This document shows positions 1 to 64,000 of a stretch of DNA of 64,000 bases, piece after piece; positions within the stretch are counted from its first letter, which is position 1, and every line of letters begins with the position of its first letter. This DNA comes from Shigella phage SHSML-52-1, in sequence record KX130865. One strand, 5' to 3'. The position numbers and the translations under genes are program-made. A model generated the notes under the pieces. The model saw only the letters and a list, made by a program, of their open reading frames with translations, was not told where the DNA came from and did not search any database.

Positions 1-648
1 TTTGCCTCTATTAACTCTGGTATTCTGCTGAGTCAAGGTAAATTTATTATGACTCGTGCAGTTAATGGCACCACTTATGCGGAAGCAAATATCTCTGATG
101 AAATTGATTTTGACGTAGCACTTTATGATTTGAATAGCTTCTTAAGCATTTTGAGTCTAGTGTCTGATGATGCTGAAATTTCAATGCATACTGATGGCAA
201 TATTAAAATTGCAGATACACGTTCCACAGTTTATTGGCCTGCTGCTGACAAGAGCACTATTGTTTTTCCTAATAAGCCAATTCAGTTCCCGGTGGCTTCT
301 GTTATTACTGAAATTAAAGCTGAAGACCTTCAACAATTGCTTCGAGTTTCACGTGGTCTGCAGATTGATACAATTGCTATTACAAATAAAGATGGTAAAA
401 TTGTTATCAATGGTTACAATAAAGTTGAAGATTCTGGCTTGACCCGTCCTAAGTATTCTTTGACTCTTACTGATTATGATGGTTCTAATAACTTTAACTT
501 CGTAATCAATATGGCTAATATGAAAATTCAGCCGGGTAATTATAAAGTAATGTTGTGGGGAGCTGGTGATAAAGTTGCAGCTAAGTTTGAAAGCTCTCAA
601 GTAAGTTATGTTATTGCAATGGAAGCTGATTCTACTCACGACTTCTAA
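1..648 (+). CDS. 45: DNA polymerase sliding clamp gp45 (5' end cut by window edge)
   Basis: Frame open from base 1 to stop 646-648; translation (…LQQLLRVSRGLQIDTIAIT…EADSTHDF) matches T4-family gp45; followed by 44 and 62 in canonical order. Confidence 0.9.
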   Translation, partial: FASINSGILLSQGKFIMTRAVNGTTYAEANISDEIDFDVALYDLNSFLSILSLVSDDAEISMHTDGNIKIADTRSTVYWPAADKSTIVFPNKPIQFPVASVITEIKAEDLQQLLRVSRGLQIDTIAITNKDGKIVINGYNKVEDSGLTRPKYSLTLTDYDGSNNFNFVINMANMKIQPGNYKVMLWGAGDKVAAKFESSQVSYVIAMEADSTHDF

Positions 649-652
649 GTCA

Positions 653-678
653 AAGCTTTACGTTTACTGTAGTACGAT
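653..678 (+). promoter_or_regulatory. putative middle promoter for gene 44 (MotA-box-like AAGCTTTA 653-660, -10 TACGAT 673-678)
   Basis: Box to -10 spacing 12 bp; same architecture recurs upstream of 39, 42, 56 and 32. Confidence 0.35.
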
Positions 679-680
679 TA

Positions 681-698
681 TGGAGGAGAAATCCTCCA
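681..698 (+). promoter_or_regulatory. stem-loop in gene 44 leader (TGGAGGA-GAAA-TCCTCCA)
   Basis: 7-bp perfect inverted repeat about 25 nt upstream of the gene 44 ATG. Confidence 0.3.
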
Positions 699-723
699 GT
701 TTAATGATAATGAGGAAAATTAC

Positions 724-1686
724 ATGATTACTATCAATTCTAAAGAACACATTCTAGAACAGAAATATCGTCCTTCTTCCATTGACGAATGTATTCTGCC
801 TGCGTATGACCATGCAACATTCAAGTCTTTAGTATCTAAAGGAAAACTTCCTCATATTATTTTGCACTCTCCTTCTCCTGGTACCGGTAAAACAACCGTG
901 GCAAAAGCATTATGTAATGATATCAATGCTGAAATGATGTTCGTCAACGGTTCTGATTGTAAGATTGATTTTGTGCGTGGTCCGTTAACTGCATTTGCTC
1001 GTTCAGTCTCAATGGAAGGCAAGCCTAAAGTTATCGTTATCGATGAATTTGACCGTAGCGGCCTTGCTGAATCACAACGGCACCTTCGTACATTCATGGA
1101 AGAATTCTCTAGTAACTGTTCTATTATTATTACTGCCAACAACATCGATGGAATTATCGAACCGTTACGTAGTCGTTGTCGAGTTATCGAATTCGGACGT
1201 CCAACCGAAGAAGATAAAATCTCGATGATGAAGAAAATGATTCATCGTATGGTTGAAATCTGTAAGAACGAAAATATCAAAATCGCTGATATGAAAGTTG
1301 TTGCAGCTCTGGTTAAAAAGAACTTCCCGGACTTTCGTCGTACAATTGGCCAATTAGACCAGTACTCGTCTAAAGGTGTTCTTGATGCAGGTATTCTGTC
1401 TATCGTAACTAATGACCGTGGCACAGTCTCTGATGTTATCGAAGCAATGAAGAACAAAGATATCAAACAACTTCGTGCATTAGCTCCAAAATATGCTGCA
1501 GATTATTCATGGTTCATTGATAAATTAGTTTCAGAATGTTATGACCAAGTTGCACCTGGTAAAAGTATTATTTCGCTTTACGAAATTGCAGGCGAAAATA
1601 ATAAGTTTCATGGACTAGCTAGTAATATTGAATTACATGTTATGTATATGCTTCTTCAATTGACTTGTGAATTGACTTGGAAATAA
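724..1686 (+). CDS. 44: clamp loader large subunit gp44 (AAA+ ATPase)
   Basis: 320 aa; Walker [15 protein letters not shown] Walker B, SRC motif; position between 45 and 62. Confidence 0.9.
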
Positions 1687-1687
1687 T

Positions 1688-2251
1688 ATGAACTTATTCG
1701 ATGATGACGTCCAACTTAACGAGCACCAAATCGCATGGAAGTCTAATGACGCTGATGCGATTCAAAAATGTGCTGACATGTTTAAAGAAAAACCTGAGAA
1801 TGAATTCTTTAAAATCATTAATGCTATTAATGAAAAGAAATCTATATCAATTGCTCAGGTCGACTACTCAAAATTTATGGTTGAGAACTCATTATCCCAG
1901 TTCCCGGAATGTATGCCAGCTGTTTACATGATGAACTTAGTAGGTTCTGAATTAAGTGATGAAGCGCACTTCAACTATATGATGGCGGCAATTCCGCGTG
2001 GTCGTCGATTCTCTAAATGGGCTAAACTAGTCGAAGACACCTCAGAGTTACTAGTTATCAAACTGTTGATGAAACATTACACAATCAACATGAATGATGC
2101 TACCGAGTATAAGCGGCTCCTTGAAAAAAATAACAAGTTGCCAATAGTCCTTAAAGAACTGAAGGCCATGGTCACTGATGAGTTTCTCAAAGAAGTTACA
2201 AAAAATGTGAAAGAACAAAAACAATTTAAAAAATTAGCATTGGAATGGTAA
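1688..2251 (+). CDS. 62: clamp loader small subunit gp62
   Basis: 187 aa ORF immediately after 44, start 1 nt after the 44 stop; size and position match T4 gene 62. Confidence 0.8.
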
Positions 2252-2253
2252 AA

Positions 2254-2622
2254 ATGATCGAAATTAAATTGAAGAACCCCGAAGATTTTCTTAAAGTCAA
2301 AGAGACTCTAACCCGTATGGGCATCGCTAATAACAAGGATAAAGTTCTTTATCAGTCCTGTCATATCCTCCAAAAGCAAGGTAAATACTACATCGTCCAC
2401 TTTAAAGAAATGCTGCGTATGGACGGACGTCAGGTTGATATTGATGGTGAAGACTATCAGCGACGTGATTCGATTGCTCAGTTGCTTGAAGACTGGGGCT
2501 TGATTGTTATTGAAGACTCTGCTCGTGAAGATCTGTTTGGCCTGACTAATAACTTCCGTGTCATCTCTTTTAAACAGAAAGATGACTGGACTTTGAAAGC
2601 AAAATATACAATTGGTAATTAA
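2254..2622 (+). CDS. regA: translational repressor RegA
   Basis: Matches recalled T4 RegA (…LTRMGIANNKDKVLYQSCHILQK…FKEMLRMDGRQV…); track ORF starts 2245 but ATG 2254 follows the 62 stop and gives the T4-like N-terminus MIEI. Confidence 0.8.
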   Translation: MIEIKLKNPEDFLKVKETLTRMGIANNKDKVLYQSCHILQKQGKYYIVHFKEMLRMDGRQVDIDGEDYQRRDSIAQLLEDWGLIVIEDSAREDLFGLTNNFRVISFKQKDDWTLKAKYTIGN

Positions 2623-2626
2623 AGCA

Positions 2627-2644
2627 ATGGGACTTCGGTCCCAT
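2627..2644 (+). terminator. GC hairpin with UUCG loop (GGGACTTCGGTCCC) between regA and 43
   Basis: Perfect stem with stable tetraloop; not followed by a clean U-run, so may be a partial terminator or part of the gene 43 translational operator. Confidence 0.45.
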
Positions 2645-2703
2645 TTGGAGTATAATAAGTTCATCAACAAACAAAAGACAATAACTCGTCTAAAGGAAAT
2701 TAA

Positions 2704-5415
2704 ATGAAAGAATTTTACTTAACGGTTGAACAGATTGGTGATTCAATTTTTGAACGTTACATCGATTCTAATGGCCGTGAACGTACTCGAGAAGTAGAAT
2801 ATAAACCATCACTGTTTGCTCATTGTCCAGAAAGTCAGGCTACGAAATATTTCGATATCTACGGTAAGCCGTGTACTCGTAAGTTGTTCGCTAATATGCG
2901 TGATGCTTCCCAATGGATTAAACGTATGGAAGATATCGGACTTGAAGCACTTGGCATGGACGATTTCAAATTGGCGTATTTGTCTGACACTTATAACTAT
3001 GAAATCAAATACGACCATACAAAAATTCGTGTGGCTAACTTCGACATCGAAGTAACATCTCCGGACGGGTTCCCTGAGCCGTCACAAGCAAAACATCCGA
3101 TTGATGCTATCACCCATTATGACTCAATTGACGACAGGTTCTACGTATTTGATCTATTGAATTCTCCATATGGTAATGTAGAAGAATGGTCTATCGAAAT
3201 TGCGGCTAAGCTTCAAGAACAAGGTGGTGATGAAGTTCCATCTGAAATTATCGATAAAATCATTTATATGCCGTTCGATAACGAAAAAGAATTGTTGATG
3301 GAATATCTCAACTTCTGGCAACAGAAAACTCCTGTCATTTTGACTGGATGGAACGTTGAGTCATTTGATATTCCATATGTGTATAACCGAATCAAGAATA
3401 TTTTTGGCGAATCTACTGCGAAACGTTTATCGCCACATCGTAAAACTCGTGTTAAAGTTATCGAAAACATGTATGGTTCTCGTGAAATCATTACATTGTT
3501 CGGTATATCTGTTCTTGATTACATTGACCTTTACAAAAAATTCTCTTTTACCAATCAACCGTCGTATTCTCTGGATTACATTTCAGAATTTGAATTGAAC
3601 GTTGGTAAACTGAAATATGACGGCCCTATTTCTAAGCTTCGTGAAAGCAATCACCAACGATATATTTCTTATAACATTATCGACGTGTATCGTGTATTGC
3701 AAATTGATGCTAAACGCCAGTTCATTAACTTGAGCTTGGACATGGGTTATTATGCTAAGATACAGATTCAATCTGTGTTTAGCCCAATTAAAACATGGGA
3801 TGCTATTATTTTTAATAGCCTTAAAGAGCAGAACAAGGTGATTCCGCAAGGTCGTTCTCACCCGGTTCAACCTTATCCTGGCGCTTTTGTTAAGGAACCT
3901 ATTCCAAATCGATACAAATATGTAATGAGTTTCGACCTTACATCTCTGTATCCAAGTATTATTCGCCAAGTGAATATTAGCCCGGAAACAATAGCAGGAA
4001 CGTTTAAAGTAGCTCCACTGCATGATTATATTAACGCAATCGCTGATCGTCCTTCAGATGTGTACAGTTGCTCTCCTAACGGCATGATGTATTATAAAGA
4101 CCGTGATGGTGTAGTTCCAACTGAAATCACTAAGGTCTTTAATCAGCGTAAAGAACATAAAGGTTACATGCTTGCAGCTCAACGTAATGGTGAAATAATT
4201 AAAGAGGCATTGCATAATCCTAATCTTTCTGTTGATGAACCATTAGATGTTGATTATCGTTTCGACTTCACTGATGAGATTAAAGAAAAGATTAAAAAGT
4301 TGTCTGCTAAATCTCTTAATGAAATGTTGTTTAGAGCTCAACGTACTGAAGTTGCAGGTATGACTGCACAAATTAACCGTAAATTGCTTATCAACTCACT
4401 TTATGGTGCACTTGGAAACGTTTGGTTCCGTTATTACGATTTGCGTAATGCAACTGCAATCACAACATTTGGTCAAATGGCTTTACAGTGGATTGAACGT
4501 AAAGTTAATGAATACCTGAATGAAGTTTGTGGTACAGAAGGCGAAGCTTTCGTTCTTTATGGTGATACAGACTCTATTTACGTATCTGCTGATAAAATTA
4601 TCGATAAGGTTGGTGAATCTAAATTCCGTGATACCAACCATTGGGTAGACTTCTTAGATAAGTTCGCTCGTGAACGTATGGAACCTGCTATTGATAGAGG
4701 TTTCCGTGAAATGTGTGAATACATGAACAATAAACAACACTTAATGTTCATGGACCGAGAAGCTATCGCTGGTCCTCCGCTCGGTTCTAAAGGTATTGGT
4801 GGATTCTGGACTGGTAAGAAACGTTATGCATTAAACGTGTGGGATATGGAAGGTACTCGTTACGCTGAGCCTAAACTCAAAATCATGGGTCTCGAAACAC
4901 AGAAATCTTCGACCCCTAAAGCAGTACAGAAAGCTCTTAAAGAATGTATTCGTCGTATGCTTCAAGAAGGTGAAGAATCATTACAAGAATATTTTAAAGA
5001 GTTTGAAAAAGAATTCCGTCAATTGAATTATATTAGCATCGCGTCGGTATCTTCTGCGAATAACATTGCTAAATATGACGTTGGTGGATTCCCTGGTCCT
5101 AAATGTCCGTTCCATATTCGTGGAATTCTGACGTATAACCGGGCTATCAAAGGTAATATTGATGCTCCACAAGTTGTAGAAGGTGAAAAAGTATATGTTC
5201 TGCCTTTACGTGAAGGAAACCCATTCGGTGATAAATGTATCGCATGGCCTTCTGGCACTGAAATCACAGATTTAATTAAAGACGACGTACTTCATTGGAT
5301 GGACTACACTGTTCTCCTTGAGAAGACATTTATTAAACCACTTGAAGGATTCACATCAGCAGCGAAACTCGATTACGAGAAGAAAGCATCTCTGTTCGAT
5401 ATGTTCGATTTTTGA
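2704..5415 (+). CDS. 43: family B DNA polymerase gp43
   Basis: 903 aa; exonuclease motifs (FDIEV, YNIIDV), polymerase motifs (SLYPSII, YGDTDS); N-terminus matches the RB69-type polymerase as recalled. Confidence 0.97.
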   Translation: MKEFYLTVEQIGDSIFERYIDSNGRERTREVEYKPSLFAHCPESQATKYFDIYGKPCTRKLFANMRDASQWIKRMEDIGLEALGMDDFKLAYLSDTYNYEIKYDHTKIRVANFDIEVTSPDGFPEPSQAKHPIDAITHYDSIDDRFYVFDLLNSPYGNVEEWSIEIAAKLQEQGGDEVPSEIIDKIIYMPFDNEKELLMEYLNFWQQKTPVILTGWNVESFDIPYVYNRIKNIFGESTAKRLSPHRKTRVKVIENMYGSREIITLFGISVLDYIDLYKKFSFTNQPSYSLDYISEFELNVGKLKYDGPISKLRESNHQRYISYNIIDVYRVLQIDAKRQFINLSLDMGYYAKIQIQSVFSPIKTWDAIIFNSLKEQNKVIPQGRSHPVQPYPGAFVKEPIPNRYKYVMSFDLTSLYPSIIRQVNISPETIAGTFKVAPLHDYINAIADRPSDVYSCSPNGMMYYKDRDGVVPTEITKVFNQRKEHKGYMLAAQRNGEIIKEALHNPNLSVDEPLDVDYRFDFTDEIKEKIKKLSAKSLNEMLFRAQRTEVAGMTAQINRKLLINSLYGALGNVWFRYYDLRNATAITTFGQMALQWIERKVNEYLNEVCGTEGEAFVLYGDTDSIYVSADKIIDKVGESKFRDTNHWVDFLDKFARERMEPAIDRGFREMCEYMNNKQHLMFMDREAIAGPPLGSKGIGGFWTGKKRYALNVWDMEGTRYAEPKLKIMGLETQKSSTPKAVQKALKECIRRMLQEGEESLQEYFKEFEKEFRQLNYISIASVSSANNIAKYDVGGFPGPKCPFHIRGILTYNRAIKGNIDAPQVVEGEKVYVLPLREGNPFGDKCIAWPSGTEITDLIKDDVLHWMDYTVLLEKTFIKPLEGFTSAAKLDYEKKASLFDMFDF

Positions 5416-5455
5416 TATAATGCCAAGAACGGTAAACTAATTAAATGAGAGAAAT

Positions 5456-6091
5456 ATGAAAACTACACCAATCACTATCGCTATTGACGCAATCGTAAAA
5501 CAAGCTTCATCTCTTGCCACTATGGCTAAAGTAATTAGTCAAAACCCTGCCCGATATAATGCTATTCTTGAAACTCTTCGTCGCCCTGGACTGAGTAATT
5601 ATGAAAGCCGAGTAATTATTACAGGTGTTGGTAAGAATGCTAATATTGCAACTAAAGCTTCTGAGACATTTGCTTCACTAGGTATTCCTAGCATGTATTT
5701 GAACACTGGGCATTATTCTCATGGTGACGCAGGATTTATTGCACCTAATGATGTATTAGTTCACATCAGTCGTTCCGGTAAGACTGAAGAAATGATAGGT
5801 GTTGCTAAACATCTTCGTATGATTCGTCCTCAGGTTAAACAGATTCTGTTACATTGTAACCCTGACATTCCACAAGAATACGAAGCTCTTTTTGATTATA
5901 CGTTCTGTACCGGTATCGCGGTAGAAGTTGACGAGAACTCTTTAGCTCCGACCATGTCTACTACATTGTTGTTAGCGCTTATCGATACGTTCGCTATCAA
6001 CCTTTCATCTGAACGTGGATTTACCTCTAATGATTTCCTTAAGTTCCATCCAGGCGGTGCACTAGGTGCCATGTTACGAGGCGAACAATGA
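5456..6091 (+). CDS. SIS-domain sugar-phosphate isomerase (arabinose-5-phosphate isomerase / KpsF-GutQ-like)
   Basis: 211 aa; SIS signatures VGKNANIA, SRSGKTEE and C-terminal FHPGGALG typical of KdsD/GutQ-type isomerases. Confidence 0.7.
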   Translation: MKTTPITIAIDAIVKQASSLATMAKVISQNPARYNAILETLRRPGLSNYESRVIITGVGKNANIATKASETFASLGIPSMYLNTGHYSHGDAGFIAPNDVLVHISRSGKTEEMIGVAKHLRMIRPQVKQILLHCNPDIPQEYEALFDYTFCTGIAVEVDENSLAPTMSTTLLLALIDTFAINLSSERGFTSNDFLKFHPGGALGAMLRGEQ

Positions 6092-6231
6092 AAGCAATAA
6101 CAATAGGACTTTTACTATTGATGCTTGCCATGACTATCTACTGGAGCTTAACGGCTCCAGTAATGATTCCAACACTTGTAATTGGATGGATTATGATTGG
6201 TCTACAGGCAAAGTATGAATGCTTTAACTAG
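6088..6231 (+). CDS. small hydrophobic protein (47 aa), translationally coupled to the SIS gene
   Basis: ATGA overlap with the SIS stop; two predicted TM segments; not in ORF track (below 60 aa). Confidence 0.25.
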   Translation: MKAITIGLLLLMLAMTIYWSLTAPVMIPTLVIGWIMIGLQAKYECFN

Positions 6232-6244
6232 AATAGTGTACAAT
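6218..6244 (+). promoter_or_regulatory. putative middle promoter (MotA-box AATGCTTTA 6218-6226, -10 TACAAT 6239-6244)
   Basis: Box to -10 spacing 12 bp, about 30 nt upstream of the 6273 ATG. Confidence 0.4.
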
Positions 6245-6272
6245 ACACCTACTTACCAATGAGGACTTCAAC

Positions 6273-7961
6273 ATGAAAAAAGCTGTTATTCTTGGTGCTG
6301 GATTAGCAACTCGTTTATATCCAATTACTCACCATATTCCTAAGGTGCTTGTTAACTATAAACAAGACACTATTCTGAGCAATTTGTATACAATTTATTC
6401 TGACCTTGGCGCAGATGAAATTATTGTAGTAGTTCATTCAAAATTTGCTGAAACTGTTCGAGCTTATTGTGAGCAAGAAGGGTTCAATGTGACTATTCGT
6501 ACAGTTGATGAAGCGTATGGTTCTGCTTATGCTCTTGCTAAATTACACAAAGATTTAGACGGCCATAACGTAATTGTTAACTGGTGTGATATTATTCCTG
6601 ATTTTGGTTCATGGTCTTGGAATGTTAACGCAATCTATGTTAAGGGTGATGAATGTCGATATAATTTCGATGGTGAAAATATCACTAACGTAGGTTCAAC
6701 TGGTGGTAATGTTGTAGGAATTTATCAGTTCAAAGACTGGGAATTCTATATGGGTTCTACTGATGAGGAAATTCATGAATACTGCAAAGGACGTGATTTC
6801 GTAGAATTCCTTTACAGCGGCGCATTCAATAAATCAGAGCTTATGAATATCATCGACCTTGGTGATATGCCTAAACTTGAAAAAGCTCATGAAGTTCGTG
6901 AACTTAATCGTAGTTTTAATGCAGTTGAAATTGGTGAAGAAACGGTAACAAAGATTGCTTTAACAGAACAGGGCGTTGCACTTCAAAAAGATGAAGTCAA
7001 TTGGTATAAGAAAGTTAAATCAGATTCAGTTCCACGGATTGTAAGTTATCATCCTGGCGGCCACTTTATTATGGAACGCATTAAAGGTAAGCCGGCATTT
7101 GAATATATTAAATCCAAATCAAGTCTTGCTCGTCCACAAATTGTTGATGCAATTTTAGATGCACTGAAATTCAGCACAGACACTTATTTTGTAAGTCCTG
7201 AAACTGTTCGCCGTGATTTCACTAAAGAGTTCTATACGAAAGTTATTGATCGTTGTGAAAGCATTCAGCCATTGATTGATTCATTTGGTAAAATCACACA
7301 CGTGAACTACACTAAGATTGGACGTCTGAAGCCAATGTTGAAACAAGCTTTAGAACATCTTATTCGTTATCATAACCGTTCTCAGGGACAGTACTCTGTT
7401 ATTCACGGCGACCCAAACTTCAGTAATACTATGATTACTGATAACGGCGAAGTCAAGTTTATCGACCCTCGTGGATATTTTGGTGAAACCAAGATTTACG
7501 GGCCAAAATTGTACGATGAAGCTAAAGTGCTTTATGCTGTTTCAGGTTATGATGAATTCAATGCTAATCCGACCTGGGGACAGTTTACTATTGATGAAAC
7601 AACTTGTAATGTGACTATTAACATCAATCCATTAGTTTACAAATATGGAAAGATGAGTTCGTTTAACGAGTATCATCATTTGGCTGTAGCAATTATCTGG
7701 ATTGCATTAGGTGGTTATTTCAAGAATAATCCACTTAAAGCGGTAGCCGCCTATTATAAAGGTATGGAACTTCTGACTAAGCAATTACGTAACATGGGCC
7801 GTGTACTTCAAGATGGCTCTATTAGTTATGACGTAGCAGAACCTGTAACGGCTACTCTGATTACAAAAAATCCTGGTAAATGGGTGCTAACTGATAAAGA
7901 AACTGGTGTTTCCTATCGTCCAATCGGCGGCGATATCACTCATCAATGGGAACGAATCTAA
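6273..7961 (+). CDS. bifunctional sugar-1-phosphate nucleotidyltransferase (N-terminal, RmlA-like) / APH-type kinase (C-terminal)
   Basis: 562 aa; N-terminus ILGAGLATRLYPIT resembles RmlA GGSGTRLYPLT; C-terminal HGDPNFSNTMI…FIDPRGYFG resembles the HGDxxxxN / D-x-x-G motifs of APH/choline-kinase-fold kinases. Confidence 0.7.
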   Translation: MKKAVILGAGLATRLYPITHHIPKVLVNYKQDTILSNLYTIYSDLGADEIIVVVHSKFAETVRAYCEQEGFNVTIRTVDEAYGSAYALAKLHKDLDGHNVIVNWCDIIPDFGSWSWNVNAIYVKGDECRYNFDGENITNVGSTGGNVVGIYQFKDWEFYMGSTDEEIHEYCKGRDFVEFLYSGAFNKSELMNIIDLGDMPKLEKAHEVRELNRSFNAVEIGEETVTKIALTEQGVALQKDEVNWYKKVKSDSVPRIVSYHPGGHFIMERIKGKPAFEYIKSKSSLARPQIVDAILDALKFSTDTYFVSPETVRRDFTKEFYTKVIDRCESIQPLIDSFGKITHVNYTKIGRLKPMLKQALEHLIRYHNRSQGQYSVIHGDPNFSNTMITDNGEVKFIDPRGYFGETKIYGPKLYDEAKVLYAVSGYDEFNANPTWGQFTIDETTCNVTININPLVYKYGKMSSFNEYHHLAVAIIWIALGGYFKNNPLKAVAAYYKGMELLTKQLRNMGRVLQDGSISYDVAEPVTATLITKNPGKWVLTDKETGVSYRPIGGDITHQWERI

Positions 7962-8347
7962 TGCACCGTGTAGAAAACATGCTTAATCTTTGTTTTGATG
8001 TCGATGATTGTATAACAGAGTGGAATAACAATCGTGATTACGTGAACTTCAAACCAGATGTCGAAATGGTGTCTGCCATTAATGCCCTGTACGATGCAGG
8101 GCATACCATAACGCTTTACACTGCCCGTGGTATGAAGTCGGTAGGTCCTGGTCGTATAGCAATTGACATTCTCCCAAGTCTGATTCAGAACTTGGAAAAC
8201 ATTGGTTTGAAGTACCATAATTTGCTAACACATAAACCAGTATATGATTGGATTATCGACGACAAAGCTATGCGTCCTGACGAATTCAAAGCTCTTATGA
8301 ATAAAGGCGAATTCGAAACATTTAAATCATATAAACCAAATCTATAA
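7961..8347 (+). CDS. HAD-superfamily phosphatase-like protein
   Basis: N-terminal FDVDDCIT (DxDx[T/V] HAD motif I); track start 7946 but ATG 7961 abuts the upstream stop. Confidence 0.55.
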   Translation: MHRVENMLNLCFDVDDCITEWNNNRDYVNFKPDVEMVSAINALYDAGHTITLYTARGMKSVGPGRIAIDILPSLIQNLENIGLKYHNLLTHKPVYDWIIDDKAMRPDEFKALMNKGEFETFKSYKPNL

Positions 8348-8404
8348 TAATTTAAGTAAGACCTGCAAAAACCATCGCATCAATTAACGCGAGATGCAAA
8401 AAAA

Positions 8405-9565
8405 ATGAATACTTTTAAAATCGGAACGAATTTTGATTTAGCTCTTCTTGATAAAATCGTAGAGCTCAATAAAACCTATCCTAATAGCTTGATAAACGAA
8501 GTATATGGCTCTACAAGAGAAATGGCTTTTGTAGCAGCCAGACCTGATTTTAGGCTTCCTGACGTTGACAAAAAGATGTTAGAAGACTACGTTAAACGTT
8601 GTAACGAATTAGGTATTTGCTTTAACTATACACTCAACACGATAAATCCTGGTTCAAAAAGAGAACTAGTTGAGTGGAAGAAGAAAGCTATTCAGGATTA
8701 TGTTCAGTATCTTTGGTCAATAGGCGTATGGCGTATTACTATCGCTAACCCTGTTGTTATGGAAATTGTTCGTGAAGTCAATAAAGATATTGAGATTGAA
8801 GTTTCAACAATTCTACATGTTGATGCTGTAACTCAAATCAAATACTTACATGACCAATATAACATCAAAAAGGTCTGTTGCGGAATTCATAAGAACCGTT
8901 CAGTTTCTTTCCTGAAGCGTGCAGCAGAGTTTTGCAATAAGAACAATATAATATTTGAAGTTCTTGTAAATGAGTTCTGTTCTAATGCTGGTAAAGGGTA
9001 TACAACACATTGTAGTTATCGTGACTCTTGCTATATTTTCCATAGTACTGATGTTACCGCTGATGATGCTAAATCCTTAAATGGATATCCTATGCAGCAC
9101 TGTATTAAAGCTCGTGATACAGACCCATTTAACTGGTTGAGAACTCGTTTTGTTCGTCCTCAAGATTTGAAACTTTATAATGATATTGGTATCACTCAAT
9201 TCAAAGTTTCAGGACGTACAGGTAGCACAGACTACATTTTGAAAGTTCTTGAAGCATACGCTTCTGAAAAGTTTGAAGGTAATTTGTTAGAACTGTGGAA
9301 GCCTTTAGAGACTATTTTCACTCTTGAAAATGAGACTGAGTTTTCACATACAGTAAATATTGAAACCTCTTTGTTAGATGGCTTTTTAGAAAAAAGGTGG
9401 TTCAGACATCCAGATTTTGATTGTGCTAATGAAATCTGTGGGTCAACGTGTACATATTGTGAAAGGTATTATAAACGTCAATTATCTAAAAACGGGTTAG
9501 CAGAAAACTCCATATCTATTATTGATATAACTAACTCTGATGACGCTTTGAGGTACCCGGAATGA
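8405..9565 (+). CDS. hypothetical Cys-rich protein in the modification block
   Basis: 386 aa; Cys clusters (CSNAGKGYTTHCSYRDSC; CANEICGSTCTYC) suggest metal or Fe-S binding; U32-like fold considered but signature not matched. Confidence 0.6.
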   Translation: MNTFKIGTNFDLALLDKIVELNKTYPNSLINEVYGSTREMAFVAARPDFRLPDVDKKMLEDYVKRCNELGICFNYTLNTINPGSKRELVEWKKKAIQDYVQYLWSIGVWRITIANPVVMEIVREVNKDIEIEVSTILHVDAVTQIKYLHDQYNIKKVCCGIHKNRSVSFLKRAAEFCNKNNIIFEVLVNEFCSNAGKGYTTHCSYRDSCYIFHSTDVTADDAKSLNGYPMQHCIKARDTDPFNWLRTRFVRPQDLKLYNDIGITQFKVSGRTGSTDYILKVLEAYASEKFEGNLLELWKPLETIFTLENETEFSHTVNIETSLLDGFLEKRWFRHPDFDCANEICGSTCTYCERYYKRQLSKNGLAENSISIIDITNSDDALRYPE

Positions 9566-9801
9566 TTTCTAGAAAAAGTTTTAATTATAAACTTAACGAA
9601 GAGATTTTGACTATGAAACTGAACACTAACGAACAAATTCTTAAAAAGGCCCTTATGGGCCTGTTTGAAACCAAAGCGGCTAAAGTGATTAAAGAACCTG
9701 TTCAATTGGAATACTACACTGATGCATTCCTTCATAGTGTTCTTGGAAGTATAGATTCTGAAGCTTTACGTTATATCAACATTGTCAAGAAATTCAAATA
9801 A
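9562..9801 (+). CDS. hypothetical protein (79 aa)
   Basis: Track ORF overlapping the upstream stop; contains a terminator-like hairpin at 9648-9661, so coding status is uncertain. Confidence 0.3.
   Translation: MISRKSFNYKLNEEILTMKLNTNEQILKKALMGLFETKAAKVIKEPVQLEYYTDAFLHSVLGSIDSEALRYINIVKKFK
9648..9661 (+). terminator. hairpin GGCCC-TTAT-GGGCC followed by TGTTTG
   Basis: Perfect 5-bp GC stem inside ORF 9562-9801; possible attenuator after the modification-gene block. Confidence 0.3.
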
Positions 9802-9824
9802 GCTTTACGAATTGAGTATATAAT
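9800..9824 (+). promoter_or_regulatory. putative middle promoter for gene 42 (AAGCTTTA 9800-9807, -10 TATAAT 9819-9824)
   Basis: MotA-box-like element plus consensus -10 about 20 nt upstream of the 9844 ATG. Confidence 0.4.
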
Positions 9825-9843
9825 AAATTGTATTGAGGTAAAC

Positions 9844-10560
9844 ATGGGAAAACATAACACAATGAAATATATCAAAGCCGCAGATTTTCAAGCCGCATTT
9901 AAAGCAGTCAATCGTGAAATTTTAGAAAACCCTGAATTCGTAACTGATTCTCGTATTGGACGTTGTAATGAAATTGGGTCTATGACAGTAGTTGTTGACA
10001 CTCCATCATCATTCAAAATGACCGACCCACGTATTAACCGCATCTCTTATGAATACGCCGAAGACTTCTGGAAGTTTATGATTTCTGGTGGTACCAACGC
10101 AGAAGAAGCGTTTAAGGCATATCCTAATGTCGCTAAATTTATTTCTAAACCAAAATCAGATGTTTTGCCGGCGAACTTCAACACTTTCTATGGTCCTCGC
10201 ATTGCGGCCCAATTACCAACTCTTCTAAAAGAACTTAAAGAAAAACCTAACTCTCGAAGAGTTGTGTTCCAAATTCTAGAAAGTTCTGATCAGGCTTTGC
10301 TTGATTCGGACGAAACACTTGAATATCCATGTACTGACTCAGTGACTTATTATATTCGTGATGGTAAGCTTTATACCCACTGCCATATGCGTTCTCAGAA
10401 CTGTGCTGTTGTTATGCAGTTGGATTTTTATCTCCAAGGAAAATTACTTCATTATATCGCTAACGAATGCGGTGTAGAAGTTGGTGATTATACTCATACC
10501 ATGGTAAGTGCCCATGTGTTTGAACGTGATTTTGATTATGTTAAAGGATTCCTTGACTAA
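9844..10560 (+). CDS. 42: dCMP hydroxymethylase gp42 (thymidylate-synthase fold)
   Basis: 238 aa; PNSRRVVF and CTDSVTYYIRDGKLYTHCHMRSQN match the TS/dCMP-HMase active-site region (catalytic Cys). Confidence 0.85.
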   Translation: MGKHNTMKYIKAADFQAAFKAVNREILENPEFVTDSRIGRCNEIGSMTVVVDTPSSFKMTDPRINRISYEYAEDFWKFMISGGTNAEEAFKAYPNVAKFISKPKSDVLPANFNTFYGPRIAAQLPTLLKELKEKPNSRRVVFQILESSDQALLDSDETLEYPCTDSVTYYIRDGKLYTHCHMRSQNCAVVMQLDFYLQGKLLHYIANECGVEVGDYTHTMVSAHVFERDFDYVKGFLD

Positions 10561-11459
10561 TGGCTATTTTCCGCGTACCAATCTTGAGTATGCGGTCTTA
10601 TGAAACTGGACAGTATGCTATCCTTAAGGATGGCAACTTCCAACTTCATTTGCACCGTGCTAATCCAGGTGATGTGATTACATATCCACGTAATGCATCT
10701 GATATTAAAGAATGTGAACGTCTTTTCCCGGAATTTAAGTTTGTTCCATTATGGTATAAAGATAACGCGTATAACACTCGTAAATATTTCTGGTCTGAAA
10801 ATGAATTTGTGGTTGATTCATTAATTGCTTATTATGATTGTGATTTTCTAATAACAGATATCACTGGATATGACGGCGCTTTTGATGTAGAATTCAATTT
10901 CAATATCACGGCAGACCCTAATAAACCACGTTTTTATATTGACGAATTCTTAAAAACCGATATGTTGTCAGTTAATCGTTCACTTCAAACTACTGTGTTG
11001 AATGAACGTCAAAAGGAAGTGCTGGTTAAAGCCGGTGCAGATGGTAATAAGATTATCGTAACGCAGAAAGTTATACGTCCTTCCATCATGCAGCGTCTTG
11101 TAGGTGATTTGACTCCTATTCATGTAGATGGTATTTTTCATCCATTTCGAATTAGTGATCCGTGTTATCATTTTGAACAAGTGGTTGAATGTGCAATTCA
11201 ATTAGGTCAACCACTTTATATAACCGATCCAAATAATAGCTTCGACAGAAATAAGTATCCTGAAGAAGCGCTGATTCGAATTTTTAAACCAACTAAAACT
11301 GAGTACTATCAAATTCTTAAAGGACGCCCGAAGATTCAATATTTCGAAAATCCTGAAGAAGTATTCCATCCAGGTCTTGGTGAGTTCATCTACTTTAATG
11401 CTTTAATTTCTTCGCCGTATAATATACCTAAATACGAAGATGTCGTAATCGAGGAATAA
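10560..11459 (+). CDS. hypothetical protein at the T4 beta-glucosyltransferase position; candidate hmC-DNA glycosyltransferase
   Basis: 299 aa, TAATG-coupled to gene 42; no family recognised by eye; function inferred from synteny only. Confidence 0.45.
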   Translation: MAIFRVPILSMRSYETGQYAILKDGNFQLHLHRANPGDVITYPRNASDIKECERLFPEFKFVPLWYKDNAYNTRKYFWSENEFVVDSLIAYYDCDFLITDITGYDGAFDVEFNFNITADPNKPRFYIDEFLKTDMLSVNRSLQTTVLNERQKEVLVKAGADGNKIIVTQKVIRPSIMQRLVGDLTPIHVDGIFHPFRISDPCYHFEQVVECAIQLGQPLYITDPNNSFDRNKYPEEALIRIFKPTKTEYYQILKGRPKIQYFENPEEVFHPGLGEFIYFNALISSPYNIPKYEDVVIEE

Positions 11460-11460
11460 A

Positions 11461-12009
11461 ATGGCTAAAATTATTTTAGTAGATGGCCCGGATAATGCCG
11501 GTAAAACAACTTTCATTAATGACATAATGGAAATTAGTGAAAGATATGTAAAGATTGATTTCCCTAAACGAACAGTTGATGGACGTTTCGATGTTAAGTC
11601 TCGAAATGAAGTTGGTTGTTTCGAAACGATGTTGAATTATTTAGACCCTACTAAGATTTATCTGTTAGACCGTGGATATATTAGTAACTGGGTTTATGGA
11701 CGTATTCGACAAGATGCGGACTCTGTTCTTGATGTTTATGAGCAGGATTATGTTCGTCTTTGTCAAAACCATGATGTGTTCACAATTATTTTAACACGTA
11801 ACGAAATGACTGAAAGTTTTGAAGACGACCTTATTACTTTGTCTTCATTCGGTTTTAATACAGTCATTTCACATTTTGAAGAGTTTGCAATTCATAACAA
11901 AATCCAAACATATCAATTACTTAATCATGATGGTGCTAACAAAGTTATAGGATTTAATGCAAGCGAACGTAATAATTTGATTACAGAAATCATTAAATGG
12001 GCTCGTTAA
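11461..12009 (+). CDS. P-loop kinase (thymidylate/deoxynucleoside-kinase-like)
   Basis: 182 aa; Walker A VDGPDNAGKTT and LLDRGY motif resembling the TMK/dNK DRx motif. Confidence 0.55.
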   Translation: MAKIILVDGPDNAGKTTFINDIMEISERYVKIDFPKRTVDGRFDVKSRNEVGCFETMLNYLDPTKIYLLDRGYISNWVYGRIRQDADSVLDVYEQDYVRLCQNHDVFTIILTRNEMTESFEDDLITLSSFGFNTVISHFEEFAIHNKIQTYQLLNHDGANKVIGFNASERNNLITEIIKWAR

Positions 12010-12107
12010 GAGCCATTTAAAGTTTTAAATGCTGTATAACTCTTAGTATATAATCATCTTATCTTTTAAACATGAGTAAAATATAATGATGCCTATGGAA
12101 AAATACA

Positions 12108-13280
12108 ATGTCTGATTTAAAATCTCGTCTGATTAAAGCTTCTACTTCTAAAATGACTGCAGACTTGACTAAGTCTAAGCTGTTTAATAATCGCGATGAA
12201 GTCCCTACTCGTATTCCGATGTTGAATATTGCATTAGGTGGTGCACTGAATGCCGGGTTGCAATCAGGCTTAACTATTTTTGCTGCTCCTTCTAAACACT
12301 TTAAAACGTTGTTTGGGCTGACCATGGTTGCAGCATATATGAAGAAATATAAAGATGCAATCTGTTTGTTTTATGACTCAGAATTCGGTGCTTCAGAATC
12401 TTATTTTCGTTCAATGGGTGTTGATTTAGACCGTGTAGTTCATACTCCGATTCAATCTGTCGAACAACTTAAAGTTGATATGACTAATCAGCTTGACGCG
12501 ATTGAACGCGGTGATAAAGTTATTATCTTTATCGATTCAATCGGTAATACTGCATCTAAGAAAGAAACCGAAGATGCGTTGAACGAGAAAGTTGTAGGTG
12601 ATATGTCTCGTGCTAAGGCACTTAAATCTCTGTTCCGCATTGTGACTCCTTATCTGACTATTAAAGATATTCCATGTGTTGCAATCAACCATACAGCAAT
12701 GGAAATCGGCGGACTATATCCTAAAGAGATTATGGGTGGTGGTACAGGTATTCTTTATTCTGCCAACACGGTATTTTTTATCTCTAAACGTCAGGTTAAA
12801 GAAGGTACAGAATTGACCGGTTATGACTTCACGTTGAAAGCGGAAAAATCTCGTACAGTTAAAGAGAAATCTACTTTCCCGATCACGGTTAATTTTGATG
12901 GCGGTATTGACCCATTCAGTGGCTTGTTAGAAATGGCAACTGAAATTGGTTTTGTAGTTAAGCCTAAAGCCGGGTGGTATGCTCGTGAATTCCTTGACGA
13001 AGAAACAGGCGAAATGATTCGTGAAGAGAAATCATGGCGTGCTAAAGCTACCGATTGTGTAGAATTCTGGGGACCTTTGTTTAAACATAAGCCTTTCCGA
13101 GATGCAATTGAAACTAAATATAAACTAGGTGCTATCTCTTCTATTAAAGAAGTTGATGACGCTGTTAACGACCTTATTAATTGCAAAGCAACAACTAAAG
13201 TTCCGGTTAAAGCTTCTGATGCTCCGTCTGCAGCAGATATAGAAAACGACCTTGACGAAATGGAAGATTTCGATGAATAA
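12108..13280 (+). CDS. uvsX: UvsX recombinase (RecA-like)
   Basis: 390 aa; N-terminus MSDLKSRLIKASTSK and overall sequence match T4 UvsX; acidic C-terminal tail. Confidence 0.95.
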   Translation: MSDLKSRLIKASTSKMTADLTKSKLFNNRDEVPTRIPMLNIALGGALNAGLQSGLTIFAAPSKHFKTLFGLTMVAAYMKKYKDAICLFYDSEFGASESYFRSMGVDLDRVVHTPIQSVEQLKVDMTNQLDAIERGDKVIIFIDSIGNTASKKETEDALNEKVVGDMSRAKALKSLFRIVTPYLTIKDIPCVAINHTAMEIGGLYPKEIMGGGTGILYSANTVFFISKRQVKEGTELTGYDFTLKAEKSRTVKEKSTFPITVNFDGGIDPFSGLLEMATEIGFVVKPKAGWYAREFLDEETGEMIREEKSWRAKATDCVEFWGPLFKHKPFRDAIETKYKLGAISSIKEVDDAVNDLINCKATTKVPVKASDAPSAADIENDLDEMEDFDE

Positions 13281-13614
13281 TCTCGATGATTTAAATCTAG
13301 AAATCGTTGATGAATCCCCTTCTTCGGAAGGGGAAGACATTCGCAAAGAACGAGTGTTTAATGAATCTCTTAAAATTATCCGTTCAGCAATGGAAAATGT
13401 CATTCAAGAGATTCTGATTACACTTGAAGACGGTTCTCATCATATAGTCTATATTACAAAACTAGACTGGGTTGATGGTAAAATCGTAATGGACTTTGCA
13501 GTTCTTGACCAGGACAGAAAAGCAGAACTTGCACCACATGTTGAAAAATGTGTTACAATGCAAATACAACAAGCTTTTAATGAACGGACCAAGAAAAAAT
13601 TTAAATTCTTTTAA
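13273..13614 (+). CDS. 40: small protein at the gene 40 position
   Basis: ATG 13273 overlaps the uvsX stop; track start 13252 is a TTG; assignment by synteny (uvsX-40-41). Confidence 0.5.
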   Translation: MNNLDDLNLEIVDESPSSEGEDIRKERVFNESLKIIRSAMENVIQEILITLEDGSHHIVYITKLDWVDGKIVMDFAVLDQDRKAELAPHVEKCVTMQIQQAFNERTKKKFKFF

Positions 13615-13623
13615 GGAGTTATC

Positions 13624-15066
13624 GTGGTAGAAATTATTTTGTCTCATCTAGTATATGACCAGGCTTATTTTTCTAAGGTCTGGCCTTATATGGATTCTGA
13701 GTATTTTGAGCGTGGACCGGCAAAAAACGTCTTTAAAATTATAAAGAGCCACGTTAACGAATATAATGCAATGCCATCTATCAATGCATTAAAGGTGGCT
13801 TTAGATAACAGTTCTTTAACTGAAGCCGAATATAAAGGAACTTCAGACCTAATTGAAAAATTGGCTGATACTCCTGAAGACCACGAATGGTTGGTTAAAG
13901 AAACTGAGAAATATGTCCAGCAAAAAGCGATGTATAATGCTACGTCCAAAATCATTGAGATTCAGTCTAATGCTGAACTACCTCCAGAACAACGTAACAA
14001 GAAAATGCCTGACGTAGGAGCTATTCCTGATATTATGCGTCAAGCACTTTCAATTTCGTTTGATAGTTATGTTGGGCATGACTGGATGGAAGACTATGAA
14101 GCACGCTGGCTTTCTTATCTGAACAAAGCACGTAAGGTCCCGTTCAAATTAAACATTTTGAATAAAATCACTAAAGGTGGTGCTGAAACCGGTACACTGA
14201 ATGTTTTAATGGCCGGTGTTAACGTCGGCAAATCTTTAGGCCTTTGTTCACTTGCTGCAGATTATCTTCAAACAGGACATAATGTTCTTTATATTTCCAT
14301 GGAAATGGCTGAAGAAGTTTGTGCTAAGCGTATAGATGCAAACATGCTTGACGTATCACTCGATGATATCGATGATGGTAACGTATCTTATGCTGAATAT
14401 AAAGCCAAGATGGAAAAATGGCGTTCAAAAACAACATTAGGACGTTTAGTAGTTAAACAGTATCCTACCGGTGGAGCTAATGCTAATACATTTCGTGCAT
14501 TGCTTAATGAATTGAAACTCAAGAAGAACTTTGTGCCATCTGTAATCATGGTTGATTACTTAGGTATTTGTGGGTCTTGTCGTATCAGAGTTTACACTGA
14601 AAATAGTTACACATTAGTTAAAGCTATCGCAGAAGAACTTCGTGCATTAGCAGTAGAATCTGAAACAGTTCTATGGACTGCAGCTCAAGTAGGACGTGCA
14701 GCATGGGATGCTTCAGACATGAACATGAGTGATATCGCAGAATCAGCAGGTTTACCAGCAACGGCAGATTTCATGTTGGCTGTAATTGAAACTGAAGAAC
14801 TTGCACAAGCTGAACAACAACTTATCAAACAAATCAAATCACGATACGGTGATAAGAATAAGTGGAATAAATTCCTGATGGGTGTACGTAAAGGCAATCA
14901 GAAATGGGTTGAGATTGAGCAAGAAGGCATGAACACACCTAACACAGTAAATGAAAACGCAGGTGCTCAGATGCGTCAGGCAGAGGTGAATCGTACGGAA
15001 CGCGTAGGTAAAGCCAAAGCAACACGTGCTGACCTAGATAGCTTAGCCAACGAGTTAAAATTTTAA
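13624..15066 (+). CDS. 41: replicative DNA helicase gp41 (DnaB family)
   Basis: 480 aa, GTG start after AAGGAG; near-identical to recalled T4 gp41 (MVEIILSHL…, GVNVGKSLGL Walker A). Confidence 0.95.
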   Translation: MVEIILSHLVYDQAYFSKVWPYMDSEYFERGPAKNVFKIIKSHVNEYNAMPSINALKVALDNSSLTEAEYKGTSDLIEKLADTPEDHEWLVKETEKYVQQKAMYNATSKIIEIQSNAELPPEQRNKKMPDVGAIPDIMRQALSISFDSYVGHDWMEDYEARWLSYLNKARKVPFKLNILNKITKGGAETGTLNVLMAGVNVGKSLGLCSLAADYLQTGHNVLYISMEMAEEVCAKRIDANMLDVSLDDIDDGNVSYAEYKAKMEKWRSKTTLGRLVVKQYPTGGANANTFRALLNELKLKKNFVPSVIMVDYLGICGSCRIRVYTENSYTLVKAIAEELRALAVESETVLWTAAQVGRAAWDASDMNMSDIAESAGLPATADFMLAVIETEELAQAEQQLIKQIKSRYGDKNKWNKFLMGVRKGNQKWVEIEQEGMNTPNTVNENAGAQMRQAEVNRTERVGKAKATRADLDSLANELKF

Positions 15067-15070
15067 TAAA

Positions 15071-15090
15071 AAGGAGACTTCGGTCTCCTT
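15071..15090 (+). terminator. rho-independent terminator after gene 41 (AAGGAGAC-UUCG-GUCUCCUU)
   Basis: Perfect 8-bp stem with UUCG loop directly after the gene 41 stop. Confidence 0.65.
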
Positions 15091-15095
15091 TCGGG

Positions 15096-15125
15096 GTTTA
15101 CATCTTCCTCTAGGCATGATATGAT
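15096..15125 (+). promoter_or_regulatory. early promoter (-35 GTTTAC 15096-15101, -10 TATGAT near 15120)
   Basis: T4 early-promoter-like -35 immediately after the terminator, upstream of ORF 15155. Confidence 0.4.
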
Positions 15126-15154
15126 GAACTTACACCAACCAAGAGGAAAACATT

Positions 15155-15529
15155 ATGAATATGTCTCAAGCAATTTTTACTGCAATCACCGAAAACACAA
15201 CTGTTGAAGTAGTTTCTCCGCTGGCAACCTACGTTATTCTTGCTCCTAAAACTATTGTATCTCGTATGGAAAACATGGGCAAACGTATCGTACAAATAGT
15301 TGGAGCTGGAAATCAAAAACTTGATTATCTACGAACCATCAAAGCTTATGAACATTTCCAACTCGAAAAAGGTTCTCCTATCCAGGTAGAACTCGTAAAT
15401 GGTGATATCGTTCGAGCAATGTTCCATCATTTCTATGCGTTGAATGACCCATCTAAAGCGGTTCGTTTAATTGCATACGACGCAAACCAAAACGAAATCA
15501 ATGCAGATATATCTAAATTACGTTTTTAA
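15155..15529 (+). CDS. hypothetical early protein (124 aa)
   Basis: Track ORF with RBS AAGAGGAAAA; no family recognised. Confidence 0.55.
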   Translation: MNMSQAIFTAITENTTVEVVSPLATYVILAPKTIVSRMENMGKRIVQIVGAGNQKLDYLRTIKAYEHFQLEKGSPIQVELVNGDIVRAMFHHFYALNDPSKAVRLIAYDANQNEINADISKLRF

Positions 15530-15578
15530 GTTTACTTCTCCAGTAGTTGTGTTATTATAGACCTATCAACTACTGGAG
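15530..15578 (+). promoter_or_regulatory. PeSL-type cassette: early promoter with 12-bp inverted repeat (CTCCAGTAGTTG / CAACTACTGGAG)
   Basis: -35 GTTTAC 15530-15535, -10 TATTAT 15553-15558 inside the loop; downstream arm contains the RBS GGAG of ORF 15585. Confidence 0.55.
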
Positions 15579-15584
15579 AACAAA

Positions 15585-15902
15585 ATGAAAACCATCGATT
15601 GTAAAGCAGAATTTAAGATTTTTTATCACGGTTCAAGTAGTTCAGCTAACATCGAAAACATGCTTTGTCCTCCTGAAGAAACAGGAGTTCTGTCTGAAAC
15701 TGGACGTAAGAAAAACTTGAATCGTGTATTCTTTACTGAAGATATCGGTTTAGCAAAGATTTATGCAGGACGAGCAGCACGCTCTTATGGAGGTGAACCA
15801 CGTCTCTATCGAGTAATTTCTCCGGTAGACGTAGTTCAAATGAATGATACTAAAGGTGCTACAGTTTATCACGCTGAATGGGCCTTCTGTGAGGAAATCT
15901 AA
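15585..15902 (+). CDS. hypothetical early protein (105 aa)
   Basis: Track ORF directly downstream of a PeSL promoter; no family recognised. Confidence 0.55.
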   Translation: MKTIDCKAEFKIFYHGSSSSANIENMLCPPEETGVLSETGRKKNLNRVFFTEDIGLAKIYAGRAARSYGGEPRLYRVISPVDVVQMNDTKGATVYHAEWAFCEEI

Positions 15903-15909
15903 AATGGAA
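15891..15909 (+). repeat. 19-bp junction repeat GAGGAAATCTAAAATGGAA (copy 1)
   Basis: Identical 19-mer spans stop and next start at two consecutive gene junctions (second copy 16096-16114). Confidence 0.6.
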
Positions 15910-16107
15910 AATATGGCTAAAGTGTTGTTTATTGGTTGGTTTGAAAATGGGAATATGTTTACCAAAGAAGTTACCATGGACGTGTCTGATAAAGACCAAA
16001 TCCTATGGGCCACTTCTCAATTTGCTGAAGTAAATAAAGCTTTAGTTGAAGCATTTGTTGATGATAAGAAAGTTTTTGAATCCGATTGGCGTAAAGAGGA
16101 AATCTAA
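15904..16107 (+). CDS. hypothetical early protein (67 aa)
   Basis: ATG 15904 one nt after the upstream stop; track ORF 15844-16107 in the same frame. Confidence 0.45.
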   Translation: MENMAKVLFIGWFENGNMFTKEVTMDVSDKDQILWATSQFAEVNKALVEAFVDDKKVFESDWRKEEI

Positions 16108-16114
16108 AATGGAA
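16096..16114 (+). repeat. 19-bp junction repeat GAGGAAATCTAAAATGGAA (copy 2)
   Basis: Second identical copy at the next gene junction. Confidence 0.6.
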
Positions 16115-16249
16115 GAAGTAGAATGTGTAGTGTGTGGTTGTAGCGTCTATGAAGACGAAGCTGTTTTCGATGCATATGATAATGCGACTTGTTTAGACTG
16201 CGACCGTGAATCTGAAGAACATGCTTACGAGCATGAAGACGAGGAATAA
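16109..16249 (+). CDS. small acidic zinc-ribbon-like protein (46 aa)
   Basis: CVVCGC…CLDC cysteine pairs plus acidic tail; ATG 16109 within track ORF 16046-16249. Confidence 0.45.
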   Translation: MEEVECVVCGCSVYEDEAVFDAYDNATCLDCDRESEEHAYEHEDEE

Positions 16250-16261
16250 AATAAAATAATT

Positions 16262-16303
16262 GTTTACAGGGGTCTATGGTAGTGATACTATAGACCTATC
16301 AAC
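16262..16303 (+). promoter_or_regulatory. PeSL-type early promoter (GTTTAC 16262-16267; inverted repeat GGTCTAT / ATAGACC)
   Basis: Contains the recurrent TATAGACCTATCAAC core found at seven plus-strand junctions. Confidence 0.5.
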
Positions 16304-16319
16304 TATAGAGGAAATTGAA

Positions 16320-16688
16320 ATGAAAAAATTAATCGCTTTAGCAATGGTATTTGGATTAACCGGATGTGGTGCTCATGGCTTTATCCCTAATAACGTTGGC
16401 CAACTGATTTACAATCCGAATGTTAAACAGTATGACCAACCTAAAGTTGAAGTGGAAGACCCGGTTACTGTAGGTAATCGAATGATTCAAGCTGATGCTC
16501 ATGCTCAACGTTATCGTGACTCTGATACTGTAGCTATGTCAAAAGAACAACGCGTTAAAGAACATTGTCTACAGGCTACTGAAATCGCATTTATTCGCTA
16601 TGTTGAAACAACTGGTAAAGAGCCTACCCAGAAACAAATCGCGAATAACTACGTCCAGTGTATTGAACGTTTAAACAAATTTAATTAA
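16320..16688 (+). CDS. putative lipoprotein
   Basis: Signal peptide with lipobox (MKKLIALAMVFGLTGC); ATG 16320 with RBS AGAGGAAATTGAA; track ORF 16260 begins at an upstream TTG. Confidence 0.55.
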   Translation: MKKLIALAMVFGLTGCGAHGFIPNNVGQLIYNPNVKQYDQPKVEVEDPVTVGNRMIQADAHAQRYRDSDTVAMSKEQRVKEHCLQATEIAFIRYVETTGKEPTQKQIANNYVQCIERLNKFN

Positions 16689-16749
16689 TTGGTTTACACC
16701 AAAGTTAAACCAAGATACTATAAACATAACAAATCAAGAGGAAATTAAC

Positions 16750-16998
16750 ATGGAATTATTCGTGGCTAGTTCAGTAGCAGTTTTAATCGCAGGTATTGGT
16801 TCAATCATCATTTACATGTTGCCTTGGGTAATCGCACTTATTCGTGGCACAAAAAGCACAACAGCAATCTTCTTTGTATCTTTACTCTTTAACTGGACGA
16901 TGGTTGGTTGGATTGGAACTTTAATTTGGTCTATCGTTGCCGAAAAGAAATCGGCTCAGCAGCCTCAACAAGTAATTATTATTCGCGAAAAAGAATAA
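16750..16998 (+). CDS. imm: superinfection immunity (Imm)-like membrane protein
   Basis: 82 aa, two TM segments, motif LPWVIALIRG…WTMVGWIGTLIW resembling the Imm_superinfect family. Confidence 0.5.
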   Translation: MELFVASSVAVLIAGIGSIIIYMLPWVIALIRGTKSTTAIFFVSLLFNWTMVGWIGTLIWSIVAEKKSAQQPQQVIIIREKE

Positions 16999-17002
16999 AC
17001 TT

Positions 17003-17041
17003 GTTTACATTATAGATGGACTATAGTATAGTAGTCCTATC
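17003..17041 (+). promoter_or_regulatory. PeSL-type early promoter (GTTTAC 17003-17008; inverted repeat GGACTA / TAGTCC)
   Basis: Variant core ATAGTAGTCCTATCAAA shared with cassettes at 37980, 38492 and 58821. Confidence 0.5.
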
Positions 17042-17061
17042 AAATCAACTAAGGAGTTAAA

Positions 17062-17355
17062 ATGAAAAAGTTATCATTGGCAGCAATCCTACTTGCAGTA
17101 TCATGTGCACCAGCTCCAGTTACAGCAGGTTATGATAAAGACCTCTGTGAGTGGTCAATGACTGCAAATCAAGAAGATGTTGAACAACAAATCTTCTCTG
17201 ATATCATGAACATCACTAAACGAGACCGTCCTAATATGGTTAATAAAGTTGTTGAACAACTTAAGTCTGGCGGTATCATGCAGTACAACTATGTTTTGTA
17301 TTGTGACCCTAATTTCGATAACAAAGATATCGTAACCGAAATCACAGGTGAATAA
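17062..17355 (+). CDS. sp: spackle-like periplasmic protein
   Basis: 97 aa with signal peptide; GYDKDLCEWSMTA…GGIMQYNYVLYCD resembles T4 Sp as recalled. Confidence 0.55.
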   Translation: MKKLSLAAILLAVSCAPAPVTAGYDKDLCEWSMTANQEDVEQQIFSDIMNITKRDRPNMVNKVVEQLKSGGIMQYNYVLYCDPNFDNKDIVTEITGE

Positions 17356-17356
17356 T

Positions 17357-18007
17357 ATGATTTATTATATGCACAAAAACGCGCCATTTAAATATGGTAA
17401 ATTTCCTAATGCACAATGTTATAATATAACGCCGAATGAAAATAATAACGGATATCATATTGGTGTAATTTTTGTAATTGTTAAAGATAACGAAATCGTC
17501 GCCTGGGCAGATTTTAAAGGTACAACATATGATGTTAATCCAGTGCCTTTCACATATTATAATTTAATGGATTTGGCATACGACTATAATTGGTTTACTC
17601 ATGATACTCTAGCACATGTTGAAGGCGTAGGATTTGACATCTCTTATTCTAGCTATTCATTATGTCCTATGAGCCGAGCTCACGGTAAAGATGTATCATA
17701 TCTTTCAATTCGGAAACGTGTAAACTTCAAACGTAGTACAGAGTATGTTGGTGGACTCTTTGTTAAAGATAATAAAATAACCCGTATTAGTTATCCTTTA
17801 AGTGTAGGTCAAAAAGATGTTGATGTTGATTTAGACTTAACTGAAAATAACATTAATCATATTGCTTCTGTATATTTTGATATCGATGAAAAAATTGTAG
17901 TGTGTGGATACGAATTACCACCTGAAGAAAAGGATGAAACAATTGAAGTCGAATTAGAAATTTCTGTTGATGACCAAATATTTAATGCATTTATGAATCG
18001 AGGTTAA
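17357..18007 (+). CDS. hypothetical protein (216 aa)
   Basis: Track ORF (GTG 17348); ATG 17357 follows the sp stop; no family recognised. Confidence 0.55.
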   Translation: MIYYMHKNAPFKYGKFPNAQCYNITPNENNNGYHIGVIFVIVKDNEIVAWADFKGTTYDVNPVPFTYYNLMDLAYDYNWFTHDTLAHVEGVGFDISYSSYSLCPMSRAHGKDVSYLSIRKRVNFKRSTEYVGGLFVKDNKITRISYPLSVGQKDVDVDLDLTENNINHIASVYFDIDEKIVVCGYELPPEEKDETIEVELEISVDDQIFNAFMNRG

Positions 18008-18008
18008 A

Positions 18009-18206
18009 ATGACTACTGCAATTTGCACTGGTTCTAAAATTAGTGTTTTTACAAGTTTTGAAGATTATGAAGTTGTTTCAAAACACCAATGCCATATTAG
18101 CGTAAAAGCTAATGACGGTGTAATTTGGAATATTCCACAGTATGAAGGCACTACATACGAAGTCACAGATATAAATGGTGACAAAGCAATCTTTGTAATT
18201 GATTAA
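18009..18206 (+). CDS. hypothetical protein (65 aa)
   Basis: Track ORF, start 1 nt after the upstream stop. Confidence 0.45.
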   Translation: MTTAICTGSKISVFTSFEDYEVVSKHQCHISVKANDGVIWNIPQYEGTTYEVTDINGDKAIFVID

Positions 18207-18225
18207 ATATACTCAGGAGGTACCT

Positions 18226-18693
18226 ATGGGTATTATTAACACTGCAATAGATTCTGTTTACGCATATAAGTTTATTCGACTAATGCAAAAACCTTTTACC
18301 GAATGGAAAGCGTATGAAGCCAAAATCATCGACGAACGTGGAAGTGTTCTTAAACGTCCTTCTACTCCCGAAGAGAAAGCGGCTTATACACCTTTTCATG
18401 CTTCAGTTCGTTCAATGAAGCGAATGATGAGTACTGTTCCAGGTCTTAATGGAATGGCCTCAATGATGTCTGCCTGGAGTGCCGTAGCATCCCGCTATAA
18501 CATTACAGAAGAACAACAGAAAGAAATATTTAAAGAACTCCCTTTATTTGAGGATATGGTTGCTGGTGATTCAGGCGGTAGTCCTCAAGCTATTGCATCA
18601 GGAACTACTACAGGTGCAATTGTAAATAAAGGTCCAGAACAAATTCCTTCCAAGAAAAGAAAGCGAATTAAAGTAAATATTAATAAGTTGTGA
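18226..18693 (+). CDS. hypothetical protein with basic C-terminal tail (KKRKRIKVNINKL)
   Basis: ATG 18226 preceded by AGGAGG; track ORF starts 18199. Confidence 0.5.
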   Translation: MGIINTAIDSVYAYKFIRLMQKPFTEWKAYEAKIIDERGSVLKRPSTPEEKAAYTPFHASVRSMKRMMSTVPGLNGMASMMSAWSAVASRYNITEEQQKEIFKELPLFEDMVAGDSGGSPQAIASGTTTGAIVNKGPEQIPSKKRKRIKVNINKL

Positions 18694-18699
18694 TAAGAT

Positions 18700-18719
18700 G
18701 GCCTTATTAATTTAAGGCC
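18700..18719 (+). promoter_or_regulatory. hairpin GGCCTTA-TTAATT-TAAGGCC upstream of gene 61
   Basis: 7-bp perfect inverted repeat in the 39-nt spacer before the gene 61 ATG; no U-run. Confidence 0.35.
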
Positions 18720-18732
18720 TCTGGAGAATACT

Positions 18733-19755
18733 ATGGCTGAATGGATAGATAATGAATTTGCTTATCGTGCGTTTTCTCACCTCCCTCGTTTTAGACAAAT
18801 CAATAATTCAAGCACATTTAAATTAACATTTCGTTGTCCAGTTTGTGGCGACTCCCAGACAGATGCAATGAAAGCTCGCGGATGGTATTATGGCGGTACT
18901 CCAGGTAATGTGCATTGCTATAACTGTCAATACCACAATACAATTTCTGGATACTTAAAAGAGTATGATGAAGAGCTTTATCGCGAATATCTAATGGAAG
19001 TTCGTAAAGAAAAAGCTAGAATGGAACCAAAGATTGAAAAGGTTCCTGAAGCTAAGCCGGAGCCAGAGAAAAAGACTATAAATTCTTTGCCATCTTGTTC
19101 TCGTCTGGACAAGTTGCCTGAAGAGCATCCTATTGTGAAATATGTTAAGTCTCGGTGTATTCCTAAAGAATCGTGGAACAGATTATGGTTCACATTAGAA
19201 TGGCCCAAATTGGTCAACAAGATTCAACCTGGTACGTATAAGAAAGAGATTCCTGAACCGCGTTTAGTGATTCCTATTTTTAATAAAGATGGGAAGGCCG
19301 AGTCATTCCAAGGACGTGCACTTCGTAAAGATGCTCCTCAGAAATATATCACTATTAAAGCGTTTGAGTCTGCAACAAAAATTTATGGTGTTGAACGTGT
19401 TAAGGAAGGAGACGTCTGGGTAATGGAAGGCCCTATTGATAGTTTATTCATACCCAATGCAATCGCTATTACAGGCGGCTCGATAGATTTAGATGTGGTA
19501 CCATTTAAAGAACGTCGGGTATGGGTAATGGATAATGAACCTAGGCATCCGGATACTATAGCTCGTATGAAGCGATTAGTTGATGCAGGCGAACGTGTCA
19601 TGTTCTGGGACCGAGCTCCATGGAGATCAAAGGATGTGAATGATATGGTAATGAAAGAAAATGCAACACCACAAGAAATTTTAGAATATATGAAACAGAA
19701 TATTTCAAGTGGGTTGCATGCTAAAATGAGATTATCTCGTTATTCGAAGATTTAA
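18733..19755 (+). CDS. 61: DNA primase gp61
   Basis: 340 aa; zinc ribbon CPVCGDS…CYNC and overall match to recalled T4 gp61. Confidence 0.93.
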   Translation: MAEWIDNEFAYRAFSHLPRFRQINNSSTFKLTFRCPVCGDSQTDAMKARGWYYGGTPGNVHCYNCQYHNTISGYLKEYDEELYREYLMEVRKEKARMEPKIEKVPEAKPEPEKKTINSLPSCSRLDKLPEEHPIVKYVKSRCIPKESWNRLWFTLEWPKLVNKIQPGTYKKEIPEPRLVIPIFNKDGKAESFQGRALRKDAPQKYITIKAFESATKIYGVERVKEGDVWVMEGPIDSLFIPNAIAITGGSIDLDVVPFKERRVWVMDNEPRHPDTIARMKRLVDAGERVMFWDRAPWRSKDVNDMVMKENATPQEILEYMKQNISSGLHAKMRLSRYSKI

Positions 19756-19949
19756 ACAAGCCCTATAATAGCAAAGGCCAAATCAACTACAGTATCCAAT
19801 GGAATAGAAGGAACTATAATACCATGGGCAACTAACAATGGTGCAATCCCGAAGTTCCATGAAATAATGCCACCTACAACTATTGCAGCGATAGCAGTTT
19901 TCTTTTTATTGCCTTTAATAGCGTTGATTAACGATGGAAGTTTAAACAT
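19752..19949 (-). CDS. small membrane protein (65 aa), antisense to the surrounding early genes
   Basis: Strong RBS AAGGAGATATT before ATG on the minus strand; hydrophobic segments; convergent with gene 61. Confidence 0.45.
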   Translation of the reverse strand: MFKLPSLINAIKGNKKKTAIAAIVVGGIISWNFGIAPLLVAHGIIVPSIPLDTVVDLAFAIIGLV

Positions 19950-19978
19950 AATATCTCCTTAGTTACCTATTATTTATT

Positions 19979-20004
19979 ACGCTTTATAAAATTAATGTTA
20001 GAAT
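19979..20004 (+). promoter_or_regulatory. putative middle promoter for gene 56 (ACGCTTTA 19979-19986, -10 TAGAAT 19999-20004)
   Basis: MotA-box-like element with 12-bp spacing to -10. Confidence 0.4.
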
Positions 20005-20037
20005 TAACTTTCTTATACTGAATTGAAAGGAAAAATA

Positions 20038-20559
20038 ATGGCACACTTTAACGAATGTTCACAACTTATTTCTGGTGTTGATAAAGCAGAAGAAGCTTAT
20101 TTTAATGCTCTGATTCACGAAGATAAAGACCCACTGCAGGTAATGCTTGATATGCAGAAATCTTTACAGGTTCGTCTGGCAAATGACAAGCCTGAACATA
20201 ACAAACATCCTGATGAATTGGCTACTGCTGGTGATGTTGTTGATTGGCTGCGTAATCAGAAAGATTATATTGATGATGAATTCCGTGAACTGCTGACTTC
20301 ACTTGGTGGTATGAGCAATGGTGAAAAAGCCGCTAGCTCTGTATGGAAGCCATGGAAAGCACAACATGCTGAATATCGAAATCGTCGTATCGATGAATTG
20401 TCTCCTGAAGACCAGCTTGAAATTAAATTTGAGATGATTGATATCCTCCACTTTGTTCTGAATATGTTCCAAGGTCTGGGTCTTTCTGCTGAAGAAATCT
20501 TTAAACTTTATTACCTGAAAAATGCTGAAAATTTCGCACGTCAAGACCGAGGTTATTAA
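20038..20559 (+). CDS. 56: dCTP pyrophosphatase gp56 (MazG-like)
   Basis: N-terminus MAHFNEC… and overall match to recalled T4 gp56; track ORF starts at upstream TTG 20023. Confidence 0.9.
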   Translation: MAHFNECSQLISGVDKAEEAYFNALIHEDKDPLQVMLDMQKSLQVRLANDKPEHNKHPDELATAGDVVDWLRNQKDYIDDEFRELLTSLGGMSNGEKAASSVWKPWKAQHAEYRNRRIDELSPEDQLEIKFEMIDILHFVLNMFQGLGLSAEEIFKLYYLKNAENFARQDRGY

Positions 20560-20726
20560 TGGCTCGTTTAAATAAACGCCAACTCAAGAAAGCCCATAAG
20601 AAACGTATTGACCGGCTATTTAAAGATTATAACAAAGAGCTCGTGTGTGAGCTCTTAACTAATCAACTTCGTATGGTTGAAGTTATAGAAGGTCCTGACG
20701 AAATTTTGTCAGTGAAGAAGCTTTAA
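20559..20726 (+). CDS. hypothetical basic protein (55 aa)
   Basis: TAATG overlap with the gene 56 stop; not in track (below 60 aa). Confidence 0.3.
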   Translation: MARLNKRQLKKAHKKRIDRLFKDYNKELVCELLTNQLRMVEVIEGPDEILSVKKL

Positions 20727-20748
20727 AATTAATTATAGAGCATTCAAA

Positions 20749-20973
20749 ATGAAATTTGATTTCTACTCATGGCAAAAAGCCGGGAGACCGGCTACTCGAG
20801 CATTTGGTTCTGATGGATATGATGACAGGCTTCATTGGAAATTTAATAACTCAGATGATTATTCTCCAGTAATCATTAATGGTGATGTTGTTGTATTAGC
20901 TAAATTCGGGTATTTTACTGTTCCACAGGAATTCATTATAAATACACCTGTAATTAAACAACAAAGGAGTTAA
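20749..20973 (+). CDS. hypothetical protein (74 aa)
   Basis: Track ORF; weak RBS; its 3' end carries the soc late promoter. Confidence 0.35.
   Translation: MKFDFYSWQKAGRPATRAFGSDGYDDRLHWKFNNSDDYSPVIINGDVVVLAKFGYFTVPQEFIINTPVIKQQRS
20937..20944 (+). promoter_or_regulatory. late promoter TATAAATA for soc
   Basis: Exact T4 late -10 consensus about 32 nt upstream of the soc ATG, with RBS AAGGAG between. Confidence 0.5.
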
Positions 20974-20975
20974 TT

Positions 20976-21212
20976 ATGGGTGGTTATGTAAACATCAAAA
21001 CCTTTACGCATCCTGCTGGTGAAGGTAAAGAAGTTAAAGGTATGGAAGTTTCTGTGCCGTTTGAGATTTATTCAAACGAACATCGGATTGCAGATTCTCA
21101 TTACCAAATCTTTCCATCAGAAAAGGCAGCTTATTCTACTGTAGTTTCTGATGCAGCTGACTGGAAAACTAAGAACGCTGCAATGTTTACCCCTACACCA
21201 GTAAGTGGTTAA
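20976..21212 (+). CDS. soc: small outer capsid protein Soc
   Basis: 78 aa; GYVNIKTF…HYQIFPSEKAAYSTV matches T4 Soc as recalled. Confidence 0.7.
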   Translation: MGGYVNIKTFTHPAGEGKEVKGMEVSVPFEIYSNEHRIADSHYQIFPSEKAAYSTVVSDAADWKTKNAAMFTPTPVSG

Positions 21213-21219
21213 ATAATTT

Positions 21220-21247
21220 AAGGAATCCTTCGGGATTCCTTTTTTTG
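21220..21247 (+). terminator. rho-independent terminator after soc (AAGGAAUCC-UUCG-GGAUUCCUU + U7)
   Basis: Perfect 9-bp stem, UUCG loop, followed by TTTTTTGTTT. Confidence 0.8.
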
Positions 21248-21255
21248 TTTATACA

Positions 21256-21290
21256 GTTTACATCCACTAAAAACTGTGTTAAGATATTCT
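21256..21290 (+). promoter_or_regulatory. early promoter (-35 GTTTAC 21256-21261)
   Basis: GTTTAC directly after the terminator; -10 not canonical. Confidence 0.3.
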
Positions 21291-21313
21291 TACTTACTCA
21301 AGAGGAGAACAAT

Positions 21314-21541
21314 ATGTTAAATCGTTGGATTAAACCTAATAACACATTAGGTGCTTTGATTGCTCAAGAAGTTTCGTTGAAATACGGTCTTGGATATTAC
21401 GATGATGTAGTCATACACTCATTCATGATGGATGGTGAAGACGTCAAATTTAATGCCGAAATCCGCTGGGATGACGGTGGTGTTCGTTTTGTTCGAGGAA
21501 CAATTAATGCTTACGATGCTGAAGAAGTTATTTGCTGTTAA
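21314..21541 (+). CDS. hypothetical protein (75 aa)
   Basis: ATG 21314 with RBS AGAGGAGAA; track ORF begins upstream at 21245. Confidence 0.45.
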   Translation: MLNRWIKPNNTLGALIAQEVSLKYGLGYYDDVVIHSFMMDGEDVKFNAEIRWDDGGVRFVRGTINAYDAEEVICC

Positions 21542-21554
21542 ACCAGGCGAAGGT

Positions 21555-21755
21555 ATGATGCCTATTCCTGATACACACGAAAAAAGTTGGGAATACATTG
21601 GTGACGGCATGATGGAAGAAGTTATTCGTCCAAAAACAAAACAGGTTAATGCTTCAAGCTCTTCAAGTTATAATCATTCATACGTATCGTCTTGGCCTGG
21701 TGATTCCGGGTCAAGTTATTCTGATTGTAGTTCGGACTCAGGGAGTTGTGATTAA
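21555..21755 (+). CDS. hypothetical Ser-rich protein (66 aa)
   Basis: ATG 21555 after AGGCGAAGG; track ORF 21432-21755 in the same frame. Confidence 0.35.
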   Translation: MMPIPDTHEKSWEYIGDGMMEEVIRPKTKQVNASSSSSYNHSYVSSWPGDSGSSYSDCSSDSGSCD

Positions 21756-21934
21756 TGAACAGAATAGTTAAATGGTTTAAAAGCTGGGACGATGGTGTCG
21801 GTCCAGAAGATTGGCTGGATGTTCTTGAAGAGAATATGGCTAAAGAATTCCAGAAACATGAAGAAAAGCTCGTCGAAGATGAAGGCGAACGTATTGTAAA
21901 ACTTTATATGGGTGAACCATCGAGGAAATTATAA
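21755..21934 (+). CDS. hypothetical acidic protein (59 aa)
   Basis: TAATG-coupled to both neighbours; not in track (below 60 aa). Confidence 0.3.
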   Translation: MNRIVKWFKSWDDGVGPEDWLDVLEENMAKEFQKHEEKLVEDEGERIVKLYMGEPSRKL

Positions 21935-22398
21935 TGGATGCTATGTTATTTAAAATGTATTTGCTTGAAGCCAAGTCGTTTAAACATATACCAGTAGAAG
22001 ATAAGACTCCACTAGAAATAGCTATTCTCATTAACAAAAGTCTAAATAATCCGCAATATATCGTAGAAGAATTCTGCAAATTGCAGATTCCTAAAGGTTA
22101 CAAAATTCGTGTAGAGCGAGTTGGAGCTATTACTCGTTCTAAAAATTCTCCGTTTAGTCTTGAAGAAGGCATAAAGGACTTAGGTTATGAATCCACGGAA
22201 AATGCTGTTTATGTGAATCCTGAAAGGCGTTTAGACCTGTTTGAAAAGCGGGACCATAAGTATTTTGCCAAAAAATACTTTATTACATCATTAGCAGATT
22301 TAGTCCATTTGCAACGAGCTATTTGGAAATTTTTTAAGACAAAAGGTGTAGCGCTAGAAACATTCTCCGAGCAGCCTAGTTTTTATTTAGGTGAATAA
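21934..22398 (+). CDS. hypothetical protein (154 aa)
   Basis: Track ORF; no family recognised. Confidence 0.5.
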   Translation: MDAMLFKMYLLEAKSFKHIPVEDKTPLEIAILINKSLNNPQYIVEEFCKLQIPKGYKIRVERVGAITRSKNSPFSLEEGIKDLGYESTENAVYVNPERRLDLFEKRDHKYFAKKYFITSLADLVHLQRAIWKFFKTKGVALETFSEQPSFYLGE

Positions 22399-22579
22399 TA
22401 TGGACCTTATGAGTATGTTTGACGAGCCTGAAGTTGAGGCTCCTAAAGTGCATCGTAGTGAACTTGTTGATGAACTAGATAGTATTATACAACGACACGG
22501 CTTTAGTTTACCTGTCGAAGCCCTGAAAGACCTTGCCTCTTATTATGACGACCCTCCACCATGGAGTCCTTGGAAATGA
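22391..22579 (+). CDS. hypothetical acidic protein (62 aa)
   Basis: Track ORF overlapping the upstream stop. Confidence 0.4.
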   Translation: MNNMDLMSMFDEPEVEAPKVHRSELVDELDSIIQRHGFSLPVEALKDLASYYDDPPPWSPWK

Positions 22580-22739
22580 AAGAGAAATTTAAAGAGAAAT
22601 TCTTACTAGAAATCAAGGAAAAAGACTTTGAGACATGGTATCGAATGGTGAAAGGGTTGACATTGCTTTTTAAAGCATCGTTATTCATGTTAGAACAACC
22701 TGGCCCAGATGGTCCTTTAGTAGGAAAGCTTAAAAAGTA

Positions 22740-22768
22740 GTTTACATTCCCTCCTCTCGTGTTATGAT
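22740..22768 (+). promoter_or_regulatory. early promoter (-35 GTTTAC 22740-22745, -10 TATGAT 22763-22768)
   Basis: 17-bp spacer; 28 nt upstream of the 22796 ATG. Confidence 0.45.
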
Positions 22769-22795
22769 AGGCTTATCTTTAAATGGAGGTCTATC

Positions 22796-23377
22796 ATGAC
22801 ATGTCAATCTGAACTTCAAGAACGCGAATACCTAACAAATCTTATTGATAGCAAATTCACCCGCCAAGAACAAAACATTCTCTGGGCTTGCACCGATTCT
22901 AAGGAAGACCCGGATTTCCACTATGAATTAGACCATCTTGTTCGTAAGCATATGACTTCTACAGTACCAGTAGAACTCTACCGTGGTGTAACTCCAGAAG
23001 AAGTAGAACATCTTTCATTGTTATCTGTAGGATGCCATTGGTCTCCTGGACGAGTAACATCGTTCACAACTGATTTCAGTACGGCTCGTCAATTCTCTGG
23101 GAGATGGGAATATCAGACGTACACTATTCTTAGTCTCAGGAATGCTCCATTCATTTTTGATTACTACCAAAACATGGTTAACATTGTACTTGCCGGAAAG
23201 AATCCTAAGCATGTTATGGAAGAAACGCGTGTTGACGTCCTAGATATGATTGAATCTGAACAAGAATACATGGTCTCAGGTATCTCTAGATTTGAGATTG
23301 TGGAAATTGAAGACTTAGAATATGACCCTTTATCTCGACTATACAAAATCATTCATTTAAAAATGTTGAATTTTTAG
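22796..23377 (+). CDS. ADP-ribosyltransferase, ModA/ModB-like (paralog 1)
   Basis: 193 aa; R-S-E arrangement (LYRGV, SFTTDFS, EQEYM) typical of arginine-specific mono-ARTs; paralogous to the next gene. Confidence 0.55.
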   Translation: MTCQSELQEREYLTNLIDSKFTRQEQNILWACTDSKEDPDFHYELDHLVRKHMTSTVPVELYRGVTPEEVEHLSLLSVGCHWSPGRVTSFTTDFSTARQFSGRWEYQTYTILSLRNAPFIFDYYQNMVNIVLAGKNPKHVMEETRVDVLDMIESEQEYMVSGISRFEIVEIEDLEYDPLSRLYKIIHLKMLNF

Positions 23378-23406
23378 TGTACAAACTCTACCGACGATGA
23401 TACTAT
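23377..23406 (+). promoter_or_regulatory. early promoter (-35 GTGTAC 23377-23382, -10 TACTAT 23401-23406)
   Basis: 18-bp spacer; upstream of the second ART paralog. Confidence 0.4.
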
Positions 23407-23434
23407 ACCTTTATCAACCACAGGAGAAACCTAA

Positions 23435-24043
23435 ATGTTTATGCCGTATAATGAATGTGAAATTGAGGAAATGGTTCGCCGTGCTCAATGCCCCGAATAT
23501 CAAGATGAATTGCAGTACGAAATTGATAGTCAATTCAACGATAATGAACAAAGCATCCTTTGGCAGTGTATGGAAAACAAGCCAGACTGTATTCAACAGG
23601 AGTTAAGTTCAATCGTTCGTAGAAATTGGACGTCTTCAGTTCCTGAGACAATGTATCGTGGAATCTCTAAGAAAACTATGGCCACACTCGATGATAAAAG
23701 CATTGGTAGTATTATTAAATTTGACAGAGTAATGAGCTTTAGTCCAGTGTTCGGTGTAGCACGTAACTTTGCTTCGTATAATTTTTACGGAACATTTAAT
23801 ATGTTCTGCATCAAAGATGCACCATTTGCTTTCAACTTCCGTGAACATATGCTTAACATGATTCTGGCTGCGCCATCTTGTGAGTTCAATGGAGCTTTCC
23901 CTGAAGCGACAAGACGGTCTAATGCTAGACTTATATCTGACGAATGCGAATTTATGCTCCCTATAGGGACTACACTACGTGTAGATTCTATTATTCAAGA
24001 TGGACGTTATACAATCTGGAATCTGTCTATTGTCAGTTACTGA
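23435..24043 (+). CDS. ADP-ribosyltransferase, ModA/ModB-like (paralog 2)
   Basis: 202 aa; shares N-terminal block (E.QSILW.C…VRRNWTSSVPETMYRGI) with paralog 1; SFSPVFG and ECEFM motifs. Confidence 0.55.
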   Translation: MFMPYNECEIEEMVRRAQCPEYQDELQYEIDSQFNDNEQSILWQCMENKPDCIQQELSSIVRRNWTSSVPETMYRGISKKTMATLDDKSIGSIIKFDRVMSFSPVFGVARNFASYNFYGTFNMFCIKDAPFAFNFREHMLNMILAAPSCEFNGAFPEATRRSNARLISDECEFMLPIGTTLRVDSIIQDGRYTIWNLSIVSY

Positions 24044-24117
24044 CTGAATTGGAATAACCGGATGGAACTCAGAACCATTATAACACATAAAAAATTAAAG
24101 CATTTTATGAAAAAAGA

Positions 24118-24158
24118 GTGTACACTACCTGAGGGCATGATATTATAGACCTATCAGC
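24118..24158 (+). promoter_or_regulatory. PeSL-type early promoter (-35 GTGTAC 24118-24123, -10 TATTAT 24141-24146, core TATAGACCTATCAGC)
   Basis: 17-bp spacer; conserved cassette core. Confidence 0.5.
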
Positions 24159-24196
24159 TAAATGACCTTAACGTCCGTAAGACAGAGGAAAATATT

Positions 24197-24943
24197 ATGT
24201 TATCAAATAATAAAATTAACAAAATCAATCGTCGTCTTGACCACACCAGAGCTTCTGCGAAGAGACGCTCTAAGGATTTTAACTTAGACTTTAATTACCT
24301 TAAAAACATTCTTGATCAAAAGGTCTGCGCTTACTCAGGTGAATCTTTCAATAACTCTGTTGAAGGTGAGAAATTATCCTTAGAACGTTTTAATAACGAT
24401 ATCGGCTACATTAAAGGTAATGTTATCCCAGTTAAGAAAAAATATAACACGGCTCGTTCTGATTTAACATTAGAAGAACTTATTGAGAAACGTGATGCCA
24501 TTGCAAGACGTATCGCTAATCCTTCTGTCCGTAAAGTAGAGAAACTTAATCTCGACGAGAAGAAATGGGCCCAAATTAAAAAGGTTTATGGTACTATTTT
24601 AAAAATCCGAGCAAAACGTGAAAATCGTGTTAAGCATATGGCTAACATGATGAAAAATCAACCTTTATCTAACGAATCTAAACTTAGAATTGTTGCTTTG
24701 AAAGCACGCATTAATGGCTCACATCAAGCAGAAGGCCATGAACTTACTAAACTCAACGTTCTTCTTAAAGGCTCTGACTGGAAAACTAAAACTAAATTAA
24801 CTGATGCTGAATCGCTTTTCGATACATATGATAAAGTTATCCAAGGTCTGCGACGTTTTGAAAAGATTGGTTTCATTGGTAAATTAAAATTGAAACGTGG
24901 CTTACCACTTAGCGCATCATTATTCCAACTGATTAAAGGTTAA
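24197..24943 (+). CDS. basic protein at the srd position (Srd-like, tentative)
   Basis: 248 aa, Lys/Arg-rich; assignment by size and synteny (modA/modB - srd - dda) only. Confidence 0.4.
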   Translation: MLSNNKINKINRRLDHTRASAKRRSKDFNLDFNYLKNILDQKVCAYSGESFNNSVEGEKLSLERFNNDIGYIKGNVIPVKKKYNTARSDLTLEELIEKRDAIARRIANPSVRKVEKLNLDEKKWAQIKKVYGTILKIRAKRENRVKHMANMMKNQPLSNESKLRIVALKARINGSHQAEGHELTKLNVLLKGSDWKTKTKLTDAESLFDTYDKVIQGLRRFEKIGFIGKLKLKRGLPLSASLFQLIKG

Positions 24944-24945
24944 TT

Positions 24946-25257
24946 ATGGTTTATGTATATGCAATAGTTTATCGAGATATGGAAGGATTTACTGTCCCGG
25001 TTCCACTTGATGAGCATCGTCCTGCAGTATTTTTTAGAAAGGATATTGCAGATAAAGTTTTCGATACTTTGAAAACACAGTATAAAACAGATTTAAAAAT
25101 GGGAGTTCTAAGAATGGTCGAAACTCCGCGTAAGTTCTGGTTTAATAAGCTTGAAATGAAACACATTAAACTAGATGCGGAGACGCAAAGATTGTATCAA
25201 CGAATTCTAGATACTGGCCGTATTGTTAGTATTCCAATTGCAGGGACTTTACGATGA
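24946..25257 (+). CDS. hypothetical protein (103 aa)
   Basis: Track ORF, tightly packed between the srd-like gene and dda. Confidence 0.5.
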   Translation: MVYVYAIVYRDMEGFTVPVPLDEHRPAVFFRKDIADKVFDTLKTQYKTDLKMGVLRMVETPRKFWFNKLEMKHIKLDAETQRLYQRILDTGRIVSIPIAGTLR

Positions 25258-26567
25258 CATTTGATGATTTGACTGAAGGCCAGAAAAACGCCTTCAACGT
25301 TGTTATGAAAGCTATTAAAGAAAAGAAACATCACGTAACTATTAACGGGCCTGCTGGTACAGGTAAAACAACCCTTACTAGATTCATCGTTGAAGCTCTT
25401 ATTTCTGCCGGAGAATCAGGTATTATTTTAGCAGCCCCTACACATGCTGCTAAAAAGGTTCTAAGCAAACTTGCCGGTCAAGAAGCATCGACTATTCATA
25501 GCATTCTTAAAATCAACCCAACTACATACGAAGAAAACGTATTGTTTGAACAGAAAAAGGTTCCCGACTTAGCCTTGTGTCGTGTACTGTTATTTGATGA
25601 AGCGTCAATGTGCGACCGTTCTCTGTTTAAAATAATGTTAGCTAGTATCCCTAAATGGTGCACAGTAATTGGAATTGGTGACCGATGCCAGATTCGACCG
25701 GTAGACCCAGGCGAATCAACTGCGTATCTAAGTCCTTTCTTCACTCACAAAGACTTCGTGCAATGCGACCTTACAGAAGTTAAACGTAGCAATGCGCCAA
25801 TTATTGATGTTGCGACTGATATTCGTAATGGCAAATGGATTTATGATAAAGTAGTTGATGGGCATGGTGTTCATGGATATACAGACCTTAAATCGTATAT
25901 GATGAATTATTTTAATGTCGTTAAAACTCCTGAAGACCTTTTCGAAAATCGAATGATGGCATTCACAAATAAGTCGGTGGACAAGTTGAATTCAATTATT
26001 CGCCGAAAACTTTTTGAAACAGAAAAGCCATTTATTAAAGACGAAGTCATTGTTCTACAAGAGCCACTTACTAAGACATATAAGCTAGATGGCAAAAATA
26101 TGACCGAAATGCTTTTCAATAACGGGCAATTCGTTCGTATTCGAGACGCTGTAGAAACGTCTACATTCGTTAAAGCACGCGGTGTTTCAGGCGAATATAT
26201 GATACGATACTGGAATCTTACAGTAGAAACATATGGGGATGATGAAGAATACATCCGCGAAGATATAAAGGTTATTTCTTCCGAAGAAGAGCTTTATAAA
26301 TTCAATTTGTTTTTGGCTAAGACCGCAGAAACATACAAATTTTGGAATAAAGGTGGTAAAGCTCCATGGAGCGAATTCTGGGATGCTAAACGTATGTTCA
26401 CTAAGGTGAAGGCACTACCAGTATCAACCTTCCATAAGGCCCAGGGTATGTCTGTTGACACGGCCTTTGTTTATACACCGTGTATCCATTATGCCGATTC
26501 AGAATTAGCTAAACAGTTATTATATGTCGGCACAACTCGTGGTCGTTTTGACGTCCATTTTATTTGA
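25254..26567 (+). CDS. dda: Dda DNA helicase (SF1)
   Basis: 437 aa; N-terminus MTFDDLTEGQKNAFN…GPAGTGKTT matches recalled T4 Dda. Confidence 0.95.
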   Translation: MTFDDLTEGQKNAFNVVMKAIKEKKHHVTINGPAGTGKTTLTRFIVEALISAGESGIILAAPTHAAKKVLSKLAGQEASTIHSILKINPTTYEENVLFEQKKVPDLALCRVLLFDEASMCDRSLFKIMLASIPKWCTVIGIGDRCQIRPVDPGESTAYLSPFFTHKDFVQCDLTEVKRSNAPIIDVATDIRNGKWIYDKVVDGHGVHGYTDLKSYMMNYFNVVKTPEDLFENRMMAFTNKSVDKLNSIIRRKLFETEKPFIKDEVIVLQEPLTKTYKLDGKNMTEMLFNNGQFVRIRDAVETSTFVKARGVSGEYMIRYWNLTVETYGDDEEYIREDIKVISSEEELYKFNLFLAKTAETYKFWNKGGKAPWSEFWDAKRMFTKVKALPVSTFHKAQGMSVDTAFVYTPCIHYADSELAKQLLYVGTTRGRFDVHFI

Positions 26568-26576
26568 GAGAAAATT

Positions 26577-27254
26577 ATGAGCACTGATGTTATTATAGAT
26601 TTTGAAACATTCGGCAATACATCAAAAGCGGCTGTTATTGACCTTGCGGTTATTGCATATAATTCCGACCCTGAAGTTGTTGAATCATTTGAAGAACTTG
26701 TTCAACGAGGTAAGCGAATTAAATTTAATTTAGCTTCTCAGAAAGGGAAGCGAGTTTTCGCTAAATCCACTATGAAATGGTGGAAAGAACAATCGGCTGA
26801 AGCACGTAAAAACTTGGCCCCGTCTGAAGACGATGTCACTACGCTTGAAGGCATTAAAATCTTTTTAGATTATTGTCGAGCTAATAAAGTTGACCAATGG
26901 AAATCACAGATGTGGTGCCGTGGTATGAGCTTTGACTTCCCGATATTGGTCGATTTGATTCGTGACCTCTATCGTGATGAAGGTGTTCTTGAACCAGATA
27001 TTGATACTGATAAATTAGAACCGGTTAAATTCTGGGCTCAACGTGATATTCGTACGGCAATCGAAGCTTACTCGTTGACACGAGGATTAAGTATGTGTCC
27101 ATTACCGATGGGTACGCTAAAAGGATTCGTTGCCCATGATAGTATTCATGATTGTGCTAAAGATATTTTGATGTTAAAATATGCTCAGCGTTATGCGCTT
27201 GGCCTTGAAGATGTCCCTGAGAATCCTGACCCGTTAAGTGTAAAACAGCGATAA
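26577..27254 (+). CDS. dexA: exonuclease A (DexA, DEDD 3'-5' exonuclease)
   Basis: 225 aa; N-terminal DFETFG exo motif; position after dda. Confidence 0.8.
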   Translation: MSTDVIIDFETFGNTSKAAVIDLAVIAYNSDPEVVESFEELVQRGKRIKFNLASQKGKRVFAKSTMKWWKEQSAEARKNLAPSEDDVTTLEGIKIFLDYCRANKVDQWKSQMWCRGMSFDFPILVDLIRDLYRDEGVLEPDIDTDKLEPVKFWAQRDIRTAIEAYSLTRGLSMCPLPMGTLKGFVAHDSIHDCAKDILMLKYAQRYALGLEDVPENPDPLSVKQR

Positions 27255-27258
27255 ACCA

Positions 27259-27288
27259 GTTTACAACCAAGGATGGTTGGAGTATAAT
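27259..27288 (+). promoter_or_regulatory. early promoter (-35 GTTTAC 27259-27264, -10 TATAAT 27283-27288)
   Basis: Consensus hexamers with 18-bp spacer containing CAACCAAGGATGGTTG. Confidence 0.55.
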
Positions 27289-27318
27289 CTTTCTATCTTA
27301 ACTAAACAGGAAAACATT

Positions 27319-27813
27319 ATGAATATCAATACTACGGCTACTTACATCCTGAAAGACGAAAAACAAATCAACTGGTACGGTGCTTCAGTGCGAGCTTATG
27401 AAAAGTTTTGTGAAATTTTAGGCGCCACTCAAGGTAATAGTTTCACTATTGTTAACTTCATCAAACAAGCTGAAGGCCCTTGGTTATTCTTAGAAATTAA
27501 AAATTCATATGGTACAATTTCTACTACCGCCCTTCCAAGCACCGACTTTGAACTGTTGATTGAAGAAGTAGAACCCGTTAAAGACATCTGTATTGATATG
27601 GATATCGCTTGTATGTACGGTACTCTTATTAAGCCTATTGAGCCTACTGATTTGCTGTGTAAATATGTTTCAATTCGACGCCCATTCGCTGGTCCAGTAA
27701 ATGGATGGGTAACTGATCAGTGGATTGAAGACGGTGTTGAACTTCTTAACGTTGTTCATGCCGGTGATTTTAGTGTGGTTCCACGTAGTGCTGTGGTTAA
27801 TATCCTTAATTAA
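27319..27813 (+). CDS. hypothetical protein, tandem paralog A
   Basis: C-terminal block VTDQWIEDGVELLNVVHAGDFSVV shared with 27878 and 28343 ORFs; ATG 27319 lies downstream of the promoter. Confidence 0.5.
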   Translation: MNINTTATYILKDEKQINWYGASVRAYEKFCEILGATQGNSFTIVNFIKQAEGPWLFLEIKNSYGTISTTALPSTDFELLIEEVEPVKDICIDMDIACMYGTLIKPIEPTDLLCKYVSIRRPFAGPVNGWVTDQWIEDGVELLNVVHAGDFSVVPRSAVVNILN

Positions 27814-27815
27814 TG

Positions 27816-27845
27816 TTGTACATCCAAGGACGGATGGAGTATAAT
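27816..27845 (+). promoter_or_regulatory. early promoter (-35 TTGTAC 27816-27821, -10 TATAAT 27840-27845)
   Basis: Paralogous to the 27259 promoter (CATCCAAGGACGGATGGAGTATAAT). Confidence 0.55.
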
Positions 27846-27877
27846 GAATTCAACTTAAACAAAGAGAGAGAGAAATT

Positions 27878-28333
27878 ATGATTACTATTGGTGAAATTAA
27901 GCGTGTATCATCTGCATCTCGTTCTAAAGCTGCAGGTCGTCTGGTTGAAGTTGTCGGACTTCGTACTAATGGTACTGGACGTGTTAAAGAAGTTAAAGTT
28001 CGAATCATTCCTAGTTCCGGAAAAACTGAAACTCAGTACGCTTACGTAAGTCCTAAATTCTTGGAAACTCATGTGAGCGCTCATTTTGCTTCTACTGAAC
28101 CTAATGTACAGTTCAAATGGGCCTTGTGTAAAGGTGTTGAATTCCAGACTGATAAAGAATTTGATTACATCGACGAATACGGCTATCCAAGCACAACTGA
28201 TATCATGTGTGGCTTCATTAGTGACCAATGGGTAGAAGATGGTGAAAAGTTATACAATATCGTATTCTTAGGTGACTTCAGAGTTGTTAAAGAATCTGAA
28301 ATCACTCGCTATGTATCTCCTCGTAAAGCTTAA
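27878..28333 (+). CDS. hypothetical protein, tandem paralog B
   Basis: 151 aa; internal duplication plus shared C-terminal block ISDQWVEDGEKLYNIVFLGDFRVV. Confidence 0.55.
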   Translation: MITIGEIKRVSSASRSKAAGRLVEVVGLRTNGTGRVKEVKVRIIPSSGKTETQYAYVSPKFLETHVSAHFASTEPNVQFKWALCKGVEFQTDKEFDYIDEYGYPSTTDIMCGFISDQWVEDGEKLYNIVFLGDFRVVKESEITRYVSPRKA

Positions 28334-28342
28334 GGAATTATT

Positions 28343-28762
28343 ATGAATATTGCAAATCTCTCTATTGGTGATTACGTACACGTATCGGATGCTTCTCGCT
28401 CTAAAGTTGCTGGTAAGTTGGTTGAAGTTCTTTATGTAAGTGATCCTGTTTTTGGTCGCAATGAAGTTAAAGTTCGTGATGCTGATGGCAACATTGGTTA
28501 CGTTAAAAGCCAGTTCATTGAGCCAGAAGAAAAAGCGTTCAAATGGGGACTATGCAGATCAGTTTCTGTTGAAAAAGACCATGAATTCACTATTGCTGCG
28601 GCAACTGATGGAACACCATGGAAAACTAAGCAAATCGCTGGATTTATTAGCGACCGTTGGGTAGAAGATGGTGTCAAGCTTTATAACATTGTTTTTGCCG
28701 GGCAGTTCATGGTAGTTCCTGAATTCCAAATTAAAAAATATAGCCCAGCTGCTTTCGCATAA
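28343..28762 (+). CDS. hypothetical protein, tandem paralog C
   Basis: 139 aa; SDASRSKVAGKLVEV and ISDRWVEDGVKLYNIVFAGQFMVV shared with paralog B. Confidence 0.55.
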   Translation: MNIANLSIGDYVHVSDASRSKVAGKLVEVLYVSDPVFGRNEVKVRDADGNIGYVKSQFIEPEEKAFKWGLCRSVSVEKDHEFTIAAATDGTPWKTKQIAGFISDRWVEDGVKLYNIVFAGQFMVVPEFQIKKYSPAAFA

Positions 28763-28766
28763 AGTT

Positions 28767-28816
28767 GTTTACTTCTCCTCTGGTTTTGATATTATAACCA
28801 TATCAACCAGAGGAGA
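28767..28816 (+). promoter_or_regulatory. PeSL-type cassette: early promoter with 11-bp inverted repeat (CTCCTCTGGTT / AACCAGAGGAG)
   Basis: -35 GTTTAC 28767-28772, -10 TATTAT 28790-28795; downstream arm includes RBS GAGGAG of ORF 28822. Confidence 0.55.
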
Positions 28817-28821
28817 ATAAT

Positions 28822-29346
28822 ATGTTAGTTTATCGCGTAGAACGTAGTTTTTGTACTCAACGTGAATCATTACCAGGAATTGTTATCGAAGACGGTAAAG
28901 CCGTCAGAATTTGGGAAACCTCTTGGAATAAAGAACCTCTCTCACCTTACGGTTGGTCTGGCACTGACAACTCTGAAGAAACATGGGAGTTCCTTGATAA
29001 ACATGGAATAATCTCAGGTAACTTCTACCATCACGGCGACAACTATAATGTCCCTAATCGTCCTACAGTAAATGAAGACAAACTCCTTGAACAAAATATC
29101 TTAAGATACCATAGAATTGAGCACACATTTGAATTGAACAAAGATTGGGCTCAAGGGTTCTATTTTGGATTTGAAAGCGTTGACGCGGTTTATGCATGGT
29201 TTGATGACCAGGTGGATGTTGAACTCTTGAAAGCTAAAGGATACTACATCGCGGTCTATGAAGCACCTGATTTCATCCTCGGAAGTTGTCAATTAATGTT
29301 TAGACGTTCATTGGCAGAACAAGTTGATTTTATTTTGCTAAAATGA
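28822..29346 (+). CDS. hypothetical protein (174 aa)
   Basis: Track ORF after a PeSL promoter; no family recognised. Confidence 0.55.
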   Translation: MLVYRVERSFCTQRESLPGIVIEDGKAVRIWETSWNKEPLSPYGWSGTDNSEETWEFLDKHGIISGNFYHHGDNYNVPNRPTVNEDKLLEQNILRYHRIEHTFELNKDWAQGFYFGFESVDAVYAWFDDQVDVELLKAKGYYIAVYEAPDFILGSCQLMFRRSLAEQVDFILLK

Positions 29347-29389
29347 TGTACAACAACTATGGTCTATGATACTATAGACCTATCAAAAC
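29346..29389 (+). promoter_or_regulatory. PeSL-type element (inverted repeat GGTCTAT / ATAGACC; core TATAGACCTATCAAAAC)
   Basis: Conserved cassette core upstream of the 29404 ATG; -35 weak (ATGTAC). Confidence 0.4.
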
Positions 29390-29403
29390 AAGAGGAGAAT
29401 ATT

Positions 29404-29631
29404 ATGAAACGTCAAATCATTAAAAACGTAACTACTGATTCAAACATCGATGAGTTTGAAGATGTTCTGTTTAATCCTGATTTAGTTGTTGTACAGAAAA
29501 ACTGGACTGAATTTTTATGCTACACTGAAGTGGTTTACGTTTACGAAAAACTCGGTGATGAAATGCCTATCTATGGTATCTTCCGTGAAATCACTGAAAA
29601 CGGTACAACTTATTGGAAGGAAACTTACTAA
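29404..29631 (+). CDS. hypothetical protein (75 aa)
   Basis: ATG 29404 after AGAGGAGAA; track ORF starts 29359. Confidence 0.45.
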
Positions 29632-30035
29632 TGGCTAATAAATTCCGCGTTAACTCATGGTACAAATTTAAAGATAAACGTGCCCAAGAAGAGTTTATTA
29701 AAAACCACACTGATAATGGGATTTACGCACGACGTCTTGGCATGGAACCATTTAAAGTATTAGATGTTGACCATCTTGGACGTCCTACTAAAATTGTGAC
29801 ATCTACTGGCATGGTTGGATACGCAACAGGCGGTGATATCCTTGATGAAAACTTTATCTGGCTCTCTACGAATGAAGCAGAGTTCTTTGATGAAGTGGAA
29901 AATCCATACCAAGCTTCTGAAGAGCAAGAACAGATAGAAGATTTCACAGAATTCCCGGTAATGAAAGTTACTATCGAAAATAACGACCAGGCATGGTCTT
30001 TGTATCAAATGTTGAAAGCACATTTTAAGGAATAA
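29631..30035 (+). CDS. hypothetical acidic protein (134 aa)
   Basis: TAATG-coupled to the upstream ORF; track ORF 29613-30035. Confidence 0.5.
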
Positions 30036-30037
30036 TA

Positions 30038-30217
30038 ATGCCGTTATACGACTATAAATGTCAATCTGAAGATTGTGGCCATGAATATGAAAAAATTAAA
30101 AGGATTTCTGAACGAGAAAACGATGTTTGCCCTGAATGTCATCGTCTGTCTACTCGTCGGGTTTCTGCTCCTAAACATGTGAACGGTGGTTTTTACGACT
30201 TACTTAAGAAGGGATAA
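30038..30217 (+). CDS. zinc-ribbon protein (FmdB-like, 59 aa)
   Basis: MPLYDYKCQSEDCGHEYE…DVCPECH: CxxC…CxxC pattern of the FmdB regulatory zinc-ribbon family; not in track. Confidence 0.45.
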   Translation: MPLYDYKCQSEDCGHEYEKIKRISERENDVCPECHRLSTRRVSAPKHVNGGFYDLLKKG

Positions 30218-30219
30218 TT

Positions 30220-30645
30220 ATGGCTTTTAAAGGTTTTGAAGTTGGTAAGAAATATCGTATTATCAAAGGTCAAGAAGATAATTTCTTGAGAATTCTTAAT
30301 ACAACTGGTAAACGTCTTAACACTAATCTGCATACTACTTTATTGTCTAAAGATTTTATTGTGGAAGAGATGATTGGTTACGGTGTTTCAGTGATTGCTG
30401 TAGAAGCCGTAGGCGATTACGGCCGAACTATTCATAGTATGCAAGGTGATATTCTAATTTACGGTGCAGAATTTAAATTCTTTGAAGAAGTTCTTGAATC
30501 AGATACAGCCGTCGATTTCAAAAAAGGCTCTATAGAATTTGTTGATGGTTCGGTGATCGTATCAGGCGATGTGGTCATTACAGTTAAAAGTGAACAAGGG
30601 CGTTTGGCTGCAATTGATGCACTTCAGAAAATTAAATTTAAATAA
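30220..30645 (+). CDS. hypothetical protein (141 aa)
   Basis: Track ORF followed by a terminator. Confidence 0.55.
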   Translation: MAFKGFEVGKKYRIIKGQEDNFLRILNTTGKRLNTNLHTTLLSKDFIVEEMIGYGVSVIAVEAVGDYGRTIHSMQGDILIYGAEFKFFEEVLESDTAVDFKKGSIEFVDGSVIVSGDVVITVKSEQGRLAAIDALQKIKFK

Positions 30646-30665
30646 GGGCTTCGGCCCTTTTTGCT
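30645..30665 (+). terminator. rho-independent terminator (AGGGC-UUCG-GCCCU + U-run)
   Basis: Hairpin overlapping the stop codon, followed by TTTTTGCTTT. Confidence 0.7.
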
Positions 30666-30686
30666 TTAGATTTCGGATGATAGAAT
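30661..30686 (+). promoter_or_regulatory. putative middle promoter for gene 39 (TTGCTTTA 30661-30668, -10 TAGAAT 30681-30686)
   Basis: Near-consensus MotA box with 12-bp spacing. Confidence 0.45.
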
Positions 30687-30708
30687 ACCTTCATAACGAG
30701 GAGACAAC

Positions 30709-32526
30709 ATGATTAAAAATGAAATTAAGGTATTGTCAGATGTAGAACATATTAAGAAACGTAGTGGTATGTATATTGGTTCTTCTGCCAAAGAAGCCCA
30801 CGAGCGTTTTTTGTTTGGTAAATATCAACAAGTTGAATATGTTCCTGGTCTGGTTAAATTAATCGATGAGATTATTGACAACTCGGTTGATGAAGCTATT
30901 CGTACATCATTTAAGTTTGCAAATAAAATTGATGTGCAAATTAAAAATAATCAAGTTTCGGTGGAAGATAACGGACGTGGTATTCCTCAAGGTTTAGTTA
31001 CCGACCAAACGGGTGAACAAATTCCTGGGCCTGTAGCAGCCTGGACTATTCCAAAGGCAGGTGGTAACTTTGGTGATGACTCTGAACGCAAGACTGGTGG
31101 TATGAACGGCGTCGGGAGTAGTTTAACTAATATCTTCTCTACGTTGTTTACAGGCATCACGTCAGATGGTGAAAATGAAATCACTGTTAACTGTTCAAAC
31201 GGAATGGAAAACAAATCATGGTCTTCTAAGAAATCTAAAGGTAAAGGCACTAAAGTAATCTTCACTCCTGATTTCTCTTCATTTGAAGAGCATAATTTAT
31301 CTCAAATTTATTTAGATATTACTTTAGACCGACTTCAAACATTGGCAGTCGTTTATCCTGATATCAAGTTCACATTTAATGGTAAAAAGGTCGATGGTAA
31401 TTTTAAACGATTTGCTAAACAATTTGGTGAAGATAACATCATTCAAGAAAATGATAAAGTCTCTATAGCATTCACAACATCACCAGATGGCTTCCGTCAT
31501 TTAACTTATGTGAATAACATCCATACTAAAAATGGTGGACATCATGTTGAATGTGTAATGGACGATATCTGCGAACATCTTTTGCCGGGTATTAAAAAGA
31601 AATATAAGGGTATTGAAGTCACTAAAGCTCGTGTTAAAGAATGTCTCACAATGTTGATGTTTATTAGAGACATGAGCAACATGCGTTTTGATTCTCAGAC
31701 TAAAGAACGTTTAACGTCAACGTATGGTGATATTCGTAATCATATCCAATTAGATGCTAAGAAAATTGCTCAGGCGCTTCTTAAAAACGAAGCCTTGATT
31801 ATGCCTATTGTTGAAGCAGCATTAGCTCGTAAATTGGCGGCAGAAAAGGCTGCAGAAACTAAAGCAGCTAAAAAGGCAACTAAAGCTAAGGTTCATAAGC
31901 ATATTAAAGCTAACCAATGTGGTAAAGATGCAGATACGACATTGTTCTTAACAGAAGGTGATTCTGCAATTGGTTATCTCATTGATGTTCGTGACCGTGA
32001 ACTACATGGTGGATTCCCATTACGTGGTAAGGTAATGAATAGCTGGGGTATGTCATATGCTGATATGATGAAGAACAAAGAGCTCTTTGATATCTGTGCT
32101 ATCACAGGTCTTATTCTTGGTGAAAAGGCAGAGAATACGAACTATCGTAATATTGCAATTATGACCGATGCCGATCATGACGGTCTTGGAAGTATTTATC
32201 CGGCTTTGCTTGCTTTCTTTAGTAATTGGCCTGAATTGTTTGAACAAGGACGTATTCGCTTTGTTAAAACGCCTGTAATTATTGCACAAATTGGCAAAAC
32301 TCAAAAATGGTTTTATACTGTAGCTGAGTATGAAGAAGTTAAAGATACACTGCCTAAGCATAGTATTCGATACATCAAGGGATTGGGCTCCCTTGAAAAG
32401 TCAGAATATCGTGAAATGATTCAGAACCCTGTGTACGACGTAGTTAAACTTCCTGAAAATTGGAAAGAACTATTTGAAATGTTGTTGGGTGATGATTCAG
32501 AACTTCGTAAAGAATGGATGTCCTAA
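30709..32526 (+). CDS. 39: topoisomerase II large (GyrB-like ATPase) subunit, contiguous gp39+gp60
   Basis: 605 aa single ORF with GHKL ATPase and TOPRIM regions; no split gene 60 or bypass gap. Confidence 0.9.
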   Translation: MIKNEIKVLSDVEHIKKRSGMYIGSSAKEAHERFLFGKYQQVEYVPGLVKLIDEIIDNSVDEAIRTSFKFANKIDVQIKNNQVSVEDNGRGIPQGLVTDQTGEQIPGPVAAWTIPKAGGNFGDDSERKTGGMNGVGSSLTNIFSTLFTGITSDGENEITVNCSNGMENKSWSSKKSKGKGTKVIFTPDFSSFEEHNLSQIYLDITLDRLQTLAVVYPDIKFTFNGKKVDGNFKRFAKQFGEDNIIQENDKVSIAFTTSPDGFRHLTYVNNIHTKNGGHHVECVMDDICEHLLPGIKKKYKGIEVTKARVKECLTMLMFIRDMSNMRFDSQTKERLTSTYGDIRNHIQLDAKKIAQALLKNEALIMPIVEAALARKLAAEKAAETKAAKKATKAKVHKHIKANQCGKDADTTLFLTEGDSAIGYLIDVRDRELHGGFPLRGKVMNSWGMSYADMMKNKELFDICAITGLILGEKAENTNYRNIAIMTDADHDGLGSIYPALLAFFSNWPELFEQGRIRFVKTPVIIAQIGKTQKWFYTVAEYEEVKDTLPKHSIRYIKGLGSLEKSEYREMIQNPVYDVVKLPENWKELFEMLLGDDSELRKEWMS

Positions 32527-32542
32527 GCTCCTTAGGGAGCTT
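32525..32542 (+). terminator. hairpin AAGCTCC-TTAG-GGAGCTT after gene 39
   Basis: 7-bp stem overlapping the stop codon, followed by a T-rich tract. Confidence 0.45.
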
Positions 32543-32568
32543 CATTTTAATTTTAATAAGGCTTAATT

Positions 32569-33669
32569 ATGAAAGTTATGTTTATCCCATCTCGCGCAGT
32601 CCCATTTAACCCAGAACGTGTACAAGGTGGTCTTGAAGCAGTACATTTAAATGTGTTGAAATATTTAGTTTCTATCGGTGCTGATATTGATTATATCGGC
32701 TTTGATAATGACACATTTGGTGATTGGAAGGTTAATCATCATCCTGTTGGTCATCTGACTAAATTCAGTCTAGGTATGAGTTATACTATGGCTCGTAAGA
32801 TTGTTGAACTAGCCGGCATCCATGAATACGATTTTGTTGTTACTATGGAACCGACTAAACTAACCGTTCAGGCAATTAAAGACGCAGGTCTCTCTAAAGT
32901 TCATAAGAATTTTATGGCAACACCATTTGAACCGGTATCTCGTGGCATTGTTCAAATTTGGGACCAGACTATTCAAATTCATAAGAATGGTGGTAAGAGC
33001 TATGCTCCTACTAAAGCCTTCCGTGAATTTGAACGTAAATATTGTTATATGACTTCAGGTCTGACTGACAAAATTGATTATGATTATTGGCGAGCAAATC
33101 CGTTGTTTGAAGCCGAAGATTATCCGGTTATTTGTTTGAATGAGAAACCTGAAGTTCTTCCGGCGACTGATCTGATTATTAGTGCACAACGTTATGACAC
33201 TAAAATGCGTCGTACTGATGTTGCTCTTGAAGCGATTAAAGCACTAGGCGAAAATGGTGTAGGATACTGTCCTAGTAAATGGGCACCACCGGCTAAGTAT
33301 CCTGTTATTATTGATGCTCCACACAGTGAAATCATGGAACGTCTTAAAACAGCTAAAGCACTTATCAATACGTGTCCTGACACGGGTACGGTAGAGAATA
33401 GTTCTATTGAAGCCATCTCTAAAGGTGTCCCTGTGATTCAGTTAGTTTTTAAGGATTATCCGCACGCGACATTCGAATATGACCCAGATACTGTGCGTGT
33501 AGAAATTGATTCCTCTACTCCTAAGAAAGAAGTAGTTGCGCTTTACACAAAAGCTGTATTAGAATTCACTGACACATACGAAGCTCGAGTTAAACGTGCT
33601 GAAGCAGTATGGAAGAAGTATAACCGAGATGCGGTTGTTGCGATGTGGGATAAAATCTTCACAGCGTAA
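32569..33669 (+). CDS. GT-B-fold glycosyltransferase (GT4-like); candidate hmC-DNA sugar transferase
   Basis: 366 aa; C-terminal TGTVENSSIEAISKGVPVIQ resembles the GT4 E-x7-E sugar-donor motif; sits between 39 and rIIA. Confidence 0.6.
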   Translation: MKVMFIPSRAVPFNPERVQGGLEAVHLNVLKYLVSIGADIDYIGFDNDTFGDWKVNHHPVGHLTKFSLGMSYTMARKIVELAGIHEYDFVVTMEPTKLTVQAIKDAGLSKVHKNFMATPFEPVSRGIVQIWDQTIQIHKNGGKSYAPTKAFREFERKYCYMTSGLTDKIDYDYWRANPLFEAEDYPVICLNEKPEVLPATDLIISAQRYDTKMRRTDVALEAIKALGENGVGYCPSKWAPPAKYPVIIDAPHSEIMERLKTAKALINTCPDTGTVENSSIEAISKGVPVIQLVFKDYPHATFEYDPDTVRVEIDSSTPKKEVVALYTKAVLEFTDTYEARVKRAEAVWKKYNRDAVVAMWDKIFTA

Positions 33670-33685
33670 ATCCTGAATCGCCTGA

Positions 33686-33736
33686 GGCACTATTACACAT
33701 AAGATGATAGATTATATGGTCTTTAGTAATAGTGCC
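33686..33736. repeat. 11-bp perfect inverted repeat (GGCACTATTAC / GTAATAGTGCC) with 29-nt loop
   Basis: Arms at 33686-33696 and 33726-33736 in the intergenic region after the glycosyltransferase. Confidence 0.6.
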
Positions 33737-33761
33737 CTAGGAATCTACTGAAGAGAATATT

Positions 33762-33962
33762 ATGAGAACATATAACGTGGACTTGGAACTTTTTGATAAA
33801 GCAGTGCTCCGGGAATTCCGGCTTATCCAAAGATTTTTTGATATCGAATCAGCAGAGTCCTTTAAAGAACGCTTTAAAGAAATTCGATATAAAATACAAA
33901 CCGATACAGCTACTAAAGAAGAACTTCTTGAAGTAGCAGAAATTTTTAAACGTAACTTGTGA
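33762..33962 (+). CDS. hypothetical protein (66 aa)
   Basis: Track ORF immediately upstream of rIIA. Confidence 0.4.
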   Translation: MRTYNVDLELFDKAVLREFRLIQRFFDIESAESFKERFKEIRYKIQTDTATKEELLEVAEIFKRNL

Positions 33963-33974
33963 TGAGAGAAAAAT

Positions 33975-36188
33975 ATGATTATTGAAACGGCTAAAGAAAC
34001 GATTATTGGTTCAGGCGGTAAGAGCACAGCATTCACTATTCAAGGCAATAGCAAAGTTTATAAGATTTTGTCTAATGACCTTTATACAAACAAAGAATTG
34101 GCTTGTGTACGTGAATTAATCACAAACTGTATTGATGGACAAATTCTTAATGGTTGCACTGATAAGTTTATTGTTCAGGCTCCAGGTCGTTTAGACCCAC
34201 GTTTTGTAGTTCGAGACTTTGGTCCTGGTATGAGTGATTTCACCATTAGAGGTAATGACGAAGAGCCAGGAATCTATAATTCATATTTTGCTTCAACTAA
34301 AACATCGAGTAACGATTTCATTGGTGGATTCGGACTCGGCTCTAAAGCTCCGCTAGCATATACCGATACATTTAACCTTACGTCTTATCACAACGGTGAA
34401 GTTCGTGGTTACGTAATCTACCAAGATGACACAGGTCCACAAATTAAGCTGACCTTTGTAGATAAGATGGGTCCTGATGACCGTACGGGTGTAGAAGTAG
34501 TCGTACCGGTTAACCCGGAAGATTTTGAAAAGTTCGCATCCGAAATTGCATATGTTATGCGTCCTCTAGGTGATATTGCAGAAGTTCGTGGTGTTAAAGA
34601 TATTAAATACTTCCCTGAATTTGACGATGTATATTTGGCCAAGGAAGCTCCATGGGGTGAACGCGGTAATATCATGGCTGTTTACGGTGGTATTGTATAT
34701 CCAATCGGAAGTGTTATTAAAGAACAAACATGGATGATGACTCGATGCACCACAGCTTATATTAAATTCCCTATGGGTGAACTAGACGTAGCTCCGTCTC
34801 GTGAAGCATTGTCATTTGATAAACGTACAGTAGCAAATATCCATAAACGCGTTGCAGAAATCGATGCTAAATTGTTCGCTGAAGATTCTAAGAAATGGAT
34901 TGATTGTAAATACCCACGTCATGTGTTCCGTGAAATTGATTCTCTTGGTTATACCGCTCGTAAATACATGGAAAAGGCTGGGTCTAATATTGAATCACTG
35001 AAATACTCTAAAGAACAACTAACTTATTCTGAGTTGTACAAACGTTTTAAAATGGGGCCTGAGTGGTGTAATCTTGGCGTCGTATATGATATCGTTGAAT
35101 CCCCTCGTCTTCGTCGTATTCGTGAAAGTGGTAGCTCATCATCGACCATTTCAATTAACAGCCTGATTGGCATTAACATTAAAAATGTTGAAATCGTTAT
35201 TGACGACGTTAAGGGACGCGTTCCATTAATGCGAGCTCTTAATTCAATTGAAATGTCTAAAGACGAGGTTAAATTAACTGGTAAAGTTCCACGCGGTTTT
35301 GGTAAAAGTGTACTATTCGTTGACCCTACAGACGAAGATGCAATGAAACTTCTGGAACGCCTTAAAGTTATCTTTGATGGCGACAACATTAACATGTACA
35401 AGACTTCAGAGCTTTTACAAATCGTTAAGCCATGGATTGAAGTCAGGAAACGGACTAATGAGCCTCGTCCTAAATCGCCAAGTGCTCATCGATTCTTTAA
35501 GAATGAAAACGACGTTTGGGTATCAGAAGATCTCTTTATTCCGGCAAGTGAAGCAGATGAAATCCAAGGTTATGCTATAGTTCGTAATCGTTCTAATGCT
35601 GAATGTCTTGATGCAGATAAAGGTTGGTTGAACTATGACTCCAATTTCTTGACTCGTATTGCTGATTTGTCAGGTATTAAAGAGTTCACTGTAGTTCGTC
35701 CACAGATTGCTAAGAAAGTTCGTAAACTTGGTGAAGTAGAATGCTTGTTCGAAAAATCAATTAATGACTATATTATGCTAATCGATAAAGTGGATTATGA
35801 TGAGTATGTATCACCAAGTCGTAGAGCACAGCCTTATTTGAATCATATTACTCGTAATGAAGAGCTTAACTTCCTTAGTAAGTATTTTAGCTCTAAGAAC
35901 AAAGAAATCAGTAAAGACTTTGCAAAACTCTCCACAGTAAATAATCGCTGGGGATGGAATCGATTCGCAGGTGCTACTAATACAGACCTGAATAAGAAGT
36001 TAGAATTGTGTGCTAAAATTTTCGATAAGCTTAAAGATAATGCTTACGATAATGATGATAAAATGGTTATTGAATTCGAAACCAATTATCATATTGTGTC
36101 AGAATACATGGGACGACGTGGTACTCTTTCAAAAGAACAGGTCGCTCAAATCGTTAAATTCATGAAGGCCGTGGAAGCGGCCAAATAA
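33975..36188 (+). CDS. rIIA: rIIA membrane-associated protein
   Basis: 737 aa; extensive match to recalled T4 rIIA (…LYTNK…VRELITN…RLDPRFV…FGPGMSDF…). Confidence 0.95.
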   Translation: MIIETAKETIIGSGGKSTAFTIQGNSKVYKILSNDLYTNKELACVRELITNCIDGQILNGCTDKFIVQAPGRLDPRFVVRDFGPGMSDFTIRGNDEEPGIYNSYFASTKTSSNDFIGGFGLGSKAPLAYTDTFNLTSYHNGEVRGYVIYQDDTGPQIKLTFVDKMGPDDRTGVEVVVPVNPEDFEKFASEIAYVMRPLGDIAEVRGVKDIKYFPEFDDVYLAKEAPWGERGNIMAVYGGIVYPIGSVIKEQTWMMTRCTTAYIKFPMGELDVAPSREALSFDKRTVANIHKRVAEIDAKLFAEDSKKWIDCKYPRHVFREIDSLGYTARKYMEKAGSNIESLKYSKEQLTYSELYKRFKMGPEWCNLGVVYDIVESPRLRRIRESGSSSSTISINSLIGINIKNVEIVIDDVKGRVPLMRALNSIEMSKDEVKLTGKVPRGFGKSVLFVDPTDEDAMKLLERLKVIFDGDNINMYKTSELLQIVKPWIEVRKRTNEPRPKSPSAHRFFKNENDVWVSEDLFIPASEADEIQGYAIVRNRSNAECLDADKGWLNYDSNFLTRIADLSGIKEFTVVRPQIAKKVRKLGEVECLFEKSINDYIMLIDKVDYDEYVSPSRRAQPYLNHITRNEELNFLSKYFSSKNKEISKDFAKLSTVNNRWGWNRFAGATNTDLNKKLELCAKIFDKLKDNAYDNDDKMVIEFETNYHIVSEYMGRRGTLSKEQVAQIVKFMKAVEAAK

Positions 36189-36197
36189 GGAAACATT

Positions 36198-37145
36198 ATG
36201 TACAATATCAAATGCTTGTCCCAAGAAGAACAGTTAGAAGCTTACGGCCTGGTTGAATCAGGCAAATGGACTCGTAAAGAAATTGCCGATTACTTCGACA
36301 TTTCAACAGATACTCTTCGTAAGATTGTTAAGAATTTTAAAGCAGAAGGCGTTGTCCCTGAATCAAACGATGCCTCTTATGTAATCGAAGAAGTTCCAGA
36401 AAATGATGAACCTATTATCGGCGGACATCGTCCTGAAATCGTATGGAACGCGTCATCTAAATTTATTTCAATTATTGAAGGACGCGTAGCATACAATGCG
36501 ACCCCATCAAGTCATGCAAATTTTGAAGAAATTAAAGCTAATCTGGTCGCAGGAAACCTTAGTAAAGCTGTCGAACTTATTAACATCAAGAAAGCTATTA
36601 GTAAGTTTGTTGATGGTAATGTTGTTATTGAAGGTGGTAGTTTATTTTATCAAGGTATAGAGATTCGTTCTGGCCTGGTTAATCGTATTATTGATTCTAT
36701 GGAAAAAGGCGAAGACTTTAAATTCTATCTGCCGTTCCTTGAAAACCTGTTAGAAAACCCAAGCGAAAAAGCTGTACAACGTTTATTCGACTTCTTGGTT
36801 GCAAACGATATTGAAATCACTGAAGATGGGTATTTCTATGCATGGAAAGTAGTTCGTAAGGACTATTTAGACTGCTATAGTGGTACATTTGATAACTCCC
36901 CAGGTAAAGTTGTTTCAATGCCTCGTACTCGAGTTAACGACGATGATACTCAAACCTGTTCTCGCGGTCTCCACGTTTGTGCTAAATCTTATATTCGCCA
37001 CTTTGGTTCTAGCTCAGATAAAGTTGTTAAGGTTAAAGTTCATCCACGTGATGTTGTATCCATCCCAGTTGACTACGGTGATGCTAAGATGCGTACTTGT
37101 CGTTATGAAGTAATTTCAGACGTTACTGAATTATTTGCAGAATAA
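36198..37145 (+). CDS. rIIB: rIIB protein
   Basis: 315 aa; MYNIKCL… and conserved C-terminal half (GGSLFYQ…PGKVVSMPRTRVNDDDTQTCSRGLHVC…) match T4 rIIB. Confidence 0.95.
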   Translation: MYNIKCLSQEEQLEAYGLVESGKWTRKEIADYFDISTDTLRKIVKNFKAEGVVPESNDASYVIEEVPENDEPIIGGHRPEIVWNASSKFISIIEGRVAYNATPSSHANFEEIKANLVAGNLSKAVELINIKKAISKFVDGNVVIEGGSLFYQGIEIRSGLVNRIIDSMEKGEDFKFYLPFLENLLENPSEKAVQRLFDFLVANDIEITEDGYFYAWKVVRKDYLDCYSGTFDNSPGKVVSMPRTRVNDDDTQTCSRGLHVCAKSYIRHFGSSSDKVVKVKVHPRDVVSIPVDYGDAKMRTCRYEVISDVTELFAE

Positions 37146-37150
37146 TAATT

Positions 37151-37176
37151 GGGGACTTCGGTCCCCTTTTTTCTTT
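37151..37176 (+). terminator. rho-independent terminator after rIIB (GGGGAC-UUCG-GUCCCC + U-run)
   Basis: Perfect hairpin followed by TTTTTTCTTT. Confidence 0.8.
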
Positions 37177-37186
37177 AGGGGTAATT

Positions 37187-37474
37187 ATGATTCATCCATT
37201 TGACGTATCAGAATCCAAAATTGCTAATCTTCGTGGTCATCATAAGTGTAAATCAGTTTATTGTGCTAAATTGGTAAAACACCCAGGTGATGCACACTAC
37301 GGCTGGTTAGAATGCGACGAAGTTGTTATTGAAATCCCACCGGTAGATGCAGAATATCTTGAAGAAGGTGACCGCATTTATTTTGGCGAACTACACATCA
37401 GAGGTATCTATGGTAAAGACGAACTTGGGACTGTTGAGGCTGAAGAATCTTCCGACATTTATCCTGTCGAATGA
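37187..37474 (+). CDS. hypothetical protein (95 aa)
   Basis: Track ORF; Cys/His-containing (HHKCKSVYC). Confidence 0.4.
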   Translation: MIHPFDVSESKIANLRGHHKCKSVYCAKLVKHPGDAHYGWLECDEVVIEIPPVDAEYLEEGDRIYFGELHIRGIYGKDELGTVEAEESSDIYPVE

Positions 37475-37490
37475 GTTTTTGACTAGTGAA

Positions 37491-37967
37491 ATGAAAGTGA
37501 AGATTGCTGACACTGCTCGGTACTCGTTGAAACAAGATCCAGGTCAAATAAAAGAAGACGTTGTTCGACGTTGTAAGGTTGCAGTCTTTGCAGAGTATGT
37601 AGTAGCAAATTGGCTAGACGGATATGTTAATAAAGGTAATGAAGACGTAGAAGACCCGTACACGTATGCGTGGGACGTGTTAGCCCATCCTAAATATTGT
37701 GGAATTCGTGTAGAAGTCAAGACACATCAGATGGATTCTAAATGGATTTCTGTTACCACAGGATACAGTGGTGATTATCCAGGCGGCAACGGAATCAACA
37801 TAGGGCCCTTCCTTAATCATCGAGTCGCTGACTGTATTATTATATTGAATGTCAAAGAAACCTCACCTGACGTCTTCTCTTATTCTATAAAGTTCGTGGG
37901 AGACCATGAAGACCTAAAGAAAATCGTCCGCAAGAGCAACTACAACGGCTGGTATCTTCATCTTTAA
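37491..37967 (+). CDS. putative PD-(D/E)xK-type nuclease at the denB position
   Basis: ATG 37491 within track ORF 37347-37967; AWDVLAHPKYCGIRVEVKTH resembles a D…E-x-K nuclease core; synteny with T4 denB. Confidence 0.35.
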   Translation: MKVKIADTARYSLKQDPGQIKEDVVRRCKVAVFAEYVVANWLDGYVNKGNEDVEDPYTYAWDVLAHPKYCGIRVEVKTHQMDSKWISVTTGYSGDYPGGNGINIGPFLNHRVADCIIILNVKETSPDVFSYSIKFVGDHEDLKKIVRKSNYNGWYLHL

Positions 37968-37979
37968 TTTCATAAAAGT

Positions 37980-38016
37980 GTTTACAACTAAGTAGGACTA
38001 TGATATAGTAGTCCTA
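37980..38016 (+). promoter_or_regulatory. PeSL-type early promoter (GTTTAC 37980-37985; 8-bp inverted repeat TAGGACTA / TAGTCCTA)
   Basis: Variant core ATAGTAGTCCTATC. Confidence 0.5.
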
Positions 38017-38035
38017 TCTAAAAGAGGATAACATC

Positions 38036-38299
38036 ATGAAATTTAAATTTTTCTACGCAAAACATAAAGTAACAGGCGAATTTGTTTCAATGTACAACAC
38101 TGCAGATGACGAAGGGATGATTTATACCCATTTGGGTCTATCTCATTGGGACTCGGACGTGCCTTATATGTCATCTGAAGCCGAAATAACTCGTTTAGTT
38201 AACGGACATATGAACGACCATTTTGGTGTTATTCTTTCTAAAGACCTTAAAGAGGTTATCAACAAAGGATATATGGAACTCGCGGAAGTTGAGATATGA
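38036..38299 (+). CDS. hypothetical protein (87 aa)
   Basis: Track ORF with RBS AAGAGGATAA. Confidence 0.5.
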   Translation: MKFKFFYAKHKVTGEFVSMYNTADDEGMIYTHLGLSHWDSDVPYMSSEAEITRLVNGHMNDHFGVILSKDLKEVINKGYMELAEVEI

Positions 38300-38382
38300 G
38301 CTCTAAAATGTGGATCGGAATATGGTTGCTTAGTATCCCAATGATTTGTATAATATTTTCAATTGTGTTGAGGTACTTATGA
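38296..38382 (+). CDS. small hydrophobic peptide (28 aa)
   Basis: ATGA-coupled to the upstream ORF; single TM-like segment; not in track. Confidence 0.25.
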   Translation: MSSKMWIGIWLLSIPMICIIFSIVLRYL

Positions 38383-38489
38383 AAAATGCACTTCTTATTG
38401 TACTAAGAACAATTTGTGATACGGGTTTTTACATTGCATGTTCGTTCACTGGAACATGGTTGGCTTTAACATATTTTAATGTAATTTAA
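38379..38489 (+). CDS. small hydrophobic peptide (36 aa)
   Basis: ATGA-coupled to the preceding peptide ORF; not in track. Confidence 0.25.
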   Translation: MKNALLIVLRTICDTGFYIACSFTGTWLALTYFNVI

Positions 38490-38491
38490 TT

Positions 38492-38530
38492 GTTTACAAC
38501 ACAGTAGGATTATGGTATAGTAGTCCTACT
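38492..38530 (+). promoter_or_regulatory. PeSL-type early promoter (GTTTAC 38492-38497; inverted repeat AGTAGGA / TCCTACT)
   Basis: Cassette upstream of ORF 38550. Confidence 0.5.
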
Positions 38531-38549
38531 GAAACATGAGGAACACAAA

Positions 38550-38750
38550 ATGGCTAAGCTTTTTAAAGATGTTGAAATTGGTGAAAAATTCGTCCTGAAT
38601 AATGGACAGCAGCTTATTCGTGTAGCTTCTATAGCCGGACAAACTCATAACTGCATTGCCCCAACGTGTTGGACTCGATTCTTTATTGAAGATGACACTG
38701 AATGTTTAACTGTTGAAGAGCTTTTTGAACGTTCTGATATGGCCGAATAA
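38550..38750 (+). CDS. hypothetical protein (66 aa)
   Basis: Track ORF with RBS TGAGGAACA. Confidence 0.5.
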   Translation: MAKLFKDVEIGEKFVLNNGQQLIRVASIAGQTHNCIAPTCWTRFFIEDDTECLTVEELFERSDMAE

Positions 38751-38826
38751 AATTGTACAAACTCTTGAGAGCAGAGTATAATGCTCTCATGGATTACAAA
38801 AACATTAATCAATTGAGGAAATTAGC

Positions 38827-39273
38827 ATGTCCAAATATTTAACTCGTAAAGACCTTCTGGCAGTTGGCGGTGAAGTTGTTGCAGTAGTTCGTAATGGCGA
38901 ATACGGTTCTGAAGTTTCTAAAGAGTTTCGTTCTCGTGAAGGTTTTTACTTCTTTGTTAAAGGTTCATCTGACTGGCGACAAGTAGCAGCACGATTCTTT
39001 GTAGGACGTCAACGTTCTAAACAAGGGTTGGATGCAATTCTTTCTCACATTCGTCAAGGCCGTTCACAACTCGCCCGTACCATGGGCACTAATAATATTG
39101 AATATGACGTAATCTTTGTTTCAGCCAAGAACATGAAACCCCTGACTACTGGTTATGGTAAAGGTCAATTGGCTCTGGCATTCACTCGCAACCATACATC
39201 AGAATATCAAACACTCACTGAAATGAACCGTCTTCTGGCCGATAATTTCAAATTCATTCTGCAGAGTTACTAA
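38827..39273 (+). CDS. ndd: nucleoid disruption protein Ndd
   Basis: 148 aa; [12 protein letters not shown]…[14 protein letters not shown]…[15 protein letters not shown]…LADNFKF matches recalled T4 Ndd. Confidence 0.85.
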
Positions 39274-39280
39274 TTTATAC

Positions 39281-39314
39281 AGGCCTATTAAGTTAGGCCT
39301 TTAATTTATTTTTG
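39281..39314 (+). terminator. terminator after ndd (AGGCCUA-UUAAGU-UAGGCCU + U-rich)
   Basis: 7-bp stem followed by TTAATTTATTTTTG. Confidence 0.6.
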
Positions 39315-39325
39315 AGGTAATTAAA

Positions 39326-39472
39326 ATGGTATCATGGATTATTGCATTGTTGTGTTGGTCGTTTTTATTCGTTAACACTTTAGTTACAGGCGAAACAACA
39401 GTATTTCAACAGGCCGTATCACAAGGCACCTTAGCGGTCTTAGCTCTTTTTAACGTGTTAAAAGGCGAGTAA
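39326..39472 (+). CDS. small membrane protein (48 aa)
   Basis: RBS GAGG; hydrophobic; TAATG-coupled to the next small ORF; not in track. Confidence 0.35.
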   Translation: MVSWIIALLCWSFLFVNTLVTGETTVFQQAVSQGTLAVLALFNVLKGE

Positions 39473-39612
39473 TGATTAAGAAAATCTTAGCAGGAGCCTT
39501 CGGGCTCTTGTTGTTGCTTACGGTTCTGTACTATGGTGTGATGTTTGGACTAATCCAAGTAGTGCTTTTCATTTCAGATGTTATAATGGATATTCGTTCA
39601 TTAATATGGTGA
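39472..39612 (+). CDS. small membrane protein (46 aa)
   Basis: Hydrophobic; ends 4 nt before the gene 52 ATG. Confidence 0.35.
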   Translation: MIKKILAGAFGLLLLLTVLYYGVMFGLIQVVLFISDVIMDIRSLIW

Positions 39613-39616
39613 AAAT

Positions 39617-40942
39617 ATGCAATTGAATTCTCGTAATCTAAAAAGTATTATTGATAACGAAGCCTTAGCATATGCGATGTACACCGTTGAAAACCGTGCA
39701 ATCCCAAACATGATTGATGGATTTAAGCCGGTTCAACGTTTTGTGGTTCATCGTGCATTAGATTTGGCTCGTGGTAATAAAGAAAAATTTCATAAACTTG
39801 CGTCAATTGCAGGCGGTGTTGCAGATTTAGGTTATCACCATGGTGAATCTTCTGCACAAGATGCAGGTGCATTGATGGCTAACACATGGAACAACAACTA
39901 TCCACTGTTAGATGGCCAAGGCAACTTTGGTTCTAGAACAGTCCAAAAAGCTGCAGCATCTCGTTATATTTTTGCTCGTGTAAGTAAAAATTTCTATAAC
40001 GTATATAAAGATACTGAATATGCTCCAGCTCATGAAGATAAAGAACACGTTCCACCAAAATTCTATCTTCCTATTATTCCGACAGTTCTTTTGAATGGTG
40101 TATCTGGTATTGCAACCGGTTACGCAACAAATATTCTGCCTCATAGTTTTAAATCGGTAAAAAAGGCTGTATTACAAGCTCTTCAAGGTAAAAATGTCAC
40201 TAAGCCAAAAGTTGAATTCCCGGAATTCCATGGTGAAGTACATGAAGTTGATGGGCGTTATGAGATTCACGGAACATATAAGTTCACATCTCGCACTCAA
40301 ATGCAGATAACTGAAATCCCATATAAATTCGACCGTGAAACGTATGTGAGTAAGGTTCTTGACCCGTTGGAAGACAAAGGTCTAATCTCATGGGAAGATG
40401 ATTGTGGTGAACACGGCTTTGGGTTTAAGGTGAAGTTCCGTAAAGAGTACTCGCTTCCTGATGATGAAGAGCTACGTCATGAAAAAATCATGAAAGATTT
40501 TAGTCTCATCGAACGTCGTTCACAAAACATCACAGTGATTAATGAAAAGGGTAAATTAGCAGTCTACGATAACGTAGTGGACTTAATCAAAGATTTTGTT
40601 GAAGTCCGTAAGACTTACGTTCAGAAACGTATTGACAACAAAATCCTTGAATCTGAAAAAGCATTTAAACTGGCTTTTGCTAAGGCACACTTCATCAAAA
40701 AAGTTATCAACGGTGAAATCGTGATTCAGGGCAAGACTCGTAAAGCTTTGACTGAAGAGCTAGCACAAATCGAAATGTACAAAGAACATGTCGATAAACT
40801 GGTGGGTCTTAACATCTTCCATATCACTTCCGACGAAGCACGTAAACTAGCAGAAGAAGCTAAAGCTAAGAAAGAAGAAAATGAGTATTGGAAGTCTACT
40901 GATGTTGTGACAGAGTACACTAAAGACTTGGAGGCACTTTGA
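39617..40942 (+). CDS. 52: topoisomerase II medium subunit gp52 (GyrA-like)
   Basis: 441 aa; N-terminus MQLNSRNLKSIIDNEALAYAMYTVENRAIPNMIDGFKPVQRF matches T4 gp52. Confidence 0.93.
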   Translation: MQLNSRNLKSIIDNEALAYAMYTVENRAIPNMIDGFKPVQRFVVHRALDLARGNKEKFHKLASIAGGVADLGYHHGESSAQDAGALMANTWNNNYPLLDGQGNFGSRTVQKAAASRYIFARVSKNFYNVYKDTEYAPAHEDKEHVPPKFYLPIIPTVLLNGVSGIATGYATNILPHSFKSVKKAVLQALQGKNVTKPKVEFPEFHGEVHEVDGRYEIHGTYKFTSRTQMQITEIPYKFDRETYVSKVLDPLEDKGLISWEDDCGEHGFGFKVKFRKEYSLPDDEELRHEKIMKDFSLIERRSQNITVINEKGKLAVYDNVVDLIKDFVEVRKTYVQKRIDNKILESEKAFKLAFAKAHFIKKVINGEIVIQGKTRKALTEELAQIEMYKEHVDKLVGLNIFHITSDEARKLAEEAKAKKEENEYWKSTDVVTEYTKDLEAL

Positions 40943-41017
40943 GTGCCCTAGCCTTAGGATTTCTCGGTGCAATAGCTGCACTAGTGATTTGGCTGTATTG
41001 GTTGGACAAACATGATT

Positions 41018-41055
41018 AGGGAGCTTCGGCTCCCTTTTGTGCATTTTTTTCTCAC
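41018..41055 (+). terminator. rho-independent terminator after gene 52 (AGGGAGC-UUCG-GCUCCCU + U-run)
   Basis: Perfect hairpin followed by TTTGTGCATTTTTTT. Confidence 0.7.
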
Positions 41056-41060
41056 AAAAC

Positions 41061-41138
41061 AGTTTACATGTGCTTCAAACATGATATTATAGACCTATCA
41101 AAACAAAACAGCCAAATTGGAGAAATAAAATGTCTAAA
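41061..41138 (+). repeat. promoter/RBS/start cassette, direct-repeat copy 1 (GTTTAC, MotA-box TGCTTCA, -10 TATTAT, GGAGAAATAAAATGTCTAAA)
   Basis: About 76 bp, roughly 85-90% identical to 41382-41457. Confidence 0.6.
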
Positions 41139-41345
41139 ATGAAATTAACCCAAAACACAACTACTCGTTTCGGTAAAGTTAAACCTGGTATGAATGCTCT
41201 CCGTAAAGCACTTGTTGAAGAATTAAATTTCTTAGAAGTTGAAATCAATTCTTTAGTGGTTCGCGGTTCAAATGGACATCATTTAGAAAAGCTTCGTTCT
41301 AAAAAGGCAAAACTTATTAGCCTTATTAAAGAAATGAGTTTGTAA
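41130..41345 (+). CDS. hypothetical basic protein (71 aa)
   Basis: Track ORF; starts MSK like motA because of the duplicated cassette. Confidence 0.5.
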   Translation: MSKMKLTQNTTTRFGKVKPGMNALRKALVEELNFLEVEINSLVVRGSNGHHLEKLRSKKAKLISLIKEMSL

Positions 41346-41354
41346 ATTTTACCA

Positions 41355-41374
41355 GGGCTTTTGAAAAAGAGCCC
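41355..41374 (+). promoter_or_regulatory. hairpin GGGCT…AGCCC between ORF 41130 and the motA cassette
   Basis: 5-bp GC stem with A/T-rich loop, followed by AAAATAAAG. Confidence 0.3.
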
Positions 41375-41381
41375 AAAATAA

Positions 41382-41457
41382 AGTTTACTTTTGCTTCAAA
41401 CATGATATTATAGACCTATCAAAACAAATACTAATTTGGAGAAATAAAATGTCTAAA
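41382..41457 (+). repeat. promoter/RBS/start cassette, direct-repeat copy 2 (drives motA)
   Basis: GTTTAC 41383-41388, TGCTTCA, -10 TATTAT 41406-41411, identical RBS and MSK start. Confidence 0.6.
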
Positions 41458-42081
41458 GTTACTTACATCATCAAAGCTTCTGAAAACGCTCTGAATGAAA
41501 AAACTGCTGCAATAATGGTTTATATCATTAAGAACAACTTCACCACTGCTGCCAATGTCCGTGAAGCTCTGGAAGCAGAATACAGTGCATCAGTTGTTAA
41601 CTCTAACATTGGTGTATTGATTAAGAAAGGTTTAGTCGAAAAATCCGGTGATGGACTTGTAGCAACAGGCGAAGCAATGGATATTATCCAAAAAGCTGCA
41701 GACCTCTTTGCCCAAGAAAATGCTCCAGAACTTCTTCAGAAACGTAACACCAGAAAAGCACGTGGAGTTACTCCTGAAATGCATGAATTAGCAAACTTTG
41801 TTTTTGAAAATATTAAAGATAAAGTTGAAGTTAAAGAAATTGGTGAAAACCGTAGTAACTTAGAAGTTCGATTCGCTAAACGAGTTCTAGGCATTCGCCA
41901 AATTGAAATTCGACGAGATGGCGCTCTTAGAATCTTTGCATACAACATGTCAGAAACTGAATCAAAGCTGTTTACTTCTCTTGAAAATGATGTTAAGATT
42001 AAGATCGGTGGTAAATATACTTACATTGACTTCCCTAATGTGTCTAAAGAAATCATTACCCTTGTAACTAACGTACTGTGA
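41449..42081 (+). CDS. motA: middle transcription activator MotA
   Basis: 210 aa; MSKVTYIIKAS…VVNSNIGVLIKKGLVEKSGDGL…QENAPELL matches recalled T4 MotA. Confidence 0.9.
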   Translation: MSKVTYIIKASENALNEKTAAIMVYIIKNNFTTAANVREALEAEYSASVVNSNIGVLIKKGLVEKSGDGLVATGEAMDIIQKAADLFAQENAPELLQKRNTRKARGVTPEMHELANFVFENIKDKVEVKEIGENRSNLEVRFAKRVLGIRQIEIRRDGALRIFAYNMSETESKLFTSLENDVKIKIGGKYTYIDFPNVSKEIITLVTNVL

Positions 42082-42091
42082 GGAATACATA

Positions 42092-42421
42092 ATGAATAAG
42101 CTGAATATTATTAACGAACTTCGTAAATGTGCAGAACCTACTCAGGAAGGATGGGATATTTGGTACCACGGGGCTTATTTAGGGACAATTGTAAAGATTA
42201 AAGCAGGCCAATATACGGTTATTCGTGAAAATAATGACGCGCCATTTGGCCTTCGTAAAAACTACATGGCAGCGATCAGTTCATTTGTTGATGCAGCTTA
42301 CGAAATCTATAAAGAAGATTATAAAGAATATCAGCAGTCACAACCGGTTATTCGTTCGATTGGTGTAAATAAACAAGCACAAAAATCTATTTGGCAACGT
42401 ATTAAGGAATGGTTTAAATGA
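42092..42421 (+). CDS. hypothetical protein (109 aa)
   Basis: Track ORF. Confidence 0.5.
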
Positions 42422-42879
42422 AAACTTTTAAAGAACGTTTAGCTCTGTTAGATAAAGCTTTGTCGCGTGAGACTCCGGAAAGTCTGGCTGCTAAATTAGC
42501 TTCTTACGGTGGTGAATATACAGAACAAAATGTTTTAGACGAAGTTCCTGAAATCTGTTGGCAGACTCTGTATTGGGATGAAAACCAAAAGTATCAACGA
42601 CGAATTGTCTGCGCAGCCAACCGTTTTAAATTAAAAGATGGACGAACTCTTATTATTCCAGGTGCTCGTCATTATTCTAAAGATATGGCAGAAGTTTTAG
42701 ATGTAGTTAAACCTCAATTAGTTACTCAACAAGTTTGTGATGATGACCAAGGGTTTATTGACCAATATAGTAATTATTGGACACGTGAAGAAGCAATGAT
42801 TATTGCAACTTACGCTGGACAAGTACGTATTGAACGTGGTGGTAATGAAAAAGAACTTTACTCTGAGGACCTTTACTAA
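42418..42879 (+). CDS. hypothetical protein (153 aa)
   Basis: Track ORF, ATGA-coupled. Confidence 0.5.
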
Positions 42880-43160
42880 TGAATCTTAAACAACTCCAGA
42901 TTGATGCTATTGAAGCCCACATTAATCATATCAAACGCCTGAATGTTATGATGGAAGAAAATTATGGTATGTATGCTAATCAGCCTGGTTGGGATGCTTT
43001 AGATCATCCTTATTTGGTTAATTTATGTAAAGGTGATACGTTAGCAATTATTCGTGATGGGTTAAAACCTTTCTTGCGCGACATGTATATTAAAATGAAC
43101 GAAGAAATTATTAGCTCGTTGCAATATCAATTAAGGAAATTAGATGATGAGAATAATTGA
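42879..43160 (+). CDS. hypothetical protein (93 aa)
   Basis: Track ORF, TAATG-coupled. Confidence 0.45.
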   Translation: MNLKQLQIDAIEAHINHIKRLNVMMEENYGMYANQPGWDALDHPYLVNLCKGDTLAIIRDGLKPFLRDMYIKMNEEIISSLQYQLRKLDDENN

Positions 43161-43371
43161 TTCTAAAGCAGATTATTTTAATTCTGTTAATGATAAGAAT
43201 AAAGCTTTAATTCGCCACTTTATTACTGAGATGGGTTATACTGACTCTAAAGATTTGAAAGAGCACATTATCGAATGTTCTGTGGCTAAAAAGTTTTCTT
43301 TCACAGACAAATGTTTAAATGAGGTTATAAATCATTATGAACAATCTTGTAGCAAAACACGATTTCAATAA
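43144..43371 (+). CDS. hypothetical protein (75 aa)
   Basis: Track ORF. Confidence 0.4.
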   Translation: MMRIIDSKADYFNSVNDKNKALIRHFITEMGYTDSKDLKEHIIECSVAKKFSFTDKCLNEVINHYEQSCSKTRFQ

Positions 43372-43445
43372 GGCTTCTGTCCATAAGGACAAGAAGAAAT
43401 CAGAACTTCAATCTAAACGCAAACAAAAACATAAGGGTAAAGACT

Positions 43446-43745
43446 ATGCTTACTAAAATCAAAGAAAATCCTGCCACTGAACTTGTTATTCGTTGTGAAG
43501 AACTTGCAGAGCTTTATCAGGTTAACCGAGAAGTGTGTCGTAGTGTTATCGTAGATATGGAAGACGAAGTATGTTCTCGTATTCCTTTTAGTGTCGATTT
43601 CAATCACATGAAGCCTGGTGAAATCACTATCGTCTTTGGTTCTGACTATACTGAAGAACGGGCTCTTAATGCCCTAGAATATGAAATGTCATTCTTCGAC
43701 ATACAGGACTACATTGATAGTTATAAGGAACAATATGAGTCATAA
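43446..43745 (+). CDS. hypothetical acidic protein (99 aa)
   Basis: Track ORF; acidic composition; lies in the region where T4 has arn, but no sequence-level assignment. Confidence 0.45.
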   Translation: MLTKIKENPATELVIRCEELAELYQVNREVCRSVIVDMEDEVCSRIPFSVDFNHMKPGEITIVFGSDYTEERALNALEYEMSFFDIQDYIDSYKEQYES

Positions 43746-43896
43746 TCTTCAGAACGTAGTAGAGGCCGAACGTGAGCGTGAGGCTTTAGTCTATAATGAA
43801 CTATTAGCTCCGTTCTTAGCCTTACACTCGTACGAACAGGAAGACTACATTGATTATGTTAAAAGCGTAGAAAAAGCCGTTTACAATCAACACTGA
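43735..43896 (+). CDS. hypothetical protein (53 aa)
   Basis: ATG 43735 after TAAGGAACAAT; in frame with track ORF 43681-43896. Confidence 0.3.
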   Translation: MSHNLQNVVEAEREREALVYNELLAPFLALHSYEQEDYIDYVKSVEKAVYNQH

Positions 43897-43908
43897 TAAT
43901 GGTACTAT
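43879..43908 (+). promoter_or_regulatory. early promoter for asiA (-35 GTTTAC 43879-43884, -10 TACTAT 43903-43908)
   Basis: 18-bp spacer; -35 lies inside the preceding small ORF. Confidence 0.35.
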
Positions 43909-43942
43909 ATCCATATCAACCAAGTGGAATGAATAAAACGTT

Positions 43943-44215
43943 ATGAATAAAGACATTGAAATCGTACGTGAAATTATTACTATTGCTTCTATTTTGATTA
44001 AATTCTCTAGGGAAGATATTGTTGAAGACCGAGCAAGTTTCATCGGATTCTTGAATGAGATTGGAATTAAAAAAGATGGTCGGCAGCTAAATCAGAATTC
44101 GTTCAGAAAACTAATTACAAATTTAACTGCCGAAGAAAAGAAAACACTGATTAGTGAATTCAATGAAGGTTTTGAAAATATTTATCGTCATTTAGCGATG
44201 TATTCTAACAACTAA
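43943..44215 (+). CDS. asiA: anti-sigma-70 protein AsiA
   Basis: 90 aa; MNKDIEIVREIITIASILIKFSREDIVEDRASFIGFLNEIG…NEGFENIYRHLAMY matches T4 AsiA. Confidence 0.9.
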   Translation: MNKDIEIVREIITIASILIKFSREDIVEDRASFIGFLNEIGIKKDGRQLNQNSFRKLITNLTAEEKKTLISEFNEGFENIYRHLAMYSNN

Positions 44216-44875
44216 TTATTTAGCCCTTCCTAGTATTCGGACCGCTTGGTTGCATATAGCTGCTAAGCGATCTTCCTCAAGTATATTACTCCCCTTATAC
44301 CAATACATCGTCACAGTTCCAGCATAGATGTTATCCAAATTAAAGTATGGACAACTATACATATAAGAAAGTTCAGCAGTCTTAGATTTTGTAGGCAAAA
44401 ATGCAAATTCTGATTTAGACGAGAAATGACGGCCACTTAAATGAATTATATATTCATTGGCCGTTTTATCCACCGGGAATCCCCCAAGGGACTTTTCAGA
44501 AATTGTGCTAGGCAGTTTGCCTTCATAAGCTATAAGGTCGACGAAATAATTTAAGTTTTTAGGTCTGAAAGAATACACAGCACTAAAATCTGCACCAGAT
44601 GAGATATGAACTATTTGCAGTTGTTCTAGAGCCGCAGATTCAAAACGTAAAGCTCGTTCTTTTTGGATTATTTCAGTATAAGTATCATACTTAGATCTTA
44701 CATAATAATCCAGCAAAATACTTCCTTTGTACCATATTAGTGCCATTAGGAACAAAAGAATAATTACCGCTACTCGGGACATTAAAACCTTTCCAGTAGC
44801 GTTATCTTTGAAAATACGATCTAGCAACCCAAATAGAATATCACTAAGCGAAAATGATACTTTTGGTGTTGCCAT
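44216..44875 (-). CDS. t: holin T
   Basis: 219 aa; N-terminal TM segment and conserved periplasmic domain (…LEQLQIVHISSGADFSAVYSFRPKNLNYFVD…YMYSCPYFNLDNIYAGT…) match T4 holin. Confidence 0.9.
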   Translation of the reverse strand: MATPKVSFSLSDILFGLLDRIFKDNATGKVLMSRVAVIILLFLMALIWYKGSILLDYYVRSKYDTYTEIIQKERALRFESAALEQLQIVHISSGADFSAVYSFRPKNLNYFVDLIAYEGKLPSTISEKSLGGFPVDKTANEYIIHLSGRHFSSKSEFAFLPTKSKTAELSYMYSCPYFNLDNIYAGTVTMYWYKGSNILEEDRLAAICNQAVRILGRAK

Positions 44876-44884
44876 AATACCTCC

Positions 44885-45436
44885 TTACTTAAAGATATTT
44901 ATAATCGCTTTGATAATAGATTTGTTTTCAAGGTCAGGGAATTTAGGGAATTCGCCGCCAAGATGTTCATGTTTTTCTAAAAGGGCAAAGAATTTTTTGA
45001 GCTCTTTAAATTTTCGTTTTTCTTCTCTATTAGCAACCTCTGCGTCAATAAGAGAACTTAAAACACTGAATAATTTATAGAGTTCATGAATTTTCTTATC
45101 ACGTTGAACTACACGTTTATATGCTTCATCTTCCTTCCACCCGTCGTCGGTCCAAATGTCAAATTCACCAGGTTCTTCTGTAGTAACATTTTGAAGAGCA
45201 CCTGGAGTGTCAATAACAATTTTTTGCTTATCATATGTCCATACTGTTTTTCCTCGATGGTCTTCAACATATACCCATTCTTGCTCGCGTTCGTCAAATA
45301 TAACAGCATAGCCTTCTTTAGGGTCTAAAGGTTTTTTTGGTGTCGAATGAGCTGGAAATCCTACGCCTTTTAATGGTTTATAATTTTCTTCTTTGTAAAA
45401 TTCTTTAGTGTCAAAATAATAGTGATAGAGTTTCAT
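44885..45436 (-). CDS. 38: tail fiber assembly chaperone gp38 (T4-type)
   Basis: 183 aa; MKLYHYYFDTKEFYKEENYKP… matches recalled T4 gp38; directly downstream of gene 37. Confidence 0.8.
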   Translation of the reverse strand: MKLYHYYFDTKEFYKEENYKPLKGVGFPAHSTPKKPLDPKEGYAVIFDEREQEWVYVEDHRGKTVWTYDKQKIVIDTPGALQNVTTEEPGEFDIWTDDGWKEDEAYKRVVQRDKKIHELYKLFSVLSSLIDAEVANREEKRKFKELKKFFALLEKHEHLGGEFPKFPDLENKSIIKAIINIFK

Positions 45437-45446
45437 ATTATAAAAA

Positions 45447-45460
45447 GGGACAGAAGTCCC
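45447..45460 (-). terminator. hairpin GGGAC-UUCU-GUCCC + U5 between genes 37 and 38
   Basis: Read on the minus strand: perfect 5-bp GC stem followed by TTTTTAT. Confidence 0.5.
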
Positions 45461-45466
45461 TTCTCC

Positions 45467-48400
45467 TTATGCTAAACGAACGATATAGTTAAAAGCAACG
45501 TTTTTAACAGTGTTTTCTGTATTTCCTGTGGCATTTACAGTTATTGTATGTCCATGGGAACCAATTGCAACAGTATGAGAATGAGCACCAATACCCACCG
45601 AATGGGTATGAGCACCAATACCTACCGTATGAGCATGGTTACCCGTAGAGCTAGTAGTTCCTGACCAACTATGGGTGTGGGCACCGTCATTTGATGTTTT
45701 ACCGACCTTAGTTGCTAAAGTCGAACCAGTGATACCTGAGTTAATTTTAGCATATGAGTTTGCACCTATCGTAGTAACCCCGTCTCTAAACAAATCGTTT
45801 GCCCATGCAGCAGTGACCTGTGGACCTGAACGCGCGTGTTGGTGAGCTCCTGCGGAACTAGTATTACCACTCACTGTATGGTTATGGTTACCAGTGGTAT
45901 TACTGGTCTTAGTACCATAATCAAAGCTTGAAGTCGTTTTGCTACCGTAATCAAAACTAGAAGTGGTCTTAGTACCCAAATCTGTGCTTGATGCACTTGC
46001 ACTATGGCTATGTGACTTAACACCATCTGCTTCTGTACTTAATACAGCGCGCCCAGATGGTTTACCCTTGATAGTTTGACCACGCATATCAGGCAGAGCG
46101 CCAGAAGGATACACCGCAGCTAACTTAGGATACAAGCCAGTATCAAATGTTTGGCCTTCCATTATGGCATAACCTTCAGGAGGTGTATCAGTAGGCCAAG
46201 GAATCGGAGCACCAATTGGGTAACTCGAGACAATATCCGTCTTAAGGTTATTTATTGTGGTATTCAAGTTAGCAAAGTTGCCAGAACCACCAGTAATATT
46301 ACCATCAGTACCGAATTGAGCATTACCAACTTTTAATGGTTTAGTAATATCGACAGAATCAGAGTTTAATGCAATACCATGTGAATATGTGTAGCTGTGC
46401 ATACGAACGACGTTGCCGCCATCTCCAATACCTAAATACCATTTCGGAACATCTGCTTTACGTCCTTGAATGAAGTTAGAAGACTCTTGTGTTGGAGCAT
46501 TTATTCTAATAGCATCTGATGCCATATTTACTGTTATGCGTTGACCAGCCGTAGTTCCAGCCGCTTCTACTTTAAATCTACCGCCGCCGATATCTACATC
46601 ATGATCCATGGAAACTTTACCAGTACTTAATGTAATATAGAACGGACGTAAATTAGAAATACCACCTGATTCACCAACATTCTGTGGAGTTGGAATAATA
46701 TAAAGCTTATCTTCAGAACGACGGAAAATAGCCCCGTATTCAGCATCGTAAATACGGAAAGCATCAGCAGTCCCGCCAATTTTAACCTGTCCAGTAATTG
46801 AGGCACCACCTTGAACAAACAATCCATTATTCATTGTAACGTTGCCAACTAGAGTGCTTAATCCGTTAACTCTAAGACTTCCGTCGGTTATTAAGCTTCC
46901 TCTAGCATTAACCTGTCCATTGAACTGAGTTACAACAGGGCCTGTAGTTTCAGAACCGGTCGGAGCTACGCGTTGAGAATAGAAATAATAACCTTGGCCA
47001 TCAGAAACCTCAAATACGGTTTCTCGAGCTTTATCACCAGTAGCATTAAATGAGTTACCCCATGCTTTCACGGTCACATAACTTTTGTTCTGACCTGCAC
47101 GAGTACCGCCTTCCCAAAGGATTTGTTTGGTGCCATCAATACCTGAAGCCGCTTTAAAAACTAGAGAAGCATTAGTTCCATCACCATTAAAATATAATCC
47201 ATTATTAAGTTTTAACGTTTGAACAGAAGCGATGGTACCATCAGCACGCAAATTTAACGAATTTGAACCAGTTTTAATATCTAAAATGCCAGGCTCAACA
47301 AGAAGCCCATCACCCATACTAACGGACATACGACCAGTGCCACGGAAATAGTGATACATCTTGGCATTGCTGCTATAACCAATATGAGTCTGACCGTCAC
47401 CGTTATTATTACCATCAACATCGGTACGCGCAGTAAACATTGCTTGGTTGTTATTTGGGTAATCCCAAGTAGAACCAGAATCTCGACTATAACCAACCAT
47501 CAATTTTTTAGTACTGTTAATACCGTTATTAAGAATAGTGCCGGCAGAAATACCATTCGCAACTAAATCGATAACCCCGTCACGAACCCATTTAATACCA
47601 GTATCATTGTCACCAATTGCAATACCTTTACCAAACGAAACCAATGGATAACGTCCTTGGTCACCAACATCAGCAAGACCTATACCTATCGAATTAGCAA
47701 CAGACATACGCCCATCTGTGGTATAAGACCATTGATAAACTTCAGCATTACGTCCCGTCCAATACGAAATATTCTGTGGTTTACCTGAACGAGCATCGGC
47801 AACTTCATGGAAAATAGCAGAAGAAACATGTCCGCGGAATTTACGAAGGTAGTTTATACCATTAGTATCCAAATCTGTTTCGGTTGGAGTATAGTGCCAA
47901 GTCGGTAATGAAACTAAATCATATGCAGTATCAATATTAGTGTCCCAAGATTTAGTGCTCACATTGATATTTTTGGTAATAACTTTAGGACCAATTAAAG
48001 AACCAGCTTTAGTTTCAATATTACTTTGAGTAACTAAATATCCATTAGATACTAATAAACTTCCGGAATCAACTTGAAAATTACCGTTTCGATTAAAAGT
48101 CCAGTATTTTGAAGTCCCGGTTTCATCAATATAATGGAATTTAAAACTACCTTCGTTTACTAATGTACCAGCAGAAAAAGTTCCATCTTTATAGCGTTGT
48201 TTAATCAGTGGATGGTATTCTGAAACAGAAGTAGTTGAACTTAAATCTGTAAAGATAGGGGCTTTATTCGAATGTTGGTTAGCCCAAGCGCCATTTCCAG
48301 TGGTTTTAGGTAAAAATTCAATGTATTTTCCTGCATAAACAAACTGATTTCCATTGAGATTATACGTGCCGTTTTGTAAATAATCGCCAGTTTGAGTTAC

Positions 48401-48583
48401 ATTACCGTTAATATCCCCACCCTTAGCAAAGCCTAGGCTAATAATATTACCGAGGTCATCTTTAGTAAAAAGAGTTCGGTCTTTTAAGTTTATCGCTAAT
48501 TCGCCTTCGGCTAATTGTGCTGCAGTAGGATTAACTCCTGCCACTTTGCTTCTTTTAAATTGTATCTGTTTTAATGTAGCCAT
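45467..48583 (-). CDS. 37: long tail fiber distal subunit gp37 (receptor-binding, C-terminal His-box)
   Basis: 1038 aa; conserved N-terminus [13 protein letters not shown]…; C-terminal HxH repeats ([33 protein letters not shown]) and …NYIVRLA end as in T4 gp37. Confidence 0.9.
45577..45632 (-). repeat. tandem repeat of about 27 bp encoding His-box units in gene 37
   Basis: ATGAGCACCAATACC(C/T)ACCG(A/T)ATG repeated head-to-tail; coordinates approximate. Confidence 0.5.
45914..45967 (-). repeat. imperfect tandem repeat of about 27 bp in gene 37 (encodes KTTSSFDYG x2)
   Basis: Two adjacent near-identical units; coordinates approximate. Confidence 0.45.
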
Positions 48584-48591
48584 AAGTCCTC

Positions 48592-49254
48592 TTAATAATA
48601 GCCGAAATCTTGAACAGAATCTTTAATTACAATCTGGTCGAAACGAGGAACATGATTAGCCTCAGACGCCGGATTCTGTGAGAAAAAGTTTGGTGCTGTT
48701 AAAGTACCAGTCATGGTATCGCCTTTACGCAATACACGGGAATTTGCGTTATCCGTAACAATATTTATTCGACCATCAACATAGTCCTTTCTAGTAAGGT
48801 CATTCGCTGCTATAGGAGCAGCTGCATTACTTCTTATTTGACCTACTGCTGTCATAACGCCTTTTGTACTAATATCACCATTACGTGCATTAATTACAAC
48901 AGTTCGGTCTGCTGAACCTTGTGATGATTTAAAACCAATACCATTCCACGAAACGATGTCAATATTTGCCATAGCAAAGGTAGCTGCATCACCGTTACCT
49001 GGATAAACACCGCACTGTTGACTACTACCTATAGTAGGAACATGTACTCCTCCATTAAATCGAACAGTCGCGGCGTAAGTACCACCATTAGCTTTAGAAA
49101 CGAAATCGTTATCAGCAGCTTGCGGTTTATTATATTCTGAATAGAGTTTAAACGTTTTATACAGGACGTCATCACCTGCTGGCATTAAAGGGAAATTACC
49201 TTGATGCCATATAACAGCACCGCCAGTTGTACTACCAGCTTTTAAATCGGCCAT
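48592..49254 (-). CDS. 36: long tail fiber distal connector gp36
   Basis: 220 aa; position between 35 and 37; RBS AAGGAG. Confidence 0.8.
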
Positions 49255-49278
49255 AGTTGTCTCCTTATATGTATACCA

Positions 49279-49286
49279 TATTTATA
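49279..49286 (-). promoter_or_regulatory. late promoter TATAAATA for gene 36
   Basis: Exact late consensus on the minus strand about 25 nt upstream of the gene 36 ATG. Confidence 0.5.
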
Positions 49287-49293
49287 CAAAAAT

Positions 49294-49311
49294 GGGAGAC
49301 CGAAGTCTCCC
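49294..49311 (-). terminator. rho-independent terminator after gene 35 (GGGAGAC-UUCG-GUCUCCC + U-run)
   Basis: Perfect 7-bp stem on the minus strand followed by ATTTTTG. Confidence 0.65.
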
Positions 49312-49322
49312 TAAATTTATTC

Positions 49323-50444
49323 TTATGCTTCTTTAAATTCTTGTCCAAATACCTTACCAGTATCAGTTGAAGATTGAGTAGGTAGTGTCATTATGTCTGG
49401 GGCACTTAAAGATTCTGAAACATAATTTACACGAATACCATTTATACCAAACTCGGCCGGTTTTGAAACGCTTCCATTACATGATACTTCAGTGAATATA
49501 ACGTTTCTTAATCCACCTTGGCCGACTGGAGCTGTACGATAACAATAAATCGTGAACCCGTCAGCACCAGCAGGAATTTCTATGTAGTCTTCATATATCT
49601 TCCATTCACCTGCGCTCCCATCAAAGTTTATATCTTTAAATGAAATAGGTGAAGTAGAAGGAGATTTAAAGAAACGAATAGAAAGTCGTGTCGTCCCTTG
49701 TGCTAACAAATCAGCATCGGCCATTAGTTGGAATTTCATATAAAGGAAATCTCCAGGCTTCAATTTATACCCAGCGAGAGGCGTAATAATGGATGTTGTA
49801 GGCATCCTTTTAATTTCGTTATTAGTACCTCCAACGGCAGATAAAAATGTGTCTGTCGATTCGTACGTACGTCTAGGGAAGCCGGTAGCACCAATATCAT
49901 CGATCGTGTCGTACACAACATCAAGTGGTGTACTATAGTCAGTTGAAGTTTTCTTATTACTATACTTAATATGTTCTAATGCTATAGCATTCTTACCAGA
50001 AATATAAAATGCAGAATAAGAAATGTCCACTATATTTAAAACTTGTTGAGCTAATGGAATAGCAGAACTCCCAGCTTTGGTAAACCATGCAAGAACTTCT
50101 GGTGGAAAGTTTGTTTTAGCGTTAGTAACAAGAGCAAATATAAAATTTGAAGCATATGTGTCCATGAAAGTAACAAATGCACTTGACGTTGCGTCGTTTT
50201 CAGTAGAGAAATTATATGACTTAGATTCAACTACTGCACCTGTTGTAGGATTTATTACACGAACGTTTAATCCAACGGAAAAAACCTGGGACCCAAGTGG
50301 ATTATCTTGGAACTTAATATAAGTAGGAGATGTTGATAGCGGACAAGAGCCCGCTATGCTTAATTTAAATCGTACTGAATTGCTTTCCGATAAAAATGGC
50401 GTTTGGACGTATCCTTGTCCAAACTTAGCCATAAATTTTTCCAT
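49323..50444 (-). CDS. 35: long tail fiber hinge protein gp35
   Basis: 373 aa; position between 34 and 36. Confidence 0.8.
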   Translation of the reverse strand: MEKFMAKFGQGYVQTPFLSESNSVRFKLSIAGSCPLSTSPTYIKFQDNPLGSQVFSVGLNVRVINPTTGAVVESKSYNFSTENDATSSAFVTFMDTYASNFIFALVTNAKTNFPPEVLAWFTKAGSSAIPLAQQVLNIVDISYSAFYISGKNAIALEHIKYSNKKTSTDYSTPLDVVYDTIDDIGATGFPRRTYESTDTFLSAVGGTNNEIKRMPTTSIITPLAGYKLKPGDFLYMKFQLMADADLLAQGTTRLSIRFFKSPSTSPISFKDINFDGSAGEWKIYEDYIEIPAGADGFTIYCYRTAPVGQGGLRNVIFTEVSCNGSVSKPAEFGINGIRVNYVSESLSAPDIMTLPTQSSTDTGKVFGQEFKEA

Positions 50445-50452
50445 AATACCTC

Positions 50453-53400
50453 TTATTCAATCCACTCGAATTTAACAGATTTATTCACAGGGTCTGGAAT
50501 AATGCGGACATTACCAATCCTTAAGAAATCCCTTATTGTCAAGTTTCCGATTGTTGCATTATCAGAAGGTAAAGCACCAATATCAGAAGGTTGAGGAGGG
50601 TTTCCGCCATCAAATACCTGAACAAAACTTGACCAAGAATTTTTAGTTTTCTGCCATGTACGTGTCCAACGGGTTGTACGTGCCTCTGGAGTTGTTGGAT
50701 AAGTAATCCAATCTTGGTAAAGCGAATCAAGTGTATTACCAAACTGAGTCAATGTACCAGGAGATTTAACTTCTTCGCCACGTTCTAAGTATGGAAGCCC
50801 AGTCACTTCATTAGTTTTTTCAACCATTTTAAAATAACCCGGGAACTGGTTATAAGTGGCTGAATCGTTAATATCGATTGACCAGAATCCTACGGTATCA
50901 GATGTTGGCGCCCGGGTATATAAATCAGATGTTTTAGAACCCTGAGAACGAATTCTCGAGTTAACAGTTAAACCACCTGAATTTATAGTAGCACCTTTGG
51001 CAATGATTAAGCCTTCACCAATCGTTACTTGGCCAGATGCATTATTAATAGCCAAAGGACGTAATCCATTAAATCCACCGGTCTGATCACCGGATGCAGT
51101 AAGCATAAAATAGGTATTAGCAGCATCATTACGAATAAAGAATCCGTAATCACCGCTAATTGCTCTGAAAGCATTTGCAGACTTGCTAATGAATTCACCA
51201 TTGGCTGTGACTGAACGACCAAATGTTGCAACGCCATTAACATTCATCAAACCGGAAGCATTAATGTTTATTGGCATTACAGTACCATTAATGCTAAACG
51301 CTATATTCCCATCTTTATTACGTTGAGAATAAAAATGATTAGACGTTTCATCACCAACTTCAAATACAGTAGAACGTGTTGTATCTGATCCGCCACCAAA
51401 CTGATTTCCCCATACTCTGATAGTCATCGTCTGTGCTGGGTTAGTTCCAGTTTGAGGTCCTTTTTCAAAAATCAGACGAGTTGCTGTTCCAGTATTAGAA
51501 ATAGTTAATGTACTATTTGCCGAAACTGAACCACCAAACGTAGCAGTACTAGATGATACAAGAGGGGCACTCAGATTCGTTTGTTGGGTTAAGGTTAGTG
51601 AACCATTAACCGTCTGTGCAATATCCCTACGAATGAACTGAGATGAATCTAGACCATCCAATAAATTTGCATCAGCAGCTTTTGCTTTTAATGGCAAATA
51701 ATTTGCTAATACACGGTTTAATTCATATGGAGAAATAGCATAACTATTTTTCTCGTAAAGATTCAGATCCTGGGTACTACCTTGAGTATCGTCACCAACG
51801 AATGTAATAGAACCGGATGAAGTTTTAACGAATCCGCGAATTGCTGTAGTAGCAGCCCATGTTGGTTCATTCTGGACAATCCATTTTAAATTCTTAGGAG
51901 ATACAGCAGTATTAGCAGAAGTTCCTGTTACAGTTTCAGCCTGAGTAGCAACCTTAATTACGCCTTCAGACGTTTCAGTGGACTTAGTCCCTAAAAGCTT
52001 TTTAGGAGTAATAAGAACATCATCTAAAGTTCCTGCATTAGATTCTGCCTGGGTCGCTACTCGAAGTGTACCACGTTGTGTTTCATTTGCTTTAGAAATA
52101 TCAAGAGTATAATGGTTCCACAAGGTTCCTTCTTCAATAAGTCCGGAATCAGAATTAACACTGGTACGGTCAGAAGAATCAAAATGAGTTTTAATTTTCA
52201 GTGGAGTCGAGATACGAGTATCATCAGTTCCAGTATCAAATTCAACTTGCGTAGCAAGTTCGGCTATGCCGGATAATCCTTCCGTAGCTTTCCTATCATT
52301 TAACGTCTTAGGCGTTACTGCACGTGTATAATCAGTCCCAGCATTAGTTTCTGCTTGCGTAGCAATTTCAATTAAACCAATACGTCCATCAGTAGAAGTT
52401 TTCTTATGTAGTGTTTCAGGAGTTACTACAGCGTGAGAATAACCTGCTTGTGATTGACCAGCAATTACTTCACTATCAACAGCTAAAATTACTGCACCTT
52501 GTTGAGCATAAGTTGCTTTATATTGGTCAAGGGCTTTAGGAGAAATAGTTAAATTATTTACGGTTTTATTATAAACGTTAGTGCCTGCGGCCCCACGAGT
52601 TTCAGCAGGAGTAGCAGAAGTAGTTGATACATATTTAACTATACCAGATAGTGTTTCAGAACCCTGACGTGCCTGCAATTTCTTAGGTGTAATAATCGTT
52701 GTGTCATCAAGACCGGCATCAGTTTCAGCCTGAGTAGCAATTTCAGCAAGACCACGACGAGTTTCAGTTGCTGTACGCTCATTTAATTTTTTAGGCGTAA
52801 CAATAGTATCGTCCACAAATGCTGCTGTGGAATTCTGGTTAACTTGTGCTGTTGTAGCAATTTTAGCGATACCACGTCGAGCTTCAGTTGCTGTACGATT
52901 TGCCAACGTTTCAGGAGTAATAGCCACTTCTTTAGCTGGAGTATTCTCTAAATCAACATTTGCTTGCGCTTGAGTAGCAAGAGCAATAACACCTAAACGA
53001 GCTCGTGTAGCATCAGTTCCAGCATCAACACGTTCTACCGTAGGGACATTCTGTTGCACAACCCAATAACGTGTACCAGCAACGGTGTCTTCGATATACG
53101 CTAATTCTAATACAGGAACATATGAAGTAGTGCCATTGAATTCTAGTTCAGTAACAGAGACCCATTGAGCATCAGGTGGATATTCAGAACGTTTAGGGAA
53201 CTGAAGCAATGCAACAGTGGAAGCAATTGTATCACCTTCGGCAGCTTTAATTTTTACTGTTTGACCTTTACGCATGTAGTTCATTGAAATTTTAACAGTG
53301 TCACCACTCAAAATTCCGGTAGGCAGCGTAAGATTAATAGTTCCGGTTGTAGCGTTATTTGTGCCAAAGATAAGAACTTCTTCATTTGGACGAATATTTG

Positions 53401-54328
53401 AATCCGCACGGATAATACGAAGACGCGATTTCTGGTCGCCTTCCCATATACGCCATAAACTATTTGCAGCATCAAAAACAAAAAACGCGTCAGAGTCATT
53501 TCTGCCTTCAGCAATATGAGTCCCGACTTCACCAATAGACGTTGTATCATCAAATGTTTTAACAATTGTATGATACAGTGGGTTTAATCTATCTAAATCG
53601 ACTAGGCTGATTATATCACCATTGTTAGCATTACGTGGAAGTGTAATGTTGATTGGTGCTGCACTAGTAAAACGACGAACGATAAAATCATTTGCTTGTG
53701 CTTGATATGGTGTCGCAGGTGTAACAGTGATTGATTCTTTACCATAATCGGTAATATACATCTGCCACAAACGATTACTAAACACAAACAATAGTTGTGA
53801 ACGTGGGCGCGTCATTAAAACCGTACGAACTTGTTCACCTCTAAAGTTTAAAATACTCTGTACAGACGCGTTAATCTGTACTTTAACTGTCCCGGTTCGT
53901 CCACCAATATCAGCCAAAACAACAGTATCACCATCAACTGGAGTATTTGGCAATGTAAAAACCATATCATTGCCGGCACCAGTGTTAACCGAAATCGATT
54001 CACCTGAAGAAAGTTGATAAGTCCCAGAAGCGACAGTTATCCATTGTGCATCAGTACGAACTGCACGCCATTGTAAAAGGTTAAATGCCCCGGAAGGAGA
54101 CACGATATCATTTATTGCTTGATATAAACGGTTGTCATAAAGAACAACAAATCCTTTGTTATATCCACGCGTAGAATCATATACTTGAACGGTGTTTTCT
54201 TGTACCAGGAAGTCAACGTTTACGCCATCAGTACCTACTGTACGGTCGGCTAATGCTACGTTAACAATCTTGTCGCCACCGGCGTCCAGACCGTCTTCGG
54301 CTCTGAACTTACGTTTGATGTCGGCCAT
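50453..54328 (-). CDS. 34: long tail fiber proximal subunit gp34
   Basis: 1291 aa; N-terminus MADIKRKFRAEDGLDAGGDKIVNVALADR…; repeated shaft motifs (…IATQAE.NAGTD…). Confidence 0.9.
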   Translation of the reverse strand: MADIKRKFRAEDGLDAGGDKIVNVALADRTVGTDGVNVDFLVQENTVQVYDSTRGYNKGFVVLYDNRLYQAINDIVSPSGAFNLLQWRAVRTDAQWITVASGTYQLSSGESISVNTGAGNDMVFTLPNTPVDGDTVVLADIGGRTGTVKVQINASVQSILNFRGEQVRTVLMTRPRSQLLFVFSNRLWQMYITDYGKESITVTPATPYQAQANDFIVRRFTSAAPINITLPRNANNGDIISLVDLDRLNPLYHTIVKTFDDTTSIGEVGTHIAEGRNDSDAFFVFDAANSLWRIWEGDQKSRLRIIRADSNIRPNEEVLIFGTNNATTGTINLTLPTGILSGDTVKISMNYMRKGQTVKIKAAEGDTIASTVALLQFPKRSEYPPDAQWVSVTELEFNGTTSYVPVLELAYIEDTVAGTRYWVVQQNVPTVERVDAGTDATRARLGVIALATQAQANVDLENTPAKEVAITPETLANRTATEARRGIAKIATTAQVNQNSTAAFVDDTIVTPKKLNERTATETRRGLAEIATQAETDAGLDDTTIITPKKLQARQGSETLSGIVKYVSTTSATPAETRGAAGTNVYNKTVNNLTISPKALDQYKATYAQQGAVILAVDSEVIAGQSQAGYSHAVVTPETLHKKTSTDGRIGLIEIATQAETNAGTDYTRAVTPKTLNDRKATEGLSGIAELATQVEFDTGTDDTRISTPLKIKTHFDSSDRTSVNSDSGLIEEGTLWNHYTLDISKANETQRGTLRVATQAESNAGTLDDVLITPKKLLGTKSTETSEGVIKVATQAETVTGTSANTAVSPKNLKWIVQNEPTWAATTAIRGFVKTSSGSITFVGDDTQGSTQDLNLYEKNSYAISPYELNRVLANYLPLKAKAADANLLDGLDSSQFIRRDIAQTVNGSLTLTQQTNLSAPLVSSSTATFGGSVSANSTLTISNTGTATRLIFEKGPQTGTNPAQTMTIRVWGNQFGGGSDTTRSTVFEVGDETSNHFYSQRNKDGNIAFSINGTVMPININASGLMNVNGVATFGRSVTANGEFISKSANAFRAISGDYGFFIRNDAANTYFMLTASGDQTGGFNGLRPLAINNASGQVTIGEGLIIAKGATINSGGLTVNSRIRSQGSKTSDLYTRAPTSDTVGFWSIDINDSATYNQFPGYFKMVEKTNEVTGLPYLERGEEVKSPGTLTQFGNTLDSLYQDWITYPTTPEARTTRWTRTWQKTKNSWSSFVQVFDGGNPPQPSDIGALPSDNATIGNLTIRDFLRIGNVRIIPDPVNKSVKFEWIE

Positions 54329-54358
54329 TCGTTTTTCCTTTATTGTTTCAATAATACT

Positions 54359-54366
54359 TATTTATA
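54359..54366 (-). promoter_or_regulatory. late promoter TATAAATA for the tail-fiber operon (gene 34)
   Basis: Exact late consensus on the minus strand about 31 nt upstream of the gene 34 ATG. Confidence 0.55.
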
Positions 54367-54369
54367 CCA

Positions 54370-54399
54370 GTTTACGCTTTCAAATGAGTGTGTTACTAT
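54370..54399 (+). promoter_or_regulatory. early promoter for the rnh-dsbA-33-59 cluster (-35 GTTTAC 54370-54375, -10 TACTAT 54394-54399)
   Basis: 18-bp spacer; divergent from the gene 34 late promoter. Confidence 0.4.
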
Positions 54400-54431
54400 A
54401 GACAAGTTGACTAACTGAACAAGAGGTTCAT

Positions 54432-55349
54432 ATGGATTTAGAAATGATGTTGGATGAAGATTACAAAGAAGGTATTGCACTTGCCGACTTTAGTAACATT
54501 GCGTTGGCAGCCGCATTAAACAACTTTGAAGATGGCGATAAAATTACTGTTCCAATGGTTCGCCATGTAATATTGAATTCAATTCGTAAAAACGTAGTGA
54601 TGTTCCGTAAGCAAGGCTATACAAAATTTGTATTGTGTATGGATAATGCTACTTCAGGTTATTGGCGACGTGACTTTGCTTACTATTACAAGAAAAATCG
54701 CAAAACCGATCGTGAAGCTTCAAAGTGGGATTGGGAAGGATATTTTACTGCACTCCATCAAGTTGTTGATGAGATTAAGAAATACATGCCATACGTTGTA
54801 ATGGATATTGACAAGTATGAAGCGGATGACCATATTGGTGTATTAACTAAATATTTGTCATTAGCTGGTCATAAGGTATGTATTGTTGCATCAGATGGTG
54901 ACTTTACACAATTACACAAATATCCTAACGTTAAACAGTGGTCGCCACCACAGAAAAAATGGGTTAAAATTAAGAATGGTTCTGCTGAAATTGATTGCAT
55001 GACTAAAATTCTTAAAGGCGACCGTAAGGATGGTGTTGCATCTGTTCGAGTTCGTGGTGACTTCTGGTTTACTCGAGTTGAAGGTGAACGAACTCCAAGC
55101 ATGAAAACATCAATTATTGAAGCAATTGCTAACGACCGTTCTCAAGCTGAAGTATTATTAAGTGCAGAAGAATATAAACGGTATCAAGAAAATTTGGTTC
55201 TCATTGATTTTGATTATATCCCTGATAATATTGCTTCAACCATTATAGAGTATTATAACTCATATAAACAACAACCTAAAGGCAAGATTTATTCATATTT
55301 TGTAAAATCTGGTCTTTCTAAATTAACAAGTGTAATTAATGAATTCTGA
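54432..55349 (+). CDS. rnh: RNase H (5'-3' exonuclease / flap endonuclease)
   Basis: 305 aa; MDLEMMLDEDYKEGIALADFSNIALAAA… and overall match to recalled T4 RNase H. Confidence 0.85.
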   Translation: MDLEMMLDEDYKEGIALADFSNIALAAALNNFEDGDKITVPMVRHVILNSIRKNVVMFRKQGYTKFVLCMDNATSGYWRRDFAYYYKKNRKTDREASKWDWEGYFTALHQVVDEIKKYMPYVVMDIDKYEADDHIGVLTKYLSLAGHKVCIVASDGDFTQLHKYPNVKQWSPPQKKWVKIKNGSAEIDCMTKILKGDRKDGVASVRVRGDFWFTRVEGERTPSMKTSIIEAIANDRSQAEVLLSAEEYKRYQENLVLIDFDYIPDNIASTIIEYYNSYKQQPKGKIYSYFVKSGLSKLTSVINEF

Positions 55350-55356
55350 GGTAAAC

Positions 55357-55626
55357 ATGGCTAAGAAAGAAGCAGTTGAATTTAATCAAGATGTGCATGG
55401 TGAAGAACTGGCTAAACTAGTCAAGGAAGCTTCCGATAACAAACTTAAAATTTCTGGTTATAATGAACTGATTAAAGACATTCGTACTCGTGCTAAAGAA
55501 GAGCTTGGCGTCGATGGAAAAATGTTTAATCGTTTGTTAGCTCTTTATCATAAAGACGCACGTGACCAATTTGAAGCTGAAAACGAAGAGGTAGTCGAGC
55601 TTTATGACACAGTTTTCACTAAGTGA
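55357..55626 (+). CDS. dsbA: dsDNA-binding protein DsbA (late transcription)
   Basis: ATG 55357 gives an 89-aa protein MAKKEAVEF…ISGYNELIKDIRTRAKEELGVDGKMFNRLLALYHKD… matching T4 DsbA; track ORF starts 55339. Confidence 0.8.
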   Translation: MAKKEAVEFNQDVHGEELAKLVKEASDNKLKISGYNELIKDIRTRAKEELGVDGKMFNRLLALYHKDARDQFEAENEEVVELYDTVFTK

Positions 55627-55942
55627 TATTAAACCGGTTGATGAGACCGGTTTATCTGAACAAGAATTAACAGTAAAACACGATAAAGATGATATCGCTA
55701 AATTGCTTGACCGACAAGAAAATGGATTCATTATCGAATCCATGGTTGAAAAATTTGGTATGTCTTATTTAGAAGCAACAACTGCTTTCTTGGAAGAAAA
55801 TTCTATTCCAGAAACACAATTTGCTAAATTTATTCCTACAGGAATTGTTGAAAAAATTACAAGCGAAGCAATTGACGAAAATATGCTTCGCCCATCAGTT
55901 GCTCGTGGTGAAAAAACTAATACGTTAGATTTCTTATTATGA
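55604..55942 (+). CDS. 33: late transcription co-activator gp33
   Basis: 112 aa; MTQFSLSDIKPVDETGLSEQEL…FLEENSIPETQFAKFIP…NTLDFLL matches T4 gp33. Confidence 0.9.
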   Translation: MTQFSLSDIKPVDETGLSEQELTVKHDKDDIAKLLDRQENGFIIESMVEKFGMSYLEATTAFLEENSIPETQFAKFIPTGIVEKITSEAIDENMLRPSVARGEKTNTLDFLL

Positions 55943-56622
55943 AATACGTTGTGTATAAAACTACCAATAAAATAAATGGTAAAATTTATATAGGCGTACA
56001 CAAAAAACATAAAGAGAAAGATTGGTATATTGGATCAGGCCGCGCTATATTAGCGGCCAAAGCTAAATATGGACTAAAAAATTTTTATACCGAAATTCTT
56101 TATGAATATGATAATGACAAGGACGCCTATAAAAAAGAAGCAGAATTGGTTAACGAAGATTTTGTTTTGCGAGATGATACTTATAACTTAGTTCCCGGTG
56201 GTAAAGGTGGTCCTGGTAAAAAACAAAGTGATGAAGCTAAAAGGTCTATTTCACTTTCTAAATTAGGTAAACCTAGATCTGAAGAGACTAAGGCTAAAGT
56301 ATCTAAAACAAGACTAGAAAGAAAAATACCGTCACCTAATAAGGGTAAGAAACTATCTGAAGCTCACAAATTGGCCTTGAGTAAAGTCCGAAAAGGGCGA
56401 AAAACGAATAAGCCGATGCCTGATTCAACCAAAGAAGCTCTTAGAATAGCAAATTCAAAGCCGCATTCTAAAGAAAGAACTATTAAAAAACAAAAACCTA
56501 TAATTATTGATGGTACAAAATACGCCTCGTGTAAAGAAGTTTCAAATGTTTTTAATATTTCTGCGTCTTTAGTTACATATAGACTTAAATCTTCAAAATG
56601 GTCCGGATGGAAATATGATTAA
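55939..56622 (+). CDS. GIY-YIG homing endonuclease (Seg-like)
   Basis: 227 aa; N-terminal KYVVYKTTNKINGKIYIGVH…YIGSG…NLVPGG GIY-YIG domain; Lys-rich NUMOD-like repeats and a C-terminal DNA-binding region. Confidence 0.8.
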   Translation: MKYVVYKTTNKINGKIYIGVHKKHKEKDWYIGSGRAILAAKAKYGLKNFYTEILYEYDNDKDAYKKEAELVNEDFVLRDDTYNLVPGGKGGPGKKQSDEAKRSISLSKLGKPRSEETKAKVSKTRLERKIPSPNKGKKLSEAHKLALSKVRKGRKTNKPMPDSTKEALRIANSKPHSKERTIKKQKPIIIDGTKYASCKEVSNVFNISASLVTYRLKSSKWSGWKYD

Positions 56623-57268
56623 AATACGCATGCCTCCTGATGGAGAACGTTATATTAATGGAAAATCGGTATATAAACTATACTTGATGTGCAAAAACCA
56701 TTTTGGTGGTCGGTATGACGTAATCAAATATAACTGGTGCATGCGTGTTTCGGATAATGCGTATCAAAAACGCCGAGATAAATATTTCTTTGAGAAACTA
56801 GCAGAGAAATATAAGTTAAAGGAACTCACCTTGATATTCATCAGTAACTTAGTTGCTAACCAAGATGCATGGATTGGTGAGATATCAGACGCTGATGCAT
56901 TAGTTTTCTATAGGGAATATATTGGACGACTCAAACAAGCCAAGGAGACGTTTGCTGAAGATGTACGTAACATCTACTATTTCAGTAAGAAAGTGGAAGT
57001 TAGTGCGCTTCAAGAGATATTTGATTATAATAATAAAGTTCAGTCGAGCTACATATTTAAATTGCTACAAAGCAATATAATTTCATTTGAAACCTTCTTG
57101 TTGTTGGATTCATTCTTGAATATTATAGATAAGCATGACGAACTTACTGACAATTTAGTCTGGCAAAATTATTCTACCAAATTAAAGGCATATCGAAAAA
57201 TACTTCAAATCGATGGAAATGCTGCTAAGAAATTGTTCATAGAAACAATCAAATCATGTAAGTATTAA
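56615..57268 (+). CDS. 59: helicase loader gp59
   Basis: 217 aa; MIKIRMPPDGERYINGKSVYKLYLM…NWCMRVSDNAYQKRRDKYFF… matches T4 gp59. Confidence 0.93.
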   Translation: MIKIRMPPDGERYINGKSVYKLYLMCKNHFGGRYDVIKYNWCMRVSDNAYQKRRDKYFFEKLAEKYKLKELTLIFISNLVANQDAWIGEISDADALVFYREYIGRLKQAKETFAEDVRNIYYFSKKVEVSALQEIFDYNNKVQSSYIFKLLQSNIISFETFLLLDSFLNIIDKHDELTDNLVWQNYSTKLKAYRKILQIDGNAAKKLFIETIKSCKY

Positions 57269-57292
57269 GCTTTATTTCTTGTGTGTTAAAAT
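57267..57292 (+). promoter_or_regulatory. putative middle promoter for gene 32 (AAGCTTTA 57267-57274, -10 TAAAAT 57287-57292)
   Basis: MotA-box-like element with 12-bp spacing. Confidence 0.4.
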
Positions 57293-57297
57293 TACTT

Positions 57298-57305
57298 TAT
57301 AAATA
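57298..57305 (+). promoter_or_regulatory. late promoter TATAAATA upstream of gene 32
   Basis: Exact late consensus about 97 nt upstream of the gene 32 ATG. Confidence 0.45.
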
Positions 57306-57315
57306 AATCATACCA

Positions 57316-57339
57316 GCTACGAGGTATAAGTGTCGTAGC
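57316..57339 (+). promoter_or_regulatory. stem-loop in gene 32 leader (GCTACGA…TCGTAGC)
   Basis: 7-bp perfect inverted repeat with 10-nt loop at the 5' end of the leader, where T4 has a pseudoknot. Confidence 0.35.
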
Positions 57340-57351
57340 AACCAACTGTAA

Positions 57352-57402
57352 ATAAATTAAATAATCTAAATAATCTAAATAATCTAAATAAAGGTAAATA
57401 TA
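57352..57402 (+). repeat. A/U-rich tandem repeats (ATAATCTAA x3 plus degenerate copies) adjacent to the gene 32 start; putative gp32 translational operator
   Basis: Three perfect 9-bp units at 57361-57387 flanked by related copies; unstructured A/U-rich tract before the RBS. Confidence 0.55.
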
Positions 57403-58305
57403 ATGTTTAAACGTAAATCTACTGCTGACCTCGCTGCTCAAATGGCTAAACTGAACGGTAACAAAGGTTTCTCTTCAGAAGATAAAGGCGAATGGAAGCT
57501 GAAGCTAGATGCATCAGGTAATGGTCAAGCGGTAATTCGTTTCCTGCCAGCAAAAACTGATGACGCACTACCATTTGCAATTCTTGTTAACCACGGTTTC
57601 AAGAAAAATGGTAAATGGTATATTGAAAATTGCTCTTCTACACATGGTGATTACGACTCTTGTCCTGTATGTCAGTACATTAGTAAAAATGACCTGTACA
57701 ATACCAACAAAACTGAATATTCTCAACTGAAACGTAAAACTTCTTATTGGGCTAATATTCTGGTTGTTAAAGACCCTCAAGCTCCAGATAACGAAGGTAA
57801 AGTATTTAAATATCGTTTCGGTAAAAAGATTTGGGACAAAATCAATGCAATGATTGCAGTTGATACCGAAATGGGTGAAACTCCGGTTGATGTTACTTGT
57901 CCGTTTGAAGGTGCCAACTTCGTTCTGAAAGCTAAGCAGGTTTCCGGTTTTAGCAACTATGACGAATCTAAATTCTTGGGTCAATCTGAAATTCCTCGTA
58001 TTAATGACGAAGCATTCCAGAAAGAACTATATGACCAGATGGTAGACCTTACTACTTTGACGGCTAAAGACCAGTTCAAGTCCTTTGAAAAATTAAATGA
58101 ATCTTTCGCTAAGGTTCTTGGTACTGCCGCTCTTGGTGGTGCAGCAGCCGCAGCAGCTTCTGTTGCAGATAAAGTTGCTTCTGACCTTGACGATTTTGAT
58201 AAAGACATGGAAGCCTTTAGTTCTGCAAAAACTGAAGATGACTTCATGAGCTCTACCTCATCCTCTGATGATGGCGACCTCGATGACCTGTTAGCTGGTC
58301 TATAA
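57403..58305 (+). CDS. 32: single-stranded DNA-binding protein gp32
   Basis: 300 aa; [36 protein letters not shown]…; zinc-site Cys/His; acidic C-terminus; matches T4 gp32. Confidence 0.97.
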
Positions 58306-58311
58306 TAAATT

Positions 58312-58335
58312 GGGAGACTTCGGTCTCCCTTTTGA
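58312..58335 (+). terminator. rho-independent terminator after gene 32 (GGGAGAC-UUCG-GUCUCCC + U-run)
   Basis: Perfect 7-bp stem, UUCG loop, followed by TTTTGAG. Confidence 0.75.
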
Positions 58336-58359
58336 GTATCTGTAAATTGCCGAAAAAGT

Positions 58360-58405
58360 TGTTTACTTCTTCCCTTGTTTACTTCTTCCCTGGATGTGTT
58401 AGTAT
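58360..58405 (+). promoter_or_regulatory. early promoter with tandemly duplicated -35 region (TGTTTACTTCTTCCCT x2) and -10 TAGTAT
   Basis: 16-bp unit at 58360-58375 and 58376-58391; second GTTTAC is 17 bp from the -10 at 58400-58405. Confidence 0.5.
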
Positions 58406-58434
58406 AGACCTATTAACAACATGAGGAAACCAAA

Positions 58435-58821
58435 ATGGAAATCGGAAAATCTTATATCATCAACCCTTTATTTAAAGACGACTTTGCTAACGAGTGCCGT
58501 TGCAATACAATAATGCTAAATTTAATAGAGAAGCACGGACCTAGTTTTGTTGTAGATGAAATGGAAAGTGATGATTGTGCTGGTGAATGTGTGGTACGTG
58601 TAACTATGGAAGATGGCACTGAATACATGGCGAGTGGCCCACTTGAGACGTATTTTGAGATTTACTCTGAAGAATTCAAATACTTTACTGAGGTAGATTT
58701 AGTAAAACCTCAACCTACTAACGAAGGTATAACTTTAGGTGTAACAAAAATCCATTGTATCGTAGATGAAACCAACGTCGACGAAATCATCGAACTTTTG
58801 CAAAAAACTTTTAAAAAGTAG
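58435..58821 (+). CDS. hypothetical acidic protein (128 aa)
   Basis: Track ORF with RBS TGAGGAAACC. Confidence 0.5.
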   Translation: MEIGKSYIINPLFKDDFANECRCNTIMLNLIEKHGPSFVVDEMESDDCAGECVVRVTMEDGTEYMASGPLETYFEIYSEEFKYFTEVDLVKPQPTNEGITLGVTKIHCIVDETNVDEIIELLQKTFKK

Positions 58822-58860
58822 TTTATAACAAGATAGGGCTATGTTATAGTAGTCCTATCA
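58821..58860 (+). promoter_or_regulatory. PeSL-type early promoter (-35 GTTTAT 58821-58826; inverted repeat GATAGG / CCTATC)
   Basis: Variant core ATAGTAGTCCTATCAAA. Confidence 0.45.
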
Positions 58861-58884
58861 AATAAAAGTGAAGAGGAGAATAAA

Positions 58885-59133
58885 ATGAGATTGCAACGCC
58901 AGAGCATCAAAGATTCAGAAGTTAGAGGTAAATGGTACTTCAACATCGTTGGTAAAGACGCTGAACTCCTTGAACAAGCTGAAGAAGCTTTACGTGAAAT
59001 GGGTTGGAACGAAGAATGTGATGGATGTCCACTCTACGAAGATGGTGAAAGCGCAGGATTCTGGATTCACCACTCTGATGTTGAATCGTTTAAAGCTGAT
59101 TGGAAAGTTGTTAAGAAAAATCTGAGGAAATAA
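58885..59133 (+). CDS. hypothetical protein (82 aa)
   Basis: Track ORF with RBS AAGAGGAGAA. Confidence 0.5.
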   Translation: MRLQRQSIKDSEVRGKWYFNIVGKDAELLEQAEEALREMGWNEECDGCPLYEDGESAGFWIHHSDVESFKADWKVVKKNLRK

Positions 59134-59135
59134 AA

Positions 59136-59723
59136 ATGCTTAAATTAGTATTCGCATGCGCACCATCTAAAACAGTTGATGATAAACTGGAATATGCTTT
59201 TGGATTAGGTGATGGACTTCCATGGAAGCATATCAAACAAGATATGAGTAACTTTGTTGCTCGCACTAAAAACACTGTAATGGTTATGGGTGCTAAGACT
59301 TTTGCATCATTACCTCGTCTACTACCAGATCGTACTCATGTGGTTGTCACTGATATGGCCAGAAAACTGCCTAGGACTAAAACTGATGAACTTGCACGGT
59401 TCTATATCACCCAATCTGAATTTATTACATTGGTAACAGGTGGTGAAATTAACTTGTTTAGCCCTGCAACTGATGTACCGTTTAAACTTTCTACCGAACA
59501 TGTTGATGTATCTGTTATCGGCGGTCCTGCTCTACTTAAACAAGCATTGCCTTATGCCGATGAAATTGTGATGACTAAAATCATTAAGAAATGTCGTGTT
59601 AATTCCGATGTTCAACTTGATAAAGATTTCATCCAAGATATTATGCTTCAACGTTCTATGGTAGAATCTCATTACTACAGAATCGATGAACTCACCGAAA
59701 TTACTGAGAGCGTATATAAATGA
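59136..59723 (+). CDS. frd: dihydrofolate reductase
   Basis: 195 aa; LGDGLPW and VIGGPALL DHFR motifs; matches recalled T4 Frd. Confidence 0.9.
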   Translation: MLKLVFACAPSKTVDDKLEYAFGLGDGLPWKHIKQDMSNFVARTKNTVMVMGAKTFASLPRLLPDRTHVVVTDMARKLPRTKTDELARFYITQSEFITLVTGGEINLFSPATDVPFKLSTEHVDVSVIGGPALLKQALPYADEIVMTKIIKKCRVNSDVQLDKDFIQDIMLQRSMVESHYYRIDELTEITESVYK

Positions 59724-60580
59724 AACAATACCAATACCTGATTAATGATATCCTAGAAAATGGCTACGAAACAGACGACCGTACAGGCACAGGAACAATT
59801 GCCCTGTTCGGAACTAAATTACATTGGGACCTGACTAAAGGATTCCCTGCAGTAACAACTAAGAAATTAGCATGGAAAGCTTGTATTGCCGAGTTACTGT
59901 GGTTCATGTCTGGTTCTACTAATGTTAATGAATTACGTCTTCGTACTCATGGTAGTCTAATTGAAGGTAAAACTATTTGGGACGACAACTATGAAAATCA
60001 GGCAAAAGACCTTGGATATCATAGCGGCGAACTTGGTCCTATTTATGGTAAGCAATGGCGTGATTTCGGTGGTGTGGACCAATTAGTTGAAACAATCGAC
60101 CGTATTAAAAAATTACCAACTGATCGTCGTCAAATTGTTTCTGCATGGAACCCAGCCGAAATTGACCAAATGGCTCTTCCTCCTTGTCATATGTTCTATC
60201 AATTTAATGTGCGTAATGGACATCTTGATTTACAATGGTATCAACGCAGTGTAGATGTTTTCTTGGGCCTGCCGTTCAACATTGCCTCGTACGCTGCCTT
60301 GACGCATATTGTGGCTAAGATGTGTAATCTTATCCCAGGTGATTTAGTGTTCTCAGGCGGCAACACGCATATCTACAGCAATCATGTAGAACAATGCAAA
60401 GAAGTTCTTCGTCGTGAACCTAAAGAGTTATGTTCTCTTGAAATTAATTGGCCTAGTAATTTTGAGAATTGGCCTACAAAAATCCAAATGGACTGGGTTA
60501 CTGGAACGATGACACATTCTGATTTCGTTCTTAAAAATTACGAATCTCATCCAGCTATCAAAGCTAAAATGGCGGTATAA
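59720..60580 (+). CDS. td: thymidylate synthase (uninterrupted)
   Basis: 286 aa contiguous ORF with active-site PPCH and DRR motifs; no intron interrupting the reading frame. Confidence 0.93.
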   Translation: MKQYQYLINDILENGYETDDRTGTGTIALFGTKLHWDLTKGFPAVTTKKLAWKACIAELLWFMSGSTNVNELRLRTHGSLIEGKTIWDDNYENQAKDLGYHSGELGPIYGKQWRDFGGVDQLVETIDRIKKLPTDRRQIVSAWNPAEIDQMALPPCHMFYQFNVRNGHLDLQWYQRSVDVFLGLPFNIASYAALTHIVAKMCNLIPGDLVFSGGNTHIYSNHVEQCKEVLRREPKELCSLEINWPSNFENWPTKIQMDWVTGTMTHSDFVLKNYESHPAIKAKMAV

Positions 60581-60581
60581 A

Positions 60582-60836
60582 ATGATTTTACGTTTTATTA
60601 ATTCATATGGCACCACAATTTTTGAAATGAAAAATCCAAGTGAACTGGATATCCCTTCACCAAATAGTGAAATCACAGTTAAAGGTGAACGATTCATTTG
60701 TTATTCACATGAACGAATTTATGAATATCGTGAATTCTGTGGTGGATTCGGTATAGAAAAAGAACCGTTGGTTTATTTTAATATCACGGTCTTGACTCCT
60801 AAAGAATATGAAGAAATTATTGCAGAGGACATGTAA
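60582..60836 (+). CDS. hypothetical protein (84 aa)
   Basis: Track ORF between td and nrdA. Confidence 0.45.
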   Translation: MILRFINSYGTTIFEMKNPSELDIPSPNSEITVKGERFICYSHERIYEYREFCGGFGIEKEPLVYFNITVLTPKEYEEIIAEDM

Positions 60837-61141
60837 TGAAAATGTGCCGCGTTGTGAATAAATATAAATCCGATTTTGATGTTAATATTCATCGTGGCAC
60901 ATTCTGGGGAAATTATGTAGGCAAGGATGCCTCTTCCCGAGAAGAAGCTATTGAGCTTTTCAAAAAGGATTTTATTAAGAGAATTAAGTGTGGAGAAATC
61001 ACAAAAGCTCATCTAGAACCTTTACGTGGTATGCGTCTGGGATGCACATGTAAACCAAAAGCCTGTCACGGTGATATAATAGCTCTAGTGGTTAATAAAC
61101 TTTTTAAAGACGAATTTAATATAGAGGACATATGCAAGTAA
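60836..61141 (+). CDS. hypothetical protein (101 aa)
   Basis: Track ORF, TAATG-coupled; several Cys/His residues. Confidence 0.5.
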   Translation: MKMCRVVNKYKSDFDVNIHRGTFWGNYVGKDASSREEAIELFKKDFIKRIKCGEITKAHLEPLRGMRLGCTCKPKACHGDIIALVVNKLFKDEFNIEDICK

Positions 61142-63387
61142 CTAAGAGCAGTGGCGTATCCCAAAATTTTGATGCACAGAAAATTATCCAGGTTCTGACC
61201 TGGCAATGTGAAGGAACACAAATTGACCCATATGAATTGTACGAAGAAATTAAGACCCATCTTGTCGACGGGATGAGCACCAAAGATATCCAGAAGATTT
61301 GTATTAAAGTTGCAGCTAACTCGATTTCTGTCGAAGAACCTGATTATCAGTATGTCGCCGCCAAAGGGCTAATGTTTGCACTTCGTAAAGATGTATATGG
61401 GCAGTTTGAACCGCCTGCTTTTATCGACCATATTTCTTATTGTGTTAATGAAGGCAAATACGACCCTGAGCTGTTGTCTCAATATTCAGCAGAAGAAATC
61501 ATTTATCTCGATTCACAGATTAAACATGAACGAGACTTTGACCTGACTTATGCTGGTGCTATGCAGCTTAAAGAAAAATATCTAGTTAAAGATAAAACAA
61601 CTGGGAAGATTTATGAAACTCCACAGTTTGCTATCATGGCTATTGGCATGGCCTTACATCAAGACGAAACTCATGACCGTTTGAAACATATTATTCGTTT
61701 TTATGATGCCGTTTCTACTCATCAAGTTTCATTGCCTACTCCAATTATGGCAGGTGCTCGTACTCCGACTCGCCAGTTCTCTAGTTGTGTAGTTATTGAA
61801 GCCGGTGATTCGTTAAAATCTATTAACAAAACTTCAGCATCAATTATTGAATATATTTCTAAACGAGCTGGTATAGGTATCAACGTTGGTATGCTTCGTG
61901 CAGAAGGTTCTAAGATCGGTATGGGCGAAGTTCGACATACGGGTGTTATTCCATTCTGGAAACATTTCCAAACTGCAGTAAAATCTTGTTCTCAAGGTGG
62001 TATTCGTGGTGGTGCTGCTACAGCGTATTATCCGATGTGGCACTTAGAAGTAGAGAACCTATTAGTTCTGAAAAATAACAAAGGCGTGGATGAAAACCGT
62101 ATTCGACATATGGACTACGGAATTCAGATTAATGACCTTATGATGGAACGCCTTGGTAAAAATGATTATATTACTTTATTTAGCCCTCACGAAATGTCAG
62201 GCGAACTATACTACTCGTTCTTTGAAGATCAAGATAAATTCCGTGAGCTTTATGAGAAAGCTGAAAAAGACCCAACAATCAGAAAGAAAAGAATCAAAGC
62301 ACTAGAACTCTTTGAATTGTTCATGACTGAACGTTCTGGCACTGCTCGAATTTATCCACAGTTTGTTGATAACACGAATAACTACACTCCGTTTATTCGT
62401 GAAAAAGCTCCAATTCGTCAGAGTAACTTATGTTGTGAAATCGCTATTCCAACTAATGATGTGAATGGTCCTGATGCTGAAATTGGTTTATGTACGTTAT
62501 CTGCTTTTGTATTAGATAAATTTGATTGGCAAGACCAAGATAAAATTAATGAACTTGCTGAAGTACAAGTACGTGCACTTGATAACCTGTTAGACTATCA
62601 AGATTATCCGGTCCCAGAAGCTTTAAAAGCTAAAAAGCGTCGTAATCTTGGTGTTGGTGTTACGAACTATGCTGCATGGTTAGCTTCTAACTTTGCTTCA
62701 TATGAAGACGCTAACGATTTGACTCATGAATTGTTTGAGAGATTGCAATATGGCCTTATCAAAGCTTCAATCAAACTCGCCAAAGAAAAAGGACCTTGTG
62801 AGTATTATTCAGACACTAAATGGTCTAGAGGCGAATTACCTATCGACTGGTACAATAAAAAAATTGACCAAATCGCAGCCCCGAACTACGTCTGTGACTG
62901 GGAAGAACTTCGAGCTGAACTCAAAGAACATGGAATTCGTAACTCAACGTTGTCTGCACTCATGCCTTGTGAGTCAAGCAGTCAAGTATCTAACTCTACA
63001 AACGGGATTGAACCGCCGCGTGGTCCAGTGAGTATTAAAGAATCTAAAGAAGGCAACTTCCGTCAGGTTGTTCCTAATATTGAACACAACATGGGTCTTT
63101 ATGACTATGCGTGGAAACTCGCTAAGAAAGGTAATAAGCCTTATCTGACACAAGTTGTTATCATGTTAAAATGGGTGTGCCAATCTGCTTCTGCTAATAC
63201 ATACTACGACCCTTCAGTCTTTGAGAAAGGCAAAGTGCCAATGTCTGTAATGCTTGATGACTTGCTTTACTTCTGGTACTTTGGTGGTAAGAACCTTTAC
63301 TATCATAACACTCGAGATGGTTCTGGTACAGATGACTATGAGTTAGAAACGCCTAAAGCTGAAGATTGCTCCGCTTGTAAGCTTTAA
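61132..63387 (+). CDS. nrdA: aerobic ribonucleotide reductase large subunit NrdA
   Basis: 751 aa; N-terminal ATP-cone, catalytic-site motifs (NLCCEI, ALMPCESSSQ) and C-terminal Cys pair. Confidence 0.95.
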   Translation: MQVTKSSGVSQNFDAQKIIQVLTWQCEGTQIDPYELYEEIKTHLVDGMSTKDIQKICIKVAANSISVEEPDYQYVAAKGLMFALRKDVYGQFEPPAFIDHISYCVNEGKYDPELLSQYSAEEIIYLDSQIKHERDFDLTYAGAMQLKEKYLVKDKTTGKIYETPQFAIMAIGMALHQDETHDRLKHIIRFYDAVSTHQVSLPTPIMAGARTPTRQFSSCVVIEAGDSLKSINKTSASIIEYISKRAGIGINVGMLRAEGSKIGMGEVRHTGVIPFWKHFQTAVKSCSQGGIRGGAATAYYPMWHLEVENLLVLKNNKGVDENRIRHMDYGIQINDLMMERLGKNDYITLFSPHEMSGELYYSFFEDQDKFRELYEKAEKDPTIRKKRIKALELFELFMTERSGTARIYPQFVDNTNNYTPFIREKAPIRQSNLCCEIAIPTNDVNGPDAEIGLCTLSAFVLDKFDWQDQDKINELAEVQVRALDNLLDYQDYPVPEALKAKKRRNLGVGVTNYAAWLASNFASYEDANDLTHELFERLQYGLIKASIKLAKEKGPCEYYSDTKWSRGELPIDWYNKKIDQIAAPNYVCDWEELRAELKEHGIRNSTLSALMPCESSSQVSNSTNGIEPPRGPVSIKESKEGNFRQVVPNIEHNMGLYDYAWKLAKKGNKPYLTQVVIMLKWVCQSASANTYYDPSVFEKGKVPMSVMLDDLLYFWYFGGKNLYYHNTRDGSGTDDYELETPKAEDCSACKL

Positions 63388-63437
63388 GAATTTTGTTTAT
63401 AATTGACTCATGGATGAGTCACTATTGAGAGAATATA

Positions 63438-64000
63438 ATGAGTACAGTTTTTAATACCCAAAAAGTTGATGTTTTGAATGAACCAATGTTCTTTGGTTCC
63501 GGTCTTGGCCTTGCGCGTTACGATATTCAACGCCATAAAGTTTTTGAAGAGCTTATTGAAAAGCAATTGTCGTTTTTTTGGCGCCCTGAAGAGGTAAACT
63601 TGATGTTGGACTCTGCGCAGTTCAATAAGCTTCCACAGTTCCAACAGAACATCTTTACGAACAACCTTAAGTATCAATCATTATTGGATTCTATCCAAGG
63701 CAGGGCACCATCTGCGGTACTTATGGCATTACTTTCCGACCCTTCATTAGATACATGGGTTGCTACATGGACATTCAGTGAAACCATTCACTCTCGTTCA
63801 TATACTCATATCATGCGAAATCTTTATACTGATCCATCGAAGGTATTTGATGAGATTGTATTAGATGAAGCAATTATGAAACGTGCGGAATCAATCGGCA
63901 AATATTATGATGATGTTCTAGTTAAAACACGTGAATGGGAAAATGCTAAAGAAATTTTTAAATGTTTTTCCGAAAATGAATATGATTTGGATGCATATTC
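63438..64000 (+). CDS. nrdB: ribonucleotide reductase small subunit NrdB (3' end beyond window)
   Basis: ATG 63438 after GAGAGAATATA; frame open to the window end; FFWRPEEV and TWTFSETIHSRSY are R2-type iron-site motifs; not in track because no stop. Confidence 0.85.
   Translation, partial: MSTVFNTQKVDVLNEPMFFGSGLGLARYDIQRHKVFEELIEKQLSFFWRPEEVNLMLDSAQFNKLPQFQQNIFTNNLKYQSLLDSIQGRAPSAVLMALLSDPSLDTWVATWTFSETIHSRSYTHIMRNLYTDPSKVFDEIVLDEAIMKRAESIGKYYDDVLVKTREWENAKEIFKCFSENEYDLDAY

Follow-up and report, generated by a model that had tools for sequence, protein, structure and literature searches.

The 64,000-nucleotide stretch of Shigella phage SHSML-52-1 analysed here (KX130865, one strand; hereafter the window) carries two closely similar promoter, ribosome-binding-site (RBS) and start cassettes 5' of motA, with a 71-aa ORF (ORF71) between them. 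With a probability of roughly 80%, we read them as a cassette pair of the promoter-early stem-loop (PeSL) type flanking a small accessory gene, at an old, recombinationally active site. The window belongs to Mosigvirus, the RB69-like T4-type phages, and shares 98-99% identity with FP43, AV110, APCEc01 and many others. The region comprises the following features.

39617..40942, + strand: gene 52 (DNA topoisomerase II medium subunit), a 441-aa ORF with gp52 annotation in 98%-identical relatives.
40939..41019, + strand: putative gene, a MotA.1-like membrane ORF of 26 aa whose TTG start overlaps the gene 52 stop; translation MSALALGFLGAIAALVIWLYWLDKHD.
41019..41050, + strand: hairpin 1, terminator-like, GGGAGC-TTCG-GCTCCC followed by TTTTGTGCATTTTTTT; -15.5 kcal/mol, z = -4.07.
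41061..41138, + strand: cassette copy 1 (10/12 consensus match, TG present), with -35 GTTTAC at 41062-41067, the MotA-box-like TGCTTCA at 41071-41077, TGn at 41082-41084, -10 TATTAT at 41085-41090, a predicted transcription start at ~41097, GGAG at 41119-41122 and ATGTCTAAA at 41130-41138.
41130..41345, + strand: ORF71, between the cassettes, matching phrog_6200 (PHROG match E = 1e-39).
41355..41374, + strand: hairpin 2, GGGCTTTT-GAAA-AAGAGCCC followed by AAAATAAA, without a U-tract; -12.3 kcal/mol, z = -3.18.
41382..41457, + strand: cassette copy 2, with -35 GTTTAC at 41383-41388, TGCTTCA at 41392-41398, -10 TATTAT at 41406-41411, a predicted transcription start at ~41418, GGAG at 41438-41441 and ATGTCTAAA at 41449-41457.
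41449..42081, + strand: motA, encoding MotA, the activator of middle transcription, a 210-aa ORF matching phrog_1345 (MotA-like, E = 8e-90) and annotated as MotA in relatives.

Global alignment of the two cassettes gave 71 identical columns of 78, with a single indel of 2 nt between the 78-nt copy 1 and the 76-nt copy 2, which bears out the first-pass annotation's claim of a duplicated promoter-RBS-start cassette at this place. Three runs are identical, at 41061-41067/41382-41388 (7 nt, AGTTTAC), 41071-41104/41392-41425 (34 nt) and 41117-41138/41436-41457 (22 nt, TTGGAGAAATAAAATGTCTAAA), and all four of the motifs GTTTAC, TGCTTCA, TATTAT and GGAGAAATAAAATGTCTAAA occur in both copies. The promoter core, GTTTACNNNTGCTTCAAACATGATATTATAG, has exactly two occurrences in the 64-kb window and none in 100 shuffles, and a local blastn search of the window with one copy as query recovered the other at E = 7e-20. 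The repeat distance between the copies is 319-321 bp. Stop codons lie 5' of the cassettes at 41017-41019 and 41343-45, and 5' of ~41053/41374 the copies have no relation to each other, a different hairpin standing at each. The -10/start region, TAYTATAGACCTATCAA, is the consensus of other early promoters of the window (15553, 16283, 24141, 29370 and 58400), and since at least five of these share it, that portion of the identity is family consensus; the parts specific to the pair are the spacer TGCTTCAAACATGA, AACAAA and the RBS/start block. The identity extends into the coding sequence: motA and the preceding 71-aa ORF do both begin with MSK (MSKVTY... and MSKMKL...), as the first-pass annotation had it.

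Reviews describe the T4-type early promoter as an A-rich UP-like region, a -35 GTTTAC, TGn and a -10 TAnnAT, and by architecture both copies are predicted promoters of this type. Each has an A-rich UP-like stretch 5' of the -35 (CACAAAACA / CAAAATAAA), GTTTAC, a 17-bp spacer ending in TGn (here TGA) and TATTAT, followed by GGAG-N7-ATG. Each copy would thus serve as an immediate-early promoter for unmodified host RNA polymerase, and the 71-aa gene would be transcribed and translated from the same kind of signals as motA. The presumed leaders, of ~32 nt, are unstructured (fold z = 0.21 for copy 1 and 0.65 for copy 2). Reviews also list MotA among the early products of T4 and place a RegB cut in its mRNA within the GGAG Shine-Dalgarno (SD) sequence; the GGAG in both copies is the kind of site that this nuclease cleaves in T4 motA mRNA and may be cut likewise. 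Its 3' context, GGAGAAATAAA, agrees with the strong-site consensus GGAGRAYARAA at 5/7 positions, as against 6/7 for T4 motA.

The two hairpins would act differently. Hairpin 1 is GC-rich with a UUCG loop and a U-rich tail, its counterpart in SA79RD is annotated as a rho-independent terminator, and it would shield the unit from gene 52 transcription. Hairpin 2 has an A-rich tail and is probably an attenuator at best; as it lacks a U-tract and probably only attenuates, motA may be transcribed from both promoters. A terminator scan of the + strand called neither hairpin. The only Rfam match between 40800 and 41600, to preQ1-II, scored 27.4 bits against a gathering threshold of 47 and spans the terminator and the untranscribed promoter; we rejected it.

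PeSL elements of T4-like phages consist of a stem-loop, an early promoter, an SD sequence and a start codon; ORFans lie between such elements, and through recombination between two of them genes are lost, gained or replaced and one chimeric cassette is left (Arbiol et al. 2010, PMC2839356; Comeau et al. 2014, PMC4122927). The promoter formula given there for the T4/PST group, TTTACW-N17-TAYWAT, is matched by both copies, as TTTACA-N17-TATTAT at 41063-41090 and TTTACT-N17-TATTAT at 41384-41411. All defining PeSL features that can be read from sequence are present at the motA locus: the stop codon of the preceding gene in AT-rich sequence, a stem-loop, an early promoter of sigma70 type, an SD sequence and a start codon, with two copies around a small gene, one chimeric cassette kept by relatives without the gene, replacement of the ORF at the site and a family of such elements dispersed in the genome. 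The locus departs from the PeSL loci described there in lying between the conserved genes 52 and motA and not in a classic hyperplastic region, in having one copy that serves an essential regulator and in homology that runs through the first three codons. Neither Mosigvirus nor the motA locus is among the PeSL examples in the parts of PMC2839356 and PMC4122927 available to us.

The distribution of ORF71 among close relatives agrees with such a system. Flanks matching at 95-99% occur in about 150 Mosigvirus records, of which only 75 contain ORF71; those without it, RB69 included, have one cassette only, are shorter by ~320 bp and lack exactly one repeat unit. The single cassettes are chimeric, and in more than one way. 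In RB69, hairpin 1 and the upstream part of copy 1 are joined to a copy-2-type leader (CAAATACTAATTTGG). A copy-1-type leader (CAAAACAACCAAATTGG) is instead fused to motA in 308Ecol101PP, O157tp6 (O157 typing phage 6), phiE142, TH58, p000v and JK36, and mar008P4 is a three-part mosaic of copy-1 upstream sequence, the copy-2 spacer TTTT and a copy-1 leader. Single-cassette genomes of Dhakavirus likewise fall into two types, L022 on the one hand and KIT01/L024 on the other. At least two junction types within Mosigvirus cannot all be ancestral, and at least one must therefore have come from deletion between the copies, with crossovers at different points.

Homologous recombination in T4 deletes sequence between short direct repeats, and repeats undergo concerted evolution. 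The motA locus resembles that case in its direct repeats, with identical blocks of 22-34 bp ~320 bp apart, in one-unit differences between genomes and in patches of gene conversion. It differs in that the repeats are themselves predicted regulatory modules, so that every recombinant would retain a working promoter and RBS. We propose that the direct repeats act as substrates for homologous recombination, which would repeatedly have removed exactly one unit (the ORF and one cassette) to leave a single chimeric cassette, would have brought different small ORFs into other lineages and would keep the copies similar through gene conversion.

The arrangement is found beyond Mosigvirus. In 17 Dhakavirus records, JS98 and VR5 among them, ORF71, two cassettes and two hairpins lie between gene 52 and motA. 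The hairpins are orthologous across the genera: hairpin 1 corresponds to the hairpin 5' of Dhakavirus copy 1, and hairpin 2 to that of copy 2 (42/52 identical). Between the copies they are unrelated (25/53). The 26-aa ORF is also syntenic with T4 MotA.1 and with 34-aa ORFs of Dhakavirus. Between the window and VR5, ORF71 (dS 1.11, dN 0.28, dN/dS 0.25) is as diverged as motA (dS 1.05, dN 0.24, dN/dS 0.23), and the arrangement is probably at least as old as the common ancestor of Mosigvirus and Dhakavirus. The 'recent' insertion of the first-pass annotation is not supported by the comparison with relatives: 17 Dhakavirus and 75 Mosigvirus records have the ORF at this locus, and its divergence, equal to that of motA, points to an ancestral gene, the very outcome that the first-pass annotation had named as refuting its reading. 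This view of ORF71 as ancestral and repeatedly lost, with at least two independent losses as a lower bound, rests on equal divergence and on the existence of at least two junction types rather than on a dated phylogeny; judged by junction structure alone, deletion and insertion look the same, the PeSL model being reversible.

Against this old framework the copies within a genome are alike. The promoter cores of the two copies agree at 41/41 positions in VR5, 41/41 in JS98 and 39/41 in the window. VR5 and JS98 each have a private variant that is present in both of the genome's copies (TTA vs TTC), and copy 1 of SA79RD has the copy-2 spacer variant; genome-specific variants common to both copies indicate gene conversion. 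In Dhakavirus the ORF starts with ATGAATAAG (MNK), and only 21/35 positions of the RBS/start segments agree between the copies, as against 31/36 in the window. That both proteins begin with MSK thus reflects a lengthening of the homogenised tract that is specific to Mosigvirus, where conversion would have reached through the RBS and the first three codons. We conclude that the copies are held alike by selection on promoter function together with gene conversion, and that homogenisation is the only recent part of the picture.

The gene between the cassettes has also been exchanged. In the Dhakavirus IME281 the same cassettes enclose another ORF, of 75 aa; KIT01 has none. The Tequatrovirus-like L046/L048 have a T4-type motA promoter, then the 75-aa ORF of IME281, a Dhakavirus-type hairpin and cassette, and a T4-like motA; the 75-aa ORF and its cassette were transferred between genera. 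Duplicated promoters of the GCTTYAAAC type also bracket further small ORFs in a Klebsiella Marfavirus, in L044 and in others, and hairpin 2 with its promoter also stands 3' of other ORFs in IME281, Marfavirus pzk-kv8, L035 and L046-48. At least six different small ORFs occur 5' of motA across the lineages. Cassette-like sequences were found at 2-5 places per genome in Mosigvirus and 6-9 in Dhakavirus, some of them beside unrelated genes. Cassettes of this kind do mediate gene gain and loss at the motA locus, and to this extent the cassette-mediated insertion of the first-pass annotation is right.

Two other accounts of the locus were considered. ORF71 could have been gained independently in Mosigvirus and Dhakavirus, by integration of a PeSL mini-circle or other horizontal transfer, with the ORF-less state, as in RB69, being ancestral. 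The reversibility of the PeSL model allows for this, a single cassette without ORF71 is the state of T4 and many other genera, and the Tequatrovirus-like genomes are a clear case of a different ORF arriving with a cassette at this very locus. We nevertheless consider it unlikely: the divergence of ORF71 between the genera equals that of motA and of gene 52, which would make any transfer as old as the split; both leaders, like hairpin 2, are orthologous between the genera; and the two or three chimeric junctions of single-cassette Mosigviruses, which cannot all be ancestral, require some deletions. The likeness of the copies could also owe nothing to duplication or recombination and reflect the convergence of strong early promoters and ribosome sites on an optimal consensus, since GTTTAC, TGn, TAYTAT and even AGACCTATCAA 3' of the -10 recur in several unrelated early promoters of the window. 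We give convergence hardly any credence, because the non-consensus TGCTTCAAACATGA and AACAAA, together with the 22-nt block through the start codon, are common to the pair and absent from the other promoters of the window, because VR5, JS98 and SA79RD show genome-specific variants in both copies and because relatives differ by exactly one unit with chimeric junctions, which already contradicts it. The PeSL-type pair at an old, recombining site accounts for the locus best.

A further reading, that of the first-pass annotation, takes TGCTTCA for a functional MotA box through which MotA regulates its own gene and ORF71, with the duplication marking a recent cassette-mediated insertion of the ORF. 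The box sequence is indeed there: the consensus, (a/t)(a/t)(a/t)TGCTT(t/c)A, is matched by TTTTGCTTCA in copy 2 and ATGTGCTTCA in copy 1. Of the 14 early-promoter spacers in the window only that of the cassettes holds TGCTTYA, and TGCTTYAAAC occurs in the window at these two sites alone, with 0.35 expected. We compared motA promoters at 32 IMG/VR loci, obtained by a MotA alignment search, and at fetched GenBank loci; (T)GCTTYAAAC is retained in those of Mosigvirus, Dhakavirus, Marfavirus and the L041-L048 groups, with MotA proteins that are only 50-70% identical. According to reviews, several early genes of T4 are over-expressed when motA is mutant, and how early promoters are shut off is incompletely understood.

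Geometry and distribution weigh against it. In a middle promoter the box must stand 12±1 bp from the -10, where it takes the place of the -35 (review). The cassettes are like the MotA/AsiA middle promoters of T4, which work by sigma appropriation, in having the box core TGCTT(t/c)A and a good -10, but TGCTTCA ends 7 bp before the -10 in both, inside the spacer of an intact -35/TGn/-10 promoter whose -35 element is not replaced; a perfect GTTTAC at 17 bp with TGn makes a standard early promoter. The -10 candidates at 11-13 bp from the box (ATAGAC, TAGACC and AGACCT) are poor, and neither cassette is among the 14 window sites that fit the canonical TGCTTYA-N11-13-TAnnnT (2.0±1.6 expected). The motif is replaced in the motA promoters of T4, L027-30, L034, L035 and L038-40, and where it is kept its conservation does not exceed that of the remaining cassette sequence, and it occurs equally in the copy that drives ORFs other than motA. 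The insertion part of the reading is met by the presence of ORF71 at the same locus in Dhakavirus, diverged like motA. By their architecture the cassettes thus do not qualify as middle promoters. Regulation through this box is improbable in our estimate: the first-pass annotation was right about the sequence at the motA promoter, and the autoregulation that it drew from it is unsupported. The cassette pair leaves existing knowledge of MotA regulation unchanged.

Two candidate patterns were set aside. A histogram of spacings showed 6 sites with TGCTTYA 7 bp from a -10-like hexamer where ~0.55 were expected, but as a class of 'gap-7' MotA boxes these are incidental: apart from the two cassettes they comprise two middle promoters of the canonical gap-12 kind, in which a TAnnnT happens to stand at 7 bp, and two intragenic sites. 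An inverted TGCTT seen by eye in the motA spacers of T4 and L051 was too weak a signal, and these share ancestry. It would be a long shot that TGCTTYA, placed ~5 bp 3' of the normal box position in the early promoter of motA in several genera, is an operator at which MotA, alone or with AsiA-modified polymerase, shuts the promoter off. If so, motA and whichever small ORF shares its cassette would be under negative autoregulation, and the site would offer a concrete way to study how T4-type early promoters are shut off, a process that is poorly understood.

The cassettes of the window are homologous to the known early promoter, leader and SD sequence of T4 motA. In T4, too, MotA.1 is followed by a hairpin terminator and then by GTTTAC ... 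TAYTAT, with ..CTATCAA.. in the leader, GGAG as SD sequence and ATGTCTAAAGT. The T4 locus differs in having one copy, an 18-bp spacer (AACCAAAGCATACTGTGG) without TGCTT on the top strand, and no 71-aa ORF.

ORF71 was found in 92 phage records (75 Mosigvirus and 17 Dhakavirus), at one place in each and always at the motA locus, and its confinement to one locus gives no sign of mobility of ORF71 itself. Its dN/dS against the Dhakavirus orthologs is 0.21-0.25; divergence and dN/dS like those of motA mark ORF71 as a real gene, kept by purifying selection and diverging in step with the genes around it. A Pfam search returned no significant family, and the searches gave no homologs outside the Mosigvirus and Dhakavirus groups, all 8 cluster homologs falling within the same phage groups. 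An AF2 model from the single sequence (pLDDT 82) has a disordered N-terminus of 20 residues followed by a helical hairpin, a generic fold for which comparison with the PDB gave no match below E = 0.6. ORF71 was left out of a recent screen of AV110 early proteins because it has no T4 homolog.

The locus is a natural example of how T4-like phages may gain, lose and swap small early genes with regulation unbroken, even 5' of the essential motA. The ~150 Mosigviruses, split about evenly between the two states and with several junctions, could be used to measure the rates of cassette-mediated deletion and gene conversion. The locus also flags a 71-aa early gene, predicted to be co-regulated with motA, that screens based on homology to T4 miss.

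Features of the window relevant to this part of the analysis are as follows:
40939-41019, +, hydrophobic ORF of 26 codons whose TTG start shares bases with the stop codon of gene 52 (TTGA)
42092-42421, +, 109-aa ORF directly 3' of motA, an Arn.4 homologue
58361-58405, +, -35 block duplicated in tandem, GTTTACTTCTTCCCTT then GTTTACTTCTTCCCTGG, with one -10 (TAGTAT) after both
6220, 11399, 21650, 24102 (- strand), 52088 and 55232, example sites from a pattern search for TGCTTYA-N11-13-TAnnnT

An extended -10/start consensus, TAYTATAGACCTATCAA, occurs both in the two motA cassettes, early promoter-RBS-start units flanking a 71-aa ORF, and in other early promoters at 15553, 16283, 24141, 29370 and 58400 (all +); this sequence is a genome-wide signature of the early-promoter family that reaches beyond the transcription start. 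The tandem -35 at 58361-58405 looks like a 'degraded PeSL' (promoter-early stem-loop), a product of recombinational slippage described by Comeau et al. 2014 (PMC4122927). A preQ1-II riboswitch match at 41003-41132 (+) was sub-threshold in Rfam (27.4 bits against a gathering score of 47, E = 0.025), covers the terminator and promoter, and was judged spurious.

The copy-2-type spacer TTTT was found in copy 1 of SA79RD (L001). In the single cassette of mar008P4 (L054), this patch is bordered on both sides by copy-1 sequence. Both patches are gene-conversion tracts only a few nucleotides long. In L046 and L048, two Tequatrovirus-like IMG/VR contigs, a 75-aa ORF also present in Dhakavirus IME281 now lies behind a T4-type motA promoter. 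Next come a hairpin and cassette of Dhakavirus type and then a T4-like motA. This arrangement, at about -412 to -66 from motA, apparently reflects intergeneric cassette transfer. The IME341-like Dhakavirus L026 has a 'half' cassette at motA (-120 to -1 relative to the gene), in which only the -10 and leader are retained; in place of the -35 and spacer stands the 3' end of another ORF, 73 aa long.

The 26-codon ORF is syntenic with T4 MotA.1 (49 aa) and with 34-aa ORFs of Dhakavirus, and is seldom annotated among Mosigvirus records. The 109-aa ORF matches Gp94 'Emp' of Mosigvirus AV110 in length and position, within a region 98% identical between the two phages; Emp is a growth-inhibitory peptide targeting MreB/MreD-dependent peptidoglycan synthesis, according to a 2026 preprint.

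Across the whole window, the canonical middle-promoter geometry TGCTTYA-N11-13-TAnnnT occurs at 14 sites, against 2.0±1.6 expected, and it is therefore clear that this phage makes use of MotA-type middle promoters spaced by the T4 rule.

Follow-up and report, generated by a model that had tools for sequence, protein, structure and literature searches.

Gene 37 of Shigella phage SHSML-52-1 carries two short tandem repeats near its 3′ end, one encoding a series of HxH motifs and the other encoding the peptide KTTSSFDYG twice. The question raised by this locus is whether such repeats are slippage-prone DNA that alters the tip of the long tail fibre, and with it host range, as a preliminary description of the sequence had proposed, or whether they are stable elements of the fibre structure. 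The reading we favour, with a probability of roughly 75% when taken as a single claim, is that the C-terminal part of the product of 45467-48583 corresponds to the receptor-binding needle of a T4-type gp37, and that the two repeats are old duplications forming paired modules on the two arms of its stem. The features of the surrounding region are as follows (coordinates refer to the window, i.e. the whole 64-kb stretch of DNA that was analysed):

45467..48583, minus strand: gene 37, long tail fibre distal subunit of the T4 type, in which the tip itself is the adhesin; ORF of 1038 aa
46289..46513, minus strand: gp37 trimerisation region (aa 691-765; PF20744, E 4.3e-11)
46070..46213, minus strand: collar (knob) domain (aa 791-838; PF07484, E 3.5e-11), aligned to the 2XGF collar
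44885..45436, minus strand: gene 38, T4-type tail-fibre assembly chaperone (183 aa; PF02413 Caudo_TAP, E 7.6e-5)
45442..45460, minus strand: GC-rich hairpin GGGAC-TTCT-GTCCC followed by TTTTT, read directly in the intergenic gap that separates the stop of gene 37 from the start of gene 38

At the DNA level, gene 37 is 99.7% identical to that of Escherichia phage FP43 over its full length (3117 nt), and both the gp37_trimer and Collar domains of its product score above the curated Pfam cut-offs. The structure of the T4 gp37 receptor-binding tip was reportedly described by Bartual et al. in 2010 (PDB 2XGF). Residues 761-1038 of the gp37 studied here align with chain positions 2-242 of that entry (phmmer E 5.6e-88), in an alignment that spans the collar, both arms, the position of the head, and the C-terminus of the solved tip. 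Outside the head, it contains just two internal gaps, both on the T4 side, one of 10 residues (KTTSSFDYG) and one of 9 residues (GIGAHxHxV). Gene 37 is flanked by the genes for gp36, gp35, and gp34 and, on its opposite side, by those for holin t and a chaperone of the gp38 type, giving the order 34-35-36-37-38-t with gp38 (T4-type, Tfa family) directly downstream of 37, a layout identical to that of T4. Gene 38 is also equal in length to the T4 gp38 assembly catalyst ORF as annotated (552 bp). The hairpin between the two genes is absent from the terminator scan listing. Neither tRNA genes nor Rfam matches were found in the 64-kb window, and thus no RNA feature complicates the gene 37 region. 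Judged from its sequence, the C-terminus of gene 37 is an ordinary receptor-binding tip of the long tail fibre of a T4-like phage; the earlier assignment as a gp37 receptor-binding tip was borne out by the 2XGF alignment, the Pfam domains, and the neighbouring genes.

The needle can be divided into the following elements:

46004..46012, minus strand: HxH motif 1 (aa 858-860), adjoining the collar; T4 counterpart H883/H885
45914..45973, minus strand: outbound-arm modules, a tandem pair of 10-aa (30-bp) units (aa 871-890), of which T4 has one (896-905)
45836..45886, minus strand: outbound '14' module with HxH motifs 2 and 3 (aa 900-916, GNHNH...GAHQH)
45680..45835, minus strand: head region between the arms (aa 917-968), with a putative receptor-contact function taken from T4 head mutants
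45644..45679, minus strand: return-arm '14' module, beginning with HxH motif 4 (aa 969-980)
45536..45643, minus strand: return-arm HxH array, four tandem 9-aa (27-bp) units with motifs 5-8 (aa 981-1016); T4 has three units
45470..45535, minus strand: conserved C-terminal segment predicted to re-enter the collar (aa 1017-1038); invariant alignment columns

Eight HxH motifs are present (at aa 858, 900, 914, 969, 983, 992, 1001, and 1010), with spacings of 42, 14, 55, 14, 9, 9, and 9 and a tail of 28 residues past the last motif, while T4 has seven (at 883, 915, 929, 966, 980, 989, and 998). The distance from the last HxH to the C-terminus is 28 residues in essentially all homologues. The spacing between the third and fourth motifs is 55 residues here versus 37 in T4, and the head sequence is unrelated to the T4 head.

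At the nucleotide level, the HxH array is tandem: a tandem-repeat finder (TRF) reported it at 45560-45637 with a period of 27, 2.9 copies, and 78% matches, and a seeded repeat search returned three copies spaced 27 nt apart with 70-77% identity. When read in codon register, the array comprises four in-frame 9-aa units (45536-45643), the last of which is GSHGHTITV. The units had been described as near-identical 27-bp tandem units; the tandem, in-frame arrangement and the 27-bp period hold, but neighbouring units share only 20/27, 20/27, and 15/27 nt (56-74% identity) and the longest exact run at an offset of 27 is 15 nt. The peptide KTTSSFDYG does occur twice in the protein (aa 872-880 and 882-890), although as part of a [T/S]KTTSSFDYG unit with a period of 10 aa or 30 bp (45914-45973) rather than 27 bp. 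These two units are identical at 23/30 nt, and their longest exact run at an offset of 30 is 8 nt. Different codons are used at 5/9 of the identical KTTSSFDYG residues, compared with 4.98 expected for two independent encodings. This repeat was not reported by TRF at a minimum score of 30; a repeat search with a 6-nt seed gave a three-copy family spaced 30 nt apart (45904-45991) that takes in the preceding SSTDLGTKT module. As a control, codons were shuffled 200 times, and 22 matches in a window of 27 nt were attained once. The DNA-level signal of the KTTSSFDYG repeat is borderline. At the protein level, the 10-residue periodic module is kept across hundreds of homologues, and chance similarity was rejected as an explanation for the two copies on these grounds.

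With the 561-nt needle DNA as the query, 60 of the 60 matches listed (77-99% nt identity) align as one 561-nt stretch of equal length, and no copy-number variation was seen among them. Records matching the whole of gene 37 in one piece are likewise all 3117 nt. Long exact repeats of the kind that near-identical DNA units would create are absent from gene 37, the longest being 15 and 8 nt. A recent duplication in this lineage was considered and rejected because synonymous sites of the KTTSSFDYG units are saturated and because the two outbound units of phage moha match those found here at every base, though its needle is only 84.5% identical. Sequence comparison indicates that both duplications are old in this gene, with the protein conserved, the synonymous sites randomised, and the copy number fixed across the lineage. 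In this phage, the repeats are stable structural building blocks, not a hypermutable switch, and the suggestion that they are prone to slippage was not supported for this gene, given the divergence of the units and the equal needle length of all 60 relatives listed.

The two repeats had been treated as separate features. Both exist; they lie on antiparallel arms and change together. A total of 567 phage records carry this needle. The relationship between the arms was followed in 235 distinct needle sequences, with k defined as the number of nine-residue steps on the return arm; most of these sequences have a k of 2 or 3. Counted from HxH1, the next HxH on the outbound arm lay 22, 31-32, 41-42, 52, 62, and 72-73 residues away for k=1, 2, 3, 4, 5, and 6, respectively, such that the outbound arm measures approximately 12 + 10k residues. 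The gp37 studied here, with 42 residues and three steps, fits this rule, as strictly do 231 of the 235 distinct homologues (Spearman 0.955, for sequences that are not phylogenetically independent). Three of the four misfits (P0218, L061, and L096) have lost one HxH by substitution or a small deletion and kept their module count. The only true mismatch (1/235), and the chief yield of an IMG/VR scan of 19 loci, is the metagenomic mosaic L001 (IMG/VR UViG_3300030021_000020), which combines two outbound units with a k=2 return arm; either the mismatch is tolerated or the contig is chimeric. As for the tip-proximal 14-residue modules, 103 sequences have them on both arms, 96 lack them altogether, and none has them on a single arm (0/199 discordant). 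In addition, five clusters of head sequences (at least 75% identity) include differing k values, always with both arms altered.

The DNA of two such needles suggests how modules may be added. JK45 (k=3) differs from PhiZZ23 (k=2) by a 30-nt indel in the outbound arm and, in the return arm, by a tandem duplication of 27 nt that is perfect; 3′ of the outbound indel, there are 2 mismatches between them in ~440 nt. Genes with k=2 contain 8-nt direct repeats, GCTCATAC spaced 27 nt and GGTACTAA spaced 30 nt, which could prime such duplication events. Slippage-type events, of which the perfect 27-bp duplication in JK45 is an example, do occur in the gp37 family. What had been proposed for this gene is partly supported at the level of the family, where the module number, and with it needle length and HxH count, varies (k=1-6), while copy number is fixed in this lineage; the comparison of copy number among isolates gives the same split, with no variation among the 60 matches listed and k=1-6 across the wider family.

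In T4, the gp37 chain turns back on itself at the head, producing a six-stranded needle in which Fe is bound at the HxH motifs (PMC12609058; PMC9603124). By homology with what has been shown for T4, each gp37 chain would leave the collar, reach a small receptor-contacting head, and return to the collar, and three such chains would build a six-stranded needle in which axial HxH motifs coordinate iron. The two repeats would then be stem modules, with 10-residue xKTxSSFDYG units on the outbound path past the collar and 9-residue GxHxHxVxI units on the return path before it. Outbound and return modules are at matching distances from the collar and would therefore sit at the same needle height. With one module more per arm than T4 (8 HxH versus 7), the extra pair would probably add a metal site and lengthen the stem by one layer, the eighth HxH being a putative metal-binding site. 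If both arms must be of equal span, modules would be fixed in pairs only, which would account for the almost perfect covariation of outbound length and return unit number over k=1-6. An AlphaFold2 monomer model of residues 761-1038 based on a 30-sequence alignment had a pLDDT of 49 and a pTM of 0.18, an intertwined trimer having been modelled as a monomer. Receptor specificity is most likely located in the divergent head between the arms. In T4, the tabulated host-range substitutions map to the head, at residues 932-959 (PMC9603124; PMC5221442). Because the head of the present gp37 is longer than the T4 head and unrelated to it, a different receptor specificity is likely.

Two other explanations of the repeats were weighed against this reading. 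One is that both are slippage-prone DNA undergoing frequent changes in copy number, which would alter tip length or metal sites and hence host range in the style of a contingency locus. The variation in module number within the family (k=1-6) and the perfect 27-bp tandem duplication in JK45 relative to PhiZZ23, together with the 8-nt direct repeats of k=2 genes, are in keeping with this idea, and the title of Tetart et al., as far as a title goes, reportedly points the same way. A range of 7-9 HxH repeats among Tequatrovirus gp37 (PMC6563267) can also be counted for it. However, the units of this gene are 56-77% identical, with exact repeats of at most 15 nt in the 27-bp array and at most 8 nt in the 30-bp array, their synonymous sites are randomised, needle length is changed in 0 of the 60 matches listed, and changes confined to a single arm are essentially absent (1/235). 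Moreover, the same head can be found on stems of different length, and the tabulated T4 substitutions (932-959) sit in the head; both observations argue against a simple link between repeat number and host range. We therefore regard the contingency-style explanation as quite unlikely.

The other alternative concerns the covariation of the arms, which might simply reflect history: a few ancestral scaffolds would be inherited whole while heads are swapped by double crossovers in His-box sequences, with no selection needed. Needles are clearly mosaic, certain outbound alleles (TKTSSSFDYG, for one) turn up in more than one phage, the bulk of the sequences have one of two k values (2 or 3), and with shared ancestry the counts are not independent events. 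Set against this, a single arithmetic holds for six k values and extends to the separate 14-residue modules (0/199 discordant). Between JK45 and PhiZZ23, the return arm has undergone a clean duplication or deletion of 27 bp in place, amid near-identical DNA, with no swapped block. Furthermore, single crossovers in the ~170-nt head between parents of different k would give mismatched arms, yet just one such case was seen, in a metagenome assembly. History without selection thus appears an improbable account of the pairing. The paired-module reading can be taken a step further, albeit tentatively: the gp37/Stf needle stem may be a length-adjustable stack in which modules ~110 codons apart are gained and lost together (k=1-6) by compensatory tandem duplications within one gene. 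A mismatch like that of L001 would be a rare intermediate that is later mended by a second slippage, an idea suggested by the perfect duplication of 27 bp in JK45. A pairing rule for needle modules was not found stated in the literature searched, the nearest reports being PMC6563267 and PMC12609058.

Earlier publications already cover the His-box repeats, the variable number of HxH motifs, and the host-range duplications of gene 37. The gene of this phage is nearly identical to T4-like gp37 genes that have been deposited before, and it adds little by itself. The coupling rule for the two arms is a modest addition. It comes with a correction, namely that in this phage the repeats should not be taken for a hypermutable switch of host range. 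For the engineering and annotation of T4- and lambda-type fibre tips, stem modules should be expected as matched pairs (10 residues outbound, 9 residues with an HxH on the return). This would allow the length of the needle, and presumably its iron content, to be adjusted while the receptor-binding head stays unaltered, and arms that do not match can help to reveal chimeric assemblies or defective fibres.

Relative to known systems, the tip shares with T4 gp37 the collar, both HxH-bearing arms, the conserved C-terminal 28 residues, and a C-terminus that would go back to the collar, and the locus shares the gp38 chaperone and the gene order. Unlike the T4 tip, it has an additional 10-aa outbound module and an additional 9-aa HxH return module, giving eight HxH motifs in place of seven, and its head is 18 residues longer and of unrelated sequence. 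The gp37 proteins of Escherichia phages FP43, Aplg8, ATK47/48, KAW3E185, and G53 have the same length and repeat numbers, with just point differences (needle nt identity 97.5-99.3% for Aplg8, ATK47/48, KAW3E185, and G53). Korf et al. 2019 described 7-9 HxH repeats in several of these (PMC6563267), and the HxH number may scale with needle length (PMC12609058). Lambda Stf (orf-314) and enterobacterial prophage tail fibres have a k=3 needle as well, with HxH spacings of 42, 14, 48, 14, 9, 9, and 9 and 28 residues past the last HxH, and a Tfa chaperone comes next after the fibre; they are unlike the present gp37 in the head (spacing 48 versus 55), the N-terminal shaft, and the siphovirus or prophage context. 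Tetart et al. 1996 reportedly obtained T4 host-range mutants with duplications in the adhesin region of gene 37. These are likewise reported to be in-frame tandem duplications near the C-terminal end of gene 37 that serve as a route of change, but they arose under laboratory selection for a new host, whereas the duplications described here are ancient, fixed, paired, and in the stem.

Gene 37 was correctly identified from sequence in the preliminary description as encoding a gp37 receptor-binding tip. This assignment is borne out by two Pfam domains, by alignment of gp37 residues 761-1038 to the whole solved T4 tip (PDB 2XGF, E 5.6e-88), and by T4-type neighbors, with gp36, gp35, and gp34 on one flank and a 183-aa Tfa/gp38-type chaperone and holin t on the other. 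The gene order is thus the T4 arrangement, in which the adhesin is carried by gp37 itself. Needles of this kind are described as having a chain that leaves the collar, reverses at the head, and ends back at the collar, with Fe-binding HxH motifs along the needle axis (PMC9603124; PMC12609058); because of this reversal the needle is six-stranded. The relevant features are:

45467-48583, minus strand: gene 37 ORF, 1038 aa
aa 691-765 of gp37: trimerization region (Pfam)
aa 791-838 of gp37: tail collar domain (Pfam)
45914-45973, minus strand: two 30-bp [T/S]KTTSSFDYG units, outbound arm
45536-45643, minus strand: HxH array of the return arm, four 9-residue units in codon register, including GSHGHTITV
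aa 858, 900, 914, 969, 983, 992, 1001, 1010 of gp37: HxH motifs (n=8)
aa 883, 915, 929, 966, 980, 989, 998 of T4 gp37: HxH motifs (n=7)

Several other elements of the neighborhood were recorded. A GC-rich hairpin followed by a T-run was read from the sequence between the gene 37 stop and the gene 38 start (45442-45460, minus strand) and is missing from the terminator scan output; a similar hairpin with a 7-bp stem lies between genes 35 and 36 (49294-49311). The ORF in the gp35 position (49323-50444, minus strand, 373 aa) matched Pfam ILEI (PF15711; E 6e-7; 30.3 bits, cut-off 27), a domain name not expected of a tail-fiber hinge protein. No tRNA genes or Rfam matches were found within the 64,000-nt window.

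Both repeats are present, but neither consists of near-identical DNA units. The HxH units had been described as near-identical 27-bp tandem repeats: the tandem arrangement and the period held (TRF: 45560-45637, period 27, 2.9 copies, 78% matches; separate repeat search: three copies at 27-nt spacing, 70-77% identity), but adjacent units share only 20/27, 20/27, and 15/27 nt, with a longest exact repeat of 15 nt. KTTSSFDYG does occur twice, but with copies beginning at aa 872 and aa 882 it repeats every 10 residues (30 bp rather than the 27 bp first assigned). The two units are alike at 23/30 nt, with a longest exact run of 8 nt at the 30-nt offset. This repeat went undetected by TRF at score 30, and the repeat search placed it in a three-copy family with 30-nt spacing (45904-45991) that includes the preceding SSTDLGTKT module. 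The copies use different codons at 5/9 identical residues, whereas 4.98 differences are expected for independently encoded copies given the codon usage of this phage's fiber genes; synonymous sites are therefore saturated.

It had been proposed that such repeats are prone to slippage and could vary tip length, metal-site number, and hence host range. For the window gene, the evidence from sequence comparison argues against instability, given the divergence of the units and their conservation among relatives. The Escherichia phage moha carries both outbound units base-for-base as in the window, with an overall needle identity of only 84.5%. Megablast of the 561-nt needle listed 60 phage records, ranging from 99.3% to 76.9% identity; no length variation was seen among them, each aligning unbroken over an equal length, and all records aligning to the entire gene in one piece measured 3117 nt.

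On the other hand, slippage-type events do occur in the gp37 needle family. Shigella phage JK45 and Citrobacter phage PhiZZ23 have k=3 and k=2, respectively, where k is the count of nine-residue HxH steps on the return arm (k=3 in the window). Their tips are near-identical, with 2 mismatches in about 440 nt 3' of the outbound indel; what sets them apart is a perfect 27-nt tandem duplication within the return-arm HxH array and a 30-nt indel in the outbound FDYG array. The duplication joins fall within His codons, and k=2 genes retain suitably spaced 8-nt direct repeats (GCTCATAC, 27 nt apart; GGTACTAA, 30 nt apart). Because divergence is higher in the DNA immediately upstream of the outbound indel, this second change may have come in through recombination instead of arising in place.

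On the outward path the collar is followed directly by the 10-residue modules, and on return the 9-residue HxH modules come immediately before it. Being at corresponding distances from the collar, the two should sit at the same needle height. Homologues were collected from a 90%-clustered protein database (120) and as representatives at 50% identity (150), together with DNA loci from IMG/VR (19), GenBank phages (11), and genomes (79). Across 235 distinct complete needles, the spacing between the first HxH and the next outbound HxH follows k.

Outbound HxH1-to-next-HxH distance by return-arm count (n, distinct sequences)
k=1: 22 residues (n=7)
k=2: 31-32 residues (n=109)
k=3: 41-42 residues (n=100)
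k=4: 52 residues (n=12)
k=5: 62 residues (n=1)
k=6: 72-73 residues (n=2)

The relation, distance = 12 + 10k, fits strictly in 231/235 needles. Three of the four misfits (P0218, L096, and L061) have an intact module count and lack only one HxH motif, lost by an H-to-Y change (GAYSHS) in the Escherichia albertii prophage needle L096 and by a 2-aa deletion (GAH--TVAI) in that of Candidatus Erwinia dacicola (L061). Such needles may therefore tolerate the absence of one metal site, or the two prophage genes may be decaying. The only true exception to arm pairing is an IMG/VR needle, L001 (IMGVR_UViG_3300030021_000020, locus about 1501-2307), in which two outbound FDYG units are combined with a return arm of k=2. 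The sequence, from a metagenome-assembled contig, is mosaic, with some segments T4/JK45-like and others window-like; either a genuine recombinant that is uncompensated or a chimeric assembly could account for it. A tip-proximal 14-residue spacing is similarly paired: 103 sequences have it on both arms, 96 lack it altogether, and no sequence has it on a single arm.

Two peculiarities of the collected loci deserve mention. Genome contigs L031-L041, L043, L055, L068, and L081 match the stf/tfa region of phage lambda at 100% identity; the taxa to which they are assigned are unrelated (Chromatium, Leeuwenhoekiella, Pseudomonas, Kitasatospora, Paenibacillus, Shewanella, and others). Low coverage and a length of about 48.5 kb are shared by many of them, and they almost certainly represent lambda DNA contamination of assemblies. 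In Klebsiella sp. WOUb02 (L102-L105), a short needle gene with k=1 (HxH spacings 22, 38, 9) is present in at least four copies, distributed over the chromosome and two plasmids.

Five head clusters (≥75% identity) include members of differing k, with both arms altered every time; like heads thus occur at different k, making stem length separable from head identity. No link between module number and host range was found in the sequence and literature data examined. Duplications in the gene 37 adhesin region are reported by Tetart et al. 1996 to accompany a change of T4 host range. Tabulated host-range and receptor-binding substitutions of T4 fall in its head, residues 932-959 (PMC9603124; PMC5221442).

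Features of this kind are already known, and the present one is near-identical to deposited sequences. Over its full length, gene 37 has 99.7% DNA identity to a gene annotated "side tail fiber protein" in Escherichia phage FP43, and 90-95% to several other Tequatrovirus gp37 genes. Korf et al. 2019 described T4-needle-like gp37 with seven to nine HxH repeats in MM02, KAW3E185, WFbE185, G53, and others (PMC6563267); the KAW3E185 and G53 needles are 97.5% and 98.4% identical to that of the window. The HxH tandem repeat had also been flagged by depositors, as the GenBank records of moha (MN850590; locus 1293-1348) and mogra annotate a "repeat_region" over it. The Bas63 structure paper raises the possibility that the number of HxH motifs scales with the length of the needle (PMC12609058). 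An explicit pairing rule (10 aa outbound plus 9 aa return) was not found in the literature searched, which stopped short of the full texts of Bartual et al. 2010, the primary paper on the structure, and Tetart et al. 1996, and constitutes a modest, testable addition.

Variation in module number across the family is real, but it comes in pairs. In the 2XGF alignment, T4 has just two internal gaps outside the head: 10 residues are missing opposite the second KTTSSFDYG unit and 9 opposite one GIGAHxHxV unit. The head itself differs, with the third-to-fourth HxH span covering 55 residues in the window protein versus 37 of unrelated sequence in T4. The window repeats are best interpreted as structural modules of old origin that form a matched pair and make the needle one layer longer than that of T4, with eight predicted metal sites to T4's seven.

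What the first reader, a model, noticed from the sequence alone, without database searches (positions are those of the whole stretch)
55939..56622. GIY-YIG homing endonuclease inserted between genes 33 and 59
A free-standing Seg-like endonuclease gene sits inside the conserved rnh-dsbA-33-59-32 cluster, overlapping both neighbours. It is a mobile element that may drive marker exclusion against related phages. By contrast td is uninterrupted.
Basis: partly seen in the sequence, partly recalled or inferred. Interest (0 to 1): 0.45.

Follow-up and report, generated by a model that had tools for sequence, protein, structure and literature searches.

The report
Seg-type homing endonuclease beside gene 59
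An intact selfish DNA-cutting gene sits exactly at the junction of two conserved replication and transcription genes of an RB69-like (T4-type) phage; it is an ordinary, uncharacterised member of a well-known class, but related genomes show clear traces of how it spreads.

Summary
Window 55939-56622 (+) is an intact 227-aa ORF. It overlaps gene 33 by 4 nt (ATGA) and gene 59 by 8 nt (ATGATTAA). td (59720-60580) is uninterrupted.

The protein is an I-TevI-like GIY-YIG endonuclease: TIGR01453 scores 74.5 bits against a cut-off of 56, and the C-terminal I-TevI DNA-binding domain is present. The best fold matches are the two I-TevI domains, and it is 43% identical to T4 SegC over 120 aa.

The window is a Mosigvirus. 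The 676-bp insert is present in 27 of about 150 Mosigvirus records, in several species that also have insert-less members. Orthologues (46-57% aa) occupy the same 33|59 junction in Dhakavirus, Karamvirus, Serratia phage CHI14 and metagenomic contigs.

The ORF is under purifying selection (dN/dS about 0.1). All 27 carriers share a gene 59 haplotype (nt 60-92, gp59 N28/G31), which only 15 of 121 insert-less records have (p = 3e-19). Karamvirus shows the same pattern independently: 20 fixed differences confined to nt 24-84 of gene 59. This looks like homing with one-sided co-conversion, and it points to a target in the first 100 nt or so of gene 59. That target is inferred, not shown.

Verdict: a new, uncharacterised member of the Seg class, of modest interest.

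The parts
55939..56622 (+). seg-like free-standing homing endonuclease ORF (227 aa)
   Evidence: ORF list and sequence. TIGR01453 scores 74.5 bits against a 56.05 cut-off. PHROG 314 matches at 4.5e-55. The AF2 model has pLDDT 83.
55939..56214 (+). N-terminal GIY-YIG catalytic domain (aa 1 to about 92): VVY...IYIG, with invariant H21, Y30, G32, G34, E67, Y82 and N83
   Evidence: Alignment A2. Profile match to I-TevI 1MK0/1LN0 over residues 5-91. Foldseek 1MK0: prob 1.00, target TM-score 0.67. 43% identity to T4 SegC over 120 aa, E = 1.45e-26.
56215..56484 (+). Basic helical linker with NUMOD3-like repeats (aa about 93-182)
   Evidence: Pfam NUMOD3 matches weakly: 18 bits against a 20.4 cut-off, aa 93-122. 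The model shows helices 98-108, 115-128, 141-151 and 162-173.
56485..56619 (+). C-terminal I-TevI-type helix-turn-helix DNA-binding domain (aa 183-226)
   Evidence: Pfam PF20987 matches at 1.9e-11, 44.1 bits against a cut-off of 27. PDB 1I3J matches by sequence and by fold.
55939..55942 (+). ATGA overlap: gene 33 stop and seg start. In insert-less genomes the same ATG is the gene 59 start.
56615..56622 (+). ATGATTAA overlap: the regenerated gene 59 start, with the seg stop codon TAA lying in gene 59 codons 2-3
56641..56706 (+). Insert-linked haplotype in the 5' end of gene 59: T56674, A56696, C56698 and GG56705-6, giving gp59 N28/G31. This is the presumed co-conversion tract and the immune version of the target.
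   Evidence: Database-wide 32-mer counts are 42, 92 and 14 records. The Karamvirus replicate covers nt 24-84.
55604..55942 (+). Gene 33 (late transcription co-activator), the left homology arm. It has no insert-linked variants.
56615..57268 (+). Gene 59 (helicase loader), the right homology arm and inferred target gene

Best explanation
The ORF encodes a functional free-standing (Seg-type) GIY-YIG homing endonuclease with the I-TevI layout: an N-terminal catalytic domain, a basic NUMOD3-like linker and a C-terminal helix-turn-helix DNA-binding domain.

It is a cassette with no promoter of its own, placed exactly at the ATGA overlap of genes 33 and 59. It takes over the start codon that serves gene 59 in insert-less phages. 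Its 3' end carries a fresh gene 59 start (ATGATTAA). It is therefore probably co-transcribed with rnh-dsbA-33 and translated by coupling or re-initiation after gene 33 (inferred).

In a mixed infection with an insert-less relative, the enzyme is inferred to cut the relative's DNA in the first 100 nt or so of gene 59. The critical bases are most likely around nt 76-92, which is window-equivalent 56690-56706. Double-strand-break repair from the carrier genome then copies the stretch of gene 59 between the break and the junction, and in most cases the endonuclease gene as well.

This is 'intronless homing' with local marker exclusion. The carrier is protected by its own gene 59 allele (N28/G31 and a synonymous change).

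Shown here: identity, fold, intactness, purifying selection, sporadic distribution, conserved insertion site and a linked one-sided tract in two genera. Inferred: cleavage activity, the position of the target, and the mode of expression.
For: Identity and fold. TIGR01453 scores above its cut-off across the full length. PF20987 scores above its cut-off. Foldseek's top hits are the I-TevI catalytic domain (1MK0) and DNA-binding domain (1I3J), both at prob 1.00. The closest T4 protein is SegC, at 43% over 120 aa.

Function retained. All 10 copies read in full are intact. dN/dS is 0.09-0.15 at dS up to 0.24. Y6, Y17, G19, H21, E67 and N83 are invariant across 26 homologues.

Mobility.
- The insert is in 27 of about 150 Mosigvirus records.
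- It is present and absent within the same species: SSE1 vs ST0 in JS09, and WFbE185 vs mar005P1.
- Divergence of seg is uncoupled from that of its flanks. For window vs SA35RD, seg dS is 0.014 while gene 59 dS is 0.256.
- Orthologues at 46-57% aa sit at the same 33|59 junction in IME540 (Dhakavirus), Serratia phage CHI14, Karamvirus and metagenomic contigs.

Co-conversion footprint.
- All 27 carriers have the T56674/A56696/C56698 32-mer, against 15 of 121 insert-less records (Fisher p = 3.4e-19).
- There is no linkage in gene 33 and none from 56794 onwards.
- One backbone occurs in three states: mar005P1, mobillu and WFbE185.
- Independent replicate: the Karamvirus carriers L047/L048 differ from CC31-type phages by 20 fixed differences. 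These are confined to gene 59 nt 24-84, inside otherwise 97-100% identical DNA. In that tract the carriers resemble another carrier lineage, L043.

Expression. The nearest late-promoter motifs (TATAAATA) are at 54359 (-) and 57298 (+). Promoter-less seg cassettes and ATGA coupling are described for T4 segC, segF, segG and mobE (PMC2988022).
Against: No cleavage or inheritance experiment exists for this protein, and none was found in the literature searched.

No residue aligns with the canonical catalytic Arg27 of I-TevI. D28 occupies that column, and R35 of this protein is not conserved. The Pfam GIY-YIG models fall below threshold for this sequence: SegE_GIY-YIG scores 22.6 against a cut-off of 25.

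The linked tract could be hitch-hiking from the original donor rather than marking the target.

Twenty-nine insert-less records carry all or part of the carrier haplotype. This fits co-conversion without gene transfer, but it also fits loss of the gene or an ancestral polymorphism.

T4 Seg enzymes are reported to cut hundreds of bp from their genes (PMC2988022). The tract here is shorter, at most about 92 nt.

The haplotype tables rest on 24 Mosigvirus loci read in full plus exact-word counts, not on all 150 genomes.
Confidence: 0.8

Rival explanations
1. It is a homing endonuclease, but its recognition site spans the 33/59 junction itself, as with intron-encoded enzymes. Immunity then comes from the insertion splitting the site. 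The gene 59 haplotype is only donor DNA dragged along by resection.
For: The protein has the I-TevI layout, and I-TevI-type enzymes bind at the insertion site and cut within 25 bp of it (PMC2988022). The junction sequence is invariant in all Mosigvirus loci read, so it would make a good conserved target. The insertion site is conserved to the nucleotide across genera.
Against: Co-conversion is strictly one-sided in two genera and ends at a similar place: nt 92 in Mosigvirus and nt 84 in Karamvirus. A break at the junction should give tracts on both sides with variable ends. Insert-less genomes carrying the carrier haplotype persist (15 plus 14 records). That is easier to explain if the haplotype itself confers resistance.
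Confidence: 0.22
2. The gene is an immobile, domesticated or merely tolerated remnant. It persists by descent and ordinary recombination, for example because deleting it would remove the start context of gene 59. The linked haplotype is simple linkage by descent.
For: The cassette supplies gene 59's start codon and upstream sequence, so imprecise deletion would damage gene 59. No activity data exist. The canonical Arg27 is not alignable. One copy (AV116) has a frameshift.
Against: dN/dS of about 0.1 over the whole ORF, including the DNA-binding domain, shows selection on the protein. The gene occurs on several species backbones whose flanks are unlinked beyond about 180 bp. In Karamvirus a 60-nt tract at 67-70% identity sits inside 100% identical flanks and resembles a different carrier lineage. 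That requires import from a diverged donor at exactly this place.
Confidence: 0.08
3. The protein is chiefly a weapon or defence nuclease in phage-phage competition, or it acts on host DNA. It would not be a self-propagating homing element.
For: GIY-YIG nucleases include non-homing enzymes such as T4 endonuclease II (PMC1564403). Marker exclusion benefits the carrier's neighbouring alleles.
Against: The full-length match is to the intron/Seg endonuclease subfamily, with its sequence-specific DNA-binding domain. The conserved insertion site and the adjacent conversion tract are what self-propagation predicts.
Confidence: 0.05

Closest known systems
T4 SegC (free-standing GIY-YIG endonuclease between 5.1 and 5.3)
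   Same: It is the closest T4 protein: 43% identity over 120 aa, E = 1.45e-26. It has the same variant catalytic motif, IY(V/I)GVHK...Y.GSG...KKYG...EAE.V...TYN..GG. It is also a promoter-less cassette that overlaps its upstream gene (PMC2988022).
   Different: It lies at a different genomic site and has a different target. The annotated T4 SegC is only 140 aa and lacks the I-TevI-type C-terminal domain in frame.
T4 SegG (formerly 32.1), between genes 59 and 32, which cuts gene 32 of T2
   Same: It is a free-standing Seg gene bordering the same gene 59. It cuts inside a neighbouring conserved replication gene and causes co-conversion and marker exclusion (PMC2988022).
   Different: It sits on the other side of gene 59 and shows no significant sequence similarity to this protein. 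It is absent from this window, where the 59/32 spacer is 134 bp. Its cleavage site is reported to be far from the gene, whereas the tract here is at most about 92 nt.
I-TevI (td intron endonuclease of T4)
   Same: Both domains match by fold and by profile: the catalytic domain to 1MK0/1LN0 and the DNA-binding domain to 1I3J. The protein belongs to the same NCBIfam subfamily, TIGR01453.
   Different: This gene is not in an intron. There is no equivalent of the helix that carries Arg27: the model has a loop at aa 24-34 containing the invariant Y-x-G-S-G. No zinc finger was detected.
SegH of RB3 and related phages (for example PP01)
   Same: GenBank annotators named the Shf125875 copy 'SegH-like'. 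Identity is about 34% over 98% of the length.
   Different: PP01 segH is only about 34% identical and sits at a different place in its genome. From my own knowledge, SegH replaces mobC in the nrd region (Sandegren et al. 2005, cited in PMC2988022). It is not an orthologue.

Membership tests
GIY-YIG nuclease superfamily | Bipartite GIY ... YIG motif on two N-terminal beta strands | tested here: met
   The motif reads V4-V5-Y6 ... I16-Y17-I18-G19. Y6, Y17 and G19 are invariant in 26 homologues, and the model has strands at 2-10 and 16-23.
GIY-YIG nuclease superfamily | Catalytic Arg on the first helix (I-TevI R27) | tested here: inconclusive
   In the profile alignment I-TevI R27 falls in an insertion relative to this family, and by eye D28 occupies that place. 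R35 is present here but not conserved. T4 SegC, listed as active, has the same feature.
GIY-YIG nuclease superfamily | Catalytic Glu (I-TevI E75) and Asn (N90) | tested here: met
   E67 and N83 are invariant. Y82-N83 align exactly with I-TevI Y89-N90, and E67 aligns within one column of E75.
GIY-YIG nuclease superfamily | GIY-YIG fold | tested here: met
   The Foldseek top hit is 1MK0, the I-TevI catalytic domain: prob 1.00, target TM-score 0.67, 99 aligned columns, although E is only 4.6e-3. Domain pLDDT is 84-93.
Pfam SegE_GIY-YIG (PF19835) / GIY-YIG (PF01541) | Score above the curated gathering threshold | tested here: not met
   PF19835 scores 22.6 bits against a cut-off of 25, and PF01541 is not reported. 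Orthologues such as P0003 and P0011-15 carry both in the precomputed hits.
I-TevI-like modular homing endonucleases (NCBIfam TIGR01453) | Full-length match above the curated cut-off, plus the C-terminal I-TevI DNA-binding domain | tested here: met
   TIGR01453 scores 74.5 bits against 56.05, covering aa 4-226 and profile positions 3-212 of 215. PF20987 scores 44.1 bits against 27.
Free-standing (Seg) homing endonuclease genes of T4-like phages | Located between intact genes, not in an intron or intein | tested here: met
   Genes 33 and 59 are complete on both sides. Insert-less relatives have 33 and 59 directly abutting.
Free-standing (Seg) homing endonuclease genes of T4-like phages | Sporadic presence among close relatives at one conserved site | tested here: met
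   The insert is in 27 of about 150 Mosigvirus records and 1 of about 33 Karamvirus records. It occupies the same junction in at least 4 genera.
Free-standing (Seg) homing endonuclease genes of T4-like phages | Co-conversion of flanking markers next to the gene | tested here: met
   This is a population-level footprint only: complete linkage to a gene 59 tract in two genera.
Free-standing (Seg) homing endonuclease genes of T4-like phages | Site-specific double-strand cleavage of the insert-less allele, with resistance of the carrier allele | not testable with these tools
   This needs an in vitro cleavage assay.
Free-standing (Seg) homing endonuclease genes of T4-like phages | Preferential, endonuclease-dependent inheritance in mixed infections | not testable with these tools
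   This needs phage crosses.

The most novel reading that the evidence does not exclude
This Seg lineage targets codons 26-31 or so of the helicase-loader gene 59, and the arms race with its target has forced amino-acid replacements there (Q28N and N31G in Mosigvirus). The element is also a 'start-codon-capturing' cassette. Its ORF is fused to the first three codons of gene 59, which co-vary with the cognate gene 59 (MIK/MIK, and MIR/MIR in one lineage). It regenerates the gene 59 start at its 3' end. This lets it insert without damage into a junction that has no intergenic DNA. Its catalytic and DNA-binding modules can be exchanged between lineages: one pair is 100% identical over 155 aa next to a divergent C-terminus.
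Probability: 0.4. Interest if true: 0.45.

Novelty: new member of a known kind. Interest (0 to 1): 0.3.

Why it matters
It adds a Seg lineage with a defined, conserved insertion site (the 33|59 junction) and a narrow predicted target, gene 59 nt 60-100 or so. That makes cleavage and marker-exclusion experiments simple to design in RB69-like phages, which are widely used for phage therapy and replication biochemistry.

It shows that a selfish nuclease is probably responsible for a two-residue polymorphism in the helicase loader gp59.

It also warns that local gene trees around genes 33, 59 and 32 in T4-like phages are shaped by homing, since in some genera gene 59 is bracketed by two different endonuclease genes.

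It does not change how homing endonucleases are understood.

Tried and rejected
- **Decayed pseudogene.** Rejected because the ORF is intact in all 10 copies read in full, dN/dS is about 0.1 and the catalytic Tyr, Glu and Asn are invariant. Only AV116 has a frameshift.
- **Own late promoter.** There is no TATAAATA within or just upstream of the ORF. The sigma-70-type scan gave only weak matches close to the shuffle expectation, 22 against 15.4 ± 4.1.
- **Regulatory RNA hairpin over the start codon.** A stem that includes the AUG exists at the 33/seg junction, but its z-score is only -1.2 and it is also present in insert-less genomes. I do not count it as evidence.
- **Rfam.** Nothing relevant in 54000-58600.
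- **Relationship to T4 SegG, the other endonuclease next to gene 59.** No significant similarity.
- **Single-sequence search of solved structures.** It found only the DNA-binding domain. The catalytic domain needed a profile and a fold search.
- **IMG/VR scan for more Mosigvirus loci.** It returned only one close relative, so GenBank phage records were used instead.
- **My first sample of 10 insert-less loci.** It suggested near-perfect separation of haplotypes. Database-wide word counts corrected this: 15 insert-less records carry the carrier haplotype and 14 carry a hybrid.
- **Literature.** No paper describing an endonuclease at the 33/59 junction was found.
- **Two calls failed** because a search term was too short.

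Full report
**1. What is in the sequence**

The window is a Mosigvirus (RB69-like T-even phage). The locus is 99.4-99.9% identical to Escherichia phages 55 and TH12.

On the + strand the genes run as follows:
- rnh, 54432-55349
- dsbA, 55339-55626
- gene 33, 55604-55942
- the ORF in question, 55939-56622
- gene 59, 56615-57268
- gene 32, 57403-58305
- frd.2-like and DUF5417 ORFs, then frd
- td, 59720-60580
- nrdA

The ORF has 227 codons. It overlaps gene 33 by 4 nt (ATGA) and gene 59 by 8 nt (ATGATTAA). td is one 286-aa ORF covering the whole thymidylate synthase profile.

**2. What the protein is**

Sequence matches:
- NCBIfam TIGR01453 'group I intron endonuclease' matches the full length at 74.5 bits, against a cut-off of 56.05.
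- Pfam finds the I-TevI DNA-binding domain at aa 183-226 (1.9e-11, above threshold).
- Pfam also gives sub-threshold hits to SegE_GIY-YIG (22.6 against 25 bits) and NUMOD3.
- PHROG 314 'homing endonuclease' matches at 4.5e-55.

An AlphaFold model built on 26 homologues has mean pLDDT 83. It shows a beta-beta-alpha-beta-alpha N-terminal domain, a helical linker and a small C-terminal domain. Its two best PDB matches are the catalytic domain of I-TevI (1MK0) and the DNA-binding domain of I-TevI (1I3J), both at probability 1.00.

Across 26 homologues Y6, Y17, G19, H21, Y30, G32, G34, E67, Y82 and N83 are invariant. In the profile alignment to I-TevI, Y82-N83 align with Y89-N90 and E67 lies within one column of E75. 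I-TevI Arg27 falls in an insertion that has no counterpart here.

T4 SegC is the closest T4 protein, at 43% over 120 aa, and it has the same motif. The Edgell/Gibb/Belfort review lists it as an active endonuclease (PMC2988022). I therefore read the missing Arg as a trait of this subfamily, not as decay. Which residue replaces it remains unresolved.

**3. Insertion anatomy**

Insert-less Mosigvirus genomes read ...TTATTATGATTAAAATACG... Here the gene 33 stop (TGA) overlaps the gene 59 start (ATG). The window has 676 extra bp at exactly this point.

The endonuclease ORF uses the ATG that serves gene 59 in empty-site genomes. The end of the insert supplies a new ATGATTAA, which is both the gene 59 start and, one frame over, the endonuclease stop codon.

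In orthologues from other genera the ORF begins ATGATTAAR (MIK), the same as the cognate gp59. In contig L049 both begin ATGATTCGTC (MIR). So an 8-10-nt copy of the gene 59 start flanks the insert on each side. The window copy has lost ATT from the left repeat.

No late promoter motif lies near the ORF, and the hairpin over the start codon is not significant. Expression as part of the upstream transcript, with coupled translation, is an inference by analogy with the promoter-less T4 cassettes segC, segF, segG and mobE (PMC2988022).

**4. Distribution**

In 50,697 phage records the gene is found at 94% identity or more in 27 records, all Mosigvirus and all at this site. About 120 further Mosigvirus records have 33 and 59 abutting.

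Carriers belong to several species that also have insert-less members: SSE1 vs ST0, and WFbE185 vs mar005P1.

Orthologues of 46-57% aa identity sit at the same junction in:
- Dhakavirus IME540;
- Serratia phage CHI14, which is L014;
- a Karamvirus backbone, L047/L048, and Enterobacter phage KMB20;
- other metagenomic contigs.

Only 1 of about 33 Karamvirus records has it.

**5. Selection and mosaicism**

All 10 Mosigvirus copies read in full are intact. Pairwise dN/dS is 0.09-0.15 at dS up to 0.24.

Divergence of the endonuclease gene is uncoupled from that of its flanks. For window vs SA35RD, seg dS is 0.014 and gene 59 dS is 0.256. For window vs SSE1 the values are 0.21 and 0.07. One record, AV116, has a 1-bp insertion that separates the two domains.

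**6. Footprint of homing**

I compared 10 carriers with 14 insert-less Mosigvirus loci. No site in gene 33 is linked to the insert. A cluster in the first 92 nt of gene 59 is linked: T/C at 56674, A/C at 56696, C/A at 56698 and GG/AA at 56705-6. The last four change gp59 Q28 to N and N31 to G. From 56794 onward there is no linkage.

Exact 32-mer searches extend this to the whole database:

| Haplotype (32-mer at 56669-56700) | Records | Composition |
|---|---|---|
| Carrier type | 42 | all 27 carriers plus 15 insert-less |
| Empty-site type | 92 | insert-less |
| Hybrid (LF82 type) | 14 | insert-less |

Fisher's exact test on 27/0 against 15/106 gives p = 3.4e-19.

One backbone occurs in three states: mar005P1 (no insert, empty-site allele), mobillu (no insert, carrier allele) and WFbE185 (insert).

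The pattern repeats independently in Karamvirus. L047/L048 (insert) and CC31-type L008-L010 (no insert) are 97-100% identical over 700 nt to the left of the junction, and 100% identical from gene 59 nt 91 to about nt 330. They differ at 20 fixed sites confined to nt 24-84. At 15 of these 20 sites the carriers match another carrier lineage, L043.

**7. Interpretation**

A one-sided tract that begins at the insert and ends at nt 84-92 of gene 59 in two genera is what double-strand-break repair predicts if the break lies in gene 59 at about that distance. The DNA between the break and the insertion point must be replaced for the gene to be copied, and replacement beyond the break depends on resection.

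Repair events that do not reach the junction would produce insert-less genomes with the carrier allele, and these are observed.

I therefore place the target in the first 100 nt or so of gene 59, with the critical bases most likely around nt 76-92. That is the region where the Mosigvirus differences, the LF82 hybrid and the end of the Karamvirus tract intersect. This is inference.

The main rival is a target spanning the junction, with the tract hitch-hiking from the donor. Only cleavage mapping can exclude it.

**8. Comparison with what is known, and novelty**

This is a free-standing Seg-type GIY-YIG homing endonuclease gene, a class defined in T4 (segA-G).

T4 itself has nothing between 33 and 59. 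It carries the unrelated segG on the other side of gene 59, and SegG cuts gene 32 (PMC2988022; no similarity). SegG-like ORFs occur in T4-type loci and, together with the present family, in IME540 and L045, so gene 59 there is bracketed by two endonuclease genes.

GenBank annotators already label this gene 'homing endonuclease' or 'Seg-like'. I found no study of it.

It is a new, uncharacterised member of a known kind. The co-conversion footprint, the captured start codon and the module swap between P0003 and P0012 are neat but consistent with established homing biology. Interest is modest.

Noticed in passing
window 57349-57391: A 9-nt tandem repeat, TAAATAATC x 4.8, lies in the 59/32 intergenic leader just upstream of gene 32 and next to a late-promoter motif at 57298. 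Copy number varies among Mosigvirus loci. It may be part of the gene 32 translational operator (from my own knowledge of T4). There was no Rfam hit.
   Followed up: partly
L054 (phage AV116), nt 308 of the seg ORF: A 1-bp insertion (C) shifts the reading frame after about residue 102 and separates the catalytic domain from the DNA-binding domain. GenBank annotates only the 3' part as hypothetical. It is either a decaying copy or a sequencing error.
   Followed up: partly
L003:3845-4462 (IME540), L045:3846-4511, L006:3656-4288, L013:3765-4289: SegG-like ORFs occupy the 59/32 junction. In IME540 and L045 gene 59 is flanked on both sides by different homing endonuclease genes. The longest ATG-initiated reading frame in the L013 copy is 36 aa shorter at the N-terminus than in L006; I did not check why.
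   Followed up: partly
P0003 (L043:2501-3196) vs P0012 (L047:2501-3100): Two orthologues are 100% identical over aa 1-155 (catalytic domain plus linker) but have different C-terminal DNA-binding regions, with a 32-aa deletion and low identity. This looks like a module exchange that could retarget the enzyme.
   Followed up: partly
L049:2501-2510 and 3090-3099; all carrier loci: The first three codons of the endonuclease ORF copy those of the cognate gene 59 (MIK, and MIR in L049 with 10 identical nt). How the left repeat stays in step with gene 59 is unexplained.
   Followed up: partly
L042:697-1292 (T4 80196-80791): The tblastn match of the window protein in T4 runs through segC into the 5.3 region. 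T4 segC plus 5.3 may therefore be the remains of a longer Seg ORF.
   Followed up: no
L018:3001-3110 (IMG/VR copy of Enterobacter phage PG7): Gene 59 has a frameshift about 55 nt from its start, and the translation runs into stop codons. This is probably an assembly error.
   Followed up: no
L050, L051, L052 (G2285, F2, AV111), window-equivalent 55909: Three insert-less genomes with the carrier-type gene 59 allele share a private C at 55909 in gene 33, 33 nt upstream of the empty site. They may form a single lineage. The F2 record is labelled Tequatrovirus, although its locus is Mosigvirus-like.
   Followed up: no
window 55903-55943: A predicted stem-loop pairs CUCGUGGUG with the UUAUUAUGA that contains the seg start codon, which is the gene 59 start in insert-less genomes. 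Its z-score is only -1.2, so it is not significant.
   Followed up: yes
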